From contig JANHCV010000018.1 of the NCBI GenBank assembly GCA_025594325.1, positions 1 to 64,000 of the forward strand: a stretch of DNA of 64,000 nt, in the 5' to 3' direction. The notes below the pieces were generated by a model that was given only the letters and a program-made list of their open reading frames with translations, had not been told where the DNA came from and ran no database searches. Position numbers and translations under genes: made by a program. The stretch is from Blastocladiella emersonii ATCC 22665. Taxonomy: Eukaryota > Fungi > Blastocladiomycota. This document shows, one piece after another, positions 1-64,000 of this stretch (positions are counted from its first letter, which is position 1; every line of letters begins with the position of its first letter).

Positions 1-57
<57 letters not shown>

Positions 58-3000
58 TCTGTTGCAGCTGGAGCTGGTACTGGTGCTGCTGCTGCTGCAA
101 ATGGTGCTGCTGGATCATGTTGAGCGTCGCGGGCGTCATGGCGGGACTGTTGCCGTTGCCCGTCGGGATCACGAGCTGGCCCGCGCTGGGAGCGGGACTC
201 GCCGTACCGGCCGCGGACGCGACTGCTGGCGGCGCGCGAGTCTCGGCGGGCGTCGGACCGCGTGGAGGGGCCGGTGCCGGTGCTGGAACCGGAACAGTGT
301 GAGGCACGGGTTGCGGTCCAGCCGCTGCTGGTGCGGGCGCCGGGGTGGGGGTTCCTGCGTGGGCGACAGCGAAGCCCGCCTGCTGCTGCTGTTGCTGAGC
401 GGGTTGTTGTTGCTGCTGCTGGAGGTGCTGCTGCTGGAGATGCTGCTGCGGAGGGATCGCGGTCTCGGCCGAGCCGCCGTCTACAAAACACGGAGGAACG
501 TCAGTCGCGCTCGCCCAAAATTCGTACCAGTGGAGCGTACTCTCAACCCGCGGCGTCGGCTGCTTGGCGTGTCCGTCAGGTACCAGCGCCTGGGCGGGAA
601 ACGGCGACGGCCGCTGCGCACCCGGCGTAGCCGATCCCGCCGGCGTCACCGAGCTGCCGCGCTGGCTGGCGCCGTCGTTGCCCAGCGTAGATGCGGGTGC
701 CGTCGGGGGCACCGAGCCAGCGGCTGCTGCCATGGCCACGGCGTTCTGCACCGCGCGTGCCTGCGCCTGCGCCTGGATCTGGGCCTGCTCTTGCTGCTGG
801 CGCTGCGCTTGGAGGGCCTGCTGCTGCTGCGCTTGAAGAACCTGCTGCTGCTGCGCTTGAAGAACCTGCTGCTGCTGCTGCTGCTGCTGTTGCTGCTGCT
901 GTTGCTGCTGGCGGTCGGGAATCGCGCGGCCCGTCATCATGTACTGAGCGATCTGCTGCATGTTGACGTTGACGCCGGGGTTCGCGCGGATCCACTCCAT
1001 GGCCTGCTGCAGCCGCGTCTGCTGCTCCGGGGTGAGGTTCTGCATCGTGACGCGCTGTTGCTGCATCAGCAGGAGCTGCCTCAGCTGCTCCTGAGTCGGA
1101 CCTTGCTGCTGCTGCTGTTGCTGTTCGGGCGGCGGCGGCGGCTGCTGCATGGGCGGCGCTTGCGGAACGGCGACGGACACGGGCATCTGCTGCTGGACCG
1201 GTTGGGCCATGGGCTGCTGCTGTTGCGGCGGCATGGGGTGGGCCAAAGGCTGCTGGTGCTGCTGTGGGATAGGCTGGGCCAACGGCTGCTGCGGCTGCTG
1301 CTGCGACACAGGAGGGCCGACCGGCACCGACTCGGCCGGCGTCGCGGTCCGCGGCACCTGCTGCTGCTGCTGCTGCTGCGCCGGCGGGAGCGGCTGCGGG
1401 GTCGGGCTTTTCAGCGGGTTCGGCGTGGCGCGGTTGCCCGCACCAGCGGCCTGCGTGCCTGGCTGCGGCTGCGGGGTCCCGCGCGGCGGCGTGCCCGACG
1501 CGCCGATCGACGAGAGCCGGGTCATGGTCTGCATCTGCAGGTTGACGAGGGTCGGCGTCTGCGGCTGCGGGCTCGAGACGAGCGCGTTGGCGACGGCGAG
1601 GCCGGACTGCATCCCGGCGTGGGCCGGGAGAGCCGCCGGTGGAGGCGCGGGCGACGGCGCGAAAGTGCCCGCTTGCGGGCCGGGCAGGTGCTGCTGCGGG
1701 GGCTGCTGCTGCGCCGGCGGCGCGACGGGGACACCAGTCGAAGACGACGGCGTACTGGACCCCATGCCCGCAGCGACCGGAAGCGGCGCGGTCGCGAGCG
1801 TCGGCGTCGCCACCTGCGCGGGCCGGGTTGCGGGCGACATGGACGGCGCGACGCTCGACGCGCGCGAGGCGGCCGGACCAATGACCGGCGAGGACATGTG
1901 CAGCAGCGAGTTGGTCCGGGCCGGGCGGTGCTGCGGGCCCGCCGACGGGACACCGCTGGGCGAGTGCTGCTGCGCACCACGAGGCATCGATCCCGAACCT
2001 CTCGCGGTGCCCGAGGGCTGCTGTGGCTGGGGCGGCGACGGCTGCTGGATGAACGTGATGGGGTTGTTGGAGAGCGTCGGCGGGAACTGGCCGAGCACCG
2101 GCTGGTTGAGCTGGTGCTGCAGCTGCGGCTGCTGCTGCTGGTGTTGCTGCCGAGCCTGGGACTGGGCCACGATGGGCTGCACCGCGACCTGATGTCGCAT
2201 CGCGTGACCGCCATGGATCGAGTGGGACCGCTGGTGCTCGGGGCCGGCGACGCCCTGCCGCGAGCCCGCGGGCGGGGAGACGAGGCCGAGTGGAGGGACC
2301 GAGCCGCCGCGGACCTGCGCGCCGGTAGAGACAGGCGACGAAGAGTCGGACGCCAGCGGGATCAGGTGCATGAGGGTCGTGGGGCCCGAGTGCGGGTGCC
2401 GCGGCTGCTGCTGCTGCTGTTGTTGGATGGGCTGAAGCGGCTGGTGTGATGGCGAAAGCATCATCATCGGTGCCGGCTGCTGGACGTGCTGCTGCTGCTG
2501 CTGCTGCTGCTGTTGCTGGGCCATGACGAGGTGCTGATGCATCGCGCCGCCGGCCATCGCCGCCGGTGCCACGAGGTGCGCGGGGATCGCGACCGACGCG
2601 GCCATGGGGATCGGGATCACGTTCTGCACCGGCGGGGCCGAAGCGGCGGCGGAGGCGGCGTCGATCTGCGGGTAGATCTGCGAGTCGCCGTCGTAGGCGC
2701 GCTGCGGGTGCGAGTCGTAGTACTGGACGTTGGAGAACGAGAAGACCCGCGGGATGGTCATGCCGTACACCTCGGTGACGGATTTTGGGCCGAGATGGAA
2801 GCTATGTCCAGTGAGGCGGGTGAGATTCGCGGTCGGGCATGTCCGGGGACGGGAGGGATGCGTACCGGATCGTGTGGCCGCCGATACTCGTGTCCGCGAC
2901 CGTGCCGAAGCGCAGCTCGCCCGAGAACTCACCGCGCGGGGTGCGGATGATGTTGAGCGTCGAAAAGATGACGGCTACGCGGAATCGGACAAGTGTGAGC

Positions 3001-4235
3001 TCGAACCAGCTTCGGCCTGGAGGATGAGCCGCATCACGTACACGGGCCGACCTCGCGCTTGAACTTGATGGTCCGCACGACGTGGCTGCCGTCAGGGAGA
3101 ACTACGCGTGACCAACGGGAGTAAATCAGTCCATGGTTGCGAGGCCGGTCGTGACCAAGGCGGCGTACGGATTGGCGGCCCTTCGCACGTCGGCGCCTTG
3201 CTGTAGTCGTCCTCCTGCTTGTGCTTGCGCCAGGACTGGATGCGTTCGAGGCGGCTGAAGGACGGGTGGAACGGCGCGGTGCGGTTACGCTACACGATAC
3301 GATGGGTGTGAGCCAGCGCGGTGCGATTCAATCACTCGAGCGCGACGCACCTCGTCCATGAGAAACAGAAGCTTGGACTCCTCCTCGGCCATCTTGTGCT
3401 CCTCGTCGCGCTCGAAGGCGGTGCGCTTGCGCACGCGGCGGAAGTTATACTTGCGCGCCGTGTACTGGGCCGCGTTGTTGCGGCGCAGCACGTCGACGGA
3501 CGGCGCGAGGTCGAGCTCCTGCTTCTTGAACAGCTACGAGCCCGCGTCCGTGTCAGCGCATATCCCCAAAGTCTCACGCCGACGAGAATTCGTACCAGCG
3601 TGCGCGCTTCGACGTCCAGGACCTGCTTCTCGGAGGGCTCCTTGTTGGACGACTTGACGCGGCGGATCAGCTCGTCGCACACGGACAGCGGGCTGTGGTT
3701 GACGTAGATGGTGCGGATCTCGGTCGCGACGCCGCTCATGGCACGCCGAGACACGCCGAGCCGGTGGTCGTGGAGCTCGAGGACGAGCTGGCCTACGCGC
3801 GCAATGACACAAGAGCGTCGTCAGCGTCGCGGACCCTACTCGCATGAAACGGGCCTCGCACCGTTTTCGAAGTGGGTCTGGTAGTCAAACAGCCCGACCA
3901 GCTCGTACGGGATCTCCTGCGAGACGAGCATCTTGAGGAAGAGCTACACGGAGCGGGAGCGCGTGTCGCGCGCGCGTCAGGACCAGCTGGCCGACGGCGA
4001 CGATGGCCGGGCACACGTACGCTCATGACCTGCCCGTGAAGCTGGATGGGCGCATCTTGCTACATGGGCGCGCAAGAAGCGCGGGTTGAGTGACCGAGTC
4101 GACGGCGACCATGGATGGGTGGAGGCCGCACAGGCCGCACGAGCCATCCGCGTCCATCAAGTTGTCACCCCCTTCAATTCAACGCACACTTCCGAGCTTG
4201 ATCCGCGTCGGGAACAGGTGCACCTTGAGCACCAT
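1..4235 (-). CDS. SPT20: SAGA complex subunit Spt20-family protein, multi-exon, long polyQ/Pro-rich C-terminus; 3' end runs off the window start
   Basis: Spliced N-terminus MVLKVHLFPTRIKL...LFLKMLVSQEIPYELVGLFDYQTHFENG-QLVLELHDHR...VNHSPLSVCDEL...LDVEARTL matches the Spt20 domain pattern (VHLxPTxF, IPxEL, FxxGxLxxExHDHR). Canonical GT-AG introns restore the frame. Confidence 0.8.
2..55. repeat. Pure (CTG)18 / (CAG)18 trinucleotide repeat encoding polyQ in Spt20
   Basis: Uninterrupted ctg units from 2 to 55; further CTG runs near 840-910, 1100-1120, 1360-1380 and 2400-2520. Confidence 0.97.
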
Positions 4236-4619
4236 GGTGGATGAAGGCGAGCGGCGGTCGACGATAGTGTCCAGGTGCGAAGGCTCGGCGACAGCGATTC
4301 CGCAGAGGGCCACAAAAGAATCTCGCCTCAAAATCGGCCCAGAGTTTCGGTCAAGGCCAGCAGGCGAGCTGCGCGGTGTAGAAACCCGAATACGTTGCAG
4401 GAAGTCGTTACAGCTCAGCGTGCATGGAGAGAGAGGGCCGCAGACCGGGCGAGACTCGCACCGCCACAGCCGCGATGCTACGCGACCATGGCCACCGCCG
4501 ACCGCGCCTCGGTCTTTACCACCGCCGCTTCGCTGCATTTTTCTCTTAGTCGACAATTGGTGGGCAAAGGGTCATCAGGCGATGGATATATTGTGATCGT
4601 TGTGTGCTCGAAACCACGG

Positions 4620-5802
4620 CTAGTTCGTGGCCTTGCTCGCGGACGCCGACTTGGCCTGCAGCGCGACCTCGAGCGACTTGAGCGCGAGCGCCCTACACGA
4701 TGCGAGGAATCAGCGGCTAAAAAAGCGAGATGAGACAGCAAGACGCACTTTCGCCGGTCCGACTCGGACACGGGCGTCCGCGCCGCGTCCGCGCTACCCT
4801 TGGCCTTGGGCGCCGATGCGAGGAACCGGCGCGAGACTGCGGCGCGCGTGATGGGGTCGGTGCGGCCGCCGAGGATGCGCTGCTGCGGCTTGATGAGCCC
4901 GAGGCGCACGTTGAGGTTGTAGATGGCGTTCAGGACCGGGTGCAAGAACGGCCTTGGGGATGGGGTCAGTCGGGAGGTCGAGGAGGATGGGTAGAGGACA
5001 GCAAGACGTACTGGATGACGTCCGGGAAGAACGCGGCGAACGCAAACGTGTCGGATCGGTCGCCGATGATCCCGTCTTCTGCCCGGACGAAGCGCAGGTA
5101 CCACCACGACGCGAGGAAGCCCGCGATGGCGAGCAGGAACGTGGGCCACACGCCGGTCACCGCGACGAGGATGACGTGGAGCAAGAGCCAAGCGAATGGG
5201 AGGTGCTACAGCGTAGGAGATTAGTGTTCGTCCTCTGCAGAGTACAGCAGGCGCGCGTACCTTGATCCGAACGCCAGACGGGAGCGGCCCGAGCTTGATG
5301 GTGTGTTCGGGGATACCCTGGCGATACGCGACGAGCAGGGCGCTCAGGATGCCGAGCGCGCCGTGGACCGGCCCCCTAGAGCGTGAAAGCTGTTTGTCAG
5401 GATCAAGCACACCCTCGCCTGCTGACGCGCAACGTACGTTTCCCGCCCAAGCAGAGCGTATCCACCCAAAGCGAGAGCCAGCACGATCGCGGCAGACGCC
5501 AGGGTGACGGCGAGCAGGAACTTGAGCAGTGCCGAGGCCGTCCACCCGCGCTCAAAGTAGCGCAGGGAGAAGTAGAGCAGCGGCGCGGAGACCGTGATCG
5601 ACCACAGCTGCTGGTCGACGGCGGGGTACGTGACGACGGACCACAGCCGCCATCCAAAGTCGGCCGGCTGCAGCGCAAGTGCTCGCGTGAGAGGGGCGAG
5701 GCCGCCGACAGCAGAAAGGTCCGTGCGGGGCGAGCTCGCCTGGTACACGGCGGCGAGGGAGGCGGCGAGGTACACGCCGGCAACACTTCGCGCGACGGAC
5801 AT
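4620..5802 (-). CDS. TMEM115: TMEM115 / DUF1751 rhomboid-like Golgi membrane protein, multi-exon
   Basis: WSVVTYPAVDQQLW, YFERGW, LLVAYRQGIPEHTI, SWWYLRF...GDRSDTFAFAAFFP and C-terminal DRRRALALKSLE motifs. Confidence 0.8.
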
Positions 5803-6148
5803 GGTCTCTTGGTCTAGCGTGTGTGTGCTTATTGCACCGAGTTACATGAGATCATTGGGTGATGCTTTCGGGGGCCGAGGTGGAGGGCATCATGAAAGGC
5901 CAGCAGGGCGTCGCGACGCGCCACACTTCAGCTCCTGGCGGCGGCCGCCTCACTCCCGGCGAAGGAGACCAAGGTTGTGTTGTGATACGTAACTGTAATT
6001 TCGCGGAATGAACACGGAGGGATAGTATAGTGGAGCGGGAGGCGGGTGACTGGAAGAGAGGAGGCTGCTGCAGCCGCTGCTCGGGGAGGGAGGGGACAGC
6101 GGCCAGACCGACGCGCGGCGGCGCGCGTTCGCCGGCGCGAGCGAGGTC

Positions 6149-7566
6149 TTAGGACGCGGGCTCGTCGCCGTACGGGTGTGGGGGCGGATTCGTGAAGATG
6201 AACTCGTTGAGCGTATCGCGGCGCAGCTTGGGGTCCTTGGGGAGTGTCCGGAGCAGCTTGAACTCGAACGACTCTGGGTCGTCGCCGACCTGCTCGAAGA
6301 AGCGCGGGGACCACGCGTCGCCGCGCTCCTCGCGGGCAATGCGGTTGGCGCGCTGCCGCGCCTCGATCTTGGTCTTCTCGTCGGTCGCCGTGTCGAGGTC
6401 GCGGTCCGCGATCGCCGCCGTCACCTTGGACCACAGCCGCCGCGACTCGTACTGCTCCTGCTCGGCCTCGGGCGCCACGAGCTTCGGGTGGATGTGCTCG
6501 TCCTCGGCACTGAAGAGCACCGCCGTGTCGCCCTACAGGTTGCGGTGCGTCGCGTTAGTCTGGCGGTCGGCGGGTCGAGGAGAACGGTGGAGCGCACCTT
6601 GGCGGGCTTGATGAAGCTCTTGTCGGACCACTTGCCGCTAAGCTCGTACAGCGTGTCGCGCTTGGAGATGCGCTTGATCTTGCCGCCGAGCGCGTTGTAG
6701 CTGCCGGTAAAGTAGCCCTACGGATCGGATCGCGCGCGTCGTGTGAGACTTCGGCCAAGCGGAGCGCGAGCAACGAGTCAGTGCGGTCAGTACCTTGACC
6801 TTGAACTCGAGCTCGCAGACGAGGTCCGTCTTGGGGCACTTGATGGTGACGTTATCGCCGAGCTCGAGGATCATGGTGCCGAACAGGAGGCCGCGGGCGT
6901 AGACGTTGGGGAGGTTGAGGATGTACTCCTCGTCGCGGTCGGTGAAGGTGATGCGAGTCTCGCCGGTCATGAGGGTGGCGGCCGAGTTGCCGAGGAACTT
7001 GGACTTGGGCTTGACCTCGCCCTGGACCATGAGGTGGTTCTCGGGCGAGCAGAAGAGGTAGTTGGAGACGGGCGGGTGGTGCGACGTCTGCTCGGCGACG
7101 AAGAAGGCGTTGGTGCCGTCGGCGTACTTGTACTGGCACCGGAAGTGCTCGCCCAGCACCGGGTTGTAAGGCTTCTTGACGCCCTTGGGCCGGATGTGCC
7201 ACCCCGACACAAAGTACCGCACCACGTCGACGAACCGCTCGACGGGGTCCTCCTTGGCGTGCGTGCTACGCGGTGATGGCGGGGGCGGGGGCGGAGTGGT
7301 GAGCGATGCGCGACGACCGAGCGGCGGGGGTCTCAGGCCACGCACCCCATGATCAGGTCCGGGTGGCACATAAAGTCGGTGATGCGCTCGAGCATGCTGC
7401 GCGGCTCCAGCACGAAGGTCGGCAGCGTGACGCGGTGCAGGTCGGTGCCCTTGCTCAGCTGCGAGATGATGCCCATGAGGATCGAGCGCGGCTCGTCGTC
7501 GAGCACCTCCTTCTGGTCGTCGTCAGCGACATTGTAGTCGTCGGCGGGCTCCGTTGGCGAGGACAT
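6149..7566 (-). CDS. Oxysterol-binding protein, short ORD-only type (Osh6/Osh7, ORP5/8-like)
   Basis: DLHRVTLPTFVLEPRSMLE, KKPYNPVLGEHF and the OSBP signature EQTSHHPPVS; C-terminal ATDEKTKIEARQR. Confidence 0.93.
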
Positions 7567-8345
7567 GGCGGCGGTGGCGGTGCTGGTACGAATCGATCAC
7601 GAGCGGAACGGCTACACGACGACGTCGAGCGGGACGCAGCGCGGAGGCGGCCACGACGAGGTGAGCGCTTATCCGACACGCTGCAGGCACGCACGTCGCG
7701 GCAGAGCAGGGCGAGTTGTGCGAGCGAGCCAGTGCAGCCGCGTGGTCGCCACACCGCGCTGGTGACGGCGATGTCCGCGGTGTGGCACCTCGCTCGCTCA
7801 GCCGCTGCGCTACTGCGGCGCGTCGCCTCGAGCAAGCGACGCGCGTGTACCTCGAAATGTTCGCGATCGCGCGCGAGAGAGCAGCAGCGGCGCGCGTGCG
7901 TGCGTGTGCGTGTGGTGGTGATGCGAGGCCGGCGACGGCAGCTCGCGTGCGTGTGTGGGCGTGAGATGAGCGCCGCGTGCGGGCAGTCGCGGTGGTGTCC
8001 GGGCTCGATGCGTAGCAGCGGTCGCCGGGACGAATGCGGCGAGTGAGCTTCGTGCTTCGTGGGCGCGCGGTCGCGAGGTCGCGGGAGCGGGAGAGGAGGG
8101 AGCCGGCGCGCGGCGCGAAGCGGGAGGGAGATGTGCGACACGCTCTGACCGCGGGCCGCTCTGTTCCACCAACACCGTCCCTCTCGCCGCCGCCGCCCGC
8201 GTGGGGTACCGCAAAGGTCAAAATAAATACAATACGATGGAGGGAAGAAACCAAATGGATGATAGTCATCAAAACCAGGGACACTTGATGCTCAGGCTCT
8301 CGGGGCGCGCGCGCCGTGGACGACGGTCGGTCGGTCGGTCGGTGG

Positions 8346-10772
8346 TCAAGACGACGCCGTGACCGCGCTTGGTGGGAGCGTGTTGGCGGCCGCCGCGGGC
8401 GACGCCACGGAGCTCCACGCGCCCGGGTCCGAGTCGGGGGCGGCAGCGAGCGCGTCTGCTGGTGGTGGCCGCAACCGGGGCTCGGTGGACGCGGACGTGA
8501 GCACGCCGCCGTTCGCACCGTCGCCATTGGGTAACACCGGACCGCTGCCGCCGCCGCCGCCCGTGAGCCCGCCGAGCGGGAGGATCGCCATCTGCGATGT
8601 GCCGAAGCAGACGGCCATGCGGTCGCCCGTGCGGTTGTACCGCAGGTCGAGAATGTCGTTGTACCCGTAGAAGGTGCACACGAGCTCGGCCGAGCTCGTC
8701 CACACGTACAGGTACTGGTCGTCGGACCCGCACGCCAGGTACCGCCCGTCCGGGCTGAACGTGAGCACGCAGTGCGTCTGCACGAACCGGTCCAGCGAGT
8801 ACACGCACGTCGCCGTGGCCACGTCCCATATCCGCACCGTCTTGTCGGCGCCGACCCTACATCCCATGAGTGCGTCAGTGAGGACTCTCGGGAAACTCAG
8901 TCATGAACCAAAAGACGCGTACGTGGCGAGCTGCGACGCTCCGCTCGGTGGCCTTGGGTTCCACGCCATGGCGAGCACCTCGCGCTCGTGCCCTTGCAGC
9001 ACCGCCGTGGCCTCGGTGCGCGACGCGGACCAGATGCGCACCGTCCCGTCGTCCGAGCAGCTGGCCAGGTGCTGCTTGCTCGGGTCCCACGCCACCACGT
9101 TGACGTCTCCCGAGTGCCCGCGCAGCTCGCGCGCCGAGCCGGACTCGACGTCAATGAGCCGGACGAGGTGGTCCGAGGACCCGACCGCGAGCGTCGACTT
9201 GCCGTCCCAGTCGAACGCCATGATCGCTACAAGGGAGAGCGCGGCGAGTCAGAACCGGTTCTCATTCGCAGTATCCACGCGAATCGTAGCGTACCAGCGC
9301 CGGGGCACGCGAGCGAGTACTTGGACGTGTCGTTGCGCACGTCCCACACGAGGACCGTGCCCTGCGTCGAGCCGACCGCGAGCAGGCCCGAGTCGGCGCT
9401 GAACGCGAGCTCGAGCACCGCGTTGACGCTGGACTCGGGCGTGCGACGCGACGGCGATGCTGGCGGGACCGTGAACGTGAGGACGAGGTCGCCCGCCTTG
9501 GTGAAAACGCGGACGCGCGCGTCCTTGGTCCCCGTCGCGAGCAGGTCGCCGTTCGGGCTCCAGCCGAGCGCCGTGATCGAGTTGGACGACGACATCCCGT
9601 CCGTTGTTGGCACCGAGGACGACGAGTCCGAGTCGTGCGGAAGCATCACGACGTTGGACAGCCGACCGTTGGTCTGCGGCACGGTCCACAGCCCGACCAT
9701 CGAGTTGAGCGAGCTACCGGGTCAAATTCCCGCGCGCGTTAGCGGGCGAGGACTCGTCGAGGAAGCCGCGGTGAAAGCGTACCCGGAAGCGAGCAGGTTC
9801 TCGTCGGTCGGGTTCCACGCGCTCATGTAGTACCGGGCGTTGGTGCTCTGCAGCGTGATGACGGCCCCCGTCGGCGCGTCGCCGTTGTCGCTCGCGTCGT
9901 CGATCTGGACCTGGACAATCACGTCGTCGACTACTCGGGAGCGCGTGGTCAGCCTCCATGTCTGTTCCATGCATCGCAGCAGTCGTACCCGTCATCTCGT
10001 CGTCTGCCGTGCCGTTCTCAGCGGCGCCGTCCACGTCCATGGCGTCGCCGTCGGCGTGGCTGCTGGAGCGGGCGCGGGCCTCGTCGGACCCCGCGACGTG
10101 GTCGCCGTTGGCGGCCGAGTCCCGGGCGCGGTCCTTGCGCTTGCTCTTCTTGTCCTTTTTCTTGAGCGATTGCGACAGCCCGTTGTCGGCGGCGCCCGGC
10201 TCCTTGGCGAGCGGGACGAGCTCCGACATTTTGCGCTGGCGGCGGGCGCTCGACGACTCGAGCGGGGTGCTGCAGCTGTGCGGCGCGAGGAGCGAGAGCG
10301 TGGCCTCGCACTGGCGCTCGGTTCCGTCCTACACGAGCACGGCGAGGAAGGCCAACGGTTAGGCCCACGGTGCGGGACGGTGGCCGGGCAGAAATTCGTA
10401 CATCTTCCATGTGGATCTCGACCTGCATGAGCTGGAGGGCCTTGTGCAGCAGCGCAATGAGTTGGCCGGGGCGGATCTCGAGCTGGCGGAACTCCTCGAG
10501 CTTGCCCGTGAGCTTGGACTCATGTTCAAAGGCGAACACCGAGTGCCGGAATCCTGGACAGGTGGAAAGAGAGCGCCGCCAGGTCAGGTCCCATCGTCAA
10601 GGTCGGGTCGGAGCGAGCGAGAGGAGAGGTGGAGCAAGCGCGCTCAGGAGAACCCGCTGGCGGCGCTGAGGAGGAGGGGAGTAGACATAGACGGGCAAGT
10701 ACCGGACTCGAGCAGGTAGCGGTAGATCAAATAGTTGACTTCATCGGCCGCGATGGACAGCGGCGGGAACAT
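8346..10772 (-). CDS. SIF2: LisH + WD40 corepressor subunit TBL1/Sif2/Ebi, multi-exon
   Basis: [31 protein letters not shown] LisH, then PGQLIALLHKALQLMQVE and multiple WD40 repeats (SAWNPTDENLLASG, WSPNGDLLATG, VAWDPSKQHLASCSDD, FSPDGRYLACGS). Confidence 0.9.
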
Positions 10773-11417
10773 GGTCGGTCGTGCGTGGCCGCAATGGCAG
10801 GGCGACGCAGACCACCGTGCGCGAGAAAAAGGGCGACTATTGCTGTTGAGGAGGACGCGATGGCTACCGCGAGAGGTTCGGGTGCGCTTGCGGGTGGTGG
10901 GTGGCGGGGCGGTAGCGGTGGGGGCGCCGAGCGAACAGGTTCGAGGTTGAGTCCACGGCGATAGGGCTCACGTCGGAGATAGGTGCGGGAGGCACGGCCA
11001 GGGTGTAGCCACGCGTGTGCAAGGAGGGTTGCGGGGACTTAGCGGGCAAAGATCGAGAGTGGATAGGGCGAGGCGTAGCGTCGGCTGCGGCGAGGTCGGC
11101 GAGGGAGGTGAGCGCGCACGCGGCTGAAGCGACTGCAGCCCAGCCTGCTCGCATCAGGTGACGTGCGCCTCCCGAGTATCACGTAATTTTTCGCGATAGG
11201 GCTCTTGCCGCCGCGGCGCCTGCGAATAGCGCGGAATAGGCTGGCCGTACTGGACGATATGAGACGGAATACGGGAGCAACAACAAGAGACGATACCGTC
11301 ATCAAATTCACGAAACGAGGGCGAGCAGGGGGATGAGCGTAGGGTAGAGCAAGGCGGGGGAGCAGGTACGGGATCGGGCACGCGGCAAACAGAGGACGAG
11401 CCCGGCAGCAAGTTCCC

Positions 11418-11810
11418 TTACTCCTGCTGGCGCATGCGCCACGGCTGCATGCCCTGGAAGCCGTGGTGCTTCAACCGGGCGACGTAGCCCTCGGCGAGGT
11501 GCTTGCAGTTCTCGGGGTGGTTGACGCCCTCGCGCTTGTAGCAGCGCACGAGCTTCTCGCGGATGATGCGGGTCTTCATGATCTCGACCCACTCCTGGCG
11601 CAGGTGCTGGTCGCGCGCCTCGATGACGGCTATCGATGATGACGGCAGGTGGGTTGGGGATCAGCGGTGAGTTCGAGGTCGTTGAGCGGTCCGCGAGCAC
11701 AAAAGCGCCGTACCAATGGGGTCGTTGAGGTCGACATCCTTGTAGGAGGCGACCTTGGCCCACTTGCGGTTCTCGGGGTCGACGGGCATGCGAGCGGTCT
11801 CGGCAGACAT
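11418..11810 (-). CDS. NDUFB10: Complex I accessory subunit NDUFB10 (fungal 12 kDa/PDSW type), 2 exons
   Basis: EARDQHLRQEWVEIMKTRIIREKLVRCYKREGVNHPENCKHLAEGY matches the REQWV...CYxxEGVNHxExC family motif. Confidence 0.88.
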
Positions 11811-12577
11811 GTTGGCAGTGGAGGAGCGGGACCACGACTGGACGAAGCGCCGATGAGGTGACACGCGCCGAATACATGACGTGGCAGGCGAGCGTCAGCA
11901 TCAGCGCCATCAGACATGCCGAGGACAGCCGTCGGCAGCGGGTGGGGAGTGGGTGCGCGGACCAAGGCCCGACCCAGGCCACGCGACAGCGGTTCGCCAG
12001 GCCAGGACGGGTCCGGGTACCCCACGATGGCGATGGCGTAGCAGGAACGCTGCGCCGGTCCCGCGGCGTGATAGTCGACGATGAAACGTCGCGATCAGGG
12101 GCGGACCGTCAAGAGGACCGCGACGGAGACCATAGCCCAGCCAGCATAGGACCAGACCCGGCCGTGATGGCGGCCCTCGCGTTCAGCGCCATCGCCAATT
12201 GGGACCACACACGCAGCTGTGGCGTCCAAGATGCATGCATACAAGTGAGGTGAATCCGTTGCGTAGAGTCGGGTACGATCTCGCTGCCGATGCGGCCGTG
12301 CGAGGGGCGGGCCGGCAGCGGACTCCGATGAGCGCGGCTGCCCGTGCGGCGGCCCACGGCGCGCGTGTGTGTGTTGCGGGCGCGGATCCAAAGAGGCGAT
12401 TTCAGCCGCTCAACGGGTCCGCTGACCACACGTGAGGCCACTTCCCTTGCGAAAACAGGTCGACGTCGTCGTCGTCGTCGTCGCCGACCTGGCCGCGGTG
12501 CAGTCCAGGTCACCGCGACGGCGCACACGGAGCACACACGTCGACCGACCCCCCGTAAACTCCCCGCAGTCGCCACC

Positions 12578-13451
12578 ATGAGCACGGCCGAGGCACAGCA
12601 GAGCGACATCAAGCGCATGTACCGCATCCACCGGACCATCAACGAGATGATGGCCGATCGCGGCTACCTCGTGCCCGAGGATAGCGCCAACATGACGCTT
12701 GACCAGTTTGCCGCCAAGTTCGCGCCCAGCGGTGAGATCCGGTGAGTATTGCTCGAGCTGCGCGAGCGCCCGCCCGAGTGGAGAGAGCGCGCCTTCGCTG
12801 ACCGCGCCGTCGCACTCGTGTACCCCCGCCTGCAGCCGCGACAGCAACATGGGCCTCATGTTCGTCAAGCCCGGCTCGCAGGACCCCATCATGGTCACCT
12901 TCATTGCCGACGACAACAAGACCCGGATCGGCATTGCCCAGGTTCGCACGTACGTGCCACCCCCAGCGTCAGCTTGTCAGACGGGCTCCGGCTCACGCTT
13001 CCCCTCTCCGTAGCTTCGTCGAGCAGCTCGCCGCCAGTGACATCTCGCGCGGTATCGTCGTGCACAAGCAGCCCCTCGGCCCGCAGGCCCGCGGCATCAT
13101 CAACGTCGCCGCCAACGACCGCTACCGCCTCGAGGCCTTTGAGGAGGCCGAGCTCGTCGTCAACATCACCAAGCACGTGCTGGTCCCCAAGCACGAGGTG
13201 CTCACCGACGAGGAGAAGAAGGTCCTGCTCACTCGCTAGTACGTTTTCGCTTTCTCGAGATTCTTCGCCGAGGCGCACACTCACCCTACTCGACCTCGCC
13301 GTGTAGCCGCCTCAAGGAGACGCAGCTGCCGCGCATCCCCGTCAGCGACCCCGTCGCCCGCTACCTCGGCCTGCGCCGCGGCGAGGTGGTCAAGATCATC
13401 CGTACCTCGGAGACGGCCGGTCGCTACGTCACGTACCGCCTCTGCTTTTAG
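12578..13451 (+). CDS. RPB5: RNA polymerase I/II/III common subunit RPB5, multi-exon
   Basis: [73 protein letters not shown]. Confidence 0.98.
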
Positions 13452-13564
13452 GAAACACGGGTCCACGTTGTATATATATGCTTTTAGTCAAGCATATCGT
13501 ATGCCAGTGCGATTCGTGTATTGAGCGCACCGTGCGTAGCGGGCTAGGTAGGCATCAGGAACAT

Positions 13565-14638
13565 TTACGGGTTCAAATCTGAGCCACCGACCCCGCCGCC
13601 GAGCTCTCGCACGCGCTCCGCGACCATGCCGAGCACCTCCTCGTGCATGGGCGTGGGCACGCCGACCTCGCGGCCCCACCGCACCACCGTCCCGTTGATG
13701 AACGCCAGCTCGTCGGGGCTGCGCCGGTGCGTCCACACGTCGGCGTGCGTCGAGCTCCAGTTGCTCGCCGTGGTCGCACACACCTCGTCGACGAGCGCCA
13801 TGATCGAGTCGCCCGAGGTGAGTGTAGGCGGGAGCAAGCCGCCCGCAAACTCGGACGGGAACCGTGCCGCACGGGCGACGAACACGGCGGCCGTTTCGGC
13901 GGCGAGCTCGGCGACCACCTTGCGCCACGCCGGGATCGTCACGACCGCACCGTTCCGCACGTCGGCCGCCGCCGTCGCCGCATTGATGCTCGCGTTCACG
14001 GCGAGCTTGGTGAGCAGCAGGCTTTGCATCGACGCCGCGCCTTCGGTCCCGCCCGGGTACGCCGTGGCATCGGGAAGGTCGCCGAGCACGTCGAGGAGCG
14101 CGGCGGCTTGTGGCGTCAGCGGTTCTGCGGAAGCGGGTCCAAAGTGCCATGCGCCACTGCCGGCGTGAACAATGTGTCGCCATGCACTCACGGCCGACGA
14201 CGACGTGTCGCGGAAGCAGCCGTGCGTCGTGGACCCGAGCAAGATGGGGAGCTCGCCCAAAACACTCGGAGACGTCTCGTCGATGAGTGGGATGTGCCGC
14301 CCGTAGCCGTTCTGGATCAGTGCGAGCGCCGTGTGGCCCGGCACGTAGGCGCTGCCGAGCGACTTGAGGGCTGATGTGAGCTGGTGCGCCTTGGTGGCGA
14401 CGATGACGGCGTCGAGCGGGTCTGCTGGGGGAAGCTCGGCCGCCGTCGTTACATTCACGGGCAGCGACGTTGTCGGTGCGTCGGGTGCAACTCCATGCTG
14501 GACCACAAGCTTCGGCGGCTGGATGGACGAGGAAGTAGTGCGCTCGAGAAAGGTAACGGCGGTCCCGCGGGCGAGAAGCTGCGAGCCCAGCAGACAGCCA
14601 ATGTTCCCGGCGCCGATGATGTGTAGCCTGCTCAGCAT
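13565..14638 (-). CDS. PAN5: 2-dehydropantoate 2-reductase (PanE/ApbA family), single exon
   Basis: IIGAGNIG Rossmann motif, VATKAHQ, LIQNG, KLAVNASINA (catalytic Lys), SSTHAD and ELAFING (catalytic Glu). Confidence 0.92.
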   Translation of the reverse strand: MLSRLHIIGAGNIGCLLGSQLLARGTAVTFLERTTSSSIQPPKLVVQHGVAPDAPTTSLPVNVTTAAELPPADPLDAVIVATKAHQLTSALKSLGSAYVPGHTALALIQNGYGRHIPLIDETSPSVLGELPILLGSTTHGCFRDTSSSAVSAWRHIVHAGSGAWHFGPASAEPLTPQAAALLDVLGDLPDATAYPGGTEGAASMQSLLLTKLAVNASINAATAAADVRNGAVVTIPAWRKVVAELAAETAAVFVARAARFPSEFAGGLLPPTLTSGDSIMALVDEVCATTASNWSSTHADVWTHRRSPDELAFINGTVVRWGREVGVPTPMHEEVLGMVAERVRELGGGVGGSDLNP

Positions 14639-14716
14639 AGTTTCGGCAAGAAGTTCTCAAGTTACATGGGATACGTGTTGTGAGGGCAGGGAGAGGGGAT
14701 CAACGGCGGCCTCGCT

Positions 14717-14771
14717 CGAGCCTTGACGGCGAAGCGGACGTCGGCCATCACGCGAGTGGCGGAGCACGTCT
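14717..14771. promoter_or_regulatory. Conserved core of the duplicated bidirectional promoter (left copy)
   Basis: CGAGCCTTGACGGCGAAGCGGA + 7 nt + CATCACGCGAGTGGCGGAGCACGTCT, identical to 25118-25172 apart from the spacer. Confidence 0.7.
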
Positions 14772-14832
14772 TCACTTCACCTCGACTGATACGCCGATCC
14801 GCTCTCTCTCCCAACGCACCCATAGCAATGCT

Positions 14833-15025
14833 ATGAATCGCAAGGGCAACCTGCCGCTACTTGATGCAAACTACCCGGTCTTTGTATTTGTTCACCGTGG
14901 ATCAAGTTTGGAGAGGAAGCCATGCCCGTTCAGTGGACGCTGATCCGCTCGGTTCGATGTCGGAAACCAGCAGCAGGCTGCTGCACCTTACCAATCGGAC
15001 GACCTTGTATCGCGTCATGGATGAT
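14833..15025 (+). pseudogene. Decayed 5' fragment of the PNK/HAD-like gene at 25210
   Basis: MNRKGNLPLLDANYPVFVF aligns to MDRAQKPPLLDAFDLVFVF, and LLHLTNRTTLYRVMD to FLRRTNLATVHRVVN. There is a 1-nt insertion, the donor is changed GTACGG to GTTTGG, and homology is lost after ~15025. Confidence 0.85.
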
Positions 15026-16848
15026 CGCCCACGTATAGTGTTTCGGTTGACGCTCGGGCAAGTTAGGGCAGGCAAGTCACGGCAGGCATTTACACCTGTG
15101 CAGGAACTCCTAGTCTTCTCGCCCGATGTCTAGCTGCCGATACCGTGTTTGAGGATCCTTTGTGTTTGAAGTAGCTTCTTGGTTCTCAGTTGCCGGCTCT
15201 TGATCACAACCCTCTCGGCGACGACTGCACTGGCCTACTCGAGAGTCCGTGAGGATATTGAGTGACCGCAGCTACTCGATCCGCAGCGAGCAAGTCATCG
15301 CATTCCGGGCGATGGCGCGGCGGACCATGCTTCGTCCCTCGTGCCCCAATTACAAGCAACGAGGGTCGTCCCCACCTCCTCCGCACCGCGAACCGGTCAT
15401 CATTGGTAGTTAGTCTCCTGCCACTTATGCTCAGCGCCTTCGTGGCCAGTGTGGCGACTCGCCGCAGCTGTCGACCGTCGGCTGCGGAGCGCGAAGCGAG
15501 GAAAGCTCATTCGCTATACGTTCGGCGAAACTGGCGGAACTGACGCTCAAACATCCTCGGGAGCTCGTCCCTGTCGCGGTTTCTTGCTTTGAGGGAGTCG
15601 TGATCGACGCGCGCTCATTCCTCATTTAAACCGGTCACCACTGCCGACCGATTCCGTCCAAGGGAAGCCGGTAGCTGCTCTGATGCCGGGCTGACAGGTT
15701 GGCCTTCGATACGCGTCGGTCTTGCGCACGTGATTGAGCAACGCGTCCCTCGCGTTGCTGTTTGTCCCTCGAAGCGCGATCTCCATCGCGGGAGACGCGT
15801 CCTCCAGGAGAAGCCCTGAGAGCAGGCACAGCGCCTCGGACGCACATCCCGGCGATGGGGACCACCGTGAGTGCAATGCGACGCGCGCGCCTCGACGACC
15901 TTCGCGCTCTCCCTCTTCCTCTCACGGCTGCCAGAATCGACTGTCTGATCATTACGCTACGCAGAGCATATGAAGTCCTATAACGATGTCATGAGTGGTG
16001 AATGGCTGCCCGCCGAGAAGTCCTATCAGGTCACTCGCTGGCCACGGAGCGCGAAAACTCAAGCTGCTGGGCTCCGTCGCGTCGTGGGCAACAACGGGCT
16101 CGAGCAACTCCCGTGCTGGCCAGGGCAGCGACAACACCCGCTTCGGAGAGAGTCAAGTTTCATGGACCTTGTTTGAACTGGCCAGGATGCCCTCGCAGGC
16201 TCCTGACTTGACCGAACCCTGTTGTCATGGCCTGAGACACGGGCAACCACCGCCCGCCGTGCCGCTTGGACCTTGCCGTATGCTTCTCTGAACACGACCT
16301 CCTCACGCCGACTGCAACCCCGGATGGCCTCGGGTGGCCCTTATCAGCGCGTCGCGAAAAAGGCGTGGGCCGAAACCCGCTCGGACGCAGCTGGAGGGGA
16401 GGAACAGCAGCGGAGCGAGGGACCGCCAGCAGCTCCGCGCGGGCCCGAGGTGGCGTCGGAAAATTCCGGGTAAGCGCGTGGCGCAACGCGTCTCCCGAAT
16501 TACACGCGACATCAGGTGATTTGCCGCAGCGTCTCGCAGCGCGTCTCGCACCGCGCGCGGGACGCGTTCCGGTTCGCGGCACCTCACCCGCTCGCTTGCC
16601 GCCGCCAAGGCCGCGCCTTGCTTGTTGCAATGCAGTTGCTGGCGCCGCACCACACGCGTCGCGGACACTAAGGTGCCCGCCGCCCGGCCTCCCCTCCCCT
16701 CCCCTCCCTCCCCTCCCTCCCGCTCTGCCCCGGCCGGTGCTCGCTTTCTTCGCCGCTGCACCGCTTCGCAAGGCACCTCAACGCGTTTGATTGCGAATAC
16801 GAATCGAACGATATCCCTGCCCGAAACCCCCCAAACCCGACCATCGCC

Positions 16849-19428
16849 ATGAACGCCTTCCAGCGCTTCATCGCGGTACTCTTCGCCGCCCTGTGCATGG
16901 CCGCCGGCGCCACGGCCCTGCTCGCCGCCGTCCGCGCGCTCTTCGCCGGCAACACGGCCGCCGCCGCCGTGACCATCGCGGCTACGGCCGCCACGTTCGT
17001 CGTCGACATGGCCACCAACGTCACGTCGGTTGCGACCTCGGCTGCCGTCTCGGCCTACTCGGCCATCCCCGTCCCCGTCGCCCTCGTGCCCGCTGCTGCT
17101 GCTGCTTCCGCCGAGACTACGGCGGTGGCCGTCGCGACCAAGCTCGCCGTCCCGACCCTCGCCCAGCTCGCGCCGTTTGTCGCGATGCGTACGTTTCTCT
17201 ATCCCCTCTACCCGAAGCCTCGACACCCGAGTCCTGGCCCGCCGCGTCGCCTGCCGCCAAGCTCGGGCGCGGCGGTGGTGCTGCCGCGACGCGTCGCGAC
17301 GCGTCGGGCGGGAGACACGGCGTCTCGACGCGACCGCTCGCCCCCATCGTCCCCACATCCACGAACTCGACACTGATACCATCCGTTCGCCTCGTAGACT
17401 TTGTCGGGATCGAGTACATTGGCGCGTACGGCGCGCTTCTCCTCGCCAAGGCGACGAGCATCCTCGGCGGCCGCCCGCAGTCCTCGCTGCTCGCGCTCCC
17501 GGCTCCGCCGGCGGCCATCGAGGCCAAGTCGGCGACCGCCGACATCTCGATTGGCAAGTGGTGGCAGGACACCACCGTCCACTACTCGGCGTTCAACTCG
17601 ACGGACGCGACCCGCCCGATCTCGAGCCGCCGTGACTTGAGCTCCGCCTTCGGCTCGTTCGTCACCCGCAAGACCCGCTACCCGGCGCTCAAGGCCCACG
17701 TCCATCTCGGCTTCGGCGAGATCGCCAAGCCCTTCCTCGTGTCCAACGTCACGATTGAGGCCAAGCCCGCCGTCTCCGGTGCTCGCCAGATTCAGGCGCT
17801 GCCCACGGCCGTTGCTGCCCATCACGTGGAGCAGCAACTCGCGTTCCCGACCATGCCCATCTGCAAGTCGGCGGCCACGACCACAACCTCGTTCACGTCG
17901 GCCATGATCTCTCGCGCCACCCACGCGGCCAGCTCGCTCATCGTGTCGGGCCCACTCATCGACATCCCCGTCGCCCGCCGCCACTCGCACACCCAGCCCA
18001 AGATCTACGCCGACGCGTTCACGCTGATCGGCTCCCACGCCCGCGAGCTCGAGCTCGAGCTCGCGACCCACGCGCTCGCCGTCCCCGAGCCGCTACGGGT
18101 CAAGGTCCCCTCCAACATCCCCCAGAAGGTGACGATCTCGGCCGCGCCCGTGTGCAAGTTCACGTCGGCGACCCCGCTCGGGACCATCCCGACCTGCCGT
18201 GCCGCCCACTCGGCTCGCTCGCTCATCGTCGCCGGCCCGCTCATCGACGCCCAGGTCGACGTCGTCCAGTACTACCCGTCCGCAGCGGCTTTCTACCACG
18301 ACGCTGCCGCGAGCTTTCTCGCGAACGAGTTCTTCCAGCGCAACGTCGAGTCGCCCGTATCCAATGTGGCTGAGATGCAGCTCGCGTTCCCCGTCGTCGC
18401 CAAGCAGCAGCCGGCCACGATCCTGACCGCGCCCATCTGCAAGTCCGAGGTCTACACGCCGCTCGTCATCTCCACCTCGACGTGCCGGGCGAGCCACGCG
18501 GCCCGCTCGATCATGGTCGTGTCCGCCTCGGCCATGGTTACCGACGTCGAAAGGTACCCGGGCGACGCGCAGCTCGGTCTCATTATCGCCCTGTGCCTCG
18601 TCTTCCTGCTCGATCGCCTCCTCCGCTTCCTGGCGCCCCGCAACCAGCCGTCGACGGCCGTCTACCGCAAGATTGACCGCATGACCAAGGGTACGTGGTC
18701 CCAACCGATCTCTCCTCTGAGCCGGTTCACTGACCTGCTGCGCCCGTGTAGACGCGATCCGCGCGCTCAACCTGACGCCGGACCCGTGGGGCCAGATCAA
18801 GCACTTTGCCGACGTATTCGTGCCGAGCCCTGCGCGCTCGGCCTTTGACTTTGCCGGCCCGCGCCGCGGCCTCGACATCCTGGACCGCGCCAGTCTCGCC
18901 AGCCCCGCAGCCGTGTACTACGCCGACTTTTTCGACGGCGCCTCGGTCCTGGCCATCAGCGGATACGTCTACCGCGCGGGCGCAAGCAGCTCCCTGGCCA
19001 TCTCGTCGCCGTCCCGGCACGCTGCCGACATCCACATCATCGACTCGGGCTCGAGCTCGCCGGCCGCCGTCTGCCCTCACACCCCGATCCGCTCATCCTC
19101 ATCGTCGGCTTCAGTTTTCGGCTCGGCGTGCAGCACGCCGTTCCCGACGCCGCGTAACCTCAACTCGGTGACGCCGACGCGCTCTTCCAACGGCGCCAAG
19201 ACCCCGTCGGCCGCCGCGTGCGAGCGCTTCAACGCTTTCATGATGGACCAGGTCACCCCGTGCAAGACGCCGATCCGCCGCGCGTTCCGCGTCCTCGCCG
19301 ACGGCCGCCGCGTGTACCAGCGCGTCGCCTTCACGGCCATCCTGCCGCCCCGCAACCAGTCGCCCATCGCCGACTCGGAGCGCGGTCGCAAGCCGGCCCG
19401 CGGCCGCCGTCCGGCTGCCCGCTGCTGA
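16849..19428 (+). CDS. Orphan membrane protein (~770 aa, 3 exons: 16849-17187, 17398-18691, 18752-19428 approx.) with three internal Cys/His repeats
   Basis: Strong GC3 bias; two GTACGT...TAG introns join the frames without stops; hydrophobic N-terminus and a TM segment LGLIIALCLVFLL; no recognisable family. Confidence 0.72.
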
Positions 19429-19699
19429 GCGACAACTTCCTCGTTTGACATTTATTTCACGTACTCGACTCGCGCCGGTACGCTGCCAGTGGCTGACTAC
19501 TCTCAGAGGAGACGCTTCAACTCACGAACACTTTGTCCTCGACTCCAGATTTCGGCCCGCTGTCTCCTTTGTCGTTCACGTTCATCATCATCACCACCAC
19601 ATCCGCGAAACTACAAAACCAACAACTTCAACCGCTCGCAGCTCCGCGCTGCCGCACCTGGCCTCGTGCTGCGGGCCATCACGGCCACGCCGCGTGCTG

Positions 19700-20533
19700 G
19701 GCGTCGCCTACGATTTCAGTCCATGGTCACGCTGCCCTCGGGCTGATCGAGCTCGCCGTCTCGATCGTGTCGTACCTGCGCTGCGTCGTACGAGTACGGC
19801 CTAGCCCGACGTTGACGCGCGCGCATACGCCGCGTCGCATCTCGTCTACGTGCGCCGCTGTTCCGGCGTGCAGTCTCCGTCGCCGCTCGCCATGATCCAG
19901 CCCGAGCCGCCGACTCGCAGGCCATGTACGGCCTCGCTCAAGCGCCCGTGCGCGCATGTCCTCGGCCGGCCAGTACGACTCGACGGCCAACCTCAACAAC
20001 GTCCACGACCCACTGGTACGGACGGCATCGGTGCATTGCCCACTCGCTCCCATGGCCTCGACCCCCGTACATCCGTACTTTTGGTGGGTCGGGCGAGAGC
20101 GGCGGATCCGTGGACGCCGCCAACGCTCTCGGAGTGGCCCCGAACGTCGCACGTTCACATGCACCGATGCCGATCCAGTGGGAAGATTGTCGTCGGTCTC
20201 GCGCGCCATCCAGCCCCGAGCGCGCCGACTACCTCGACGATCCTCGCCGCCACGCTCAACTTTGGCGGCGGCACCTACACGCTCACGCTCATGGCCAGGT
20301 CGACCGACAGCCCGACACCGCGAGAGATCGTCTCGCAGCTCATGTCCCGGCCTCGACTTCCTCGCGCCACGCGTACTCGGGTTCGCGCACCACTAGGGCT
20401 ACCAGTACCGGCAGTACCACCGGTACCAGCTCCTTCAAGAGTCGCGACCCGCCACACCACACCGAGATCCAGGCCTCTCGGTACGGATCTCGCGCTGCTG
20501 CTGCTGCTTGCCTCGATGGACACGGCCAGCTGA
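19700..20533 (+). pseudogene. Probable decayed orphan gene
   Basis: Coding-like GC3-rich patches fall in different frames (GLIELAVSIVSYL; MSSAGQYDSTANLNNVHDP; TILAATLNFGGGTYTLTLMAR). An intron-like segment from ~19786 ends in TAC rather than TAG. Confidence 0.4.
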
Positions 20534-20971
20534 CTCGTCGCGTCGCGTCACCCTTGTAGAGTGCATTCCGCACCTCGACGCCCGTGACTTGTTCTTTTGA
20601 TTTTCGACCCATCCGCGGCCGCACCCGGTTCCACCACATCACCCACCCACGGTACACGGCAACCGGCCGGCCTGCCACGTCGCGGCGCGCTCCCGCGTCC
20701 CCATGCAGATCATCATGGCCACGCACGCGTCTTCCCGCCACGACTGACTATTGACTCGGTCGACTTGATCAACCTGACCGAGCGAGCCCCCGCGCCGACT
20801 CGCCTCAGGCGTCGACTATCGCCCCGCGAGTTCTCAACCGCGCGCTTTTCTCAAGGCGCCGGCATCCGCTTCTCCACGTTCACGCTCATGTTCACGTCCA
20901 TCTCGCTCGTCGAGACCGCGCCCAGCACCCGCGCACTACCACGACGGTCATGGCCACGTTCACGTCTTTCT

Positions 20972-22036
20972 ATGGACGCGTCCCGCAGCCGCGACGACCT
21001 GTCGCCGCTTGGCCACGACCGGCCACCCACCCCCAGTCCGCCGCACCTGCTCGCCACCTCGTTCCTCGGCCAGTACCAGTACTTGTACTCGTACCAAGAG
21101 CAGATCGGCGGCTCTCGTCCATTTACCCAGATCATCGCGCCGGACGACGCGCTCACGCCCCCGCACGCTTCCTCTCGTGTCGACCACCCAGCGTCGCACG
21201 CTCGAGATTGCGTCCCGCTGCCCGCTGGCGCAGCCGCACTCGCGCCCCTTCCCGAGTCGGCCGGCCCGCCGGGCGCCGCCACCGGTCCTTTTTCTCGCAC
21301 GTCCTTGTCAGCCAGGCTCGCTGGCAAGACGGGCGACATCACCGGTCGCGCGATACGACCACTACCACCACCCGGTCACGATCCCGATCCCGCGCGCGAG
21401 TCGACGACGACAGCAGCAGCACTGCCACGACCCGCGGTTCGCACGCTCATCGCCTCCTCGCACCCCGATCATATCGCGGGATCCATACACGCCGCGCGGC
21501 GGCCCCACGTTTGCTGCCGCTGCCGTCGCGACCGCCATGGCCGCCATCGAGTACCACCGAGCTCGCGCCAGATCACGCAGCTCGACTCGATCGCCCCACC
21601 ACCACCAACTACCAGCACCTCCGGCACGCGCGGGTTCGACGGCTTCCGCGCGAGACCACGCCCTGACGGGCAAGGGACGGTGAGGAAGAAGGGTCCGGGT
21701 TGCCGTGTCGCCTGCACCCCGCAGGCCGACGGGCGCCCGCTCTCACGCTTCCTCGCTGTCCCGGTCTCGCAACGTCGCTGTCACCGACCACAGCGACCCG
21801 CGCACCGGCGTGCCCGACCGGCTCTACCGCGTGGACCGAGGCGCGGCGACGCACCCGACCCTTTTCTGCGTCGCCGCCACTCCCTCCTCGGTCCCGACCC
21901 TCAAGCAGCTCGCGCGAGAGGAAGACCTCGAGAGCTCCCAGTCCGAGTTCTCGAGGACTTTTCCTCGCCCCAGCTGTACGCGGTCCAGCCTGTCACGGTT
22001 AGCTACGACGTCCCGACATCCGCCGTCGCGCGCTGA
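20972..22036 (+). pseudogene. Orphan ORF carrying apparent compensating frameshifts
   Basis: GC3-rich start (MDASRSRDD...SFLGQYQYLYSYQEQ) and end (LEDFSSPQLYAVQPV). Internally the GC3-rich frame switches (AAAAVATAMAAIEYH ~21510-21560; VTDHSDPRTGVPDRLYRV...LKQLAREEDLES ~21770-21950). Confidence 0.5.
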
Positions 22037-22721
22037 GAGGCCGCAGCGAGCACGACCCCAACACGCTCGTGCCGCGGCCTGCTCCTCAAGTCAAGTCAAG
22101 CGCGCCGCGACGGCGGTTCCCTCGGCACGTCGCCTCGGGTAGCGGGTACCGCACTTGCTCGCGCGCGTGTGTGTGGGTGGTTCACTCGAGCCGCTCGCCG
22201 CCGCCGCGAGCATCTCGCGCGTGCTACTGCCCGAGGACCCCCGCCATCCAGGTCCAGTCGCAGGCTGCCACCGCCGGCAGCCTTGACGGCTCACCTAGGA
22301 GGGCACCACCACCACCACCACCATCGGCTCATCGACACTTTGACCACGGTGAGCGGCCAGCAGAGCGTGTTGCGGGCCAATAGCGCCCGGCATGCACAGC
22401 GGCCGCGAGTATTCCGGTTCGACCACGGCGGCCCTTGCAGCGCGTTCCCTCGCGGGGGCGCCGCGGCCGCCGTCCACACGGGTCCCCTTCCGCCGACAGC
22501 CGCGCCAAGGAGCGTGGCCCCACCGCCGCGCCGCTCGCCAAGAGTGCGAGTGTGTGTCGCGGCGGTGCGACCGAGCGGATCGCGACCGGGGTCGGACCGG
22601 TGCCTCAGCGCCGCACACCACGATGGCCTCTTAGAGGTCGCATTCGGGCGTGCGGGCGAGGCAAGAAGAAAGTCCCGCGTTTGATGCGCGAGCGTGCGTG
22701 GCCCGGTGTCGCGCCTGGCCC

Positions 22722-23263
22722 GTGAGTGGTCGGTGCTGCGAACCGGTTGACCCGCGCTCTGCTGCACGCGCGGGGCACAAGTCCAGTGGGCTCGGCCGCG
22801 CGCGATGCGTACGTCCTCGTCACTTTGGCGCGTATCGACGATTGATCTCCGAGACTAACTCGCGCGCGTGTGTCTGTTCCGTGTAGGCCCGGCCCAGCCC
22901 CTGGCCCCTCGCGCGCAAGGCGCGAGGTGGTTAGCCGCAGAGACCGCGCGCCGTGTTGAGGTGCGCGTAGCGGCAGAGCCCGCCCCGCGCAGTAGGCGTA
23001 CGTCTCCTCCTGCTCCTCGGCCTCCCTCGCGTGATCCCGTTGACTGACTCGTTCGCGCACGCATCGTGTAGGCCGGAGGCCGGTTCTCGGCGACTCTCGC
23101 TCAGGCGAGGTTGGCCAGCCGCGCGATGTCCGTGCGTGTCCCAAGGGGTACGCGTGGTCGCGACGGCGTCGACTCCGACCCGCACACGCTGTGTATGTTC
23201 TCCCTCTGTGCCTTGGCTCACGCATCGTTGGTCCGTTGACTGACCTGATCCGCGCGTGTGTAG
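22722..23263 (+). other. Chain of canonical spliceosomal introns (22809-22886, 22998-23071, 23193-23263; possibly 22722-22781) with no coherent ORF
   Basis: GTACGT/GTATGT donors, GACTAAC or TTGACTGAC branch sites, GTGTAG acceptors. Confidence 0.7.
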
Positions 23264-23642
23264 GCCGGTCGGTCCATCAACACTCAAGCATTGACAACCC
23301 CAAGCACCGACAACTTCAACTTCGACACCTTCGAGCTCAACACCCTCGACACTCAACCTGCCCGGTCAGCGCGCCTGCCTCGTCAACATCACCCTCACTC
23401 CCCACCCACCCCACCCCACCCCATCCGCACCCGCACCACCACTGGCACCGGCACCGGCACCACTTCGAGCTCGACTGCAACTGCATCCTCGCTTCCGCAA
23501 ATTCAACCACTGCACCACCACCACAACAGCTCGAGTGCAAGAACGACATCATCATCATCATCAACACCGTGCCGGTGCTGGGCGCGCTGACCGAGGACCG
23601 TGCCGCTAGGTTCCGCGACCTTACTCATCCCCTCCCTCCTTC

Positions 23643-23675
23643 CCTCTCCAAAGTTACCCTCTCCAAAGTTACCCT
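23643..23675. repeat. 15-bp tandem repeat CCTCTCCAAAGTTAC x2.2
   Basis: Read directly from the sequence. Confidence 0.9.
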
Positions 23676-24199
23676 TCCCATTCATTCGCACTCAACTCCT
23701 TTTCACTCGTTCCCCCTCGACCCTCCTTTGCTCGTGCTCGTTCTCCTTCGATTCCCATCTCTCCCCTCTCCGCTCGCCCGTGTATTGGTTTTCGTGTTTT
23801 TGACTTGTTCCATGGAATGGTACTGGAGCCATTGTGGCGCTCCCTTTTGGACTTCACGACTTCATTGCCCGCAGCAGCGAGACTTGTCGAGTACTGAGGG
23901 CAGGAGTAGCGAAGACGCGTCGCGCCACACGCGCGTCCCTGAAACACTCACCGGTCTCTTCTCCTCACCGACACCAAGCGTCCCCGTCAAGATCAAGTGG
24001 TAACCTAGTCTTCACCGGAAGCGGAGTACCTTCTGGGTCTTGGGCGATCACCAGACTGTCGCTTCTCTGCGCTACTCTCAGCCGGCCCGTGGAGCTCATT
24101 CCTGCCTCTCGTAACACGCTTGCACTGAAAGGGAAACGAACAGAGTCGTCGTGAGAAGCGTGTATATACCATCCGGCGCAGCCCAGCATGATCAGAACC

Positions 24200-24866
24200 T
24201 CAGGCAAAGCTGAACAAGGTCATCTCGTGCGGCAGGTGCGAGCCGTTGACCGTGGTCACGGTCACGGACTGGCCGTCGGCGCTCGTCGTGGTCTGGCTCG
24301 ATATCGACCGCCAGTTGCCGTGCACGGTGCTGCTCCTGCCGCCGCTAAACGTGGCCGAGTGGTCGATCAACGTCTCCTGAGCGGGACCGGCGGAAGCGTC
24401 GTCGCCGAACCCGGAACCGAGCGCGAACACGTCGCCGTGGTTGCCCAAGAAGGAGGAGGAGGAAGAGGTGCGTCCGTGCCGCCCGTGGCGGTGGGCCAGC
24501 AGGCGTCGTGCGCGTTGCCGTGCCAGGCGCCGTATCCGCTGGCGTGGTCGTGGGTCGGGAATGAGGACGACGCCTCGTGGTACGAGTAGCCCATCGGGGG
24601 CCATCCCGCGTGGTTACTGCTGAAGGTGGTGGACCCATGGGCGTCAAACTGGTCGTTTTGGCGGTGATCGACGGGCACGCCGTTGACGAGGGTCGTGGTG
24701 TGGGACTCGCCGTTGGGCAGCGTTGTGGTCGACGTCCACATGGACGAGGAAGAAGACGTGGCGGAGACCGAGAAGGCGGCAGCGGGAACAGGTGCGACAT
24801 CACCGTGCAACTGCTGCTGTGACTGGGCCAGCCGTGACTGGAGCTGCGAGTGGAGCTGCGCAGCGT
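24200..24866 (-). pseudogene. 5'-truncated, frameshifted Ser/Thr/His-rich gene body with two TTTxxxG..TxVNG motifs
   Basis: MWTSTTTLPNGESHTTTLVNG and ISSQTTTSADGQSVTVTTVNG lie in different frames. One missing C near 24505 (CAC GAC GC CTG CTG GCC) would join them. Confidence 0.6.
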
Positions 24867-24871
24867 ACGGG

Positions 24872-25048
24872 TTAATATGTCGTCGGTGCTTCGGGCGTGA
24901 CTCCCTCCTGGACCACGGGTATTGCTGGTTGGGCGGGGTAGGAAGCGGCGCGATCGACGAAGGTGACGGCCGCTCCGCGAGCGGCGAGCTGCGAGTCCAG
25001 CAGGCAGCCAATGCTTCCGGCGCCGATGACGTGCAGCCTGCGCAACAT
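24872..25048 (-). pseudogene. Truncated paralog of the ketopantoate reductase 5' end (58 codons, then TAA)
   Basis: MLRRLHVIGAGSIGCLLDSQLAARGAAVTF...VVQEGVTPEAPTTY* versus intact MLSRLHIIGAGNIGCLLGSQLLARGTAVTF...VVQHGVAPDAPTTSL. Confidence 0.92.
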
Positions 25049-25117
25049 AGTTTAGCAAGTCTGATCAAGTTACATGAAGCCCGAGCTGCAAGGAGGGAGA
25101 AGACATGACGGCGGCCC

Positions 25118-25172
25118 CGAGCCTTGACGGCGAAGCGGAGGCCGAGCATCACGCGAGTGGCGGAGCACGTCT
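25118..25172. promoter_or_regulatory. Conserved core of the duplicated bidirectional promoter (right copy)
   Basis: 22-bp and 26-bp blocks identical to 14717-14771. Confidence 0.7.
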
Positions 25173-25209
25173 CGTTCGGTCCGCCCTCTCCAAACTCTCT
25201 CATGCAACC

Positions 25210-27887
25210 ATGGATCGCGCGCAGAAACCGCCGCTACTCGATGCATTCGACCTAGTCTTTGTGTTTTCCTACCCGGGTCAAGTACGGAGCGCCCTCCGCC
25301 CACGCCCGCGTGCCCTCGCTGATCGGCTTGCCCGGCGATAGAACACAGAAGCGTTCCTGCGCCGCACCAACCTGGCGACGGTGCACCGCGTCGTCAACGT
25401 CTACGAGGAGTGTGCTGGCCGCTCGCTGCGCCAGATCGCCGCCCTAGTCCATGCTCGGCTCGTCGACGTACGTGCCGCTTCCGCTCACCACAGCGAACGA
25501 TCGAGCTGACCCGTGTCCGACGCTGTAGCGTAACCGCCTGGTCCTCATCTTCCCAACGCCCGGACAGGGCGTCGTCGCCAACTACCTGTCCGCGCTGCGG
25601 CGGCTCGGGTCCGCGAAGCTCGGCCCGACGCGTGTTGCGGCGGTCCGGCCGGTGATCCCCGACTCGCTGTTCGTGCCGTGGGCCGTGGAGTGGGCGCGCG
25701 CGGGAACGCTCGACGGCGAGCCACGGCTCGCCACGGCTTTCGCCATGGACCCGGTCCCGTGGATCGAGCTGGCGTCCGGGATGCTGCCCGTGGCGGGCGA
25801 GGACGACGACGAGGCAGTCACGCTCGTGCGCCCGACGGCGATGCTCGAGGCGCCCGGCGGGAAGTCGGCGTTCACCATGTCGGTACTTGATTCCCCGCTG
25901 TCTCGGCCGATGCGATCTCGAGCTGACCTGTTACTCTGCACAGGCTCTGATCCTCGACGGCTCGGACGTATTCGTGGGCAAGCAGCTCACTATCGACGAC
26001 CGGTTCCTCGTGCCGACACAGCTATGGTGCGCCGAGTCGACGGCGCACGGCGGGCGCGTGATCGTGACGTGGAACGTCAAGGCGCGTCCGATCCCGGCGT
26101 TCATGGTGCAGCACGCGGCGACCAAGCTGTCGGCGGCGCTCGGCAACGTGCCCGTGTACGTGCTCGTGGTGGCGACCCCACCCGCCGTCCACGCCGCCGC
26201 TGTCCCCACCGCACTCGCCGCCGCACCGGGCGCGACACCAGCTCCCGACCCGCTCATCTTTGTTCCGTCGGGCCAGCTCGCGTGGCTGCAGCGGCGGCAC
26301 CGGCTCGCGCTGCACCGCACGCTGTTCGTGTCGTCGGCGCTCATGCAGCCGTGGATCCGCCGCGTCGAGCCGGTGCGGTGGGCGCAGGTCGCGACCAAGA
26401 ACCAGCTGCGCCGGCTCGTCGAGACGCTCGACGACGGGCGCGCCGCGATCCCGGCGTGGACTGCCGGGGTGGTCGACTCGAGCGAGGTCAAGTTTGGGCT
26501 CAAGAGGTACGCTTACTCTCGCCTGCCACGATAGACGATTCGACTGACGCGCTGTGCCAGTAGCTCCCCGCTGTACCTCCCGCTGTACCGCGACGACGGC
26601 AACGTGGCGGCGATGAAAGAGGACGCGGACGCGCTGTGCGTCTTCCACTCGCTGCACTGCCCGGACGCGGCGGCGCTCAAGGCGTGGCACAAGCAGCTGA
26701 CCGAGGCCGCCGAGCGCGCCATCCTGTACCGCCCGCGGCGCCCCGACGACATTGGCCTGTACGGCGCCGGGTCGCAGTCGCAATCCCAGTCTCAGTCGCA
26801 GTCGCAGTCGACGCAGGTCCAATCCCAGTCGCAATCGCAGTCCCAGTCGGCGTACAACAACGCCAACACGCAGTTCGACACGCAGGTCGACAACCCGCCC
26901 GAAGACCGGCTCGTTCTGGGCGACGACGAAGATGAGGATGACGACGACGAATCGCCCGTCGCCCCGCCGCCCTCGAGCCAGTCTTCGCAGCGCAAGCTCC
27001 CGTTCTCGTCGCAGGCGAGCACCGCGTCGCGCAAGAGCGGCGGCGGCGGCGGCGGGTCGCCTCCCCCGCGCCGCCTCATGTCGCGGCCCAGCAACACCAC
27101 GGCGGCAGCCCCCGCAGCCCCGCGCACCCTACCGCCCGCCGTGACGCCGAAACAGCCCTCCTCCGCGCGCGCGCCCGCGTCCACGCCGGCAACGGGCTCG
27201 CCGCCGTCCCCGCCGCCCAAACCGGCAGCCAAGCAGCGGCGCGCGCGCAAGTCCAAGACCGACAGCCAGGAGGCGGCGGCCATTTTCTTGCCGCCCAAGA
27301 GCGACGACGAGGACGAGCCGCGGCTGCGCCGGCACACGGGCGAGGGCGGCGGCGCGCGCAAGCGGCAGCGGACCGAGGAGTATGGCGCCGGTGCCGGGAG
27401 CAAGGGGCTCGAGTCGGTCGACCTGCTGCGGTTCGTCGCGCCGGCGCCGCCGAGTTTGAGCTTGAGCGGGTTCGTCCCGCCGACGCCGAGCGCGGGCGGC
27501 GGGTTGATCGCGCCGACGCCGAGCGCCAGCGGATCGGTCGTGGCGACACCAAGTTCGAGCGGGTCCGTCGCGGCACCGTCGAGTGCCAGCGCGTCGCTCA
27601 CGACAACGCCGAGCGCCAGCCGGTCAGCTGCGCCGTCGCCGAGCGTAGTAGCCCGGCCCCCGTCGGCAGCAGCGGGGATCCCGATCCAGCGGGTGAGCGC
27701 GACCACGAGCGCGGCCGTGTCGGGTTCGGATACCGACACGGACACGGACGACGGTGGGGCGGTACCCGCGCCGAGACCTACGCCGTCGACTGTGGTCCGG
27801 CCGCTGTTCTCCCTGTCGGCGATCATGACGCAGGTGGCGGCGGCGGGCGATGGAGGCGGCGAACTCTCGGGCTCGGACACGGAGTGA
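25210..27887 (+). CDS. Degenerate polynucleotide-kinase-like + HAD-IIIA-phosphatase-like protein with SQ/TQ cluster and disordered tail (5 exons)
   Basis: Introns at 25282-25341, 25468-25528, ~25883-25943 and ~26508-26572 give a continuous ORF. The gene itself is well supported; the domain call is a by-eye alignment to PNKP/T4 PNK/GmhB motifs. Confidence 0.65.
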
Positions 27888-27993
27888 GGTCAAGAACACA
27901 CAAAGCGCGGAGACGAGTTGTATTTTGCATTATGTACAAGGGGGTGTGCGTGTATCAAAGGATATCCAGCTACTACCTGCGAGCTACGCTACG

Positions 27994-29445
27994 CTACTCT
28001 GTCGTCGAGACGGACGACACGGACGCGGGCGACGCGTCGATGAGGCCGCGGACGGGCGCGGCGGCGGCGGACACGGACCCGGGCACGGGCCGCGCGGCGC
28101 GGGCCTTCTGGAGGCGCTTGAGCGAAGCGGCGGCGGCCTTGGCGCGCTCGGCGGAGGCCTTGCGGGCCATGTCGGCGCGGAACAGCTCCATGGACTTGAG
28201 CGTCTGGCGGAGGCGCGAGGCGAGCACGTCGAAGGTGATGTCTACGGGCTGCCAGTCGAGGTGGTCCTCGCCCTTGCGCGGGATCAGGTCCTGCAGGAAC
28301 ACCTCCATGTGGACCGACATGTCGACGAGGCGGCCGCACAGGATCATGGGGTCGCGGCACGGCGACGCGTCGTGGTCGGCGCGCACCAGCGACATGCCGT
28401 CGGTGCCGTACACGATGCGGATCGCGTGGTTGTTGCGCGACTCGGCGGGCACCACGGCGGCCACCTCGGGCCGCTGCTGGTAGTAGGGCGCCACGTCGCT
28501 CGTCACCGTGGCCGGCGCGAGCGGCAGGTCGAGCGCGGCCGAAGTCGCCGCCGACGCCGAAGAGTGGGGCGGCGGGTGCGGGTCGGGGAGCGGCGTGGAC
28601 GTGACGGCGAGCTGCGACGGGCGCAGGGCGCGCGGGGCGTCGGTGCCGGCGGCGAGGACGTGGCGGTGCGGCGACAGCGGGTCGATATCGGCGGCGGTGG
28701 TCATGGAGCGGCGGAACAGCGGCGTCGGGGCAGCGACGGCGGCGGCGGTGCCCGAGAGCGGGTGCAGGACGGCGGCGGGGTCATCGAGGTACGACGAGTT
28801 GGCGGTGCCGAGGAACAGGTCCGGGTACATGGCGGCGGCGGTGGCGGGCCCATCGGCGGGGCCGAGCGGGTCGCTGAGGGTGGGCGGGCCGAAATCGAAG
28901 GCGGGGAAGCCCGAGGGCGACGTGGAGGTCAGGTCGCGCAGGTAGGCGTAGTTGAGCGAGGCGACCGACGCGGGCAGGGCCGCGGCCGTGGCGGTGCGGC
29001 GGTACGGCGGGAGGGCCGGGTTGGCCGAGGCCGAGGCGGCGGCGGCAGCAGCGAGCGGGTTGGCGGCGGCGGCCTGGCGCAGGAGCAGGTCGCGGTCCCA
29101 GGCGAGAAAGTCAAACGCGGCGCTCGAGGCGAGCGGGTCGGCGACGGGCGGCGGCGTGAGGCGCGGCGGGTACGCGTGGCCGTAGCGGGCGCGCTGCTGC
29201 TGCTGCTGATACTGCTGCTGGTGGTGGTACTGGGCCTGCGCCTGCTGCTCCTGGTCGTGCTCAAAGAGCGAGATGAAATCCTGGTTGCCCATGAGCGTGG
29301 CGGCCACGGTCGAGGGCGACGGGAGGATGGGGGCGGCGGCGGTGGACGTCGTGGTGGCGGTGGTGGGGGCGGCGGCAGAGACGGGCTCGGCAGCGGCGGT
29401 GGTGGTTGACGATGAAGATGACGACGGGGGAGAGGACGAGTCCAT
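27994..29445 (-). CDS. Hypothetical protein: long low-complexity N-terminus, ~110-aa ordered-looking C-terminal region
   Basis: Single long GC3-rich ORF starting MDSSSPPSS, ending with NHAIRIVYGTDGMSLVRAD...VDITFDVLASRLRQTLKSMELFR; no family recognised. Confidence 0.7.
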   Translation of the reverse strand: MDSSSPPSSSSSSTTTAAAEPVSAAAPTTATTTSTAAAPILPSPSTVAATLMGNQDFISLFEHDQEQQAQAQYHHQQQYQQQQQRARYGHAYPPRLTPPPVADPLASSAAFDFLAWDRDLLLRQAAAANPLAAAAAASASANPALPPYRRTATAAALPASVASLNYAYLRDLTSTSPSGFPAFDFGPPTLSDPLGPADGPATAAAMYPDLFLGTANSSYLDDPAAVLHPLSGTAAAVAAPTPLFRRSMTTAADIDPLSPHRHVLAAGTDAPRALRPSQLAVTSTPLPDPHPPPHSSASAATSAALDLPLAPATVTSDVAPYYQQRPEVAAVVPAESRNNHAIRIVYGTDGMSLVRADHDASPCRDPMILCGRLVDMSVHMEVFLQDLIPRKGEDHLDWQPVDITFDVLASRLRQTLKSMELFRADMARKASAERAKAAAASLKRLQKARAARPVPGSVSAAAAPVRGLIDASPASVSSVSTTE

Positions 29446-29822
29446 GGTGGAGACGCAGCGAGTCTTTTGAAGGTTGCAATGCGCGACTTGGGCGATGAGA
29501 GATGCGCGCGATGGCGGGCGGGGCGATGATGGAGCGGGAGACGGCGGCGGCGTGGGACGACGGGGCGATCGTCGACTGCAAGGTCGGCGGCCCGCCGGTG
29601 CCATCATGCGGGGGCCGCCGCTGCGTTGCCAGTCGAGATCGGGAGCGGGGGAGCGCTGGGTATCGGCGATCGGGAGCGACCGCGACCGCGATGCCGACCG
29701 CCGAACCGACCGCGTTCCCGGTCACGCTGCGTCACCTGGTGCGCCACTCACTGCTCGCCGTCCCTGCCATTTGCTGCCCTTCATCGCTCCCGCGCTGCCC
29801 TCTCCCCGCTGCCCGCAACCCA

Positions 29823-31391
29823 ATGGATCCCATGCACACGCCCGCCGCGGCACCCGACGCAACGGCACCTACCAACGCAGCCGCCCAACACGACGACGCC
29901 CCGACGACGACCGCCATGGTCACTGCCGCCCCGTCCGCCGCCTGGACCGCTGCCTCGGCCGCCCTGCGCGGCAAGCGCATGCTGGCCCCCATGGTCCGCA
30001 TCGGCACCCTCCCGCTGCGCATGCTCGCCCACGACTACGGCGCCGGTACTACCGCGTCCCCCTGTCCTCGCGCGACTTGGCTCGGGCGGCTAACCCACCC
30101 TCCCTCCCTCCCAAAGACTACGTCTACTCGCCCGAGATCATCGACAAGCGCATCATCGGGTCCGACCGCGTCGTGAACGAGCTGCTCGGCACCATCGACT
30201 ACGTCAAGAAGGGCACCCTCAACTTCCGCTGCCTGCCCGCCGAGAAGCCGCGCCTCATCTTCCAGATGGGCACCGCCGACCCGGACCTCGCCGTGCAGGC
30301 CGCCCAGACCGTCGCCCAGGACGTGGCCTACGTCGACGTCAACTGCGGCTGTCCCAAGTGGTTCTCGATCCAGGGCGGCATGGGCGCCGCGCTCCTCTAC
30401 GAGCCCGACCGCCTGTGCGCCATCCTCGAGGCTCTCGTCGCCCGCGCCGGTGTCCCCGTCACCTGCAAGATCCGCATGCTCGAGGACGTCGACAAGACCC
30501 TCGCTCTCGTCGACCGCATCGTCAACACGGGCATCGTCGCCCTCGCCGTCCACTGCCGCACCCGCCACATGCGCCCCACCGACCCCGGAGACTGGGCCAT
30601 CTGGTCCGCCATCACCGAGCGCTACGCCCACCGCCTCCCCATCATTGCCAACGGCGACATTTTCGAGGGCGAGGACATGGACCGTGCCATTGCCCAGGCT
30701 GGTACGCCGTCTACCTTATTTTGGGATTTGATCTCGCCCACTCACACTCTGTCCTCCCGCACATCCAGGTGTCAGCAGCGTCATGCTCGCCCGCGCCGCG
30801 CAGGCCAACCCGTCCGTGTTCGCCCACCCAGCCCCGCTCGCCGACATCCACGACGTGATCCGCCAGTACATCCGGTACGCGATCAAGTACGACTCCATCT
30901 TCCAGAACGCCAAGTACGTGTTGCTCCAGATGATCCCCGAGCCCAAGTCGCCCATTGGCCAGCGCCTCATCAAGTCCAAGTCGCTGCGCACCCTCGCCGA
31001 GATCTGGGACATGGAGGACGAGCACGACCAGCTCGTCGCCGAGCGCGAGGCCCGCCGCGCTGAGCTCCTCGCCTCCGTGGCTGCCGCGCCCGCCGCTGCC
31101 GTCACTGCGCCTGTGTCGGTGCCGGCCGAGGAGGAGATCACGTCGCCGTCCAAGAAGCGCGTCGAGCGCGACGAGGAGGTCGCTGCGCCCGCACCACCCG
31201 CGCCCGAGATGGACGCCGACAAGCTGCTGGGCCACGTCGACTTCAACAAGCAGGGCGGCGACGAGTCCGAGTGCCCGTACATCCCGCACCCGATCTACAT
31301 CCCCACCAAGAAGCGCAAGGTTGAGTCCGACGCGGCCGAGCCCGAGGCGGCGGCGGCGGCGGCGGCACCAGCACCAGATGCCGCGGCCTAA
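29823..31391 (+). CDS. DUS2: tRNA-dihydrouridine(20) synthase (Dus2/Smm1), 3 exons
   Basis: MLAPMVRIGTLPLR, YSPEIID, LIFQMGTADP, VDVNCGCPKWFS.QGGMGAALL, VTCKIR, AVHCRT, IIANGD, MLARAAQANPSVF. Confidence 0.95.
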
Positions 31392-31459
31392 CCCCTCACT
31401 CCCCAAACCTGTACACGTTATAGCAATAGTAGCACTAGTGTATTCACCTTCATCGGACC

Positions 31460-32086
31460 TCACGACGACCACCCGCCGCACCGCGCGCGGTCCAAGCTCT
31501 CGCGCCACCGCTCCATGACGCGGGAACAGTCAAACTCGGGTTTCCCGAGCCGCAAGTTGACGTCGTTGTGCATGACGCACATCCACTCGCTGAGGGCAGC
31601 GCGGCTCTCGGTCTTTGGCGGCTTTTGGGCGACGTACTCGCGCAGGTGGTCCGCGCACCACCCGCACGGGTACAGTGACGCGACCGACGCGATGAGGGAC
31701 GTGGCCGCGGCCTGCTGCGCCGGCGTCGGGGTTTCGGGAAAGTACGCCGCCGTCGTGTGCAGGAACGTCCACGAGTGCCGGCCGAGCTCGATCGAGTCTA
31801 CACTTGCTGGGGTCAGCGGGCGGGTGTCGCGGGTGGGGAGGGGGCTGTTCGTACCGGGAGGACACGGCGTCTCGGGCTCGTAGTCGCCCCACGCCGCCGC
31901 AGCAGCGGTGCTGCTGGTGCTGGCGGGAGCAGCAGTGCCCGGAGCCGACGACGATGAGGAAGAGGACGACGAGTCGGGCTGCTGCGACGTGCTGTTGCCG
32001 GCCTTCTTTTCCCGGGTCCACGACTTGAAGTCGGTGCACACGCCGCACGGCTTGCCGTCGGGTCCGAGGGGGAGCGCGCCCTTCAT
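31460..32086 (-). CDS. ERV1: FAD-linked sulfhydryl oxidase Erv1/ALR
   Basis: N-terminal shuttle [39 protein letters not shown] and [20 protein letters not shown]. Confidence 0.95.
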   Translation of the reverse strand: [208 protein letters not shown]

Positions 32087-32304
32087 TTGAGTATACGTTG
32101 CAGTTTGCGTGTGTGGGGAGAGAGGAAGGGGGAGCTTCGCGAGCAGTTGTTGATCCCTCTCGCCTGCTGCTGACGCGAGCGTCCCAGCCACGCCGGCACG
32201 CGACCATGGCCAACACGGCGCGATGAATCTGGAGCCAAGTCCCCAGGGGGCGCCGACTCCGATCGCCGCTCTCCTCGTCCATGTAATCTAAGCAGTTTCC
32301 AACC

Positions 32305-32809
32305 ATGAACGCCGCCGCGACCCCCGCCTCGCGCGCCCAGGTCCTGAACCTGTACCGCCGCATCCTGCGCGTCCACCGCCAGTTCCCGACCCCCGAGCTG
32401 CGTTTCCTTGGGGACCGGTACGCGCGCGACGAGGTACTCGCTGGTTTCTGCAAGAGTCGAGGCCGTGCGTGATGCTGACGCCGTGCCACAGTTCCGCCGC
32501 CACGCCGAGGTCGACAACCCGACCTTCATCAAGGGGTTCGTGTCGCAGTGGACCGACTACGCGGCCGAGATGGAGCGCCAGCTCACGACCAAGGGTACCG
32601 TCGAGGGACGCCCGCTCGAGCCCGAGGTGCTCGACAAGGTGCGTGCGATCTGTCGCTGCTGCGCGTCGTGGATCAGCGACACTGACCAACCGATCGCCGC
32701 GCTCCCGCATCGCATCGCATCGCATCGCATCGTGTAGATGACGGACCAGCAGGTGGGCCAGCTGTGGGAGCTGCGCGGCGAGACCCGCAAGCCCAAGACG
32801 CCCGTCTGA
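32305..32809 (+). CDS. SDHAF3: Succinate dehydrogenase assembly factor 3 (Sdh7/Acn9, LYR family), 3 exons
   Basis: LYRRILRVHR...LGDRYARDEFRRH...FVSQWTDYA...MTDQQVGQLWELR. Confidence 0.92.
32707..32731. repeat. (GCATC)5 pentanucleotide microsatellite in SDHAF3 intron 2
   Basis: Read directly from the sequence. Confidence 0.95.
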
Positions 32810-32857
32810 TCTAGAACCGATGAACATAAATTGTATACAGTTTCTCTCCCCATCACC

Positions 32858-34228
32858 TCACCCGTCCTGCGACGGCTGCGGCGACTCCTGCCCGCGCGCG
32901 TGCGGCGACGGCATAACGGGCGTGCCGACGACGATCCCAGCGGCCGTGGTGGTTGCGCCGACGACGGGGAGGACGACGGGCGGGGCGCCGACAGCGAGGC
33001 CCGACGGGTCGACGATGGGCGCGGGCGCAATGGTCAGGTCGGGCGGCGGGACCGCGTGCGCCATGTACGCAGCGATCACCTGGCACCCGGGCCCGCACGC
33101 CTTGTGGGCGACGAGCTGCGCGCGCAGCAGCAGCACCGTGTCGCGCACCTGCGCCGCCTCGGCCAGCAGCTCGGCGTTGCGCGTCGACGTCTCGACATAG
33201 TTCTGCTCCAGGTTTTGCAGCGCCTCCTTGCGCTTCTGGCGGCACTTGAGGGCTACAACGGGGGATCGCGTCAGAATCTGCCGGCCGCGAACTCGCGCGT
33301 CGCGTAACCGTACCAGCCTGGCGGTTACGTTCAAGAAACTTTTTACGCTTGCCGTCCTGCTCGAGAGCGGGGGACGACGAGCCCTCGCCAAAGCCCTGGA
33401 CCTCGCCGCCGTCACCGTCCTCGGCCGCCTCGGTCGATGACTCGGCCGAAGCAGCCGCAGCAGCAGCAGCAGCAGCAGCAGCCGCCCTGCTCGCCTTGGT
33501 CGACTTGACGGCCGTCGTCTTGGCCTGCCCGCCGCGTGTCCGCAACTGCTTGGCGGGCGGCTCGGGTGCGGCGGCATCGTCATCCGCGCCAGCTGCCGCC
33601 GCCTTGCGCTTCCGCCGCGTCGTCGCCGTCGTGGCGGACTCGGGCTCCTCGAGCGGCTGCTCGGCAGCCTTGGTCGCCGCCTTACGCTTTGGGCGCGACG
33701 AGGCAGCCGATGTTGCCGGCTCGAGGGCTGTTGGTGGCGCCGCGGCAGCTGCCCCCTCGTTCGACGACGCAGCCTTGTCGGCATCAGCCGACTTTGGCGG
33801 CGGGAGCGGGATGAGGGGCGAGAGCGGTTGGGGGAAGAGCCGCGCCGAGGCGCTGCCCGTGAGGCGGGTCAGGACGTGCGCGATCCCGCCGGCTGGCGCG
33901 GCGGTGCCCCCCGCAGCAACATCGGAAGCGGCGGCACTCTGGTCGGAATTGGCGGCAAACGAGGCATCGAACGGGTCCGGGTCGCCCTGCAGCGCGAGCA
34001 CCGACGGCGTGAACAGCGACGGCGTCGGGATGCCCGGGTTCGACGAGGCCGGGTCGGACCCGTGCTGGACAAAGCTCGATGGGGTCGGAATGTCCGTGTG
34101 GTCTACACGGGCACCCGGAGGGATCAGCAGAGGTCGCGGGAGAGGCGGTGCGGCTCGCACGCACCGAGGAAGCCGCCGGGCGCGGGCGGCATGCGGATGG
34201 TCCGCGGTTTTCCGTCGGCGGGGTTCAT
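32858..34228 (-). CDS. ATF1: Atf1/ATF2-CREB family bZIP transcription factor, 3 exons
   Basis: bZIP KRKKFLERNRQAALKCRQKRKEALQNLE...LLRAQLVAHKAC and N-terminal DPDPFDASF, resembling the Aft1 EPNPFEQSF motif. Confidence 0.85.
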
Positions 34229-34519
34229 GGTCGTGCTCAAGGTGGGATAAAATTCAAGGTGCAGCAAGTTGGACGGGCTCAATCGCGATGCATGGCAGAG
34301 GTTCGGTGGTCGAAGGGAGAGCGTCGACCAGAATCAAGCGCTGATTAAAGCGGCGCCACACACACGTGCTCGACGCGCGCACATGTCGGGCGAGCGCCGC
34401 TCGGCGGGACCCGCCGGCCGCACCCTCGGCGGTCTGCCCGCGGCCGCCCCCAACTCTCTCGCGCCGCTCTCCTCTCTCCCCGATCCGCGCTTCCTTACGA
34501 TACACTCATACGGAGCTAC

Positions 34520-35839
34520 ATGATGATGATCGCCAACCTCGCCTCGTCGGCTCGCGCCTCGGCCACCCGCCGCTCGGCCGGTGTTGCCGCCGCCGCCGCC
34601 CTGCGCACCCGCACCCTCGCCTCGGCCGCTCCCGTATGCGATCTCCGCCGCCCGACGACGATTTCCGGGATCAAGCGCTAACAACCCACACACCAGGACG
34701 CGGCGCCCTCCAAGCGCACCGCGCTGTACGACTTCCACGTCGCGCACGGCGGCAAGATGGTCCCCTTCGCCGGCTGGGACATGCCGCTGTCGTACCCGGA
34801 CAAGTCGCACATCCAGAGCCACTTCCACACGCGCGAGGCCGCCTCGCTCTTCGACGTGTCGCACATGCTGCAGACCCGCTGGGTCGGCAAGGACGCGACC
34901 GCCTTCATCGAGTCGCTCGTCGTCGGCGACATTGCCGCGCTCGCCCCGACCACCGCCACCCTCTCGCTCTTCACCACCGAGTCCGGTGGCATTCTCGACG
35001 ACACGGTCATCCAGCGCGAGGCCGCGGGCGACTCGCTCTACGTCGTCAGCAACGCCGGGTGCGCCGACAAGGACCTCGCGCACATCCGCGCCCACCTCGC
35101 CGAGTTCACGGCCGGCGGCAAGCGCGACGTCGCCGTCGAGGTCCTCGCCGACCACGCCCTGCTCGCGCTCCAGGGCCCGACCGCCGTCGCCGCCCTCGAG
35201 TCGCTCGCCGGCCGCTCGCTCGCCGACCTCAAGTTCATGCAGGGCGCCACCATGTCCCTGCGCGGCATCCCGACCCCGGTCCACGTCACGCGGTGCGGGT
35301 ACACGGGTGAGGACGGCGTCGAGATCTCGGTCCCGAACGCGCACGCCGCGGCGCTCGCCGACCTGCTCGTCAAGCAGCCGGGCGTCGCCCTCGCGGGGCT
35401 CGGCGCCCGCGACTCGCTGCGCCTCGAGGCCGGCCTGTGCCTGTACGGCCACGACATGGACGAGTCCGTGTCGCCCGTCGAGGCCACGCTGCTGTGGACC
35501 ATCGGCAAGCGCCGCCGCGCCGAGGGCGGGTTCCTCGGCAGCGACAAGATCCTGAGCCAGATCGGCGGGCCTATCACCAAGCGCCGCGTCGGGCTCACGG
35601 TCCAGGGCGCGCCCGCCCGCGAGGGCGCCACCATCGTCAACCCCGCGACCGGCGAGCTGATCGGTAAGGTCACCTCCGGCGTGCCGTCGCCCGTCCTCAA
35701 GAAGAACGTGGCCATGGGCTACGTCGCTGGCGGGTTCCACAAGGCCGGCACTGAGGTCGGCGTCGTTGTCCGCGGCAAGACCCAGAAGGCCGTCGTCACT
35801 AAGATGCCCTTTGTGCCGCACCAGTACTACCGCGGCTAA
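34520..35839 (+). CDS. GCV1: Glycine cleavage system T protein (aminomethyltransferase), mitochondrial
   Basis: KRTALYDFH, MVPFAGWDMPLSY, SLFDVSHM, LALQGP, TRCGYTGEDGVEI, GLGARDSLRLEAGLCLYGHD, MPFVPHQYYR. Confidence 0.98.
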
Positions 35840-35925
35840 GCGCGCGCTTGTTGGTGAATGATGATACACTTGCTACAATACCTCACGCCAATTTTGATTC
35901 TGCTTACAATGATCGATAGATTGGT

Positions 35926-37275
35926 TTACACGGCCATCATTCCACCCGCCGCCACTGCTGCTGGTGGGCTCGTTGTCGTTGCGGCAACGCCGGCCTTGAT
36001 GCGCTGCCGCAGCTCGGCCTTGACCTGGTCGTACACGCCCGCAATGTCGTGGGCCTGCTCCATGTCCTCGATGATGCGCAGCGCGCGCGCCGCGTCCTGC
36101 CCCGCGAGGTCGAGGTACCCGAGCTGCGTGTAGCACTCGGACCGACCAACGTACGCGCTACACATCTCAACGTCAGTCTACCGCCGTCGCTCTACGACAC
36201 CGCCCCGTAAACGTACCGGTGGCTGTTCGGCGCGAGCGCGAGCAATCCGGCATACGCGTCGGCGGCGAGGAGCCACTGTCCCTGCGCCTGGAGCGCCATG
36301 GCCTTGGCCTCGAGCTTGGCGGCCTCAGCGTCGTTCGGGTTGCGCCGCCGCCGCGCCTCCTCCATCTGCGCCGCCCACTTGGCGTCCTGCGTCTCGCGCG
36401 CCGCCGACACGAACTGGCGCGGCGTGAACTTGATCTCGATCTGCCCGCGCGCGCGGGGTTCCGGGCAGGTTGCGGGGGTAGTAGTCGGGGCGGGGGTGGT
36501 GGTGGGCGCCTGTTGCTGGCGCAGCTGGATGGTCTGGAATCGCGCGCGGAGAGCACGGACTTCTTCGTCGTCATCGTCGCTCGACTCGTCACCGCCGTCG
36601 TCCTCAACCGGGGCCGGGGGCTGTGGTTCAGGAGCAGGTGCGCCGTCGCGCGCCGTCTCGACCCAGTCGTACACGCTCGCCTACACATCCAGAGCGTCGT
36701 CAGCGCTCCGTCGGCCACTCACGCGTGGGTGCGGACGTACCTCGGCCATCTCGCGCTCCTCGCGTTTAGTCGCGGCGACCCGCTCGCGCTCCTCGCGCTC
36801 CACCTCCATCTGCTGCTTGACGAGGTACCGGTGCCGCTCCCACTTCTCGGACTCGCGCTTCTTGCGTGCCTCCTCCTCGCGCGCGAGCCGGCGCTGGCTG
36901 GCGTCGGCGCGCCGCGCACGGAGGTCGGCGGGCGAGGGCGCCGTGTACTTGACCTCGGCCCACTCGACGCCCGGTTCGAGCTTTGGCAGCGCCACCGTCA
37001 CCGTCTGCCCGTCGAACGTGCACGTCGCCGCATCGTATGTGACGGGGTGCGCGAGGTCGAGTTCGAAGAAGAAGGGCGCAGCGTTGAGCTTGAGGTACAC
37101 GTCGTTGGCTAAGGCGGGTTGCGGGTGTGTAAGGGCTTGCACCGTGCAGAGTCCGGGCGGGTGTACCGTAGACGTCGGCCGACTTGGCCGTGATCAGCCG
37201 CGGCCACTGGACCACGGCGTAGACGTGGGTCTCGGTCTGGGACGTCGAGTAGTCGCGGACGAGGATCGGCGGCAT
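35926..37275 (-). CDS. DNAAF4: Dynein axonemal assembly factor 4 (DYX1C1): CS domain, coiled coil, reduced TPR region; 4 exons
   Basis: MPPILVRDYSTSQTETHV...YLKLNAAPFFFELDL parallels MPLQVSDYSWQQT...YLKVNFPPFLFE; PRARGQIEIKFTPRQFVSAARE matches the family PR..G.I.I.FTPR.F motif. Confidence 0.88.
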
Positions 37276-37571
37276 CTTGCAGGTTGCTTTACATGGGCGG
37301 GTGGGCTGTTGCGGTGGCGAGGAGAGCGGGTGCTCGAGCGCGAGGCCAAGGGAAGAGCGACGCGTCGACCGGAAGAGAAACGCGCGCGGATCGCGCTCCA
37401 CGTGTGGCACTCTCGTGGACCTGCCAAACGCGTCGAGCGGCGCAACGCGTCTTCACTGCACCACTCTTCCCCACTCTCATGGTATGATGGACGAAAACTT
37501 TGTAGATTGAACGTCAAACAAGATGAGAACCAGGAAAAGAAAAAGGGAAAGGGCCTTGGGAACACCTCACC

Positions 37572-39653
37572 TCACAGGCCGAGGTCCTTGGTGACCTGGC
37601 GGACGCAAATCGGATGGAGCCCGTCGCGGACCTGGGCGAACGTGGCCAGGGCGAGGTCGCGGCCACCCTCGGCCGCGCTGAGGAGGCGGAACAGCGGGCG
37701 GACGTACTTCATGCGGCCAACCTCAGAGAGGAACTGGGCAACCTCCGGGTAGATGGCCGTGTAGTTGGCGCCTATGGACGTGTCGCGCGCAATGGTGAGT
37801 GTCGCGCTCCTGACAGATTCCCGAGAGTGAGCGCGGAGGTACGTACGCAGCGCGATCATGTGCCAGCGGAAGCGAATCTCGCAGTTGCGGGACGCCGTGA
37901 GCGAGTACAGCTCGTCGAGCTTGGCGAGGTGCGAGTGCGGGAGGTTCTCCTTCAGGTCCAGGGTCTCGAGGAACACAACTAGATCAGGGGAGAGAGCGGG
38001 TTAGGTTAGCCTTGCTGGGGATGCTGCGGGGCGACCAAGTCCAGTCAGACGGACCAGTCTGCATGGCAGAGAACGAGGAAATGTCCGTGGCCGAGAAATC
38101 CTTGGACAGGTCGGCAACATCGACGTTGCGCGACGCGTCCCAGCGGTCCGCAAGGTCGATGCAGACGCGCGCGAGGGAATCGTCGTACTGGTTCTCCACA
38201 ATGGGCATGCCGGGCTTGCGCAGCCAGGCGTTCCAGTCGACCTGCTTGAGCAGCTCCGTCTTTTCCTCGCCAAAGTAGTGTTCGTAGAAGTCAAACAGGA
38301 ACTTGGTGAAGTCGTCCGTGTTGATGGACCGACCAGCAAAGTTCTTGAAGTACGCGCGAGTAAAGGCGGCAAACGACTCGGTACCAAGAAGCTGCTCCAG
38401 ATAGAAGAGAAGAGAGAAGCCTTTCTCATAAGGAATGCTGCTGAAGGAATCGTCGGGATCCACGCCGTGCAGCTTCGGGCATAGGCACGTGTAAGGGTGG
38501 TCGTGGCCAAAGAGGTCGACGCTCTCCTTGAGCGCCTTGAAGCCGATGCGGGCGGAGAAGTGGCGGTGGGCCTCGCCGTGCAGCTCGGCCATAATCTTGC
38601 GCTCGAGGAACACTGTCCACCCTTCATTCAAGTGGAAATGCATCCAATTCTGGGCGGTAACGAGGTTTCCAGCCCAAGAGTGGGCGAGCTCGTGGACGAT
38701 CACGTCGACCAGCGACTTGTCACCAGCAAGCAGAGTAGGCGTAACGAACGTCAGGCAAGGGTTTTCCATGCCTACACGGATGATTAGTACATGCTCGATA
38801 GCACAGATGCGGAGAAAATGGGCGTACCGCCATACGGGAACGAGCTGGGCAGAACGAGAATATCGTAGCGCCCCCAATCGTAGGGGCCGACAAGCTTCTC
38901 GGCGGTCGCAATGATACGTTCCGTGTCGGCGAACTCGGCGGCCGCCGCGGCAACCACCTCGGGCTCCGCGAAGACAGTCGTGCGCGGGCCAACCTCGATG
39001 CCCTCGATGTTGCCGACGGCGATCGCCAAGAGGTAAGAAGGGATCGAAGTGGGCTGTTTGAAGGTGTAGGTGCGATGCTTGCCGTCGGCCGAGGTCGACT
39101 CGCCCGTGCGCAGAGCCGACATGAGAGCGCGAAGGGGCGCGGGGACCGTGATGGAAGCGGCGTAAGTGAGCTTGAGGGACGGGGTGTCCTGGACCGGGAA
39201 CAGCGAGCGGGCATGGATGGCCTGGCACTGGGTCAGGAAGTAGCCATGCTGCTTGCCCTCGGTCTGGCTCGGCTTGAGGAACTGGCCGCCGGTGCAGCCG
39301 CTCGTCGTCGCGTAAGCAATGCGAATCTTGGCCGTGGCATCGGTGCCCTTGGCCGGGGCGGGCAGCTCGATGACGATCGGCGAGCCGAAAGGCTCCTCGC
39401 GAGCGTGGACCGTGTACTTGAGGGGGACGGCCTTGTCCTCGGTCTCGAGAAGGAAGACGGTGTGGATGTCGAAGTGCGACGAGTCCAGAACAACCTTGGT
39501 CGCGCCCTCGGCGAGCTCAAGCTCAAGCGTGGCCGTGCCGGACAGCGTCTCGCGGTCAAAGTCGACGGCCATGTGGAGCTCGAGGTGCTTGGTGCGCGCC
39601 TCGTCCGTGTTCGCGAACGAGTTGGGGTCGACGGGGCAAAGCTCGACTGTCAT
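37572..39653 (-). CDS. LTA4H: Leukotriene A4 hydrolase-like M1 aminopeptidase, multi-exon
   Basis: DPNSFAN, TQCQAIHARS, PSSFPYGGMENP, VHELAHSWAGNLVT...LNEGWTVFLE (HEXXH-x18-E), PYEKG, GRMKYVRPLFR. Confidence 0.97.
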
Positions 39654-39979
39654 GGTTGGTTGTTGTTTGTGCAGAGCAACAAAGGGGAGAGTGCGAGTGC
39701 GGGGCGCCATCAACTTTGGGATCTGTGCGTCGTGTAGGCCCCAACACCCGCCCAAACGCCCGCACGTGCCGCGAGGATCGCCCTAGGCACGTGACGTGGT
39801 GGTGGTTTTGCATGAGCCGCACAACAGGACCCGAACTTTCTCGTCTCCTCTTCACCCTTCACTCCCCGCAGCGCACCGCCGCCCAACGAAGCTAACACAT
39901 TTCGGGCCCGCCGCGAAAGGCGCCTAAGAACCGCGCCTCGACCCGGCCCTGCCGTCGGAACCGCGCCTGTCCACCGAAC

Positions 39980-41823
39980 ATGTCAAACTGGGCGAGATGG
40001 GCTGCCGCCGTCGCGGTTGTGAGCGCTGCCTCACTCGTGGCCATCTACCGCATGTTCCCGCCGACCACGGAAGGTGCGGGCGTGCGCCGTCCCCATCCGC
40101 TGCGCTCTGGAAGGTGTTCCTCACGCACGCACGCCACCCGACCCTGCACTGGATAGAACGCGTCCAGGAGATTCTCGAGTCCCTCGAAAACGTTCAGCTC
40201 TCGGTCCACGAACGCTTGTGGTGCGCAAATGAGCCCTTGGCCTCGGTTCGACGTGTTTTGGAGCTAAGCTCGCTCGTTCCTTGTAGCCTCATTGAGGAGC
40301 TCCAGTCATTTGACCTGTCACGTACGTCGAAGACTGGGCCGTTCCTGCTCTCCTGGTTGCGTCCTGACCCTCCCATGTAGACAATCTCGCTCGGACGTTG
40401 CTGCGGAAGTGCACGGGGCCCGCCACGCACCCCGAAGTCCAGTCGACGCTCATGGCCGTCCTGTGCACCTTCAGCGAGAAAGGTTGGCATCCCGCTCATG
40501 CCCCGCCCTTGTCCGCTCTCGACGGGACCGCGCTGACGCTTCCTCGCCCCTGTCCTCCCCGCAGAGTACAACGCCAACGTCCTTCTCGCCGCGAACGCTT
40601 TGGACCACCTCCTCTCCGTTTTGGAGTCGGACGTCGCGCTGCAGGCAACCTACCTGTCGTCAGCGACCGCCATCTTTGACCTCGTCCAGGGCAATCGTAC
40701 GTGTCGAGCGCACCACGCGCTTGCGGTGTCGCCCCCTACGCTCCAGCTCTAACACCGTGACGATTCGCGCTAGCTGCCGCAAAGGCGCGAATCATCGAGG
40801 CCGGGGTCGCGCGGGCAATCCACCGCCGACTCTCGTCGCGCGCCCACAGCGAGCTGACCGAGCTCCTGCTCACGCTCAGCGTGCGGCTGCTCATTTCTTA
40901 CGAGGCCAACATCCAGTTCATCCGCGCTGGCGTGCTCGGCGATGTCGTGCGCGTCTTCCACAAGACGAAGCGGCGCCCGGTCAAGGAGCGGTGCATCAAC
41001 CTGCTCGGTATCATGACGACGTTCCTGACTGCCGAGCGTGAGCGTACGCTGCATCACCCGAAGCGCGCACCATCCGTTCACTGACCAGCTACTGCTACAG
41101 GACTCCCCACCATTCCGGCCGTGTTCGCAAAGTACCGCATCGAGCCCGAAATCATTCTGATCATCCACTTTGGTACGCAAGTCGCATCCTGCCCACCCGC
41201 CCACAGGTTTTGGACTGACACCGCCTTGCTCGCGTCGCCTCCTCTCAGACGATCCGATCAATACGCCCTGGTGCCTGCTGATCCTGAAGAACCTTCTCCT
41301 GCTCGACCTGATCCGGCTCACTAACACCGAGTACCCGTCCCTCTTCTCGGACCTGCTGCGACTGACGGGCCTCAACGACGATCTGCGCGTCATTGCCGGG
41401 CACACACTGATCCTGCTCCTGCACCACGACCCGTCGTTCGGTGACGCGCTCACGCCCGCGATCCCCGAGCTGGTGCGCCGCGTGGTCACGGGCGTCGACC
41501 GCGTTTTCCTCGAGCTCATCATGTTCGGGCTCGAGCACCAGGCTGAAGCGCTCGTGCTCCAGTACCCCGAGGAGCTGCGGCGGCTCGCCGACTACTGCGC
41601 CGTCTCGGACCCAGAACTGGCGCAGTTTGGCGCGAAGATCGACGCGGCGCTCGACTTTCGCCCGAACTGGGATGCACCAGCACCGGCCGTCGACCTGCCA
41701 GTCGATCAGCCCGCGTACGTCCAGCGCACAGCGTCGCCGCGGCCGCTGCTCGCGCCCAAGTCTCCGTTTGGCCTGGGCCCTGACGCCGACGACCACTGGG
41801 TGGCCAGAGCTGCGGAGTCGTGA
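39980..41823 (+). CDS. N-terminally membrane-anchored armadillo-repeat protein (ARMC10/ARMCX-like, tentative), multi-exon
   Basis: N-terminal TM WAAAVAVVSAASLVAIYRM; ARM-like helical repeats (HPEVQSTLMAVLCTFSEKEYNANVLLAANAL; ANIQFIRAGVLGDVVRV...VKERCINLLG). Confidence 0.6.
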
Positions 41824-42087
41824 TCACTCTTCACATATAGACCTATTCTACGCCGAGAGATTGGCTGTTGTTTGAGAGCAGAGGATTCGGCGCGCAGTCA
41901 CCGACCTCGAGTGACGCTCTGAGAGCAATGAGTCCCCGGTTGTCCCATGCCCTGTCCCGCGCCTTAGTGGGCCGCTTCGGCCGCCTGCCTGCGCTCCCCC
42001 GTCAATGAATCACACCAAATCTACCTGTCAGCGCATGCATTAGTCTCCCTCGAGGCGACCTCACCGTATCCCTATCCCAGTATCACC

Positions 42088-43504
42088 ATGATGGCCGCAT
42101 GCTCCTGCTCCGGCGGCAGCGGCAGCAGCAGCCCTGCTCGCACGGGCGCGTTCGGGACCGTCCCCTTCACCGAGGACGAGCACATGCGCATCAGCATCAA
42201 CCTCGCGCAGAAGCTCCCGCCCGAGTGCATCTCGTCGCGCAGCGGCGGCTCCGCCGGCCGCGTCTGCTACATCGAAGGCTGGCGGTGCATCGAGCTGGCC
42301 AACGAGATCTTCGGCTTCAACGGCTGGTCGCTGACGGTCGTGGGGACCTGCACCGACTTCCTCGAGAACAACGGCAACCAGAACGATCCGCGGTGGAGCG
42401 TCGGGATCAGCTGCACGGTCCGCGTCACGCTTCGCGATGGGACGTTCCGCGAGGACAATGGCTACGGCATCTGCGAGAACATGCGCAGCAAGGGCCAGGC
42501 GCTCGAGAAGGCGCGCAAGGAGGCCTCGACGGACGCCCTCAAGCGCACGCTGCGCCTCTTTGGGAACTCGCTCGGCAACTGCCTCAACGACAAGGACTTT
42601 ATGCGCCAGGTCGCGAGCCTTCCCGTGCAGCGGGTACGTTGACTGGGCCGTCGGCCCTTCCTCTCACAGGATCTTTCAACTGACACGGCCTCGCCCTCGC
42701 GTAGCGGACGATCACGGCCGATGACATGTACCAGAAGATGTCGCCCTCGCAGCAGATGCGCACGAGTATGCCGCCGAGTTGACCCAGGCCCTTGTTCTCG
42801 ACATCTCGACTCACCGATTTCGTGCGCCTGTAGCCCAGTCGAGCGTGCAGTCGCAGGCGGTCAACGGCCCCAACGCCATGGTCCCGCACGCTCAGAACCA
42901 GCATCAGCCGCCGCCGCACCACCACCAGCAACAGCCGCCGCCGCCTCAGCCTGCCCAGGGTCCAGGCGGCAACTCGGCCGCTGGTCCGAGTTCTGGCGGC
43001 GGCCCGAGTGCCGGTCCCGTCGGCAACGGACCTGGGAACGGTCCGCCTGCACCCGGCCGCAACTTTACCCCCGGCGCCATGGGACCTCCGCAGGGGGCAT
43101 GGATGCCCGGCCAAGGCCCACCTCAGCAACAGCAGCAGCAGCAGCAGCCGTATCAGCAACATCACGGCCCGCAAGGTCCTTCACCGCTGGGTCCGGGCCC
43201 AGGCGTTGGCCCGAACCGCATGAGCACCATGGGCGGCAGCGGCCCGCCTGGCTTCAACGTCGGTCCACCTGGCCCGCCTCAGCTTCACCAGCAGCAGCAG
43301 CAGCAGCAGCAGCAGTTTGGCGGCGGGCGTGCTCTCGGTTCCCCGTCGCCCGCGTCCGCGATGGGTCCTGGTCCCGGCCAGTCGTTCCAGGCGGCCATGA
43401 GTGGGCCTGCTGGGAACGCCGCGGGTCCGGGCGTCCACGGCAACGACGCGAAGCGAGCGTTCCCCGACCACGACGGCGAGATGAATAAACGGCTGCGCGC
43501 TTGA
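42088..43504 (+). CDS. RAD52: Rad52 recombination protein, 3 exons
   Basis: KLPPECISSRSG..GRVCYIEGW..IELANEIFGFNGWS, VRVTLRDGTFREDNGYG, EKARKEASTDALKRTLRLFGNSLGNCL. Confidence 0.97.
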
Positions 43505-44144
43505 GCTTTTGACGTATTGATCCAACAAAACACATTGATTTTTGATGTAAGCTTGCAGCGAGGAGCCGTTGGGAAGAGCGCTGAAGCCTCGAATCGCAAT
43601 GTACCACGCCAACGAGGGACTGAACCGCGGTGGCCAAGTCGGCCATGAGTAGGATCGCGGTGCAAGTTTCTGGCGACTTCATGAAGCGCAGGTGCAACCT
43701 CAACGTCGCTATTAACGTCGGGTGCTGGGTTCATGGCGCGCAGGTGGAGAAGCCGCCGCGTCATTGCAAGTTGCTGAGCCCGCCAGTAGAAGCGATCGTG
43801 GCCAGCGTTCCAGACGTCGTGTGCATCTCGTCGAAAGTGTGTTCGTGGCGGCCGGAACTCTAGCACGCGGACAGCAGGTCGCGCCGCGCCAGGAGCAGCG
43901 CTGGTCGCGCACTTGGCCTAACTCGATTGGCGGCCAGATCCAGGCAGCGCTAAGCAACCAGCAAGACCCGAGTGTGGCAACCATGGTGCGCTTCGACGCG
44001 GAAGCCGACGGCGCGGAGGCGACCGCGTTGTTCATCCCACGTGATGGCCGATCGTAGAAAACCACACACGGATGTTCTATTTGAGAAGCGGGTGTGATGG
44101 AGACGTCGACAATACATCACGGAAGAAATCACAAAGGAGGGGCT

Positions 44145-45500
44145 TTAGAAGCCGAGAGCGGCCGTGGTCGCGGCGACGACGATGAGCATCGTTGCCGCGA
44201 TGGCCGTGGTCCACTTCGACTGGCCCGCGTTGATGGAGGGAGCCGAGGCAGCGGGGGCTGTGACCTTGGGGACAGCGAGGGGGGCAAAGTCCTCGTAGCC
44301 CTCGGCGCACTTGATGTCGATCCAGTCGATGAGCATGCGGTACTCGGGGTTGGTGTCAGGCGCGTTGCCGCACCACTGCGACGGACCGCCCGCCCATTCC
44401 TGCGTACCGCGCTCGATGCCGTTCCCGCACGTGTCCCAGATCGAGGCAAAGAGGCGGCCCTCCTGGAACGGGGTGTTGAGGGTGGCGTTCTTGAGAACGG
44501 TCCGCACGACCTTGTCGTCGATGAGCCACTCGAGCTTACCCGGAGCGTAGTTCATCGTGTACGTGTGCCAGACATCGAGGGAAGAGTCCATGTCGTGGAT
44601 GGCTCCCTTGGTGTAGTCGATGGTCTAGAAGTTGCGAGTTGGAGCAGTCAGTCGACTGGCTACCCATCGACAGCAGAGAGTCAAGCGAATCACCGTACCC
44701 CGTTGTAGAACCAGTTGGACTGCGTCTGCTGGTTGCTCTTGCCGGGGAGCCACTCAAAGTCGATCTCGTCGCCCGTGTCGTCGCGGTCCGCGTTCGACTT
44801 GAAGATCCAGCTAGTCGGTTGAAGAACGTCAGTGTTCAGGACGTGTTGTCGTCCATCAGCTGCCGTACGTGTAGACGAAGCCCTTGCCACTCGACATGCG
44901 GACGCGGGCCGAGTAGGTCCCGTAGTGGACCCAGCGAGAGCTGGTAACACGAGTCAGCTGCCCTGCCTTGAGCTCCTTGTTGTAGCTAGTCCGCACGAAT
45001 CGGTTAACAGCAAGCTCAACGGTTCTTGGCGTGAGAGGGGGGCAGCGTACCGCATCTTGAGAATGAGGTTGCCGTCCTTGACCTCGGTGTTGCCGATCTC
45101 GTCGATGAAGGGCTGCTCGTCGGGGTTGCCCAGGTACTTGTCGCGGCGCGGCACCTGGTTCTGGTTGTCGAACTCGATCCGGGTCGACTTGCACCGCGGG
45201 CGGCCCACACAGGCGTTTTGGTACGAGGCGTTCTGCTGACAGCCTAGAGACCGCAAAAGCCGTCAGTGGCCGCAGCATCTCGCACGGTACAGATGAATGA
45301 GGACCGTTGTCAATGTAGCCGTCCCAGAGCATGCTGGTGCACCGCCCATCACGGTTGCAGAAGGGGAAGGAGGCGGTGCAGGGCTTGCCGACCTTGGGGC
45401 AGTTGGTCGACTGGGCCGTCACACCAGCGAGCAGCGAAGCTGCGACGAGAGCGGCCACGGCGAGCAGCAGCGTCGCGGGGACATGTCGGGAGCCTCGCAT
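44145..45500 (-). CDS. UTR2: GH16 Crh/Utr2-type chitin transglycosylase with signal peptide, Cys-rich N-terminal module and probable GPI signal
   Basis: Signal peptide; C-rich NCPKVGKPCTASFPFCNRDGRC; YGTYSAR; catalytic GDEIDFEW; QTQSNWF; WHTYTMNY..GKLEWLIDDKVVRT; hydrophobic C-terminus. Confidence 0.85.
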
Positions 45501-46097
45501 GGTTTGGCCTGTTTTATGGTTTGGCTAGGCCGGTAGTGCAGCAGGTAGGAGCCGTCCCGGGCTGCTCAATACATGGGTTTCCGTGGTCGGTCGAAGAGAG
45601 AGCGAACTCTGACTCTGGAGAGAGAGCGGTTATAAGGGACCCAAAACTGTGGCGCTCTTGTGGCGCTCGAGCCGCAGCAGCTTCGCGCGCACTGCTGCTC
45701 TGGCATGAGCACGAAGCCTCTGAACGGACACTCAATCTGCTCATCATCATCATCGTCAGCGCTGGCAAGCGGACTGAAGAGTACCGTCGTGCCGACTGGC
45801 CGCCAGCCGTCCCCGTCCAGCGATCGCTGTCTTGCGGCTCGGGAACGCGGACTGATGTGCCCTGACTCTCACTTCCGCGTCGTCTATGAGCAGATTGACG
45901 AGGTGGACAGCCCGTTCTCTGCAAGCATGCCCGTAGTCGCTCGGATCAGCAGGGGGCCGCGAGCGGGAGACAAAAGGGTCTCAAGGGCAGCGTGAGGCCA
46001 CATGACGAGCGATCACCTTGACCTTGCAATTTTGACCGCCACAAACGCTCGCGTCGACGCTCACGCCCTCCACACTCACCGCAACGCAATCAACACC

Positions 46098-46577
46098 ATG
46101 TCAACATCGTCAGTTGCCGCAATGACCGTGGCGGCGGGGCGCGTCTTCCTGCGCCCGTCGCTCGGCAAGTTCCTGCGCCCGACCGAGTTCGCCGTCGCGC
46201 AGCATGCCGTGAAGCGCATGCATGAGAACAACGGCGTGATGCCCGACGGCACCTACACGGTCGAGCGGAACCCGGCGACCGCGCGCTGGCACAAGCCGCG
46301 CTACTCGCTCCGCCAGCAGGCGACGCTCCGCAAGGCCTCGCTCATCAGCTCCGCGTACGCCGGCGTCGCGATCCCGCTCGGCCCGCTGCCCTCGGCGAAA
46401 TCCGAGCGCCTCCCGCTGCGCACCAAGCTGCCGAAGCTGCCCAAGGACCAGCGCCTCAAGGCCGACCGCGAGGCCAAGATCGCCGACAAGCTCGCCGCAA
46501 TGGACAAGACGCTGGCGGACTGGCGCCGCACCAAGGCGGCCGAGAAGGCGAAGCTTAAGTCGGACCTGCCGTTCTGA
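46098..46577 (+). CDS. MRPL25: Mitochondrial ribosomal protein mL59
   Basis: NPATARWHKPRYSLRQQATLRK and REAKIADKLAAMDKTLADWR, C-terminal LPF. Confidence 0.85.
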   Translation: MSTSSVAAMTVAAGRVFLRPSLGKFLRPTEFAVAQHAVKRMHENNGVMPDGTYTVERNPATARWHKPRYSLRQQATLRKASLISSAYAGVAIPLGPLPSAKSERLPLRTKLPKLPKDQRLKADREAKIADKLAAMDKTLADWRRTKAAEKAKLKSDLPF

Positions 46578-46730
46578 GCGCCGCCGCCGAGCTGTTCGCT
46601 GACATTCGATGCACCACAACCTCCTTTCGATTATTTTATATAGTACCGTCAAATCGATCACCCGTCCGTGCTCCTCCTTTCCGCTGCACGATGTGTGCGC
46701 TTCACCGCCACGGCCGCCAGCGGGCGCGCA

Positions 46731-47967
46731 CTACGGCGCCGGCTTGCGGTCGGGATAGACGGTTGCGTACACGTAGGGACCGAGTTCCTGCCCCTCGCGC
46801 TCGCGGCGAACGCGCTCGTTGCGCGCCTTGTCCTTGAGCTGCACCTGGTTGAACCGGGCAAGCCGATTGCTCTCGGTCCCGTGCGCGCCGTGATCCTTGA
46901 GGATTCGCGCCCAGCTCGAGCCGTGCGTGGTCATGGCCTCGGTCAACGTGTCCAGCTCCTCCTGACTCCAAAAGATGCGCGTCCGACGCCGGAGCGTCGT
47001 GCCATCCTCGTGCTGCGGTCGCGCGGAAGCGGGAGCGATGGTAGGTGCTTCATTCGCAAGGGTGGAAGCGCCGCGCTGGACGTCTTCAAAGAGGTCGCCT
47101 TGGCGCGGTTGGCGCGGAGCGTGGTTGCGCAACTCGCGAGCCGCGCCCTGGACGGGGAGAATTTGAACGTTCCCGGGAAGGTCATTGGTGCGCTGTTCGG
47201 GCCTGTTCGCGCGACTCGGTCCACGACGGCACCCGCGCCCGCGCCCAGAAGTGGGTTCTGTGTATCGACGTCGGTCTGTGAGTGAGCAATCGTTACTCTC
47301 CGATGTGGCGGCGGCAGATGTACCATCTGGTCGCTCGACATGGTCACCAAAAGCCGAGCGCTGCGTTGGGCGATTTCGGGACCTGGGAGTCGAGTCCGAG
47401 GAGTCAGAATCTTGGCTGAATGAGATCCGGGTCGCGTCATCGGATCGGTCAGCCAAGCGGCGCCGTTTGGACGAGCGAGGCGTGCTGCCAGTGTCAAGCG
47501 CCGATCCAACCGCGGGAGGAGTTAGAGTCGATGGCCCACTCGCGGAGTTTGAAGCATCATCCTCGTCGACGTCGACAATCTCGGGGCGGACCATGTCGTC
47601 GTCTGCGAAAGCGGGTTGATCATCTGGTTGAGGTTGAGGCGGCAAGTCGGCCGCCTGGCGACCACGACCAACCGTGTGCTGAGATGCTGCTGCCGCCCCA
47701 GTTGAACCAGGCGGCGCGCGGCTCGTGCCCTCGCGTCGGACCAATGCCAGATGTTCGGGGATGGACCCAGCCGCCAAGCTGGCCTCCTTGGTGAGCGTGT
47801 TGAGATCTTGAAGCTGCTCGAACGAGCGCGAAACAAACGGAGGGCTCTTGAGGATGGCATGGACGTGAACCGTCTACGACGTACGGAACGGCGCATTGTC
47901 AGCAGCAGGACCCGCGCGCCGACAGCACGCTGCGGCGGACCTTGACGCGGCGCGGCATGGGCATCAT
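46731..47967 (-). CDS. Telobox Myb-domain protein (Tbf1/TRF-like)
   Basis: C-terminal FWSQEELDTLTEAMTTHGSSWARILKDHG...RFNQVQLKDKARN, the telobox signature (QLKDKARN); the rest is disordered. Confidence 0.82.
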
Positions 47968-48155
47968 TTTGGTCGCAGACGCCGCTCAATGGAGATCCGA
48001 GGAGACGAGGAGTGATATGCAGCAAGTTGGTTATCAATTCATGGAGCGATACATGGGCTCGGGTGTGCTATACGGCGAGAGAACTGCGCGGCCGGGCCAA
48101 CCGCGACGACGGGGCCCTCGCCCATCCCCGCTCCCTCACGCGAATCATATCCGCC

Positions 48156-48539
48156 ATGTCCAACGCTCCCTCACCAATTCCGTCGTCGGGCCAGGCCGGC
48201 AGCGTGCCCTCGGCGCCCCAGCCAGCGGTCCAGTTAGTCGACGCCGCGGGCTCGGCCTCGCAGGGCGTGTCCCGCGGGACGGCGGGCCCCGTCCCGGGCG
48301 CCAACGGCATCTCGCGCACGCAGCAGAAGCTCATGCTGCAGAAGGATCAGCTCGAGACGCAGGAGGCGGCGGTCGGCGCGTCGACGGGGAACGCGGCCGT
48401 CAAATTTGCCAAGGAGATAGAGCGCATCGACCGCGAATTCGCCACCGTGGAGCGGTTCCACGATCCCCTGGCGCAGGCGCAGCGCCGAGTGCAGGCCAGC
48501 CAGAGCGCGAGCGAGCAGCAGCACGGCGCGTGGAACTGA
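48156..48539 (+). CDS. Small Tco89-domain protein (putative TORC1 subunit), 127 aa
   Basis: SRTQQKLMLQK...EIERIDREFATVERFHDPLAQAQRR matches the Tco89 conserved core (SRTQQKL.LQR...ER..REY..V.RF.NP). Confidence 0.7.
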   Translation: MSNAPSPIPSSGQAGSVPSAPQPAVQLVDAAGSASQGVSRGTAGPVPGANGISRTQQKLMLQKDQLETQEAAVGASTGNAAVKFAKEIERIDREFATVERFHDPLAQAQRRVQASQSASEQQHGAWN

Positions 48540-48684
48540 GGACGCGTCGGTGGAGTGTCGCGCAGGCGGGTTGCGACCGACGTAGTTGTGCCGACCGCCT
48601 GCGCGCGGGCAACGACGCGTATGGAGCGAGTGTGATGGGGTGGGATGGGATGAACAATATATACGAGCAGAAAACAGACGAGGT

Positions 48685-49548
48685 TTACTTGGTGGAGGTG
48701 AGGCGGCCGTAGATGTGCAGCAGGAACACGGAGGCGATGAAGACGAGCGACGCGACAAGCACCATGACGGGGTCGCTACATGGGAGCACCGTCAGTGTCC
48801 TGCGGGAGAGAGCGAGAGCGGGATGGCACGTACACCTTGAGGCCGGGAGCCTCGTCGCTGAAGTTGCGCATCATACCGGCCGTGTTGCCACCAGCAGCGG
48901 CACGCGCGACCGACTGGCCCTCGCGGTTGACGATCTTGCGCTTGCTACAAGCGGCGGGGTGTGCGTGAGCGAACTGGTCCCACACAAGCGGATCGAGGAC
49001 GCTTGCACGCGTACCGGATGACGGTGCCCTTGGGGCCCTGGCTGACTCGGGGACCGACACCACGGGGCGAGGGAACAGGGGAGGCGTTGGAAGACTAGTG
49101 TTCGGGCACGGAAACGAGAGAGGTCAGAGGCAGTCGATATGGGTACGCGCGGTCAGCAGCTGCCCGGCGGCGAGCACGGTGTGCACGGTGTGCAGGTCGA
49201 GCGCCCTTCCTCCCGCTCCACGACGACGGGACTACAGCGACACGAGACTCCCGGAGATCATGTTGCTCGGTGCGATAGGGGCCCTTTGGCAAGCGCACGC
49301 GTCCAACCTTCAGCGACGCAACGGTGCCGCGAGGAGCCGGGCTGCGCGCGTGTGTCGCCAGCGGCGGAGATCAGCGTAGTAGCCGGTCGCCCTCACGTTA
49401 CGGTACGACCAGAACACTGAGTCTCCGAGGTCGAGGATGGCGTCGCGACGTGAGCTGAGCTCTGATCGCGTGGGGCTCCGTCCGAAAGTCGCCGACTGGG
49501 GGGAGGCGGGGGTCGCGTCGATACATGAGATTCCGTGGCACGCACCAT
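48685..49548 (-). CDS. SEC61B: Sec61 translocon beta subunit, 4 exons (first exon is ATG only)
   Basis: [39 protein letters not shown] is the Sec61-beta signature; ATG at 49548-49546 is followed directly by a GTGCGT donor. Confidence 0.88.
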
Positions 49549-49948
49549 GGTGTGCGGGGGGTGGGCGTCTGATGGTTCAGCAGATACGTGATGGTGGGTG
49601 CGCGGGAGGGGAGCGGGGGCGCGGCGCGGCCTTGGGCGAGGGGGCGGCGCCGTGGGCGTCGGCGGCGGCGGCGGTCCCTCGCGCCGCGGACCTCGACGTG
49701 GCGGCCGCCTCCCACGTGGCCCCGCCTGAGTGGCGCCGATCCCGCGACGCGACCGCTTTCGTTCTTCTCGCTGTCGCGCTCTGTCTGCCCGCTGGCCAAT
49801 GTAACTTCTCACGGCACTCGATGCAGCCGACTGGGACTCCATGAAACTTGACGCCGACGCGTCGTAACCGCCACCTGGATTGTTCGAGTCTTTGGGCAAC
49901 GCAACGCTTGCTTCTCGCCCAAACTGCACCGCAGACTAGACCCCCGCC

Positions 49949-52900
49949 ATGTCGAACCACGGATTCGCGGCTGCTTCTGGGGCCCACGGACTCGGTGCCT
50001 CTGGCTTCGGCGCATTTTCCTCTCCGATTCTGGCGAGGAATGCGGACGGTCGCTACTCGGCTTCGCCAGCCGCGATGACAACGACGCCGAACCGAAACGC
50101 CGACTCCACACCTGGTCCATCTTCCGCTGCTGCTCCCGAAGTGCTCTCACTGGACGAAGTGACGCTCAGCCATCGCACGTCTGGCGCTCTCAACGCCATC
50201 ACGCTTTCGCCTGATCGTGATCTTGTTGCGGTCGCTGGCCGCGAGGGTCCGTTGCTCTGGGCCTCTTCGTACCGCCTGTGCTTTCAACTCACGTACTCGC
50301 CATAGTTCTCAAGGTTGTTTCCGTCGTCGACGGGGACTTAAAGGAGACCTTGAACTTGCGCACTGGGAGCCGCATCAACCTCAACCTCAGCTCCAACGAC
50401 GTCAAGTGGGGGAACGCATGTGCGTATACTGGCGCTCTCTCGGTCGGCATACACGACCATGACTGACTGCTTCAGCTTCGATGAACCAGCCTCGAAATCG
50501 ACCATTGCTACGGCCGCAACGAACGGGGCGATCCTTGTTTGGGACATTAACAAGTCCGGAAATCGACTTGGTATGCCCCTCAGCAACTCTACCCACGCAC
50601 TCTGCTTGTCCATGCGACTGACGCTCCGAGCCCGTAGAACGCATCATCAACGAGCACTCGCGCACCGTCAACCGCATTACTTTCCATCCCACCGAGTCTC
50701 AAATCCTTATCAGCGCCTCTCAGGACGGATCCCTCAAACTTTGGGACCTCCGAACCAAGAGCGCTGCGCGTCACACCTTCGAGGGCAAGGCGGAAAGCGC
50801 CCGAGACGTGCAGTTCAACCCGACGCCCGGCTCGTGGGAGTTCTCTGCCGTCTTCGAGAACGGGACCGTGCAGATTTGGGACGTGCGCCACCCGGCTTCG
50901 TGGGAAAAGCGCTTCTCGGCCCACAACGGGCTCGTCCTCGCCGTCGACTACCACCACGGTGGTCGCTGGCTCGCAACGGGCGGCCGCGACAAGGTGATCA
51001 AGGTGTGGGACCTCAAGTCGAGCTCTACCGATACTCGCAACGTGCGCCCCGCCCACGTCATCCAGACCATTGCCAGCGTCGGCCGCGTCGCGTGGCGCCC
51101 TCACCACGGTGTTCTCCAGGTTGCTTCCTCGGCACTGCTTACCGATTACCGTGTCCACGTCTGGGATCTCGCGCGCCCGCACATTCCGCGCGTTTGGTTC
51201 GAGGACCATGCAAACGTGGCGACTGGCTTCGTCTGGGCCAACGCCAACACCTTGTGGTCGTGCAGCAAGGACAAGCGCGTGGTTCGGCGTCACTTTTCGT
51301 CGGGCTACTCGCCCGCTGAGCAGCTGCCTCGCGCGGCCGTTGCTTGGTCCGTCGCTGGCGACTTGCTCACCTGCATGGACTCAATTTCGGCGGCGGCTGA
51401 CCCTTGGACGACGACCAACGTCGAGCGATCCGATTCTGTACCGACCGCGACCAGGACGCGCTCGATGCAGGGCGATGGAGCAGACGAACGCGATCCTGAC
51501 ACGTACGTCTAGCCGTGGAGAGCGTATTGGTTTCACAGCGTGCTGACTCGTCGACATTTCCGCGCTGTAGGCTGCGCAGCTCCATGGTTCCTCCGTCCTT
51601 GTTCTCGCGGCGCTCGCAGAAGCGGCCCGATAAGACCAGTGCCTCGCCCGCCTTTGGACCAAACACCTCAGCGAACGGCGGCGCTAGTTCGCCTGCCTTT
51701 GCTGCTGCGAACACGAGTGCCGTGGCCGAGGTCCAGCCTTGTCCCCACAAGGTTGGCCAGCACACGACCTTCATTTCGCCAGGCGTTCCGTCCGGGCCAG
51801 CACAGGATCCGAGCGATCCCGAGTACTTGGTCCTCGTCAGCGCCGCGGCATCGCTTTCCCTTGATCCCTCGGTCGCTCTCGCCAATCCATGGTGTATCGA
51901 AGCGGCGAGCTACGCGCTTGACGGCGGACCCAACTTTGCCCTCAGCTGCGCGCACAACGCTGCCGTTGCCGCTTCGGTTGGCCGCGACGACGTTTGGCGG
52001 ACATGGCAGCTCGCCGGATTCGTGTTCGCCCCGCTTGTCGCGCAGCCGACGCGCGGCTCTCTCTCCTTGCCACCATCCGCAGCTGCTGTTCCGCCAGTTA
52101 TTCCTGGGCCCAGCGTCGCGTTTTCAGCATCGCAGCTCGCCGCCGGCGCCGCTCTGTCGAATGGCTCGGCCTCACCGCCGGCTGCGCACCTCGCCAAGGT
52201 TACTGCTACAGCTGCCTTTGCGTCCGGACCCGCTCCCGAGTCATCCATCTCGCCGCTGGTCGGCCGCGACGGGCGCCAGGGGTCGAAGTTAGTGGAAGGC
52301 GCTGCGGCGCCCGTACCCGTCCCGCGGGAACCCACGAGCATGCTTACGGGCCCGATCGGGGCCCGGCGCGGTGTTGGAACCCCGCCTCCGCTTGGTGTAC
52401 CAGCGCACGCAGTCGGCCGACCGCGCGCGCCGTCGGCGCCCGGCCCGCTCACCGCGACCCCGTTCGGGGCCAACGGGCTCAGAAACACGCCGGCGCCGCC
52501 ACTGGGTACTCCCGATGCTGCCGCAGCTCCCGCCTCGTACTCGCTCGGATTGACGCCGCCCCTCGCTGCCACCGCACTTCCCGTGGGCGGGGCAAGGGGC
52601 GAGGACGACGATCTCACGTCTGCGCTTCTGGGAAGCAGTGCGCGCGAGCTTCTCGTGCAGGCGCTCGCTCACCATGCAGACGCGGGGGACGTGCATGTCT
52701 GCGCAACGCTCACGATCCTGCTCGTCGACGGACGGCCGAAGCCGGCGTCCCGCGAGAGCGAGCTGCCCGAGTGGCTGGACAAAACGCAGGTCGAGGAGTG
52801 GTTTCTCGCCTACATTGGTACGCGTGCTCTCTCTCGTCTCACGACTCCTCATCATCGTGCGGGACTAACAGCGTCCATGTAGATCTCCTCCACCGCTTCC

Positions 52901-53226
52901 GCATGTACACGGTCGCGGCGCAGGTGCTCGACAAGTGTCCGCTGGGCGACGTGCGCACGCGGCTGCAGGAGAGCACGACCATTTACACGTCGTGCAACGG
53001 GTGCTTCAAGCCGATCGTCAACGCGGCGCACCCGCGGTGCTACTGGGCGTGCGAGCGGTGCCAGCGGCTCGTCAACCCGTGCTCCGTGTGCCACCGCATC
53101 GTCAAGGGCCAGTACTCGTGGTGCCAGGGGTGCGGGCACGGCGGACACGCTCGCTGCCTCGCGGGATGGTTTGCGGCGGGTAACCGCGAGTGTGCGACTG
53201 GATGCGGCCACATTTGTCACACGTAG
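49949..53226 (+). CDS. WDR24: GATOR2/SEACAT subunit WDR24 (Rtc1/Sea2), WD40 + C-terminal RING-like zinc finger, multi-exon
   Basis: SPDRDLVAVAGRE, SSNDVKWG, IATAATNGAILVWD, EHSRTVNRITFHP, LISASQDG, RDVQF, AHNG.VL, LATGGRDK; C-terminal CSVCHRIVKGQYSWCQGCGHGGH..C..WF...ECATGCGHIC. Confidence 0.95.
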
Positions 53227-53261
53227 TCGAGGATGGGATGGGGATGATAAACTGGTTTACA

Positions 53262-54805
53262 TTATTTGGGGATGGGACTCAGAGGCGGCGTGTTGAGGCC
53301 GAGCTCGTTGATGAGGACCGACGTCGTCGCCGGCCCGGGATGCGCATGGTGGCGGTACTGCTGCTGCACCTGGAGCTGGTTCTCGAGCGCAGGCAGCACG
53401 CGGTCGACGAGCGAGACCATGACCGTCTCGATCTTGGCCGTCATGCGGTTGAGGCTGTCCGAGACGCCCGCGGCGCGCGCCGCCGTCGTCGTCGACGACT
53501 TGGACGAGGAGGCAAAGGCGGCCGGGTTGGTGCCGAAGGCGGTGCCGAGCTTCGCGTGGCTCGAGTCCAGCTCGCGGCGCGCGAGCTCGAGGAACCGGAG
53601 CCGGTGGTCGAGCGCCTTGACGGTGCCGCGGTACTCGCGGATGGTGCGCAGCAGCCGGCTGCGCGGGTGCAGCCGACGCTGGTACTGATTAAGGAGCGGC
53701 TCAGAGCTAGCGGTACTGCTGCCGCCGCGCTGGCTCCGGGTCCGCGACCGCAGCGCGCGCGTCGGAGGATCGGCCGAGGTGGTGTCGTCGTCGACGGCCA
53801 TGTTCGAGTCGTGGTCGTCGTAGGCGCCAATGGAACCGGACCGGTCGACTGCGAGGCCGGAAGGTGGAACGATTCCCGTTAACAGAGCCTCGTCAGGACT
53901 GAGCGATCCGTGCTCGTTTTGCACGTCGGAGAACGGACCGCGGGACGAGGTCGACAAAGGCGAGGCAGTCTGCAGCGGTTCGACATGGTTGCTCGCCGCG
54001 AATCTGCCGCTCGACGTCGAAGCCGATGGACGGCCACGTCCGACCGCCGCCGCCGCCGAACCCTCGTCCTCGGTGTCGGTCGACGACGAGTCGGCATCGC
54101 CCGTGCCACTGTCAGGGGACCGAGACCCCGCCCGACCAAGTGGCGCGGTCGACGAGGCGGCAGCAGATCTGGCCGAAGTAGAAGCCGACGACGACGCGCC
54201 GGCCGAGCCGTTCCCGACGTTGGACGGCAGCGGGACCTCGCTGTCGTCAAAGTCGATGATGATGGGCTGCAGCGTCGGCTTGTTGTGCCGCGCCTTGACG
54301 TGCGCGTTGTAGTTGGACCGGATGCTGAACCGCGTGCTGCAGACGCTGCACATGAACGGCTTCTCGCCGGTGTGGGCGCGCATGTGGCTAGCGTCGCGCG
54401 GGGTCGCGGTCAGGTTCATGAGGACCTCCATCACGGCTGGATCGCGACCGCGTCGACAGCGGGAGCGGATCACGAACAAGCGAGAGCGCACCAGATCATG
54501 TGGTTCAGGCTAGCAAAGTGGTCCTTGCGCCAGCAGCCGTCCCAGGTGCAGAACATGGAGCAGTCCTTGGGCCACGGGCGGTCGGAGCCGCAGTGCTCCG
54601 TGTTGACGTGGGCGACGAGGTCGCCGAGGCGGCGGAAGCGCGCGTCGCAGGCGTCCCACAGGCACGGGAAGGCGCCAGCACCATCCCCCCCTCGGGCTTG
54701 GGCAAGGCGCTGCTCGAGGGCAGCGCGGTTGGCCCGGGCACGACCCGAATTCGCCGCCGAGCGGTTGTTACTCGCAACAACGAGGGGCAGGGTAACGCTC
54801 GACAT
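53262..54805 (-). CDS. C2H2 zinc-finger transcription factor with tandem CWCH2 fingers (Gli/Zic/PacC/Zap1 structural class), 2 exons
   Basis: CLWDAC...HVNTEH, CTWDGC...HMRAH, TGEKPF linker, CSVC...HVKARH. Confidence 0.85.
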
Positions 54806-54850
54806 CTGGCTGAACTGTGTTCATGGGTTACATTTTCGTGGCATGGGTGA

Positions 54851-57136
<2,286 letters not shown>

Positions 57137-57403
57137 AGAGTCTGTTGTCGTTGTCGGTGGTCCGTCTGTGGGCCGCTTATTTAATCCCTCTGTAATAATG
57201 TAACTACCACACCCTTGCACCCTTGCTACACTACCCTGCCTGCCTGTCTTGGTCTTGACTGATGAGTGTGAGCGCGGGATGAGGCCTTCGGGATGTTCGG
57301 AGCCCTGAGGTCAGCGAGCGCCGACCGGCCTTCTTGCCGTCACGGCCCGTCGTCGACTCCCCCTCCCGCTACTCATTCAACGCATCGACACCGTCACCCA
57401 GCC

Positions 57404-58493
57404 ATGGAATCACTTCGTCTGCCCGGCTTCATCAAGTCCATCGACGACCTGCCCGTCGTGCCGACCCGCACGCCGATCCCGCAGCCCGCGGCCGGCCAGG
57501 TCCTGGTGCGCGTTCGCGCGTCGGGCGCCAACTTCTTCGACATCCTGCTCGTGCAGGGCAAGTACCAGTACAAGCCCAAGGGCGCCTTTGTCCCGGGCAC
57601 CGAGTTTGCCGGCGTCGTCGAGGCCGTAGGCGCGGGCGTCACGTCGCTCGCCCCGGGCGATCGCGTGTTCGGCGCGGTCCAAGTCGGTGTACGTCGCGTT
57701 GCGTGAAACGAGCGCGCGTCGTTCATCCGACCTGACCGCCGTATGACGCGTTGTATAGGCGTACGCTACACACGTCGTGTGCCCCGCGGCGGGCCTGTTC
57801 AAGATCCCGCGCGCGCTGACGTTTGCGCAGGCGGCGGGGATCTCCATCACGTACCCGACGTCGTACGCGGCGCTGGTCCTGCGCGCCAACGTGCAGCCGG
57901 GCGAGACGGTGCTGGTGCACGCGGGCGCGGGCGGCGTTGGGCTTGCGGCGATCCAGATCGCCAAGCTGCTGGGCGCGCTGGTCATCGGCACTGCGTCGAG
58001 CGCCGAGAAGCTGCGCGTGATGCGCGAGAACGGCGCCGACCACGTCATCAACTACGCGGCCGAGGACTGGGTCGCGCGCGTGCGCGAGATCACGGACAAG
58101 CGCGGCGTCAATGTCGTGTTCGACCCCGTCGGGCTCATCGATATGAGTCTCAAGGTGGCCGCGTGGAACGCGCGGCTCGTCGTCGTCGGGTTCGCGCGCC
58201 TGGCGCCCGGCGCGTCCGAGGGGATCATGACCAACCGCGTCCTGCTCAAGAACGTCAGCGTTATGGGCGTGTTCTGGGGCAACTACGCCGTCCACGAGCC
58301 GCGCACGGTCGGCGTCGTGTGGAAGCAGCTGCTCCGCTGGTTCGACGAGGAGAAGCTCCACCCCGTCGTGTTCCCGCGCGAGTTCAAGGGGCTCGCAAGC
58401 GTCAAGGACGCGCTCATGTGTCTCGGCAGCCGCCGCGAGAGCCACGGCAAGGTCGTGGTGTTGCAGGACGACGATGGCCGCGCCAAGCTCTGA
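57404..58493 (+). CDS. NADPH:quinone oxidoreductase-like MDR family protein, 2 exons
   Basis: GANFFDILLVQGKYQ.KP..AFVPG.EFAGVV, GETVLVHAGAGGVGLAAIQIAK, GADHVINY, GVNVVFDPVG, GKVVV. Confidence 0.92.
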
Positions 58494-58560
58494 GGTGCCG
58501 CGACGAGCAAGTGTGAATATAACCACCAGAGTTTTCAAAATGTAGTCGCTACCGTGACGG

Positions 58561-60309
58561 CTACAGCTCGCTGTGCACCACCTTGGCCTTGTCGCCCGCC
58601 TTGCACGCCGCGGGCGTGACAAAGACCATGGCGTACTCGCACTTGTTGGGCTCGGAGACCTCGGTGATCTCCTCCTTGGCGCCGCACTTGAGCGTGACCG
58701 TGACGCTGCGGTTGGGCCCGTTCCAGCACCCCTGGCCGTTCTCGAAGAGCCAGGTGCCGTCCTCGTTCCACTTGCCCCACGTCCCGAGCGACGTGCCGTA
58801 CGAGGCCCCCGTGGACCGCTGCTCGGCGCTCTTGAACGGGCACAGCTCGTAGTCGTACTCGCGGCCCTTGCTCAGGAAGCACTTGTCGGCGAGCACCGCG
58901 AACGCCGGCTCGGCGCCCACGTCGAGGTCGAGGTGCTTGCGCGCCGCATCGCGCTTCGACTCGAGGTCGCGCACCTTGCTCTCGGCGTCCCACACGGCCT
59001 GGCGCGCCGACTCGACGTCTAGACGTGAGCGCGCGCGAATGTGAGTAATGAGGGCAACATCGAGCCCGTGATCGCAGCAGCGTACTCTTGCGCACGACTT
59101 CGAGCGAGGTGCGCGGCTTGGGCTTCACTAGCTTGTAGACGATGCTCTTGAGCTTGTCCATAAGGGAGCCTGGACGAAATGGACGTTATTAGTGCTGTCG
59201 ACAACGTGGGGAGGGACGTAGGGCACGTACCGCTCTCGAAATCAGCATCACCATCCTCGGACACGAACGACGGCAGCTCGCCCAGGTCCTCGAGATCCGC
59301 GCTCTCGACGGCGCGGCGCGCCTCGTCGTAGGTCCGGAGAAACTCCTGCACGGCGGGGTTGGCCTCGCCGCCCTCGGGAGTCTCGCCGCGCAACGTGTTG
59401 GCGGCCGTGTCGGCGGTGGAAATGACCTGCTGGAGGCGCTTGACCTGCTCGGCGAGCGCCTTGGGCGAGTACCGGCCGAGCTTGGCCTCGCGCTCCTCGG
59501 CGGCCGTCTCCTCGGCCTCGGCAGCAGTCCGGCGATCGCGCAGCTTCGCGAGCGAGGCCTCGATAGCGGCGAGGTCCTTGTTCGCTGCGTCGAGATCGGC
59601 CTGGTGCTTGAGCTTGGCGGCGGCGGCCTGCGCGCGGTACGACTCCTTGATGCGGAGGCCCTGTAGTTCGCAAAGGCCGGGGTGAGTGACACGCGCTCTG
59701 CGAGAGGCGAGTTGATCGTACTTCGTCGAGCGTGGCCTGCGCGGCGGCCTGCTGCTTGCGCCAGACGGCGCCGAGCTCAGCGCACCGGTCGGGGCACTTG
59801 ACCTTGCCGTCGTACTCGTCGCTCCCGTCGCAGCACTTGGGGTCTATCGAGAAGTTGTCAGCTCCGCGCCGCATTCCGTGCAACAGCGTGTGACTGGTAC
59901 GCACCGCAAATGCCGTCGTTGACGCGCGAAGATGGTATCGTTGACGGGAGATGGCCCTCGTTGCGGCAGTAAAACTGGCCGTAGGCGCATGCGGCGGTCC
60001 CGGGCTCATCGCTGCCGTCGGGACAGTCGCAGTAGTCGTCGTTCACCGCCGAGAAGGCAATCGTGCGCGAGCCATCGAGGCACGTAAACTTGCCCTCCAC
60101 GGGCACGTAGCGAGCGGCGCCTAGGTCGGAGGCAATACATGAGATCGCGGTCTATGCGGTCGCCGATGCGTGCAGCACCTACGGGAAGGCGAGACCCCGA
60201 GGACGGGCGAGGCGCCGTGGTGCTTCTTCTCGGCGTGCACGCCGCCGAGCTGGGCGACGACGGCCACGAGCACCAGCGTCACCAGGACGGGTCGGAGCGA
60301 GCGATGCAT
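58561..60309 (-). CDS. PRKCSH: Glucosidase II beta subunit (PRKCSH/Gtb1), multi-exon
   Basis: Signal peptide, FTCLDGS..IAFSAVNDDYCDCPDGSDEPGTAAC, CCDGSDE, MRH domain (YELCPF, FENGQGCWNGPNRS, EPNKCEY), ER-retention-like C-terminus HSEL. Confidence 0.95.
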
Positions 60310-60659
60310 TGCAGTATGTCGGGGCGGCGCGGTAGCCTTGCCGTGGAGGGGAACGAGGCGGACGACGCGATCGACGCGGCGGTCAAGGGGCACGTGGCGC
60401 AGGGCGCCTGGCAGCGGCTCACGTGGCCGCACGCCACCCGCTCGCGCACGTCGACACTTTCCCGCCTCTCTGCCCCTCGCTCGCCGCCGTCCAAGCCGTC
60501 CCGCCATCGCCATTGCTGCTCCACTCGCCGTGACGCTACGCATCGACAACACTGACTGCTCCGCCAGCCGACTTGCTTGCGCCGAGCTCTCCTTGCGGCC
60601 CCGCCCTCCGTCCTCGAACGCCACTGTTGCCCCGGACCCCACCAGCAGCCGCATCCACC

Positions 60660-62250
60660 ATGCCCGCGCACCAGGAGGTTCTGCTCTGCCTGGTCCACGA
60701 CTTCCTCGTCGCCAAGGGCCACTCGGCCGCGGCCAAGGCCCTGAACCTCTCCGAGTCGGAGGTGAAGGCCGTCGTCGCCAAGTACACGCCGCTCGTTGAG
60801 CTTGACATCAAGTACGTTGGCCTGGCCGCCGGGCGGCATCGACTTGCCTGCTAACACATCAGCCGTGTGTAGCACGAAGGCTGCCGCCGAGTCGTCGTCC
60901 TCGGACTCGTCCAGCTCCTCGAGCTCGTCGTCCTCGTCCGCGGCCGAGGAGGCTGCTCCTGAGCCTAAGGCTGCCGCCAAGGCCGCGTCGTCCTCGAGCT
61001 CCTCGTCTTCCTCCTCCTCATCGAGCTCCTCGTCGTCGTCGTCGTCCTCGTCGGACTCGGACTCCGACTCGGCCGTCGATGTGAAGCCCGCTGCTGCCGC
61101 CCCCGTTGCCGCTGCGGCCCCCGTCGACGCCGGCGGTGACGTCGTCATGGCCGAGGCCTCGGGCTCGTCGTCGTCGTCGTCAGACTCGGACTCGTCCAGC
61201 TCGTCGTCGTCCTCCTCGTCGTCGAGCGACAGCGGCAGCGAGTCGGACGCCGAGTCGTCTGACTCGGACGCTGAGCCCGCCGCGAAGCCCGCCTCGCCCA
61301 AGAAGGCTGCCGCCTCGCCCGTGAAGAAGGCTGCCTCGCCCGTCAAGGCCGCCTCGCCCGCGAAGAAGGCCGAGTCGTCGTCGTCTGACTCTTCCTCGTC
61401 GTCGTCGTCCTCGGACTCGAGCAGCAGCAGCGACTCGTCGTCCTCGGATTCGGACTCGGATGCCGAGGCTGCCAAGCCCGCGTCGCCCAATAAGGCCGCT
61501 TCCCCCGTCAAGGCTGCCTCGCCCGTGAAGGCTGCCTCGCCCGTCAAGGCCCCTTCGCCAGCGAAGAAGGCCGATTCGTCGTCGTCTGACTCGTCCTCCT
61601 CCTCCTCCTCTTCCTCCGACTCGTCCTCCTCGTCTGACTCGGACTCGGACGACGAGCCTGCCAAGGCTGCCTCGCCCAAGAAGGCTGCCTCGCCCGTCAA
61701 GAAGGCCGCCTCGCCGGTCAAGAAGGCCGCCTCGCCCGTGAAGAAGGCCGACTCGTCGTCCGACTCCTCGTCGTCGTCGTCTGGCTCGGACTCGGACTCG
61801 GACTCGAGCTCCTCGTCTTCCTCGTCGTCGTCGTCGTCGTCCTCTGGCAGCGACTCGTCATCGTCGTCGGACTCGGACTCGGATGCCGAGGTCAAGACCG
61901 AGGCGCCCGCCGCTGCCGTCCCTGCCCCCGCGTCGCCGCTCAAGCGTGCCCGCGAGGAGGAGGAGGACACTTCCTCGTCGTCGGCCGACTCGCAGGAGTC
62001 CAAGAAGGCGCGCAAGAACGAGCCGTTCCGCCGCGTCAAGGCTGAGGAGGTCGAGTTCCTCGACGACCGGCTGCGCGACAACACGTACAAGTCGCACGGC
62101 TCGTTCGGCGACAAGGCGCACCGCGACCTCGTCGTGACGCGCGGCAAGTCGTTCCGCCAGGAGAAGAACAAGAAGAAGCGCGGCAGCTACCGCGGCGGCG
62201 CCATCGACCTCGGCGTCAACTCGATCAAGTTCGGCAACGACTCCGACTAG
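60660..62250 (+). CDS. SRP40: Srp40/Nopp140 (NOLC1) nucleolar phosphoprotein, 2 exons
   Basis: LisH-like N-terminus, alternating acidic-Ser and basic blocks, SRP40_C domain (PFRRV...DNTY...GDKAHRDLVVTRGKSFRQEKNKKKRGSYRGGAID..VNSIKF). Confidence 0.93.
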
Positions 62251-62391
62251 ATTCGCTCGCCGTGCCGCGTTCGCGCGGCCCAGGTCCCCGCTCGCGGCGG
62301 GGTTTTGTATCTCTCTATATTCAATCTGTTTGCTAACCTGACCAAATAACATACAAAACAAGTTTATTAGCCCATCCTTGCCTTGGCCGTG

Positions 62392-64000
62392 TCACATTCC
62401 GAACCCCGCCCCGTCGTACGCCGTGGACCGGAGCTCGCCGACATCGACAGGGACCGCGATCTCGCTCAGCCCGACACCGCCGCCGCCGAGCGGGCCGCCG
62501 CCACCGATGCCAAACTGGCCCGCGGCCGGTCCCGCCCCCGCGCTGGTGCCCGCACTGCCGCCACCGGGGCTGCTCTTGGCCGCCTCGTAGTACCGGGCGA
62601 TCTGGTGCGTGATGCCGCGGTAGTATTCGCCCTGGTGGATAAAGTCGGCGATGGTCGGCGCGGCCACGGGGGACGCCGGCTGCGATCCGGCGCCCCCTGG
62701 CGTCGTCGGCGATGCAGCAGCCGCGGCAGCGGCGACGGCCGCCGTCTGGCCGAGCGTTGGCAGCGGCGTGGTCGGGATCCCGTGCACCTTACCGGCGTGG
62801 CACACATGGAACGTGAAGTCGAGGGCGAGGAACACGTCGATCTGGCGTGTCCACGCGAGCAGGAGGACGGCGGCCCAGTGGACGCTGTCGCCGAACACCT
62901 CGCGGCAGCTGTACCCCTTGGTGTAGCTGGACCCCGAGCAGAACGAGAACTGCAGGAAGCTCACCACGCGGTACAGCTCGCGTGACGTGTCGTAGGTCGT
63001 GCTCGGCGGCAGGCCCTCGGACCACACGGGCGCCAGCGACTGCACGATCGGTCGCAGGTGCAGGAGGAACATCTTGACGAGCGCCGGCGCTGCTGACGCC
63101 GACGCGTGCGCGCCGGGACCGGGGACGGCGCCGGGGGCGGCGGCGCTGGACGCGAGCGGCGGGAGGTGCAGGACCTGCGCCGCGTCGGTCGCGACGTCGC
63201 GCGTCTTGGTGCGGTGGAAGATGTTGAGGGTATCGCCGCTGGCCTACAAATGCCGTGCAAGGGTCAGCTCACCGAACCATACGCGGTAGCGGCGCCATGC
63301 TGCACGCGTACCATGGAGAGCTCGAGGAACCGGATACACAGGAACAGGTTGCCCATCTCGCGCAGGATCTGGAACACGGTCGTGAGGTCCTTGAACGTGA
63401 GCAGCGGCTTGAGGATCACCTGGAAGTACTCGAAGGTGCCCATCACGCCGTAGTCGAGCCCCGGCAGCTTGAGCGTCGCCGGGAACTCTTTGCTCAGCGC
63501 CCACAGGTACGGGCTGAGCCGGTCGCGGAGCTACGAGGCGCGGGCGCAGAGTGTCAGTCGAAGGCCATGAGCACGATGGCCACGCAGGACGTACGTGTGC
63601 CTCGAACGTCGCCGTGATGTCCGCAAAGACGAGCGCGACCCGCGGCCCCAGAAGCCGCGCCATGGAGTCAAAGTGGGCCTTGCCGACGAACAGCAGGTAC
63701 GGCGCGAGCTGGCTCGAGAAGGCAAGAAAGAGATGCTACCGCCGGCGTACGGGAGTCAGTCAGCTCAAAGTCCGACCATCGTTCTTCACTCCGACGCACC
63801 TTGCTCCCGTAAAGGTACTCGTGCTTATGCTGCCGCGTCGCCGCGCGGCCCGAGTTCTCGACCATGGGCATAGCGCACCGGACGAACCGGTTGGTGATGG
63901 CGTTGAACGAGAACTGGTACGCAAAGTCGCGCGCGATCTCGGCCGCCATGTGCGACAGGATGCGGCCGTGGCCGACGGTCGCCTCGTCGATCTCGGCAAG
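62392..64000 (-). CDS. CYFIP: CYFIP/Sra1 WAVE regulatory complex subunit, 3' part; 5' end beyond the window
   Basis: FNAITNRFVR, YLYGSK, LPGLDYG..GTFEYFQ..LK, LREMGN, ELYRVVSFLQF...EVFGDSVHWAA...ALDFTFH all parallel CYFIP motifs. Confidence 0.9.

Follow-up and report, generated by a model that had tools for sequence, protein, structure and literature searches.

A divergent promoter present in two diverged copies around a composite interval in Blastocladiella emersonii

Complementary retention after duplication has an established theory, duplication-degeneration-complementation. The locus described here resembles a segmental duplication followed by reciprocal gene loss, in that two diverged copies each hold a different intact gene and the redundant halves have become pseudogene fragments. 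Unlike the usual reciprocal gene loss, the unit is a divergent promoter with two 5′ ends rather than whole genes, and, judging from the sequence, what appears to have been partitioned is promoter ownership and not, as in duplication-degeneration-complementation, gene subfunctions. The locus also recalls the patchworks attributed to FoSTeS/MMBIR-type or NHEJ processes, since a duplication flanks a composite insert drawn from other loci, the same site has been hit repeatedly, the junctions are blunt or near-blunt without filler, and the breakpoints lie inside genes. In contrast to FoSTeS/MMBIR proper, the mechanism here is read from structure, with no established pattern of junction microhomology; we know of no description of such a process in Blastocladiomycota. 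Overall, the locus is an ordinary kind of genome change that reveals no new mechanism, and its successive layers show how one fungal region has built up segmental duplications, fragments of genes, and chimeric gene models.

Two copies of a divergent promoter and their genes

Within the window (the whole stretch of DNA analysed, i.e., the first 64,000 nt of contig JANHCV010000018.1), a block of ~550 bp is present as two direct repeats ~10.4 kb apart, as the first-pass annotation had reported. The left copy (14469-15016) comprises codons 1-57 of PanE, a promoter (14639-14832), and a dead fragment of the partner gene (14833-15016), and the right copy (24879-25392) comprises a relic of PanE (PanE′), a promoter (25049-25209), and exon 1, intron 1, and the start of exon 2 of the partner. 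The two copies are about 75-80% identical, with an intergenic promoter of 160-190 bp in each. Specifically, local alignment of 14469-14913 with 24879-25289 showed 80% identity over 404 aligned bases and a score of 251, compared with a maximum of 33 among 50 shuffles, and a repeat search also returned the pair (offsets of 10410 and 10401; 93% identity in a 55-nt core). A weaker extension into partner exon 2 ends at 15016/25392 (score 21; shuffles 11.9 ± 1.45, maximum 18; z ~6), and on the PanE side no homology could be detected by alignment past 14469/24879. The differences between the copies (74 transitions vs 57 transversions) lack the signature of repeat-induced point mutation (RIP), in which nearly all changes would be C-to-T or G-to-A; the left copy has only a moderate AT bias (62 vs 38).

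The 55-nt core is the best conserved part of the promoter (14717-14771 vs 25118-25172; 51/55 bases identical) and was found in the block copies only. Against a background identity of 78%, the binomial probability of at least 51/55 matches is 0.003 before correction for multiple windows. At the level of sequence, each gene now adjoins its own promoter copy, and the core is kept in both. Copies that have diverged by 20-25% would provide a free phylogenetic footprint of a bidirectional promoter, namely this core, and the locus would offer a clean natural case in which duplication of such a promoter was followed by its partitioning between the two genes.

The intact gene on the left encodes a PanE/ApbA-family ketopantoate reductase (13565-14638, − strand; intronless; 357 aa; Pfam ApbA, 6e-21, and ApbA_C, 2.9e-22). 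It is identical (100%) to the annotated protein P0001; the nearest relative, at 44% identity, is P0002 of B. britannica. The PanE′ relic on the right (24867-25048, − strand) spans 60 codons and is interrupted by a stop after codon 58. Its 58-codon ORF (24872-25048, − strand), whose Pfam match is confined to the ApbA N-terminus, shares 75% nucleotide identity with PanE codons 1-57 (dS of 0.64 and dN/dS of 0.32 over codons 1-57). Judged against the B. britannica outgroup, it is the relic that departs from the conserved residues of the Rossmann motif (N12S and G18D).

The partner gene is intact on the right (25210-27887, + strand), where we found five exons (25210-25281, 25342-25467, 25529-25882, 25944-26506, and 26564-27887) that encode 812 aa with no Pfam domain; the public annotation gives 25210-27507 and 673 aa. 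Removal of the four GT..AG introns of 57-61 nt yields an uninterrupted 812-aa ORF, whereas the unspliced frame is not open throughout. What remains of the partner on the left is exon 1, an intron 1 whose donor is a degenerate GTTTGG, and, before the homology ends, 51 nt of exon 2. The assignment made earlier, with PanE intact and the partner dead on the left and the reverse on the right, is borne out by the Pfam matches (ApbA and ApbA_C vs the ApbA N-terminus alone), by the spliced and annotated ORF of the partner, and by the truncated exons of its fragment.

Each block copy runs directly into conserved native flanks. On the left lie the RNA polymerase subunit gene Rpb5 (12578-13451, + strand; annotated at L002 11188-12061; Pfam RNA_pol_Rpb5_N and RNA_pol_Rpb5_C), which is convergent with PanE, and genes for NDUFB10, a WD40 protein, and OSBP; on the right lie Dus, Erv1, and GCV_T. 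Housekeeping genes were thus identified on either side, as the description of the flanks as conserved had implied. Blastocladiella britannica showed no microsynteny at this locus, including its PanE (44%), the orthologue of the partner's neighbour, and the flanking genes, and the arrangement before duplication was not seen in an outgroup (B. britannica examined).

The interval and its right junction

The interval between the block copies is composite: an orphan-gene segment (X_L) is joined to a copy of a dispersed repeat (R5) that elsewhere occurs without X_L. X_L (15017-19983, + strand) consists of a spacer (15017-16848; about 59% GC, no recognisable content) and the orphan gene P0082 (H9P43_010149; 16849-19428; 769 aa), which has a coding-type GC3 of 0.81-0.89 and showed no homologue besides itself, no Pfam match, and no paralogue in the other fetched loci. 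R5 (19984-24866, − strand) is a copy, missing its first ~125 nt, of a ~5.0-kb repeat with at least 4 family members. Identity is 85-86% both with two copies on JANHCV010000008.1 (L005 and L006 9932-14934) and with a full unit downstream of the window (L004 10836-15852), and the unitig depth of the R5 core is 3.5-8x that of single-copy sequence. R5 forms a discrete unit, its two ends being the same on contigs 18 and 8; the contig-8 pair forms the arms of one inverted repeat, and independent sites number only two or three. The 5′ gene of R5 belongs to a Q-rich family (252 aa; intact as P0081 on contig 8) and is truncated in the window, with a remnant at 24200-24861.

No TIR, LTR, or TSD was found for R5, end-to-end comparisons being at noise level, nor were Helitron-type termini (5′-TC...CTRR-3′ and a 3′ hairpin). 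None of the interval ORFs has a Pfam domain, mobile-element domains included, and the interval showed no integrase or att-like feature. These checks of the interval ORFs and R5 ends agree with the earlier remark that no transposase or terminal repeats are visible. The same source had described the interval as filled with orphan, frameshifted, and chimeric genes. Orphan genes and true fragment junctions are indeed present, but part of the frameshifts are introns, since the host is a eukaryote.

A three-way comparison of the right junction (24866-24867), PanE, and the R5 copies identifies this point as a secondary deletion junction, at which PanE′ nt 182 meets R5 nt ~126 with no filler. The intact R5 end lost here survives in three other copies, and short-read unitigs of three runs cross the junction with 0 differences. 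The same PanE′-then-R5 adjacency, in the same orientation, is found at a second locus downstream; compared with it, the version in the window has lost sequence to either side of the junction.

The downstream paralogous locus

The first-pass annotation could not see that 11.7 kb, containing the left block copy and nearly the whole interval, are repeated 54.75 kb downstream. The tract at 12802-24517 recurs on the same contig in direct orientation (~67554-79269; 54,752 bp downstream) and covers the 3′ part of Rpb5, PanE, the left block, and nearly the entire interval into R5, with zero differences across 12824-24517 (11,694 bp). To the right of 24517, identity falls to 66-88%, with homology persisting to 24861. 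The left end is an abrupt break inside Rpb5, at 12802, with no homology beyond, and the downstream Rpb5 is truncated to its C-terminal domain (a 156-aa model). A unitig ends exactly at 24517, a branch point, where depth changes from ~236 to ~126, i.e., ~1.9x in the tract; all sequencing runs came from the sample used for the assembly. An identical 11.7-kb tract bordered on one side by old homology of 66-88% resembles long-tract gene conversion or a recent segmental duplication. Unlike in classical two-ended conversion, however, homology stops at the other end, which truncates Rpb5, and a one-ended, break-induced copy fits the tract better.

Beyond the recent tract, the downstream locus contains a second PanE′ piece (codons 69-219; L004 10398-10832) that is 84% identical to PanE in nucleotides and 69% in amino acids, carries frameshifts and a stop, and leaves a gap of 3 bp to the intact R5 end (L004 10836); this PanE′|R5 unit adjoins a 5′ fragment of MLH1. 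The piece has a dS of 0.43 relative to PanE, and the synonymous divergence of the two PanE′ pieces is compatible with one single age. Their overall nucleotide divergence from PanE does differ (25% for codons 1-57 vs 16% for codons 69-219; z ~2.7), although the synonymous difference is non-significant. Since the pieces (codons 1-60 and 69-219) do not overlap, their common origin is argued from the shared adjacency to R5 and not from sequence. The downstream locus probably retains an older PanE′|R5 state. In all, there are four places where pieces derived from PanE occur close to R5 or to its neighbours; the remaining PanE-like relics, just 52-67% identical, may be unrelated old paralogues.

Origin of the arrangement

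Because the block is bounded, the intact genes are complementary, and the flanks are otherwise unrelated to the interval, we conclude that a PanE/partner pair was duplicated around its promoter. To this extent the origin suggested earlier stands, i.e., a head-to-head pair duplicated around the promoter with complementary genes kept, but the tandem and circle models attached to it fit poorly. The course of events we consider probable is an old local duplication-insertion at the divergent promoter, later overprinted by further events at the same repair-prone spot. The ancestor would have carried PanE, promoter, and partner head to head, a structure that can be read from the map, while its route of duplication is suggested by that structure. 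At least 1.2 kb, from PanE codon 219 or beyond to partner exon 2, would have been duplicated directly with unrelated DNA between the copies. This filler may have arrived in the same event, by template switching or end joining with a return to a position upstream of the point of departure, or may have been inserted at the junction later. On the final map, tandem duplication plus later insertion, insertion-coupled duplication, and circle integration look the same for this initial step.

As the present distribution shows, the left copy then kept PanE and lost the partner and the right copy kept the partner while PanE′ decayed, around a filler that combines the orphan-gene segment with R5 and its own orphan gene. 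The PanE′|R5 adjacency, observed at both loci, would next have been copied to the site 55 kb downstream. Comparison of the window with that site suggests that both PanE′ nt 183-656 and the initial ~125 nt of R5 were subsequently lost in a ~600-bp deletion, producing the present junction at 24867/24866. Finally, as the identical tract shows, 11.7 kb was very recently copied or converted into the downstream locus, with one end inside old R5 homology and the other a non-homologous junction truncating Rpb5. No transposase, integrase, or terminal repeats enter this course. The breakpoints at PanE′ codons 60 and 69 are only about 25 bp apart, a closeness that we treat as coincidence under the favoured model.

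Tandem duplication of the whole 10.4-kb unit, with decay of the inner halves, accords with two direct copies 10.4 kb apart, but is very improbable: the interval should match the 10 kb right of 25392 at ~75-80%, the identity that the block still retains, yet blastn with a word size of 9 found no homology between the interval (15017-24866) and the flanks, and R5, from an unrelated dispersed repeat family, makes up half of the interval. A Campbell-type integration, in which a circle with the interval and a copy of the block recombined into the chromosomal block, would give the observed map, with direct repeats left around an insert unrelated to the conserved flanks. We nevertheless find it rather improbable, given that such a circle must already hold the block joined to the interval, which presupposes the structure to be explained, and that neither an integrase nor an att-like feature was found. 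A single insert also fits poorly with a composite interval whose R5 half exists elsewhere without X_L. The circle model had further predicted that ~15025 and ~24866 were once joined, but the present right end, a fusion of PanE′ and R5 by secondary deletion, is not an original end. An assembly artefact (a mis-join or duplicated contig ends) is scarcely credible. Duplicated contigs were removed manually from this assembly (PMC9730499), and the 11.7-kb copies are letter-identical, both of which could point that way, but the old block copies differ by 20-25%, which rules out assembly collapse for the block. Moreover, unitigs of the three runs cross the right junction without differences, and the ~1.9x depth in the tract coincides with a graph branch exactly at 24517, with the proviso in each case that the runs share the assembly's sample.

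R5, or a unit of R5, X_L, and PanE, could also be an unrecognised mobile element of Pack-like or Helitron-like type, with the 5′ fragments of PanE and the partner as captured cargo. As with Pack-MULEs and Helitrons, pieces of unrelated genes (the MLH1 5′ end, PanE′, and the R5 gene) have been joined end to end beside a dispersed repeat; independent sites on two contigs share both R5 ends, PanE-derived pieces recur at the four places mentioned above, and the 11.7-kb unit with R5 was copied very recently. Unlike in those elements, no TIRs, LTRs, TSDs, or Helitron-type termini and no transposase, Rep-helicase, RT, or recombinase domain were found. The flanking duplication measures 0.5-1.2 kb rather than a few bases, the recent copy ends within Rpb5 and within R5 instead of at element ends, both block copies continue into their native flanks, and the low identity of the other PanE-like relics weakens the recurrence, so that we regard this reading as unlikely. 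We likewise give little weight to the idea that R5, possibly with a neighbouring segment, represents, in an early-diverging fungus, a novel type of recombination hotspot or of large non-autonomous element that repeatedly seeds copy-paste of 5-12 kb together with adjoining host gene ends; if true, it would explain the pieces of MLH1, Rpb5, PanE, and partner exon 1 beside R5 copies that differ in age.

The annotated 256-aa "HATPase" protein proved to be one chimeric model composed of the MLH1 5′ fragment, the PanE′ piece, and the tail of the R5 gene, an example of how these findings may be of use in curating the B. emersonii annotation.

The duplicated promoter block and its two genes

At this locus, reciprocal gene loss has followed a segmental duplication, and the whole lies inside a later segmental duplication or conversion. 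The duplicated block described in the first-pass annotation is real, with 14469–14913 aligning locally to 24879–25289 at 80% identity and a score of 251, compared with a shuffle maximum of 33. A weaker yet significant extension carries the homology to 15016/25392, and on the PanE side it stops sharply at 14469/24879. The block thus comprises PanE codons 1–57, an intergenic region of 160–190 bp and, from the partner (the gene ancestrally head-to-head with PanE), exon 1, intron 1 and the first 51 nt of exon 2. The 74 transitions against 57 transversions between the copies rule against RIP-like erosion. The most conserved stretch of the block is a 55-nt core, in which 51 bases are identical and which was not found in the rest of the window or in the fetched loci. 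An in-frame ATG at 25105, 35 codons upstream of the annotated partner start at 25210, opens a stretch (25105–25209) that overlaps this core; the left copy has no counterpart of this ATG. The four core differences touch three codons of its frame, each with a non-synonymous change, which gives no indication of coding constraint in that frame.

PanE (13565–14638, minus strand) retains both ApbA domains, and the 58-codon ORF in the right-hand copy matches only the N-terminal dinucleotide-binding part of ApbA. Compared with the nearest relative of PanE, from B. britannica (44% identity), conserved residues of the GAGNIGCLLG motif are kept in the intact protein and lost in the relic. The partner on the right copy had been described as intact, and it is, although not as one open frame: an uninterrupted 812-codon ORF (25210–27887) appears once four introns of 57–61 nt, all with GTAC-type donors, CTGAC branch sites and YAG acceptors, are removed. 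The public model shares this start and ends at 27507 (673 aa), i.e., the spliced ORF with its four canonical introns runs past it by a 3′ stretch (27507–27887), so the 3′ end of the gene model is tentative. The left partner fragment is dead, as proposed, with a degenerate donor (GTTTGG) and no homology past 15016. Pfam gave no match for the partner exons. The last exon carries a run of SQ dipeptides (CAGTCG repeats) as well as a tandem array of five diverged 30-nt units (26773–26862, 27466–27643), both of which are low-complexity coding sequence.

The window covers the opening 64 kb of JANHCV010000018.1 (contig 18; 213 kb) in the Blastocladiella emersonii ATCC 22665 assembly GCA_025594325.1, a PacBio assembly with Illumina polishing (21 contigs, 34.27 Mb; PMC9730499). 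The database locus retrieved with the PanE protein matches window 3565–24638 at 100% identity in identical coordinates, and NCBI assigns a neighbouring protein to B. emersonii. The genome is 66.6% GC and its introns are short and of the GT..AG type, so that an ORF listing made with the bacterial code splits real genes into pieces. Searches of the window for tRNAs and Rfam families gave no matches, TRF returned microsatellites only, and a scan for bacterial promoters and terminators, irrelevant for a eukaryote, was empty. Comparison of the locus with B. britannica revealed no microsynteny, flanking genes included.

Composition of the interval between the block copies

A sensitive self-comparison of the interval (15017–24866) with the 10 kb that follow 25392, which would have been its counterpart in a tandem duplication of the whole 10.4 kb, found nothing; since a tandem copy would keep block-level resemblance, the interval does not represent decayed flank sequence. 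Its left half, X_L (15017–19983), consists of a low-GC spacer and the gene P0082 (769 aa), which shows strong coding GC3, has no homologues in a collection of 5.8 billion proteins and has no paralogue beside the contig-8 copies of R5, the dispersed repeat that forms the right half. X_L has only weak collinear blastn matches to the contig-8 paralogues and P0082 lacks protein similarity there; a relationship between them would be putative. Because R5 is found without X_L, the interval is made of two or more pieces. On its partner-facing side, the left promoter copy points to P0082 (16849–19428), which lies on the same strand 1.8 kb downstream (14833–19428), and this orphan gene may have captured that promoter copy. 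Matches between the interval and the other loci in unfiltered tblastx proved to be compositional noise.

The right half (19984–24861) is 85–86% identical to two copies on JANHCV010000008.1 (contig 8), L005 and L006. These are the arms of one inverted repeat (record ~1740954–1750561 and ~1761454–1771061), with 9.6-kb arms at 99.7% identity and a 10.9-kb spacer; each arm holds an inositol-trisphosphate kinase gene, a zinc-finger gene, an intact P0081 gene and a complete R5 unit. The full unit measures ~5.0 kb (9932–14934 in L005, equivalent to 10836–15852 in L004, the downstream locus on contig 18) and opens with P0081, a Q-rich 252-aa gene that is intact on contig 8 and whose family has only two members, both from B. 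emersonii, in a HMMER search against 1.8 billion representatives. Coding-type GC3 bias is missing over most of R5, in which no protein domain was recognised. The earlier remark that the interval contains no transposase or terminal repeats held up: Pfam found nothing in 25 interval ORFs and P0080–P0082 besides an MLH1-type HATPase fragment, and tests of R5 for TIRs, LTRs and TSDs were all negative, with no terminal inverted or direct repeats. In the reads, the R5 core reaches a depth of 400–1000, 3.5–8 times the single-copy level, with variant unitigs as well, and a small repeat family would be expected to look like this.

Identity between the contig-18 and contig-8 units is patchy, at 97–99% in a core of ~450 bp (22146–22600, compared with L005) and 62–90% elsewhere, a pattern that suggests either repeated short conversion among copies or a constrained non-coding core; Rfam gave no match for this core. 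There is also a much older second duplicated module of ~3 kb (L004 2319–6101 and L006 16854–20137; 65–76% identical), followed at both loci by a PanE-like relic with 52–67% identity to PanE. On contig 8 this module lies ~4.7 kb past the R5 end, in an order roughly collinear with that of R5, X_L and PanE in the window. The relics themselves (L006 19586–20137 and L004 5808–6101) are, at that identity, too diverged to be placed in the history.

A recent copy downstream and the right junction

An identical PanE protein is encoded twice on contig 18. We found that 12802–24517 is repeated in direct orientation 54,752 bp downstream (record ~67554–79269), with zero differences across 11,694 bp (12824–24517). 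The left end of this tract falls inside Rpb5, a gene that is complete in the window and cut to its C-terminal domain downstream, with no homology past that end. At the right end, identity falls at 24517 to 66–88%; homology continues to 24861 and, downstream, runs on across the intact 5′ end of R5. This branch point is real: in de Bruijn unitigs, which offer an assembler-independent check (the DNA runs listed all share their sample with the assembly), a unitig of run X1 ends exactly at 24517 with a depth of 236.5 and the next ones have depths of 123–128, indicating that the tract left of 24517 is present in ~2 copies per genome.

Downstream, a PanE pseudogene piece (codons 69–219) lies three bases from the intact R5 end; it has 84% nucleotide and 69% amino acid identity to PanE, contains frameshifts and a stop, and is joined to the opening ~122 codons of an MLH1-type gene. 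P0080, annotated there as a 256-aa "HATPase_c" protein (L004 10001–11636, record ~78952–80587), is a chimeric gene model that strings together this MLH1-type 5′ fragment (~122 codons), a short stretch of the PanE pseudogene in frame and, in a shifted frame, the end of the R5 gene. The window copy of R5 is missing its first ~125 nt and joins nt 182 of the PanE relic at 24867/24866 with no filler; short-read unitigs of three runs cross this junction with zero differences. The join truncates both genes, which explains the "chimeric pseudogene" noted earlier.

Both loci therefore carry a PanE-derived piece directly upstream of the same R5 end in the same orientation, and in the window each side of the junction is shorter, so the downstream locus is read as the keeper of the ancestral adjacency. 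In the simplest reading of these sequences, PanE-derived sequence reaching at least codon 219 would have been followed by a full R5, and the window would have lost ~600 bp later; the right junction at 24867/24866 is secondary. Relative to PanE, dS is 0.64 for the window relic (codons 1–57) and 0.43 for the downstream relic (codons 69–219), values that are statistically compatible, and dN/dS is 0.3–0.4 for both.

Proposed history and alternative explanations

From structures that are demonstrated here, we propose the following series of events. The oldest is the duplication of a stretch of at least 1.2 kb that includes the divergent promoter, with foreign DNA now between the copies; each copy then lost one gene, in complementary fashion. 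The adjacency of PanE-derived sequence and R5 would then have been copied to the downstream site before the ~600-bp deletion occurred in the window, an order of these two steps that we infer. The last and very recent step is a one-ended copy or conversion of 11.7 kb from the window into the downstream locus, which would have been primed by R5 homology and have stopped at a non-homologous junction in Rpb5. Template switching or end joining, in the course of replication or break repair, is the likely mechanism, and duplication-insertions are typical of it.

The same final map would result from a short tandem duplication into whose junction DNA was inserted later. Homologous integration of a circle, put forward in the first-pass annotation, would likewise leave two block copies around the interval, but its prediction that the interval ends were once joined fails, and it is less parsimonious. 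That R5 is a mobile element has low probability. In favour of it are the constant ends at two or three independent sites and the accumulation of gene fragments next to the repeat; against it are the lack of element machinery and termini and a recent copy that ignores the ends of R5. Compared with segmental duplication with reciprocal gene loss in general, this locus is mildly unusual only in the unit that was partitioned, a bidirectional promoter with two gene heads.

What the first reader, a model, noticed from the sequence alone, without database searches (positions are those of the whole stretch)
25210..27887. Candidate double pseudo-enzyme: dead polynucleotide kinase + dead HAD-IIIA phosphatase in T4/bacterial order, with an SQ/TQ cluster
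The spliced N-terminus DLVFVFSYPGQNTEAFLRRT...HRVVNV...RNRLVLIFPTPGQGVVANYLSALRRLG follows the PNKP kinase pattern (VVAVGFPGAGKSTF...HVNRD...KRVAIDNTNP...RARYV..AR..G) but lacks the Walker A GKS/T and the catalytic Asp. The next domain (SALILDGSDV...VIVTWN...LGNVPVYVLV...VPSGQLAWLQRRHRLALHRTLFVSS) follows HAD-IIIA/PNK3P motifs (FDxDGT, xxTNQ, RKPxPG...H.LD..RS..VGD) with the catalytic residues lost. Eukaryotic PNKP is phosphatase-then-kinase, whereas kinase-then-phosphatase is the T4 Pnkp order. The tail has 10 SQ and 3 TQ dipeptides within ~40 aa (from ~26773), the ATM/ATR target signature. Inference: a non-catalytic DNA/RNA-end-binding scaffold under checkpoint-kinase control, possibly an undescribed repair or meiosis factor.
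Basis: inference. Interest (0 to 1): 0.7.

Follow-up and report, generated by a model that had tools for sequence, protein, structure and literature searches.

The report
Dead PNKP-like protein with SQ cluster
A five-exon gene of an aquatic (blastocladiomycete) fungus encodes an unannotated, lineage-restricted protein whose two folded domains look like a DNA-end kinase and a DNA-end phosphatase that have both lost their catalytic residues, followed by a conserved cluster of checkpoint-kinase target sites; this suggests a non-enzymatic DNA-damage scaffold, but the function is untested.

Summary
Its tail carries exactly 10 SQ and 3 TQ within 38 residues.

No exon matches any Pfam family. A scan of 1.8 billion representative proteins found relatives only in Blastocladiomycota: Allomyces, Blastocladiella britannica and Sorochytrium. 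All are 'hypothetical'.

- **Orthology and selection.** The orthologs share the architecture and three intron positions. In Allomyces they are under purifying selection (dN/dS 0.10-0.20 in the folded parts).
- **Whole model.** Its best Foldseek hit is T4 Pnkp, with the domains in the same order.
- **Catalytic residues.** The Walker A lysine and HAD motifs III and IV are absent in every member. The HAD nucleophile Asp is invariant.
- **Negative result.** Profile-profile comparison with T4-type and canonical PNKP found nothing.
- **Canonical enzyme.** An intact PNKP lies elsewhere in the genome.

The fold reading is therefore supported at moderate confidence. The checkpoint or repair function remains inference. 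The scan holds the same reading of this same stretch, and none on other DNA.

The parts
25210..25281 (+). Exon 1 (24 codons): N-terminus, first beta strand and a relic P-G of the P-loop (S-Y-P-G-Q). No G-K-S/T follows.
   Evidence: It aligns to the N-termini of the orthologs. The intron after it is at the same position and phase as in both Allomyces genes.
25342..25467 (+). Exon 2 (42 codons): predicted helix 1, strand 2 and helix 2 of the kinase-like domain.
   Evidence: Splice signals. It corresponds by position to P0001 residues 24-67. BLASTP alone is not significant.
25529..25882 (+). Exon 3 (118 codons): strands 3-4 and the conserved W-A-x-E-W-x-x-A helix of the kinase-like domain, then a poorly conserved linker.
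   Evidence: BLASTP to P0001 gives E 4e-7. Invariant residues are listed.
25944..26506 (+). Exon 4 (187 codons plus 2 nt): HAD-like domain.
   Evidence: phmmer gives E 3e-13 to P0001. The orthologous residues 196-348 model as a HAD fold. The intron before it is conserved with Allomyces.
25956..25958 (+). Asp at the HAD motif I nucleophile position (A-L-I-L-D-G-S). It is invariant in the family. The second motif I Asp is Ser here.
   Evidence: It lies at the end of the first strand of the HAD-like domain in the model.
26271..26300 (+). The most conserved block of the family, G-Q-L-A-W-L-Q-R-R-H. It lies where HAD motif III would be, but has no Lys.
   Evidence: Invariant G, A-W-L, R-R-H in four lineages.
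26564..27887 (+). Exon 5: a last conserved strand-helix element, then a tail of about 370 residues that is predicted to be disordered, and the stop codon.
   Evidence: The intron before it has the same phase as a B. britannica intron at the equivalent place.
26772..26885 (+). S/TQ cluster: 10 SQ and 3 TQ in 38 residues. Two of the TQ sites read T-Q-x-D.
   Evidence: 0 of 2000 shuffles. An equivalent cluster is present in all four orthologs. It is encoded by an imperfect hexanucleotide array.
26922..26951 (+). Acidic run (D/E x10) between the S/TQ cluster and the R-K-L-P motif.
   Evidence: Allomyces has S-D-T-D-x-D-N-D-D at the same place.
26991..27011 (+). Conserved short motif R-K-L-P-F-S-S. 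The family pattern is R-[KRQ]-L-P-x-[SFM].
   Evidence: It is the only [RK]-x-L-P shared by all five proteins, always just after the S/TQ cluster.
27357..27371 (+). Basic cluster R-K-R-Q-R, which looks like a nuclear localisation signal.
   Evidence: Comparable basic runs occur in the B. britannica and Sorochytrium tails.
27726..27752 (+). S-D-T-D-T-D-T-D-D acidic Ser/Thr cluster (CK2-type sites by composition).
   Evidence: S-D-T-D or S-D-S-D is also found in Allomyces and Sorochytrium.
27798..27812 (+). C-terminal motif R-P-L-F-S. The family pattern is basic-x-L-F-[DS] near the C-terminus.

Best explanation
The gene encodes a nuclear, non-catalytic descendant or mimic of a kinase-then-phosphatase polynucleotide kinase/phosphatase. 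It is found only in blastocladiomycete fungi.

Shown:
- It is a real, single-copy, spliced gene.
- It has orthologs in at least four other Blastocladiomycota.
- Those orthologs share intron positions and, in Allomyces, are under purifying selection.

Supported at moderate confidence:
- The N-terminal ~185 residues adopt a P-loop-kinase-like fold whose P-loop has collapsed to P-G, with no Lys or Ser/Thr.
- The next ~160 residues adopt a capless HAD-IIIA-like fold. It keeps the nucleophile Asp but lacks the second motif I Asp, the motif III Lys and the motif IV acidic pair.
- Neither ATP-dependent phosphorylation nor Mg-dependent phosphoester hydrolysis is therefore expected.

Inferred:
- The former phosphatase cleft, now lined by the invariant Asp and an invariant A-W-L-x-R-R-H block, binds a phosphorylated ligand (a 3'-phosphate nucleic-acid end or a phosphopeptide) without turning it over.
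- The disordered tail acts as a regulated docking platform. It carries a conserved S/TQ cluster for ATM/ATR-type kinases, acidic S-D-T-D sites, an R-x-L-P motif, basic nuclear-targeting runs and a C-terminal L-F motif.
- The most likely role is an adaptor in DNA-damage signalling or end repair that works beside the intact canonical PNKP of the same genome.
For: **Gene and family**
- Exon structure and translations.
- Only 3 representatives at E<=1e-3 among 1.84 billion proteins. All are Blastocladiomycota and all are 'hypothetical'.
- Same architecture across the family.
- Conserved intron positions.
- dN/dS in Allomyces: 0.10 (N-domain), 0.17 (HAD-like), 0.14 (S/TQ to R-K-L-P), 0.35 (tail).
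- Single copy in the genome.

**Fold**
- Atlas shape search: a GmhB cluster at TM 0.62.
- ESM feature search of the ortholog: all ten listed clusters carry PNK3P and AAA_33 (score 0.82, a lead only). The Atlas's own model matches GmhB (TM 0.71 by row) and APS kinase.

**Loss of catalytic residues**: alignments.

**Canonical PNKP elsewhere in the genome**: it has G-S-P-A-S-G-K-S, D-L-D-K-T, R-K-P and F-V-G-D intact.

**Tail**
- The S/TQ cluster is non-random in all five proteins (0 of 2000 shuffles each) and always directly precedes R-x-L-P.
- An ATM/Tel1-like gene is present: TAN and FATC hits 9.3 kb apart on one strand.
Against: - Both structure models are low-confidence (mean pLDDT 46.8 and 48.6, from 6-7 sequences). 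They are of the Allomyces ortholog, because the window's spliced protein was not joined.
- No sequence-level link was found. No Pfam hit on any exon or ortholog. AAA_33 and PNK3P searches of the genome do not touch this gene. hhalign of the family profile against T4 PseT, an 11-phage Pnkp profile and the genome's own PNKP gives probability 0.2 or less.
- The window's own exon 4 gave no HAD lead in the feature search.
- No expression data were found.
- Ligand binding, nuclear localisation and phosphorylation are all inference.
- An SQ run can arise by repeat slippage.
Confidence: 0.5

Rival explanations
1. A lineage-specific protein with two generic Rossmann-like alpha/beta domains and no PNKP ancestry. 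The PNKP resemblance would be an artefact of low-confidence modelling plus the commonness of three-layer alpha/beta sandwiches.
For: - pLDDT 47-49.
- All profile-profile comparisons are negative.
- Feature-search scores of 0.82 are reached by a third of shuffled proteins.
Against: - Two independent searches (sequence features, AF2 plus Foldseek) converge on the same rare two-domain combination in the same order.
- An Asp sits exactly at the end of the first HAD strand in every member.
Confidence: 0.2
2. A cell-cycle-regulated replication or chromosome factor. R-x-L-P would be a cyclin-docking (RxL-type) site and the many S/T-P sites of the tail would be CDK targets. The SQ run would be a tolerated low-complexity spacer rather than a checkpoint target.
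For: - R-[KRQ]-L-P followed by S/F fits the general cyclin RxL docking pattern (my recollection of the ELM pattern, not tested).
- The tail is rich in T-P and S-P.
- The SQ run is a hexanucleotide array.
Against: - An S/TQ cluster is kept at the same site in all orthologs, including Allomyces, where it is not a simple repeat (D-S-Q..D-S-Q..D-S-Q..T-Q).
- That segment has dN/dS 0.14.
- The two readings do not exclude each other.
Confidence: 0.15
3. Still an enzyme. The retained HAD nucleophile Asp, together with the invariant R-R-H, would catalyse an unconventional metal-independent phosphoryl or other group transfer.
For: Invariant Asp at the nucleophile position, and invariant Arg-Arg-His nearby in sequence.
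Against: - The general acid/base Asp (D+2) is present in only one lineage.
- The motif III Lys and the Mg-binding motif IV acidic residues are absent in all members.
- No known HAD phosphatase works without them (established knowledge of the HAD superfamily).
Confidence: 0.07

Closest known systems
Phage T4 polynucleotide kinase/phosphatase (PseT; PDB 1ltq, 2ia5)
   Same: The domain order is the same: N-terminal P-loop kinase fold, then a C-terminal capless HAD fold. It is the best Foldseek hit of the two-domain model. VIA aligns it across both domains.
   Different: - No detectable sequence or profile similarity.
- Walker A G-K-S/T is absent, and the invariant T4-family residues D167, K258 and D277-D278 have no counterpart.
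- A linker of about 35 residues separates the domains.
- There is an extra strand-helix element and a disordered tail of 300-440 residues.
- It is eukaryotic and contains introns.
Eukaryotic PNKP / S. pombe Pnk1 (Pfam PNK3P + AAA_33; PDB 3zvl, 3u7e)
   Different: - The domain order is the opposite.
- The genome has its own intact PNKP with all motifs, and this gene matches neither Pfam model.
- The catalytic motifs are lost.
HAD-IIIA small phosphatases (GmhB, HisB-N; PDB 2gmw, 2fpr)
   Different: No motif II-IV residues, no Zn-binding loop evidence, and fusion to a kinase-like domain and a long tail.
S/TQ cluster domains of checkpoint adaptors and targets (Rad9, Mrc1, Hop1, Chk2/Rad53)
   Same: Three or more S/TQ within 100 residues, in a disordered segment, conserved in position across orthologs. 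Two sites read T-Q-x-D, which resembles the pT-x-x-D preference of Rad53-type FHA domains (my knowledge, not tested).
   Different: No BRCT, Tudor, HORMA or kinase domain. Phosphorylation has not been shown.
Ku-binding motifs of APLF/WRN/MRI and the XLF-like C-terminal motif (Grundy et al. 2016, PMC4831024)
   Same: - R-[KRQ]-L-P resembles the K-R-R-L-P-V-W and T-R-V-L-P-S-W peptides quoted in that paper.
- The near-C-terminal basic-x-L-F-[DS] resembles K-K-P-R-G-L-F-S of XLF.
- Ku70 and Ku80 are present in the genome.
   Different: The defining Trp of R-x-x-P-x-W is absent in all five proteins. Binding was not tested. Short motifs of this kind often match by chance.

Membership tests
Polynucleotide 5'-kinase (P-loop, Pfam AAA_33 / T4 Pnk kinase domain) | Walker A G-x-x-x-x-G-K-[ST] between strand 1 and helix 1 | tested here: not met
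   The loop reads S-Y-P-G-Q-N-T here, and A-P-P-G-Q, V-H-P-G-A and A-H-P-L-H in the orthologs. No member has the Lys. The T4-type family keeps G9, G14, K15 and T17 invariant.
Polynucleotide 5'-kinase (P-loop, Pfam AAA_33 / T4 Pnk kinase domain) | Catalytic Asp and Arg after strand 2 (T4 D35, R38) | tested here: inconclusive
   After the predicted strand 2 the window protein reads Y-E-E, while three orthologs have D-R or D-S. No residue-level structural alignment was available.
Polynucleotide 5'-kinase (P-loop, Pfam AAA_33 / T4 Pnk kinase domain) | Significant match to the family HMM or profile | tested here: not met
   No AAA_33 hit on the exons or orthologs. The genome-wide AAA_33 scan misses this gene. 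hhalign probability is 0.2 or less.
Polynucleotide 5'-kinase (P-loop, Pfam AAA_33 / T4 Pnk kinase domain) | P-loop NMP-kinase-like fold | tested here: inconclusive
HAD-IIIA phosphatase (Pfam PNK3P / Hydrolase_like) | Motif I D-x-D-x-[TV]: nucleophile Asp and general acid/base Asp | tested here: not met
   The first Asp is invariant (window 25956-25958). The second is Ser here, Ala in Allomyces and Sorochytrium, and Asp only in B. britannica.
HAD-IIIA phosphatase (Pfam PNK3P / Hydrolase_like) | Motif II Ser/Thr at the end of strand 2 | tested here: inconclusive
   Thr is present in the window protein (V-T-W-N) but is not conserved in the orthologs.
HAD-IIIA phosphatase (Pfam PNK3P / Hydrolase_like) | Motif III Lys and motif IV acidic pair (G-D-x-x-x-D or D-D) | tested here: not met
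   The motif III region reads V-P-S-G-Q-L-A-W-L with no Lys. The motif IV position reads F-V-S-S here and V-T-N, V-S-N and V-T-H in the orthologs. The genome's canonical PNKP has R-K-P and F-V-G-D.
HAD-IIIA phosphatase (Pfam PNK3P / Hydrolase_like) | HAD Rossmannoid fold without a cap | tested here: met
HAD-IIIA phosphatase (Pfam PNK3P / Hydrolase_like) | Significant match to the family HMM or profile | tested here: not met
S/TQ cluster domain (SCD) | At least 3 S/TQ within 100 residues (definition from my knowledge of Traven and Heierhorst 2005) | tested here: met
   13 in 38 residues here. The orthologs have 5, 5, 6 and 12 in their densest 60-residue window. No shuffle out of 2000 reaches these counts.
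S/TQ cluster domain (SCD) | Phosphorylation by ATM/ATR-type kinases | not testable with these tools
   Only the presence of an ATM/Tel1-like gene could be shown.
APLF-type Ku-binding motif | Minimal core R-x-x-P-x-W (PMC4831024) | tested here: not met
   R-x-L-P is present in all five proteins, but the sixth position is S, S, M, S or S and never W.

The most novel reading that the evidence does not exclude
Blastocladiomycete fungi may have turned a T4-order polynucleotide kinase/phosphatase into a phosphate-end or phosphopeptide 'reader'. The dead HAD cleft (invariant Asp plus R-R-H) would clamp a 3'-phosphate end. The tail would recruit FHA-domain or Ku-type partners through ATM/ATR-phosphorylated T-Q-x-D sites, S-D-T-D sites, a Trp-less Ku-binding-like R-x-L-P motif and an XLF-like C-terminal L-F motif. 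That would be a repair scaffold with no counterpart in yeast or animals, possibly derived from a viral or bacterial Pnkp.
Probability: 0.12. Interest if true: 0.75.

Novelty: new variant of a known kind. Interest (0 to 1): 0.5.

Why it matters
Pseudo-enzymes derived from DNA-end-processing enzymes are rare. I know of no described protein, and the papers I searched describe none, that combines a dead polynucleotide kinase with a dead HAD 3'-phosphatase.

If the reading holds, it gives a concrete, testable example of a repair enzyme scaffold being reused as a regulated adaptor. The lineage (Blastocladiomycota) has barely explored DNA-damage machinery.

It would also add an unannotated family to the catalogue of S/TQ-cluster proteins. 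And it raises the question of where a kinase-then-phosphatase arrangement, otherwise typical of phages and bacteria, came from in a eukaryote.

Tried and rejected
- **Pfam.** Scans of all five exons and three orthologs gave nothing above noise.
- **PDB sequence searches.** Exon 3, exon 4 and the family profile found nothing.
- **Word-indexed protein search.** Run with the Allomyces protein and with the family profile, it recovered only the two Allomyces proteins and missed the known B. britannica and Sorochytrium members. It says nothing about range. The third search was not spent.
- **hhalign.** The family profile was compared with T4 PseT, an 11-phage Pnkp alignment and the two halves of the genome's own PNKP. 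Probability was 0.2 or less.
- **ESM feature search.** The window's own exon 4 gave low recognition and unrelated hits, so it is uninformative.
- **Expression.** The four runs that hold the stretch are all DNA, from one sample and one study.
- **DNA-PKcs and ATR marker domains.** PF08163 and PF08064 gave no hit, but the controls did not ring either, so absence is not shown.
- **Literature.** Nothing on the Allomyces locus tag or on PNK pseudo-enzymes.
- **Complex prediction.** Not used. I make no binding claim, and the Ku80 vWA domain of this genome is split by an intron, so it has no single reference.
- **Readings considered and rejected.**
  - A Sld3/Treslin-, MTBP/Sld7-, Rad51-paralog- or HORMA-type protein. 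No family match and a different predicted fold.
  - A PP1 R-V-x-F site at R-K-L-P-F. Pro is disfavoured at the x position and the Phe is not conserved.
- The spliced full-length protein of the window was never assembled, searched or folded. Exons were used by reference only, and both structure models are of the Allomyces ortholog, with the window's exons as alignment rows.
Full report
**1. What is at the coordinates**

The window is GC-rich (61-74%) and carries short spliceosomal introns. Reading 24800-28300 together with the ORF table gives one gene on the + strand with five exons: 25210-25281, 25342-25467, 25529-25882, 25944-26506 and 26564-27887. The four introns are 60, 61, 61 and 57 nt. 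Each has a GTAC-type donor, a CTGAC or CTGAT branch-point motif and an AG acceptor. The product has about 812 residues.

An in-frame ATG at 25105 could add 35 residues, but all orthologs begin where the 25210 start does. It would also leave only 57 nt to the divergent neighbour.

No RNA run holds the stretch, so the model rests on sequence and comparison. Every search used single exons by reference, and the joined-protein step is left out.

**2. Relatives**

No exon matches any Pfam family or any PDB sequence. phmmer of exon 4 against 1.84 billion representative proteins returned three hits:

| Protein | Species | E-value | Length |
|---|---|---|---|
| P0001 | Allomyces macrogynus (AMAG_05425) | 3e-13 | 670 aa |
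| P0002 | Blastocladiella britannica | 3e-8 | 749 aa |
| P0003 | Sorochytrium milnesiophthora | 2e-4 | 624 aa |

A fourth relative, P0004, is the A. javanicus ortholog. All four are annotated 'hypothetical' and have no Pfam domain. So the window comes from a blastocladiomycete. Another agent's note names it Blastocladiella emersonii, which I did not test.

- The gene is single-copy in its 32.7-Mb genome.
- The five proteins share one architecture.
- Exon 3 aligns to P0001 at E 4e-7.
- Introns 1 and 3 sit at the same residue and phase as Allomyces introns. Intron 4 matches a B. britannica intron in phase and place.
- Between the two Allomyces species, dN/dS is 0.10 for the first domain, 0.17 for the second, 0.14 for the S/TQ-to-R-K-L-P segment and 0.35 for the rest of the tail.

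This is a functional gene family, not decaying DNA.

**3. Fold**

I modelled the Allomyces ortholog, with the family and the window's exons as alignment rows.

*Two-domain model.* This model covers residues 1-470 and is poor overall (pLDDT 46.8). The second domain reaches 60-80.
- Foldseek against the PDB puts T4 polynucleotide kinase/phosphatase in the first eleven places, aligned over about 375 columns (E 3e-3, probability 0.84). HAD-IIIA phosphatases follow at probability 0.98-0.99.
- The Atlas shape search agrees, with a GmhB cluster at TM 0.62.

*N-domain alone.* The N-domain folded alone (pLDDT 48.6) has the strand-helix order of a P-loop kinase.
- Designed P-loop proteins are among the hits.
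- I therefore rate the kinase fold as likely, not shown.

*Independent line.* A language-model feature search of the ortholog listed ten clusters. All of them carry PNK3P and AAA_33. The score is 0.82, which the tool treats as a lead only. The Atlas's own model of that protein matches GmhB and APS kinase.

*Against homology.* No profile evidence exists. hhalign of the family profile against T4 PseT, against an alignment of eleven diverse phage Pnkp proteins, and against the genome's own PNKP gave probability 0.2 or less. The window's exon 4 alone gave nothing in the feature search.

**4. Catalytic residues**

| Motif | Window protein and family | Status |
|---|---|---|
| Walker A | P-G relic after strand 1, with no Gly-Lys-Ser/Thr in any member | Lost |
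| HAD motif I, first Asp | At the end of the first HAD strand | Invariant (25956-25958) |
| HAD motif I, second Asp | Ser here, Ala in Allomyces and Sorochytrium, Asp only in B. britannica | Lost in most |
| HAD motif II | Thr present here | Not conserved |
| HAD motif III | No Lys | Lost |
| HAD motif IV | S-S here, T-N, S-N and T-H elsewhere | Lost |

The strongest conservation lies in G-x-x-A-W-L-x-R-R-H-x-L (26271-26300), where motif III would be. There is a second conserved block, W-A-x-E-W-x-x-A, in the first domain.

I read the kept Asp plus the new Arg-Arg-His as a sign that the old active-site cleft is still used, most simply to bind rather than hydrolyse a phosphate.

**5. A canonical PNKP exists**

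Pfam PNK3P and AAA_33 scans of the genome find an intact gene on another contig, in phosphatase-then-kinase order. It has D-L-D-K-T, R-K-P, F-V-G-D and G-S-P-A-S-G-K-S. A second PNK3P copy lies 3 kb away. Neither model touches the window's gene.

**6. The tail**

- The DNA is an imperfect hexanucleotide array with mixed codons.
- An S/TQ cluster sits at the same place in all four orthologs. This includes Allomyces, where it is not a repeat. In each protein no shuffle out of 2000 reaches the observed density.
- The cluster is followed in every protein by acidic residues and then R-[KRQ]-L-P-x-[SFM].
- Further on come basic runs, an S-D-T-D or S-D-S-D cluster in most members, and a basic-x-L-F-[DS] motif near the C-terminus.
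- The genome has an ATM/Tel1-like gene and both Ku subunits.

The R-x-L-P and C-terminal L-F motifs resemble the APLF-type and XLF-like Ku-binding peptides printed in PMC4831024. The defining Trp is missing, so I keep this as a lead only. A cyclin RxL reading is equally possible.

**7. Verdict**

The structural interpretation is the best available explanation: a dead kinase-like domain plus a dead HAD-IIIA-like domain in T4 order, with an S/TQ cluster.
- It is well supported for the HAD half.
- It is moderately supported for the kinase half.
- It has no support at the sequence-profile level.
- The proposed function as a checkpoint-controlled end-binding scaffold is plausible but untested.

I class it as a new variant of a known kind: a lineage-restricted, doubly inactivated PNKP-like protein.

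Noticed in passing
G000:C11:849704-853333 (loci L001-L005): The canonical PNKP (PNK3P then AAA_33, motifs intact) has a second PNK3P-matching copy about 3 kb downstream on the same strand. This is a tandem duplication. An earlier first-stage note (s1-276160) describes it as a PNKP duplication with a pseudo-phosphatase paralog.
   Followed up: partly
window 26567-26589: A perfect 12-nt tandem duplication (CCCGCTGTACCT x1.9) lies directly after the intron 4 acceptor. It gives P-L-Y-L-P-L-Y where the orthologs have a single W/L-P-x-L. It is a recent in-frame slippage.
   Followed up: partly
window 25105-25209: An in-frame ATG lies 105 nt upstream of the start used here. It would add 35 residues with no counterpart in the orthologs and would leave only 57 nt to the divergent neighbour that starts at 25048 (-).
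   Followed up: partly
window 24872-25048 (-): A short ORF begins with a dinucleotide-binding G-A-G-S-I-G motif and is divergently oriented 162 nt from this gene. Other first-stage notes call it a truncated PanE-like pseudogene. I did not examine it.
   Followed up: no
L022:1070-1171 (Allomyces javanicus ortholog P0004): The deposited gene model of P0004 uses one 102-nt intron where A. macrogynus has two introns. This gives an unrelated residue 24-45 segment, so it is probably a mis-annotation. I left that segment out of the dN/dS calculation.
   Followed up: partly
window 27994-29607 (-): A convergent 537-codon ORF ends 107 nt after this gene's stop. It is rich in low-complexity Ala/Pro/Ser/Thr with a compact C-terminal region. 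A first-stage note flags it as an orphan. I did not examine it.
   Followed up: no
G000:C18:352233-352310 (+) and C18:379057-379134 (-): Two identical-scoring FATC matches lie in inverted orientation 27 kb apart, each with a TAG inside the match. This may be an inverted duplication carrying the end of a PIKK gene.
   Followed up: no
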